From NCBI GenBank assembly GCA_028693335.1, contig JAQUVR010000026.1, positions 1 to 7,911 on the forward strand: DNA of 7,911 nucleotides, given 5' to 3'. The notes under the pieces are model-generated. The model searched no databases. It was not told where the DNA came from and was given only the letters and a program-made list of their open reading frames with translations. Source of the stretch: Candidatus Iainarchaeum sp. GTDB lineage: Archaea > Iainarchaeota > Iainarchaeia > Iainarchaeales > CSSED10-239. The position numbers and the translations under genes are program-made. Below, piece by piece: positions 1-7,911 of this stretch (positions are counted from its first letter, which is position 1; each line of letters begins with the position of its first letter).

Positions 1-1545
1 CCACATGATGATATGTATTCTGTTGCAAGAATATTAAAACATCCAAATGCTCAATTTAGAAATCCAAATACTGGTGGACTTGGTCATCCACACACAAATA
101 AGGTTGTTGATAGAATATTGCATCTAACTGGTCGTGATTCCATATCATTAAATATAGGGACACCAGACCAAACAATTAATGCAGTATCATTAGCAAATGC
201 ACAAAAAGGATTGGATCAATTAGATGATGCATTAAGATCTAATGCTGATGATCTTTTAAAAATTGATGATGAAATTTTAAAAATACAGAAATATGCTAAT
301 GGAGATAATGCTGCTCAACAAAATTTAAATAAGTTATTAAAATCTAAGCAAGATCTTTTGGATGCTCAAAAATCCTTCCAAGCAGCAAGGGATGGTGTTG
401 ATGATGCTATAAGAACAGGAACAAAAACAGTAAATGGTCAACAAGTTGTTGAGATGTCAGATGATGTAACAAGAAATGTTGATGATGTTATTAGACAAAC
501 AAGAAATCTAAGTTCATCAAGAGTAAATTGGAAATTTAATGTTAGAAAATGGGGCGGTATTGGAAAAGGAATTGTTTGTGGTATAATGGGAACAAGTCAT
601 GGTATGTCTGCTCTAAAAGAGAATGGAGAGCTTGGTAATTTAGAACATTCAATAACACAATCATCTGATGAAGATAATATTACTACATTTGAAAAAAAGA
701 AATTTTATTATGTGTTAATATACAAAACAAAAAATTCAGCAGGTAAAGAAGGATATATAATGAAAATTTCTTTAGAGGTTCCAATTCAGGATAAAAAAGA
801 AAATTTAGTTTATAGAAATTTACAAAATGTAATTACTATAGAAAACATAAAAGAATCACAAACAAATCAAGGATTTGCAGACAATGATTCTATTAGAAAT
901 CCTGATGATCCTGAAGAACTTTTAGAAAATTTAACACAAGATGAAATAAATAGAATAAATGAATCAAGAGCACAAGCTGCTCAAAATGGAACCGCAAGTC
1001 AATTAGATTTAAGTTCTCTTGGTTCTAATCCTCAATTAACACAAGTACAAACAACTGGATTTATTCAAAAAAAATCTCTTGTGGAAAAATATAGTGGGTG
1101 TACTTTTCCAGGAAAATGTCAAGATATGTCTAAATCTTGGGGAATACACAAGTGTTCAAGATTTGCATATGAGGCTGCTGGCAAAATTTATAATTTAAAT
1201 TATGCTCTTGGAAATGCATGGGATATGGAAGAGCTAAACACAGTTGTTTGGAAAAAAGGACAAGGTCCTGGTAATTATCAAGATCACTTAGTTCCTGGAG
1301 TTTTGATTAATGTTTCAATTCCAAGTAGCAGATACCCTCAACCAAGTCATATTGTTTTATATGTTGGAAAAGACAATCAAGGAAGAGATTTATTTTTACA
1401 TCAATCAGTAGATAAATCATCTTATCAAGATCTATCAAGATATGTCTCTAGTGGAAACAGATCTGTTTATGCAGTTTTGATTCCAAAGACAGGTTATCCA
1501 CAATATGCGTCTGTTGTATCTAGTAGTACCGCAAGATACGCATAA
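1..1545 (+). CDS. Large protein, possibly 5'-truncated by the window edge: coiled-coil region plus C-terminal NlpC/P60-like papain-fold cysteine hydrolase domain
   Basis: Frame 1 is open from base 1 (cca cat gat gat ATG...), so the ATG at 13 used by the ORF track may be internal and the gene may continue upstream. Stop is TAA at 1543-1545. Codon usage (AGA Arg, TTA Leu, AAA Lys, ATA/ATT Ile) matches the neighbouring genes. Numbering from the Met at 13, aa ~60-165 is charged and heptad-like (LDQLDDALRSNADDLLKIDDEILKIQKY...NLNKLLKSKQDLLDAQKSFQAARD), a probable coiled coil. The C-terminal ~135 aa carries the hydrolase motifs listed in the sub-feature. Confidence 0.8.
   Translation, partial: PHDDMYSVARILKHPNAQFRNPNTGGLGHPHTNKVVDRILHLTGRDSISLNIGTPDQTINAVSLANAQKGLDQLDDALRSNADDLLKIDDEILKIQKYANGDNAAQQNLNKLLKSKQDLLDAQKSFQAARDGVDDAIRTGTKTVNGQQVVEMSDDVTRNVDDVIRQTRNLSSSRVNWKFNVRKWGGIGKGIVCGIMGTSHGMSALKENGELGNLEHSITQSSDEDNITTFEKKKFYYVLIYKTKNSAGKEGYIMKISLEVPIQDKKENLVYRNLQNVITIENIKESQTNQGFADNDSIRNPDDPEELLENLTQDEINRINESRAQAAQNGTASQLDLSSLGSNPQLTQVQTTGFIQKKSLVEKYSGCTFPGKCQDMSKSWGIHKCSRFAYEAAGKIYNLNYALGNAWDMEELNTVVWKKGQGPGNYQDHLVPGVLINVSIPSSRYPQPSHIVLYVGKDNQGRDLFLHQSVDKSSYQDLSRYVSSGNRSVYAVLIPKTGYPQYASVVSSSTARYA
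1075..1482 (+). other. NlpC/P60-superfamily-like catalytic domain (canonical, non-permuted Cys-His-His order)
   Basis: The first motif is HK-C381-SRFAYEAAGKIY (family pattern D-C-S-G-f-v......aG). Sixty-five residues later comes LVPGVLINV...PS-H446-IVLYVGKD (pattern l.pGDlvff...gHVgIYiG). Seventeen residues after that is LFL-H463-QS (pattern iHAs). Codons checked in the DNA: tgt 1153-1155, cat 1348-1350, cat 1399-1401. This is motif recognition only. Confidence 0.55.
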
Positions 1546-1546
1546 A

Positions 1547-1560
1547 TCTTTTTCTTCTTT
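1547..1560 (+). terminator. Pyrimidine/oligo-T tract directly after the stop of gene 1 (possible archaeal-type termination signal)
   Basis: The sequence tcTTTTTcttcttt begins 2 nt after TAA (1543-1545) and has a T5 run at 1549-1553. No stable hairpin is visible. T runs are common in this AT-rich DNA, so support is weak. Confidence 0.2.
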
Positions 1561-1564
1561 CTAT

Positions 1565-1577
1565 TTTATAAATATTT
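1565..1577 (+). promoter_or_regulatory. TATA-box-like element upstream of gene 2
   Basis: TTTATAAATATTT is centred ~35 nt upstream of ATG 1604. No Shine-Dalgarno-like purine run lies before the ATG (tttgaaaataaATG). The geometry fits an archaeal TATA box with a very short leader. The same 13-mer recurs at 3511-3523. Confidence 0.35.
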
Positions 1578-1603
1578 TCATTAACCTATATTTTTGAAAA
1601 TAA

Positions 1604-1702
1604 ATGTTTTTTATAAATAATAAAAAAGGGTTTACATTATTTACTGCCTTAGTATCATTATTGTTAATATCTATAACTCTAGTTTTATTGTTTAATATGA
1701 TT
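1604..1702 (+). other. Prepilin-type (class III) signal peptide plus N-terminal hydrophobic helix
   Basis: KKG|FTLF is followed by TALVSLLLISITLVLLF. The Gly codon ggg lies at 1628-1630 and is followed by ttt aca tta ttt act (F T L F T). Confidence 0.6.
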
Positions 1703-3427
1703 AGAACAGAAGAAACATATTTATCATTAATTTCAAATCAATCATCAATGTCTGATCTAATAACAATCGGAGATCTTGCAAGAGCAGATGCTTTTGATAC
1801 ATTTATTGTTTCTTTAAGATATCATTGGGAATCAACAAATTCAAATCCAGAACAAGCGATGTTATTAGAGAGAAGAGAGCTTGATGCAAATTGGACAGAC
1901 TTTGTTCAATTGATGGCAAATAAACATTTTTTTTCTCAAAGTTTTGCAAAATATTTTGCAACTGCTCTTTTATTGAAATATCAAAATCCAATAGATCCAC
2001 CAGGATATAAAGTAGAACTAAAAAGAACACCAATTGATGGCATAGAAGATTATGATGCTGAAAGTGGACTACACAATCAATTTTATACAGAAATTGTAAA
2101 TCAAATGTTTGTTGATGGTGGTAAAAGAATAGATGTTGTAAATTGTGATAATGAAAATTCTTTAGAATGTACTGGCTCTTTTTATATAACAATTGATGCA
2201 ACTCAAATAGCTGATGAAAATTATGAAAAATTGCCAAAAATAAATATATTAAGACACAAAAGTCAAGATGTTATTCAAAGGCCAATATTTGGAAGACAGA
2301 TCTATAAAATTTATTTTCCATGGCGTGGATTTCAAGCACTTAAAACAGCAAGAAGAATTGTGCATAGTACCAATGCTGAAACTAGTGAAAATCCTGCGTT
2401 ATTTTCTGGAAATATTGGGCTGTTTAATTCAAATATTCATAATACTTTAGAACAAGCAAGACTTGGTGTTTGTGAGCCAAGATCATGTGATTATAGAAAA
2501 GATCTTTTTAAGACAGTAACTGCAGATGGTTTTAGTAATTCTTGTGTTGAACCAGAAAATGAAGAAATTGAAATTACTCCAATAGGTGTTGATGGATCTT
2601 TTTTATCTTATAATACTCCATTATTTGAATCTTATAATTTAAAAACAATTTCACCAGATGGTCAAAGAATTTTTACAAAATTAATAGATGGTACAATTTC
2701 AGCTAATCTTTCTACAAGATCTGGTTTACAAGATGAAAAAATTGTTTTTAATAATGGATTAAAATTAATTAAAGGCTCTGATTTTGTAGAAGAATATGGA
2801 GATGTAAATATATTTAATATTTCGGTTCTTGGAAAAGCAAAAAGAACAAAACTAATTTCAGAAAGACATATAACACAGGCAATTGCTGTAGTTCCGGGAT
2901 TATCCCCCCAATTGTCTTTTTCTATTGATAATCCAGTTACTCTTTCTGGTGGGTTGGGGTTGTCATATGATCAATCAGCAAACACTTATCAACAAATCTG
3001 GGATATTGATAATTCATGGAACAATCAACAAAATAACCTTGCACCACCAGGAGAAGATAATTTTGGTGTTACTAGTCAATCAATTACTTTTAATTGTTAT
3101 GAACTGGAAGCTTATGAAATTACTTTAAAATTTGAAGAAACAGATGATAGATATAGAACACTTGCTTTAGAAAGTAACGAAACAAATATTTGGGTAAAGA
3201 TCAAAGATTCTTTTTTACCATTTACTTTTCCACCAAAGTCAGGAAGTAATTATGGTTATACTAGTTTACAATATATTCCTAGTACTGGATATTTTACAAA
3301 TAATTCTATTTCAAGTTACATGAATCCATATTGGAATGATTCCGGTTATTGGGATGATTGGAAATGTTATTCAAATACCGGTCAACCAGATTTATTAAAT
3401 ATTTCAAGATCATGTACGGCTGATTAA
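1604..3427 (+). CDS. Large (607 aa) type IV pilin-like / class III signal peptide protein, Cys-containing extracellular globular body
   Basis: This is the first ATG after an in-frame TAA (1601-1603). Stop is TAA at 3425-3427. The N-terminus MFFINNKK-G|FTLFTALVSLLLISITLVLLF has a short basic n-region, Gly, then Phe-Thr-Leu and ~22 hydrophobic residues. Residue +5 after the putative cleavage site is Thr, not Glu. There are 8 Cys (181, 189, 290, 295, 314, 498, 588, 604) and many N-x-S/T sequons. Confidence 0.85.
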   Translation: MFFINNKKGFTLFTALVSLLLISITLVLLFNMIRTEETYLSLISNQSSMSDLITIGDLARADAFDTFIVSLRYHWESTNSNPEQAMLLERRELDANWTDFVQLMANKHFFSQSFAKYFATALLLKYQNPIDPPGYKVELKRTPIDGIEDYDAESGLHNQFYTEIVNQMFVDGGKRIDVVNCDNENSLECTGSFYITIDATQIADENYEKLPKINILRHKSQDVIQRPIFGRQIYKIYFPWRGFQALKTARRIVHSTNAETSENPALFSGNIGLFNSNIHNTLEQARLGVCEPRSCDYRKDLFKTVTADGFSNSCVEPENEEIEITPIGVDGSFLSYNTPLFESYNLKTISPDGQRIFTKLIDGTISANLSTRSGLQDEKIVFNNGLKLIKGSDFVEEYGDVNIFNISVLGKAKRTKLISERHITQAIAVVPGLSPQLSFSIDNPVTLSGGLGLSYDQSANTYQQIWDIDNSWNNQQNNLAPPGEDNFGVTSQSITFNCYELEAYEITLKFEETDDRYRTLALESNETNIWVKIKDSFLPFTFPPKSGSNYGYTSLQYIPSTGYFTNNSISSYMNPYWNDSGYWDDWKCYSNTGQPDLLNISRSCTAD

Positions 3428-3462
3428 TTTTTTTTAATGGTTTTTAATGGGTTTGTTTTTTT
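3428..3462 (+). terminator. Cluster of oligo-T tracts immediately after gene 2 stop
   Basis: T8 lies at 3428-3435 directly after TAA, T5 at 3441-3445 and T7 at 3456-3462. This is consistent with oligo-T (archaeal-type) termination. No GC-rich hairpin precedes the tracts, so it is not a classic bacterial intrinsic terminator. Confidence 0.35.
3431..3450. repeat. Perfect tandem duplication of a 10-mer (TTTTTAATGG x2)
   Basis: 3431-3440 and 3441-3450 are both tttttaatgg, read directly from the sequence. Function is unknown. The repeat lies inside the T-rich post-stop region. Confidence 0.9.
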
Positions 3463-3510
3463 GAGTTTTGATCTTCTTATAATTAACTTTTATCAGTTAA
3501 TTAATATTAA

Positions 3511-3523
3511 TTTATAAATATTT
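3511..3523 (+). promoter_or_regulatory. Second copy of the TTTATAAATATTT TATA-like 13-mer
   Basis: It is identical to 1565-1577. It lies 130 nt upstream of ATG 3641, but about 38 nt (centre to ATG) upstream of a small ATG at 3553, the same geometry as for gene 2. It could drive a long leader or a micro-ORF. A chance match in A/T-only sequence cannot be excluded. Confidence 0.25.
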
Positions 3524-3577
3524 CCCTTCTTTAATAATATATTTTAAGAGAAATGTCTGCCTATCAAAACAAAAACA

Positions 3578-3588
3578 TTTATAAAATA
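3578..3588 (+). promoter_or_regulatory. TATA-box-like element with A-rich (BRE-like) upstream flank, best candidate promoter of the giant gene
   Basis: TTTATAAAATA is preceded by aaaacaaaaaca and centred ~58 nt upstream of ATG 3641. This would give a ~30-nt leader containing the AGGA at 3631-3634 (6-nt spacer to the ATG). Confidence 0.3.
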
Positions 3589-3640
3589 AACTTAAAACAG
3601 AATATATAATATTATATATCAAATAAAAAAAGGATTATCT

Positions 3641-6600
3641 ATGGGTTTAAAAAATCTATACTATAAGTTAGAAGACAAGTATTTTGACATGCTTGATTAT
3701 TTAGAAGAAAAAGGAATTAATCTTTATAAAATTGTAGATCCGCTAGAAAAAAAAGGAATACCGACTTTTGCAATATTTTTATTATTGATTTTTGCAATAA
3801 TTGGACTAATTATTTTTTTATTACTTCCAAGCACAGGTCTGGGAAAAGCAGACACTATAAATTTAGTTTTTAAAGATTCAACAAATAAACCCATATCCTC
3901 TGCAGAAATAAATATATCTTTTGATAATCAAAGAATAACTGCTCAAACAGATAATTTAGGTGTTTATGCGATTACTGAATTTGAAAAAAAAGCAGAGCAT
4001 ATTTTAAAAATAACAGACACTAGATATAAGCTTGCAAATGAAATTACTGAGCAAACAATTTCTGAAAAAAATAATGTTGTTCTTTTAGAAATGAAAAAAG
4101 AATCTTTAACAAAAAAAATTTATTTTAAATCTCAAAATGGTTTAAAAATAACTGATAATTTAGATGTTTCAATAAGATGTACAATTGCTGATTTTTTCAT
4201 AACCGAAACGGTAGTTGATGGAGAATTAACTTTATCTAATATCCCAATAAACTGTGGAGAATTAATTGTAGAAATTATAGATAGAGAATCAGATCCATAT
4301 GCATTACCAGCAACAGAAGAAGTTGCTGATGTTTATTTGAGTGGACTTTCAGTTTCTCAAGAAAAGGGAACATTAACTGTTACTGTTAAAGATAAAGATT
4401 CAAAAGTTGGTGTTTCTGGATTAAATATAAAAGTTATAGATGTTGCAACAGAACAAGAATCTGATTTGGGTACAACAAATAATAACGGTGTTTTTACATC
4501 AAGTAATATTTTATTAGTAAATAAAACCTATAAAATTTTTGTGTCAGATCCAAACGGAATATATGGATCTATTGGAGATCTTGAATACCAAACTAATATT
4601 TTATCTCCAAAAAAAATATTGTCAGGATCTGCTAATAATTTTGAAGTGGAATTAAAAAAAGATGTTGTTGGTTTTATTATTTTAAAAACAGTAGATCAAG
4701 AATCAAACCAAGTAATACCAAATGTAAAAGTAACTTTAAAAAAAGGCCCAGCAATTGCAGAAATTAAAGAAACTGGTGTTGATGGAGTTGTTAGATTTGG
4801 TGTAAAGGATACAACACCATATATTGCAGTATTTGATAATAGTAATTATTTTATTTTTCAAAAAGCAGTAACAATTAATTCAACTGAACAAGAAGTTAAA
4901 TTAAAAAAAGTGGATTCCACAAATCAAAATAGTTTAATTGTTTCAGTAATTGATAAAGACAAATATCCAATAGAAGAAGCAACCATAAAATTAATGGACT
5001 CAGTAAATAATTCATTAATAAAAACAGCAACAACAGACATTTATGGAAAATATATTTTCACAAATTTAAATGCTGAATATACTTATTATATTGAAGCAAT
5101 TTCTGGAGTTTACACAGGAAGATCTGCATCAAATTTTACCATTAAAGAAAGAGAGATTAATGAAGAGACTGTTGTTTTAGATATTGGAGAAGGAACCTAT
5201 AATTTAACAATATTGGATACACAAGATAGTCCAGTATCAACTGCAGTAAAAGTTTATGAAGTATCAACAAATAGAGAAATGACTGAAAAAGCAACAACAA
5301 CAGATGCTCAAGGAAATACAGTTATAAGAATAAGAGCAGACAAATCAGTTTATTTTGTTATAGATAATTTCAATAGAAAATTTGTTACAAAAAATTATAA
5401 TGTTCCAGCAAACACAATACTAAAAGAAACAATAAGATTACCAAGATCTGTAACATCAGCAAACATAGAATTTTTAGGATTTTTTACAAGTTCTGGAGAA
5501 ACAATTACAAGCATTAGTCCAGGACAAAGTATTATTGCAAGATTTATATTAAATACAGATAAAGAATATAGTAAAGCAGTAGCACATATAAGAACAGGAA
5601 CTGGAGACACGTGTGGTTCTAAAACTTATTTAGTGGAAGAAGATTTTAGTTATATAAAACAAATTAGTTATGCAGGAAACAAAATTAATGGATCAACCAC
5701 CTATACACCATGTATGGGAGAAGGGAAAGATCTATTAAGCTTTACAAAAAGAGATGGAAAATGGTTTAATGTAAATATTGATAGACCAATTGTTGGCAGT
5801 TATTTAATTGATGCTGAAATAGTAATTAAAGATATTACTTCTCAAAATCAAAATGTTTATTATAGAGCAGAATTTATAACAAGTAACACAGTTTCAAGAT
5901 TCCCATTAGATTCTGTATTAGGAACACAACAAAACACATCAAGTAAACAAGCATTATACGCATACGCTAAACAACAACCAATTTATGTTGGTTCTTCTAA
6001 TTTTTGTGATAATGGTATTTGTTATAGTTTTTCTATATTTGACAAATCAACTAGAACAAGTAGAAATATTATTGATAAATATACAGCAAAAGAAAACACA
6101 GATTATCAACTTCAATTTAGATTAAATGTTGATAATAAAAGTTTACAAGATGTTTCTTTGAATTTAACAAGTTTAGGACAAGGAAAAACAATTAAACTAA
6201 CAAACTATTTGATAGAAAGTGTTGGTTCACAAGTATTGAATGGAAAAGATAATTTTGATAATATAGATATTGGAAATTTATCAGTAAATGATTATATTTC
6301 TGGAGTAATAGATCTTTCAATAATTAACGATCAATCAGATTCATTAATATTCTCTGTTGTTTCAAATGGAGAAGTTGTATTTACAAAAAACATCTTATTT
6401 GAGATAAGAGAATCAAAAATATTAATTGCTGAACAATTGCCAACAGTATTAGTTCCATATGTTCCAAATAATATTTTAATTGCAGTAACTGAAGAAGATA
6501 AAACACCAATTGCAAATGCAGATGTTATAGTTTCAAGAAATAACAATGTTATTGATACTGGAAAAACAAATACTGAAGGAATATTTGCATACGTTTTATC

Positions 6601-7911
6601 AGCAACAGAATTAGATTCAACTGTTGATTTTACTGTAAAGAAACAAGGTTATAAAACAGTAATTTTAAGAAACAAAATTACAGATCAAATATTAACAATT
6701 ACTCCACAATCTTTAGATATTTTAATAGATGTTTCAAAGAATTATTCTGAGAAAGTTCAAGTATCTTTAATTAACAACACAATATTACCATTGTATATTT
6801 CAAAGATTGAAAATAATATTAATAATGAATATATAGATATATCAACAATAATTAATAGTATTTTATTAGATCCAGCACAAAGAATATTATTAGATGTTGA
6901 TGCTAAATTAAATGAAGATGGTATTGAGTTAATGACTCAAAAAGTAATAACTGGAGATATATTATTAACAGTTAAAGAAGACACCTTAGGAAAAGAATGG
7001 ATTGTAAGAATTCCAACAACAATTAGAGTAACCTTTGGAAATAGTGTAAATAATATTAGTTGTTTAACAATAGACCCTATTGAAAATAATTTGTCTTTAG
7101 TAACTACTGAAGATGTTTCTGAATATACTGTAACTATTAAAAATAATTGTGTAGTTGATAAAACTGGTGTAGCATTAGGAAGAATATTTGCAGAACTTAA
7201 TTGGCCAAAAAATAAAAAATATGGAGAATTTAGTGTTGTTTCTTTAAATAATGAATATGATTTAATAGAAAATGAAAAAGTACAAATACTTCCAAGCCTA
7301 AAAGCAAATGAATCAACAACATTAAAAATTAGATTTAAGCCAACCGCAAGTTTAAAGACTATGGTTGCAGAACCAAAAATAATTTTTAGAACACAAAGAG
7401 CAAATGTTAATGGTTTTGATGTAATATCAGCAGAACATATTTCAAAAATTATCTTAAATAATTATGCAAGTTGTATAGAGTTGCCAAAAGGAATAGTACA
7501 GACAATGTATTGTGCAATGAATCAAATGATGGGCAATATGTATTCAAACAACTTTGGATACAACCCAATGGCTTATGACCCCACAACAATGGGTTATAAT
7601 CAACAACAGTTTGGCGGACAAATTGGTGTTCCATATTATGGTAGTACTTTTAATAGTATGCAATATCCAAGTTTAGGATATAGTCAAATGATGAATCAAA
7701 CACGTTTCCAGAATTTTTTAGATTATCCTGCAGCAAATAATACAATGTACACAAATCAATTTGGATGTCCAGCAACAACTATACAAGTAAAAAATAATTG
7801 TGCTGATGAGGCGATGATTAAGTTTGATCCAGAATATGGAATTACTGTTATGAATAGTAATGAAATATCAGTAAAGAAAAATGCTGCTGCTAATATTAAT
7901 ATTCAAGGTGG
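3641..7911 (+). CDS. Giant membrane-anchored surface protein, 3'-open (>1,423 aa): N-in signal anchor, tandem carboxypeptidase-regulatory-like beta-sandwich modules, unique central region, further Ig-like modules and a low-complexity insert
   Basis: I translated frame 2 by hand from ATG 3641 and found no stop up to the last complete codon (7907-7909, ggt). The 1,423 codons counted match (7911-3641+1)/3. An in-frame TAA at 3593-3595 with no intervening ATG fixes the start. AGGA lies at 3631-3634. The gene is absent from the supplied ORF track, presumably because it lacks a stop in the window. Checkpoint codons were verified (tgt 7511-7513 = Cys1291; gga 7763-7765 = Gly1375). Confidence 0.9.
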   Translation, partial: MGLKNLYYKLEDKYFDMLDYLEEKGINLYKIVDPLEKKGIPTFAIFLLLIFAIIGLIIFLLLPSTGLGKADTINLVFKDSTNKPISSAEINISFDNQRITAQTDNLGVYAITEFEKKAEHILKITDTRYKLANEITEQTISEKNNVVLLEMKKESLTKKIYFKSQNGLKITDNLDVSIRCTIADFFITETVVDGELTLSNIPINCGELIVEIIDRESDPYALPATEEVADVYLSGLSVSQEKGTLTVTVKDKDSKVGVSGLNIKVIDVATEQESDLGTTNNNGVFTSSNILLVNKTYKIFVSDPNGIYGSIGDLEYQTNILSPKKILSGSANNFEVELKKDVVGFIILKTVDQESNQVIPNVKVTLKKGPAIAEIKETGVDGVVRFGVKDTTPYIAVFDNSNYFIFQKAVTINSTEQEVKLKKVDSTNQNSLIVSVIDKDKYPIEEATIKLMDSVNNSLIKTATTDIYGKYIFTNLNAEYTYYIEAISGVYTGRSASNFTIKEREINEETVVLDIGEGTYNLTILDTQDSPVSTAVKVYEVSTNREMTEKATTTDAQGNTVIRIRADKSVYFVIDNFNRKFVTKNYNVPANTILKETIRLPRSVTSANIEFLGFFTSSGETITSISPGQSIIARFILNTDKEYSKAVAHIRTGTGDTCGSKTYLVEEDFSYIKQISYAGNKINGSTTYTPCMGEGKDLLSFTKRDGKWFNVNIDRPIVGSYLIDAEIVIKDITSQNQNVYYRAEFITSNTVSRFPLDSVLGTQQNTSSKQALYAYAKQQPIYVGSSNFCDNGICYSFSIFDKSTRTSRNIIDKYTAKENTDYQLQFRLNVDNKSLQDVSLNLTSLGQGKTIKLTNYLIESVGSQVLNGKDNFDNIDIGNLSVNDYISGVIDLSIINDQSDSLIFSVVSNGEVVFTKNILFEIRESKILIAEQLPTVLVPYVPNNILIAVTEEDKTPIANADVIVSRNNNVIDTGKTNTEGIFAYVLSATELDSTVDFTVKKQGYKTVILRNKITDQILTITPQSLDILIDVSKNYSEKVQVSLINNTILPLYISKIENNINNEYIDISTIINSILLDPAQRILLDVDAKLNEDGIELMTQKVITGDILLTVKEDTLGKEWIVRIPTTIRVTFGNSVNNISCLTIDPIENNLSLVTTEDVSEYTVTIKNNCVVDKTGVALGRIFAELNWPKNKKYGEFSVVSLNNEYDLIENEKVQILPSLKANESTTLKIRFKPTASLKTMVAEPKIIFRTQRANVNGFDVISAEHISKIILNNYASCIELPKGIVQTMYCAMNQMMGNMYSNNFGYNPMAYDPTTMGYNQQQFGGQIGVPYYGSTFNSMQYPSLGYSQMMNQTRFQNFLDYPAANNTMYTNQFGCPATTIQVKNNCADEAMIKFDPEYGITVMNSNEISVKKNAAANINIQG
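3758..3829 (+). other. Single transmembrane helix (signal anchor) of the giant protein
   Basis: aa 40-63 is IPTFAIFLLLIFAIIGLIIFLLLP. It is preceded by a 39-aa Lys/Glu/Asp-rich segment with EKKG immediately before the helix, consistent with an N-in/C-out orientation. Confidence 0.7.
3854..5386 (+). repeat. Six tandem protein-level repeats (~86-99 aa period) resembling carboxypeptidase regulatory-like (prealbumin-fold) domains
   Basis: Module cores start at aa 72, 158, 244, 343, 431 and 519. Examples: TLTVTVKDKDSKVGVSGLNIKVIDVATEQESDLGTTNNNGVFTSSNILLVNKTYKIFVSDPNG; FIILKTVDQESNQVIPNVKVTLKKGPAIAEIKETGVDGVVRFGVKDTTPYIAVFDNSNY; LIVSVIDKDKYPIEEATIKLMDSVNNSLIKTATTDIYGKYIFTNLNAEYTYYIEAISGVY; NLTILDTQDSPVSTAVKVYEVSTNREMTEKATTTDAQGNTVIRIRADKSVYFVIDNF. 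The shared pattern is h-x-h-x-V-x-D...P-h..A.h.h.......T-T-D..G.h.h..h.....Y.h.h. Confidence 0.55.
6473..6664 (+). repeat. Seventh, isolated module of the same carboxypeptidase-regulatory-like type
   Basis: aa 945-1008 is ILIAVTEEDKTPIANADVIVSRNNNVIDTGKTNTEGIFAYVLSATELDSTVDFTVKKQGYKTV. It has the same signature as modules 1-6, including the terminal KxGY. Confidence 0.5.
7505..7765 (+). other. Low-complexity Met/Tyr/Gln/Asn/Gly-rich, Lys/Glu-free segment within the giant protein
   Basis: aa 1289-1375 is MYCAMNQMMGNMYSNNFGYNPMAYDPTTMGYNQQQFGGQIGVPYYGSTFNSMQYPSLGYSQMMNQTRFQNFLDYPAANNTMYTNQFG. It contains 11 Met and 11 Tyr, no Lys or Glu, and only D1313, R1355 and D1361 are charged. It is flanked by C1278/C1291 and C1376/C1387. 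Confidence 0.85.

Follow-up and report, generated by a model that had tools for sequence, protein, structure and literature searches.

A phylum-wide locus of giant surface proteins in Iainarchaeota with a probable hydrolase tip and a candidate role in cell contact

The window analyzed here, a 7,911-nucleotide stretch of Candidatus Iainarchaeum sp. DNA (contig JAQUVR010000026.1), is an internal slice of a locus that is kept throughout the phylum Iainarchaeota (Diapherotrites, DPANN archaea). The locus comprises six co-directional genes, A-P-B-C-D-E, measures about 29-30 kb, and takes up ~3.5% of the 839,632-bp Forterrea genome. All of its proteins are surface-exposed or membrane-anchored. With moderate confidence, we read the locus as one that would encode membrane-tethered surface fibres bearing a probable hydrolase tip and acting in cell contact. 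To our knowledge, no Iainarchaeote is in culture. A fixed six-gene locus is a source of testable candidates for a contact apparatus, and it offers several handles, namely a predicted catalytic Cys/His pair, a predicted prepilin cleavage site, and a conserved promoter palindrome. The analysis further defines a new family, spread across DPANN, of small secreted Cys-His proteins, as well as an anchor motif that many archaeal giants have at their N-termini. Additionally, the murein-type hydrolase modules found at the locus are relevant to the question of bacterial partners for some DPANN archaea.

A fixed gene order

Three adjacent, co-directional reading frames lie on the + strand of the window, at 1..1545, 1604..3427, and 3641..7911, as an earlier note made from the window sequence had described. 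The first (gene A, 1..1545) is open from base 1 and supplies the C-terminal end, 514 residues, of a giant of ~2,860 aa; it is not a 510-aa protein. The second (gene P, 1604..3427) is complete and encodes a Cys-rich protein of 607 aa with a prepilin-like N-terminus and 51 homologues. The third (gene B, 3641..7911) is a 5' part whose translation corresponds to residues 1-1423 of a giant of ~2,470 aa. What the note had presented as a three-gene cassette is a group of at least six genes. Across relatives, A has 2,640-3,116 aa, B ~2,200-2,560 aa, C ~1,620-1,870 aa, D ~1,000 aa, E >1,300 aa, and P ~600 aa; D carries a Sec-type signal peptide. No locus protein matches a housekeeping family in Pfam, in agreement with the note, and the beta-sandwich Pfam matches across the locus proteins are all to generic domains. 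Scans of the window for tRNAs and Rfam families find neither, and its sole tandem repeat is a trivial 24-nt one inside the segment coding for the membrane anchor of gene B.

The A-P-B-C order is kept in the fetched loci from 18 GTDB species (Iainarchaeota/Diapherotrites, including Ca. Forterrea) and in metagenome contigs, at P identities of 34-93%. The closest relative of the window is locus L001. Wherever sequence is available, every P homologue has a giant A upstream and a giant B downstream on the same strand, except in the L013/L051 lineage, where a 780-aa M6 peptidase replaces A. The earlier note had named synteny as a check on its cassette, and with this one exception the homologues of the three genes stay neighbours, which is a strong confirmation. 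The downstream context of giant C was reached through a metagenome scan, and D-E follow C co-directionally where the contigs reach (L033, L034, L037, L038, L040, L042, L041, L044, and L045); a word-indexed homologue search with giant C returned a single weak match. More distant lineages (L047, L049, L056-58, and L065) retain P-B-C. Each fetched stretch has one copy of the locus, whose flanks contain no orphan toxin or immunity arrays. A secretion system around arCOG01314 / arCOG02884 (PMC5898192) was considered and set aside, as AAA+ MoxR, vWA, and DUF4350 are absent from the loci.

A shared anchor of the giants

Gene B is 98.4% identical to residues 1-1423 of the L001 protein and runs off the 3' end of the window. 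Its translation opens with a conserved N-terminal motif (3641-3760, +) of putative cytoplasmic location, followed by a transmembrane anchor that hydropathy places at residues 44-62 (about 3761-3829, +). A Big_1-like beta-sandwich (3851-3997, +) lies just below the Pfam cut-off, as do matches to bMG3 and SdrD_B, and CarboxypepD_reg is detected in four stretches (4943-5179 and others, +; E 5.3e-20). The window part also holds 12 Cys in six close pairs. The description of the third gene as a membrane-anchored, multi-domain giant with paired Cys is therefore borne out, and the window contains its first 1,423 residues.

The motif YYxLEDKYY...KGI..YK..DP.EKKGIPxF is common to the N-termini of A, B, and C in all loci. 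A, B, and C, together with E in most lineages, combine a related N-terminal motif with a single transmembrane helix and long beta-sandwich arrays. The lysine-rich N-terminus suggests a topology with the N-terminus inside and the C-terminus distal. Reading the giants' N-termini as long class III signal peptides was rejected because neither giant C nor distant lineages (KVMPSF, KIVPSF) conserve the Gly before the hydrophobic segment.

The C-terminal domain of giant A

The window part of gene A is 93.6% identical to residues 2347-2860 of the 2,860-aa giant A of L001, and the ATG at base 13 is not its true start. Full-length relatives (2,640-3,116 aa) carry an N-terminal membrane anchor, which for gene A lies ~2,300 residues upstream, outside the window. 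Hydropathy finds no hydrophobic segment in the window part of A. A second transmembrane segment at WGGIGKGIVCGIMG was rejected because its hydropathy stays <1.0. Residues ~55-175 (163..525, +) are helical and probably form a coiled coil, judging from their sequence. A BrxC_4th match in this stretch (E 9.6e-5) is below the cut-off and was taken as coiled-coil noise; the C-termini of relatives yield weak coiled-coil-type matches only.

The C-terminus of A is a Cys-His domain (1048..1542, +) that 31 homologues, their alignment, and hhalign identify as a putative remote, papain-like relative of the NlpC/P60 clan. Its predicted catalytic residues, taken from the alignment, are Cys385 (1153-1155), His450 (1348-1350), and His467 (1399-1401), all on the + strand. 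The 31 homologues come from a representative library; a word-indexed search with the 165-aa domain returned a single match. The domain forms a family of its own that is both DPANN-wide and DPANN-restricted. In alignment A4 of the family, the Cys and the first His do not vary; most members have His at the third position, and the rest have Gln, Asp, or Glu.

The Cys, His, and His align in register with the canonical NlpC/P60 triad. As a single pairwise comparison, hhalign of the family against canonical NlpC/P60 gives 77% (31 columns) to 81% (79 columns) at E 1-2e-5. A PDB profile search places NlpC/P60 chains at the top (three of four matches, with weak E values of 0.11-0.76), and a direct phmmer search of the domain against the PDB finds no match. 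The window protein has no Pfam match to NLPC_P60, CHAP, or C92 even at E<=10 and no NCBIfam match for NlpC/P60. Among 25 family members, Pfam gives sub-threshold matches to NLPC_P60 in two (best E 0.011), to Peptidase_C92 in one (0.014), and to DUF1287 in one (0.061). An AF2 model from a two-sequence alignment is unreliable (pLDDT 36); its order of elements, a helix after the Cys and then strands with both His, would fit a papain-like fold. Judged by these profiles, the likeness to NlpC/P60 is probably real but remote.

Enzyme modules at the same position in relatives lend support to the hydrolase idea of the earlier note. P0054, a 3,182-aa homologue of giant A, has an additional canonical NlpC/P60 domain (E 8.6e-21 to PDB 7cfl). 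The giant upstream of P in the distant locus L047 ends in an SLT signature, GIDPLILTSVSLQESSCNPNA..GGICQLSP (SLT-like Pfam E 0.013), and the L013/L051 lineage has its M6 peptidase there. SLT has no match in the window or in giant A of L001; the SLT-like motif occurs in the L047 relative only. The end of giant A in L006, L007, L015, L019, L021, and L024 contains no detectable enzyme, and the hydrolase tip is therefore not universal in the locus. Variation of the C-terminal module lies between deep lineages and not between strains, the window and L001 being 93.6% identical through the tip.

A prepilin-like partner

All 51 homologues in the P family come from archaeal MAGs and are 544-608 aa long. 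The leader MFFINNKKG (1604-1630, +) has a predicted cleavage site at G9|F10 and is followed by a hydrophobic helix from position 1631. The N-terminus, MFFINNKK-G|FTLFTALVSLLLISITLVLLF, consists of a short basic leader with K at -2 and G at -1 and of ~20 hydrophobic residues, and residues 12-30 form the single hydrophobic window of the protein. In 52 homologues, conservation of G9, F10, and the helix is at least 90%; G9 and F10 are near-invariant together with the ~30 residues after them, and eight Cys are invariant. Conservation is highest in the N-terminal segment (0.79) and falls to 0.36 in the C-terminal half, which is fast-evolving. Weak matches of the ComGF/ComGC/PilV type occur at the N-terminus: pilin_ComGF matches 36 of the 52 members, the window protein scoring 21 bits against a cut-off of 80. 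With N_methyl (PF07963), P scores 11.8 bits (E 0.19), below the cut-off of 21.2. One homologue bears the NCBI label 'prepilin-type N-terminal cleavage/methylation domain-containing protein'. Position +5 of mature P is Thr, not Glu; the Glu at +5 of bacterial pilins is not known to be required in archaeal pilins. Taken together, the N-terminus is prepilin-like, resembling a prepilin or class III signal peptide.

An AF2 model of P (pLDDT 82.6, pTM 0.79) has a 69-residue N-terminal helix at residues 11-79. Foldseek searches of the model against the PDB and BFVD give no match at E<=0.001, where a whole-chain search may miss a small sub-domain, and a PDB profile search with P finds none. In these searches, the globular part of P resembles no known pilin. 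The earlier note had also suggested looking for assembly genes in the flanks. In every relative, a prepilin peptidase (A24), a PilB/ArlI ATPase, and a PilC/ArlJ platform are absent from 10 kb upstream and ~22 kb downstream, judging from the called genes with their Pfam lists and from ORF lists; a 731-kb scan finds no PilB-type Walker A box, and the cassette has no small major-pilin gene. These results give no support to the pilin-like filament by which the note had these cells reach a partner.

Intergenic regions

The A-P spacer (1546..1603, +) contains the TATA-like box TTTATAAATA at 1565-1574, ~35 nt before the ATG of P, and its block TTTTATAAATATTTTCATT is conserved in L001 and L003. This spacer may act as an archaeal promoter that gives a short-leader or leaderless transcript. 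T-rich runs follow immediately after the P stop codon (3428..3469, +), with T8 at 3428-3435, then T5 and T7. They occur in the window and L001 only and appear to resemble an archaeal oligo-T terminator.

Further into the P-B spacer, the palindrome TTAACT-N6-AGTTAA (3483..3500, assigned to neither strand) lies ~10 nt upstream of the TATA-like box TTTATAAA (3511-3518). The window by itself contains one match with 0.67 expected, which is not significant. Across 1.02 Mb (the window and the loci), the exact palindrome has 20 matches, and 17 of these fall within 57 nt of a P stop codon, which the palindrome overlaps by 2 nt in two loci. The exact form occurs there in half of 34 loci (17/34), and most of the others have variants with 1-2 mismatches before a TATA-like box. 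At the gene B promoter, the palindrome is a candidate site for binding of a transcription factor. TATA-like elements are present at each gene, and each gene of the locus seems to have its own promoter.

Proposed function and alternatives

The locus probably mediates contact with other cells. The giants would be held in the archaeal membrane by their N-termini and stretched outward as fibres, so that the C-terminus of A would be the distal tip. This tip would present a cysteine hydrolase directed at a neighbouring cell, cleaving peptide or amide bonds of its envelope (most plausibly a bacterial or pseudomurein wall), while the beta-sandwich arrays of A, B, C, and E may provide adhesion. The conserved N-terminal helix of P would place it in the same membrane, possibly after processing by a prepilin peptidase whose gene lies elsewhere, and P would be a constant partner of the giants, as their scaffold or adaptor, rather than the subunit of a long pilus. 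The gene B promoter would carry the conserved palindromic site. A bolder version, which we regard as speculative and rather unlikely, is a new cell-contact organelle, Iainarchaeota-wide and in a simpler P-B-C form elsewhere in DPANN, in which the prepilin-like protein nucleates or docks a bundle of giant fibres with interchangeable wall-degrading tips (the new papain-like family, NlpC/P60, SLT, and M6). If that were true, these archaea would attach to and open bacterial or pseudomurein-walled partners, and the N-terminal motif that the giants have in common, on the cytoplasmic side, would be the signal by which a dedicated export or assembly route recognizes them.

The papain-like domain could alternatively process or cross-link the organism's own surface proteins. 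In a possible though doubtful reading of this kind, A-E and P form the main surface coat, S-layer-like or a tethered glycoprotein layer, and the Cys-His domain serves its maturation, cross-linking, or turnover. A gene order fixed phylum-wide, a very large share of a tiny genome, TATA-like elements at each gene, and a strongly conserved cis-element at gene B would all suit such a coat, as would the clades without a detectable enzyme at the tip of A, and similar Ig-like archaeal proteins have been termed 'predicted S-layer proteins' (PMC5898192). However, canonical NlpC/P60 and SLT-like modules have no known substrate in a murein-free archaeal envelope, swapping of the enzyme module between lineages is more typical of interaction or conflict proteins, and the C-terminal half of P evolves fast (0.36, against 0.79 at the N-terminus). 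The filament favoured by the earlier note, in which P is the tip or a minor subunit of an extended type IV pilus, the giants are adhesins, and the hydrolase breaches the host, is improbable. The KKG|F leader with its 20 near-invariant hydrophobic residues in 52 homologues, the weak ComGF/ComGC/PilV-type matches and the prepilin-type NCBI name, and the 69-residue helix of the model all fit it, but peptidase A24, PilB/ArlI, PilC/ArlJ, and a small major-pilin gene are missing in and near the locus in every relative, P has no Glu at +5 and only a sub-threshold N_methyl match (E 0.19), and its globular part matches no pilin structure.

Among wall-targeting effectors, NlpC/P60-type amidases and lytic transglycosylases are classic examples, as in the Tae/Tge effectors of T6SS. 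Since the C-terminal module of A varies by lineage (Cys-His, Cys-His with NlpC/P60, SLT-like, or none), A can also be pictured as the delivery fibre of a polymorphic-toxin or contact-dependent-inhibition (CDI)-like system with an exchangeable C-terminal toxin, used in competition and not in symbiosis. We consider this very unlikely: in polymorphic-toxin and CDI systems, a small immunity gene comes after the toxin, whereas here A is followed by the conserved ~600-aa P and not by a small, variable immunity gene. The single-copy syntenic locus, the lack of orphan toxin/immunity arrays in its flanks, and the confinement of variation to deep lineages, with the window and L001 93.6% identical through the tip, argue in the same direction. 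That three unrelated surface-protein genes lie side by side by chance, a reading the note had also raised and one with which the uniformly generic beta-sandwich matches would agree, is scarcely credible, because order and strand are kept in every examined locus, down to 30-35% protein identity and beyond. Thus, the synteny of relatives refutes a random accumulation, and tethered fibres with a probable hydrolase tip remain our preferred reading.

Relation to known systems

Minor pilins and pseudopilins such as ComGF and GspK are type IV pilin-like proteins with grafted modules. Class III signal-peptide subunits of the Sulfolobus bindosome also belong here (bioRxiv 10.64898/2026.04.22.720090). 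Like these proteins, P combines a short, basic, Gly-ended leader and a conserved hydrophobic helix with a large extracellular module. Unlike them, it has no assembly genes nearby, is far larger than structural pilins, has a fold without a known relative, and is constantly partnered with N-terminally anchored giants. NEQ255 (cluster cls.004306), a DPANN-specific secreted protein whose gene neighbours those of S-layer-like proteins, is listed among priority unknowns (PMC6393860); if P were homologous to it, the locus would be linked to 43 of 67 DPANN genomes. The Cys-His domain matches NlpC/P60 (PF00877, MEROPS C40), CHAP, Peptidase_C92, and T6SS Tae in the order and spacing of Cys...His...His. 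Local motifs match as well, the xCSxF helix start and the PGxxI...(S/T)HVxLYxG strand, but between its Cys and His the domain has an additional conserved segment, AW / VW, and it falls below every curated threshold.

Among DPANN archaea, the SPEARE proteins of Nanohaloarchaeota make up ~4% of the genome, and a role in attaching to the host and opening it has been proposed for them (Hamm et al. 2019, PMC6642349). They carry serine protease, laminin-G, toxin-like, and restriction-endonuclease domains, and their anchors are mostly near the C-terminus (PMC6642349). SPEARE proteins and the giants of the window are alike in being very long DPANN surface proteins with adhesion domains and enzyme modules. 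In contrast to SPEARE, the anchors of the window's giants are N-terminal, and no Pfam match to the serine protease, laminin-G, toxin-like, or (type III) restriction-enzyme domains was found in A, B, C, D, or E.

DPANN archaea also have giant proteins with murein-lytic domains, which are predicted to bind and degrade bacterial cell walls (PMC8204110; PMC10936187). Iainarchaeota have been proposed to be free-living, and symbiotic proposals appear as well (PMC5905446, PMC10936187); the episymbiont lifestyle assumed by the earlier note is not established for the phylum. As far as searched, the papers on the murein-lytic giants (PMC8204110, PMC10936187) describe neither a fixed A-P-B-C-D-E locus nor a prepilin-like partner. 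Giant A of the window also differs from these proteins in coming from an Iainarchaeote and in carrying a different, previously unnamed Cys-His domain instead of SLT. The murein-lytic transglycosylase giants (fam00969, up to ~3,000 aa) resemble the locus in pairing giant surface proteins with a wall-degrading enzyme module, and the giant upstream of P in the distant L047 has an SLT-like motif at its C-terminus. With its predicted hydrolase function, the locus appears to extend the giant wall-degrading proteins already predicted in DPANN archaea.

Extent and conservation of the locus

The contigs encoding homologues of gene 2 reveal that the window (G+C content 23-33%) covers just part of a larger locus. 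Its plus strand carries gene 1 (1-1545), which is open from base 1, gene 2 (1604-3427), which encodes the prepilin-like protein P, and gene 3 (3641-7911), which continues past the 3' end. Blastp comparisons with L001, the closest relative, align gene 1 with residues 2347-2860 of a 2,860-aa giant surface protein, A (93.6% identity), and gene 3 with residues 1-1423 of a 2,470-aa giant, B (98.4% identity). Downstream of B, L001 encodes another giant, C. The tRNA and Rfam scans of the window returned no matches, and a repeat scan found a single 24-nt tandem repeat, within the membrane-anchor coding segment of gene 3; neither strand has further notable features.

All 51 homologues of gene 2 (544-608 aa) come from archaeal metagenome-assembled genomes. 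When one genome per GTDB species is scanned, the family is present in 18 species, labelled archaeon, Ca. Iainarchaeum, Ca. Diapherotrites or Ca. Forterrea multitransposorum, whose complete genome measures 839,632 bp. These labels place the source organism among the Iainarchaeota, within the DPANN archaea. All fetched loci, wherever sequence is available, share the co-directional order A-P-B-C, at P identities of 34-93% (blastp-based table). Seeding another scan with giant C extended the view downstream, where C (1,620-1,870 aa) is succeeded by D and E in that order, E being the last gene reached. Protein D (L028, 15648-18581; L033, 14951-18007) has about 960-1,090 aa and a Sec-type signal peptide, and its N-terminal region is hydrophobic and rich in Gly. 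Protein E (with D at 15642-22448 in L040) has at least 1,233-1,448 aa and begins with the anchor MSFxENYQxFLxKINxRxPIK..PLDKKNPLTSFF. Neither D nor E has a Pfam match. Proteins B, C and E are distantly paralogous (22-23% identity across 950-1,380 residues, E 1e-17 to 1e-34). Together, the six genes span at least 29 kb in Forterrea-type contigs, about 3.5% of the genome.

The conserved order and strand exclude a chance accumulation of surface-protein genes, and the synteny is clearly retained in the fetched relatives. The three-gene cassette described in the earlier note is real, conserved and surface-located, but it is larger than proposed, comprising at least six genes in the order A-P-B-C-D-E. 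More distant lineages (32-41% G+C), with a P homologue of 480-505 aa, keep P-B-(small membrane protein)-C. In five of their contigs (L049, L056, L057, L058 and L065, about 1-17,000), a shorter P homologue (480-500 aa) with the leader ...HG|FNMFSAIV precedes a giant, a multi-pass membrane protein of ~160 aa and a second giant, in that order. Thus, the partnership between the pilin-like protein and the giants predates Iainarchaeota.

The region upstream of giant A differs among clades. A LemA-family gene lies directly 5' of A in the window's clade and those neighbouring it (L001, 661-1215; L003, 656-1210; L005, 1-410; L009, 356-913). In its place, other clades have genes for a membrane protein of 111 aa and a 153-aa protein whose C-terminus resembles a helix-turn-helix.

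Architecture of the giants

At their N-termini, giants A, B and C have related sequences that lead into a single, strongly hydrophobic helix. The motif, YYxLEDKYYxF...KGIxxYKxxDPxEKKGIPxF, contains a duplicated KGI..K element and is looser in A. In gene 3, the motif and its single transmembrane helix occupy 3641-3829 on the plus strand, and the same arrangement opens A, B and C across L001-L065. Of the 111 distinct ORFs in the loci that reach 600 aa, 62 have the strict motif, and the shared N-terminal sequence also occurs on giants of distant lineages (L046, L047, L049 and L053). No Pfam model covers it, and it may serve as a docking or export signal. The N-termini are lysine-rich, from which we infer that they would lie inside the cell, with the C-terminus at the distal end of an extended fibre. 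The remainder of the giants has generic beta-sandwich matches alone (CarboxypepD_reg, Big_1, bMG3, SdrD_B, SpaA and MG4). Gene 3 encodes 12 cysteines, arranged as six close pairs.

The tail of giant A also contains a stretch, WGGIGKGIVCGIMGTSHGMSAL (window 553-630, gene 1 residues ~185-210), that is conserved, rich in glycine and mildly hydrophobic; FAIDMVIVAVSNWAG and MGLDMVVVYAANY are among its counterparts in relatives. This stretch was considered as a membrane helix and rejected as too polar (hydropathy below 1.0).

Intergenic signals

TATA-like boxes are found in every intergenic spacer. In the P-B spacer, the palindrome TTAACT-N6-AGTTAA (3483-3500) lies about 10 nt before the TATA-like TTTATAAA (3511-3518). 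It recurs in L001 (11862-11879), L005 (11819-11836), L010 (3526-3543), L038 (3182-3199) and others. Of its 20 exact matches in 1.02 Mb, 17 lie no more than 57 nt from the P stop codon, which the palindrome overlaps by 2 nt in two loci. Most other clades have variants there that differ by one or two mismatches, and conservation of the palindrome extends to lineages with proteins of only about 40% identity. A transcription factor probably binds this site. Its conservation upstream of gene B points to a dedicated regulator of that gene and suggests that the genes are transcribed as separate units, not as a single operon.

A Cys-His domain at the C-terminus of giant A

The last ~165 residues of gene 1 have no match in Pfam, NCBIfam or PDB sequences. 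A search of a representative library of 1.84 billion proteins returned 31 relatives of this domain (window 1048-1542). Some are C-termini of giant A homologues, while many are stand-alone proteins of 120-250 aa (P0060-P0082), some with a hydrophobic N-terminus; the named sources of the small relatives are Micrarchaeia, Diapherotrites and Nanoarchaeota genomes. These stand-alone members form an uncharacterised, DPANN-wide family of small, papain-like and probably exported proteins. In the family alignment, one Cys and one His are invariant and the third position is mostly His, otherwise Gln, Asp or Glu, corresponding to Cys385, His450 and His467 of gene 1.

Profile comparisons place NlpC/P60 structures at the top of the PDB ranking, though at E 0.11-0.76, and the best weak Pfam matches among family members are NLPC_P60, Peptidase_C92 and DUF1287. 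Using hhalign against a small canonical NlpC/P60 alignment gave 77% probability on the His motif; a looser alignment threshold gave 81% (E 1.2e-5, 79 columns), and here the three catalytic positions all line up. The AF2 model of the domain was unusable. The domain is probably a new, DPANN-restricted branch of the papain-like NlpC/P60 clan. The NlpC/P60-type ending first assigned to gene 1 holds as a remote resemblance, one that no Pfam or NCBIfam model picks up.

At the position preceding P, hydrolase-type modules of other kinds occur in three relatives. In P0054, a 3,182-aa giant A homologue, the same Cys-His domain precedes a canonical NlpC/P60 domain (residues ~3036-3182; E 8.6e-21 to PDB 7cfl). 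In L047, whose P homologue is certain (hhalign 100%, E 4.5e-44), the giant upstream of P (3-617) ends in GIDPLILTSVSLQESSCNPNA..GGICQLSP, which fits a lytic transglycosylase signature (Pfam SLT, E 0.013). L013/L051 encode a separate 780-aa secreted M6 (InhA-like) peptidase there (L013, 183-2525; E 1.7e-10). The tip of giant A in other clades has coiled-coil character alone. Murein-type hydrolases are not known to have a substrate in an archaeal envelope. This point has been raised before, for the giant lytic-transglycosylase proteins found in Pacearchaeota and Woesearchaeota (PMC8204110; also PMC10936187).

P as candidate filament subunit or membrane partner

The N-terminus of P, MFFINNKK-G|FTLFTALVSLLLISITLVLLF, fits an archaeal class III/prepilin signal, and conservation is highest at residues 9-45 (0.79), followed by 201-300 (0.70), with a variable C-terminal half (0.36-0.38). 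All eight cysteines are invariant. Matches to N_methyl (E 0.19) and, in 36 of 52 members, to ComGF-type N-termini are sub-threshold. The AF2 model built from 52 sequences is confident (pLDDT 82.6, pTM 0.79), with a helix at 11-79, and Foldseek found no relative of it in PDB or BFVD. In no relative does a pilus-assembly or small pilin gene occur in the 10 kb upstream or the roughly 22 kb downstream. P is therefore pilin-like solely at its N-terminus, and the filament that was to provide a "reach" step lacks support. A membrane-embedded partner of the giants fits better than a filament subunit, and P could be processed by a peptidase encoded elsewhere.

Comparison with known systems

Overall, the gene arrangement noted from sequence is confirmed in part, and its reading as an attach, reach and breach apparatus is supported in part; a hydrolase in the cassette is likely, and the function of the locus is one we infer. 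The literature searches made here turned up no earlier account of the A-P-B-C-D-E locus, nor any of the Cys-His family or of the anchor motif. The nearest described systems are the giant murein-lytic proteins of Pacearchaeota and Woesearchaeota (PMC8204110), the SPEARE proteins of Nanohaloarchaeota (PMC6642349) and the large adhesin-like proteins in some archaeal type IV filament loci (bioRxiv 10.64898/2026.04.22.720090). A link is also possible to cls.004306/NEQ255, a DPANN-specific "secreted protein next to S-layer-like proteins" (PMC6393860).
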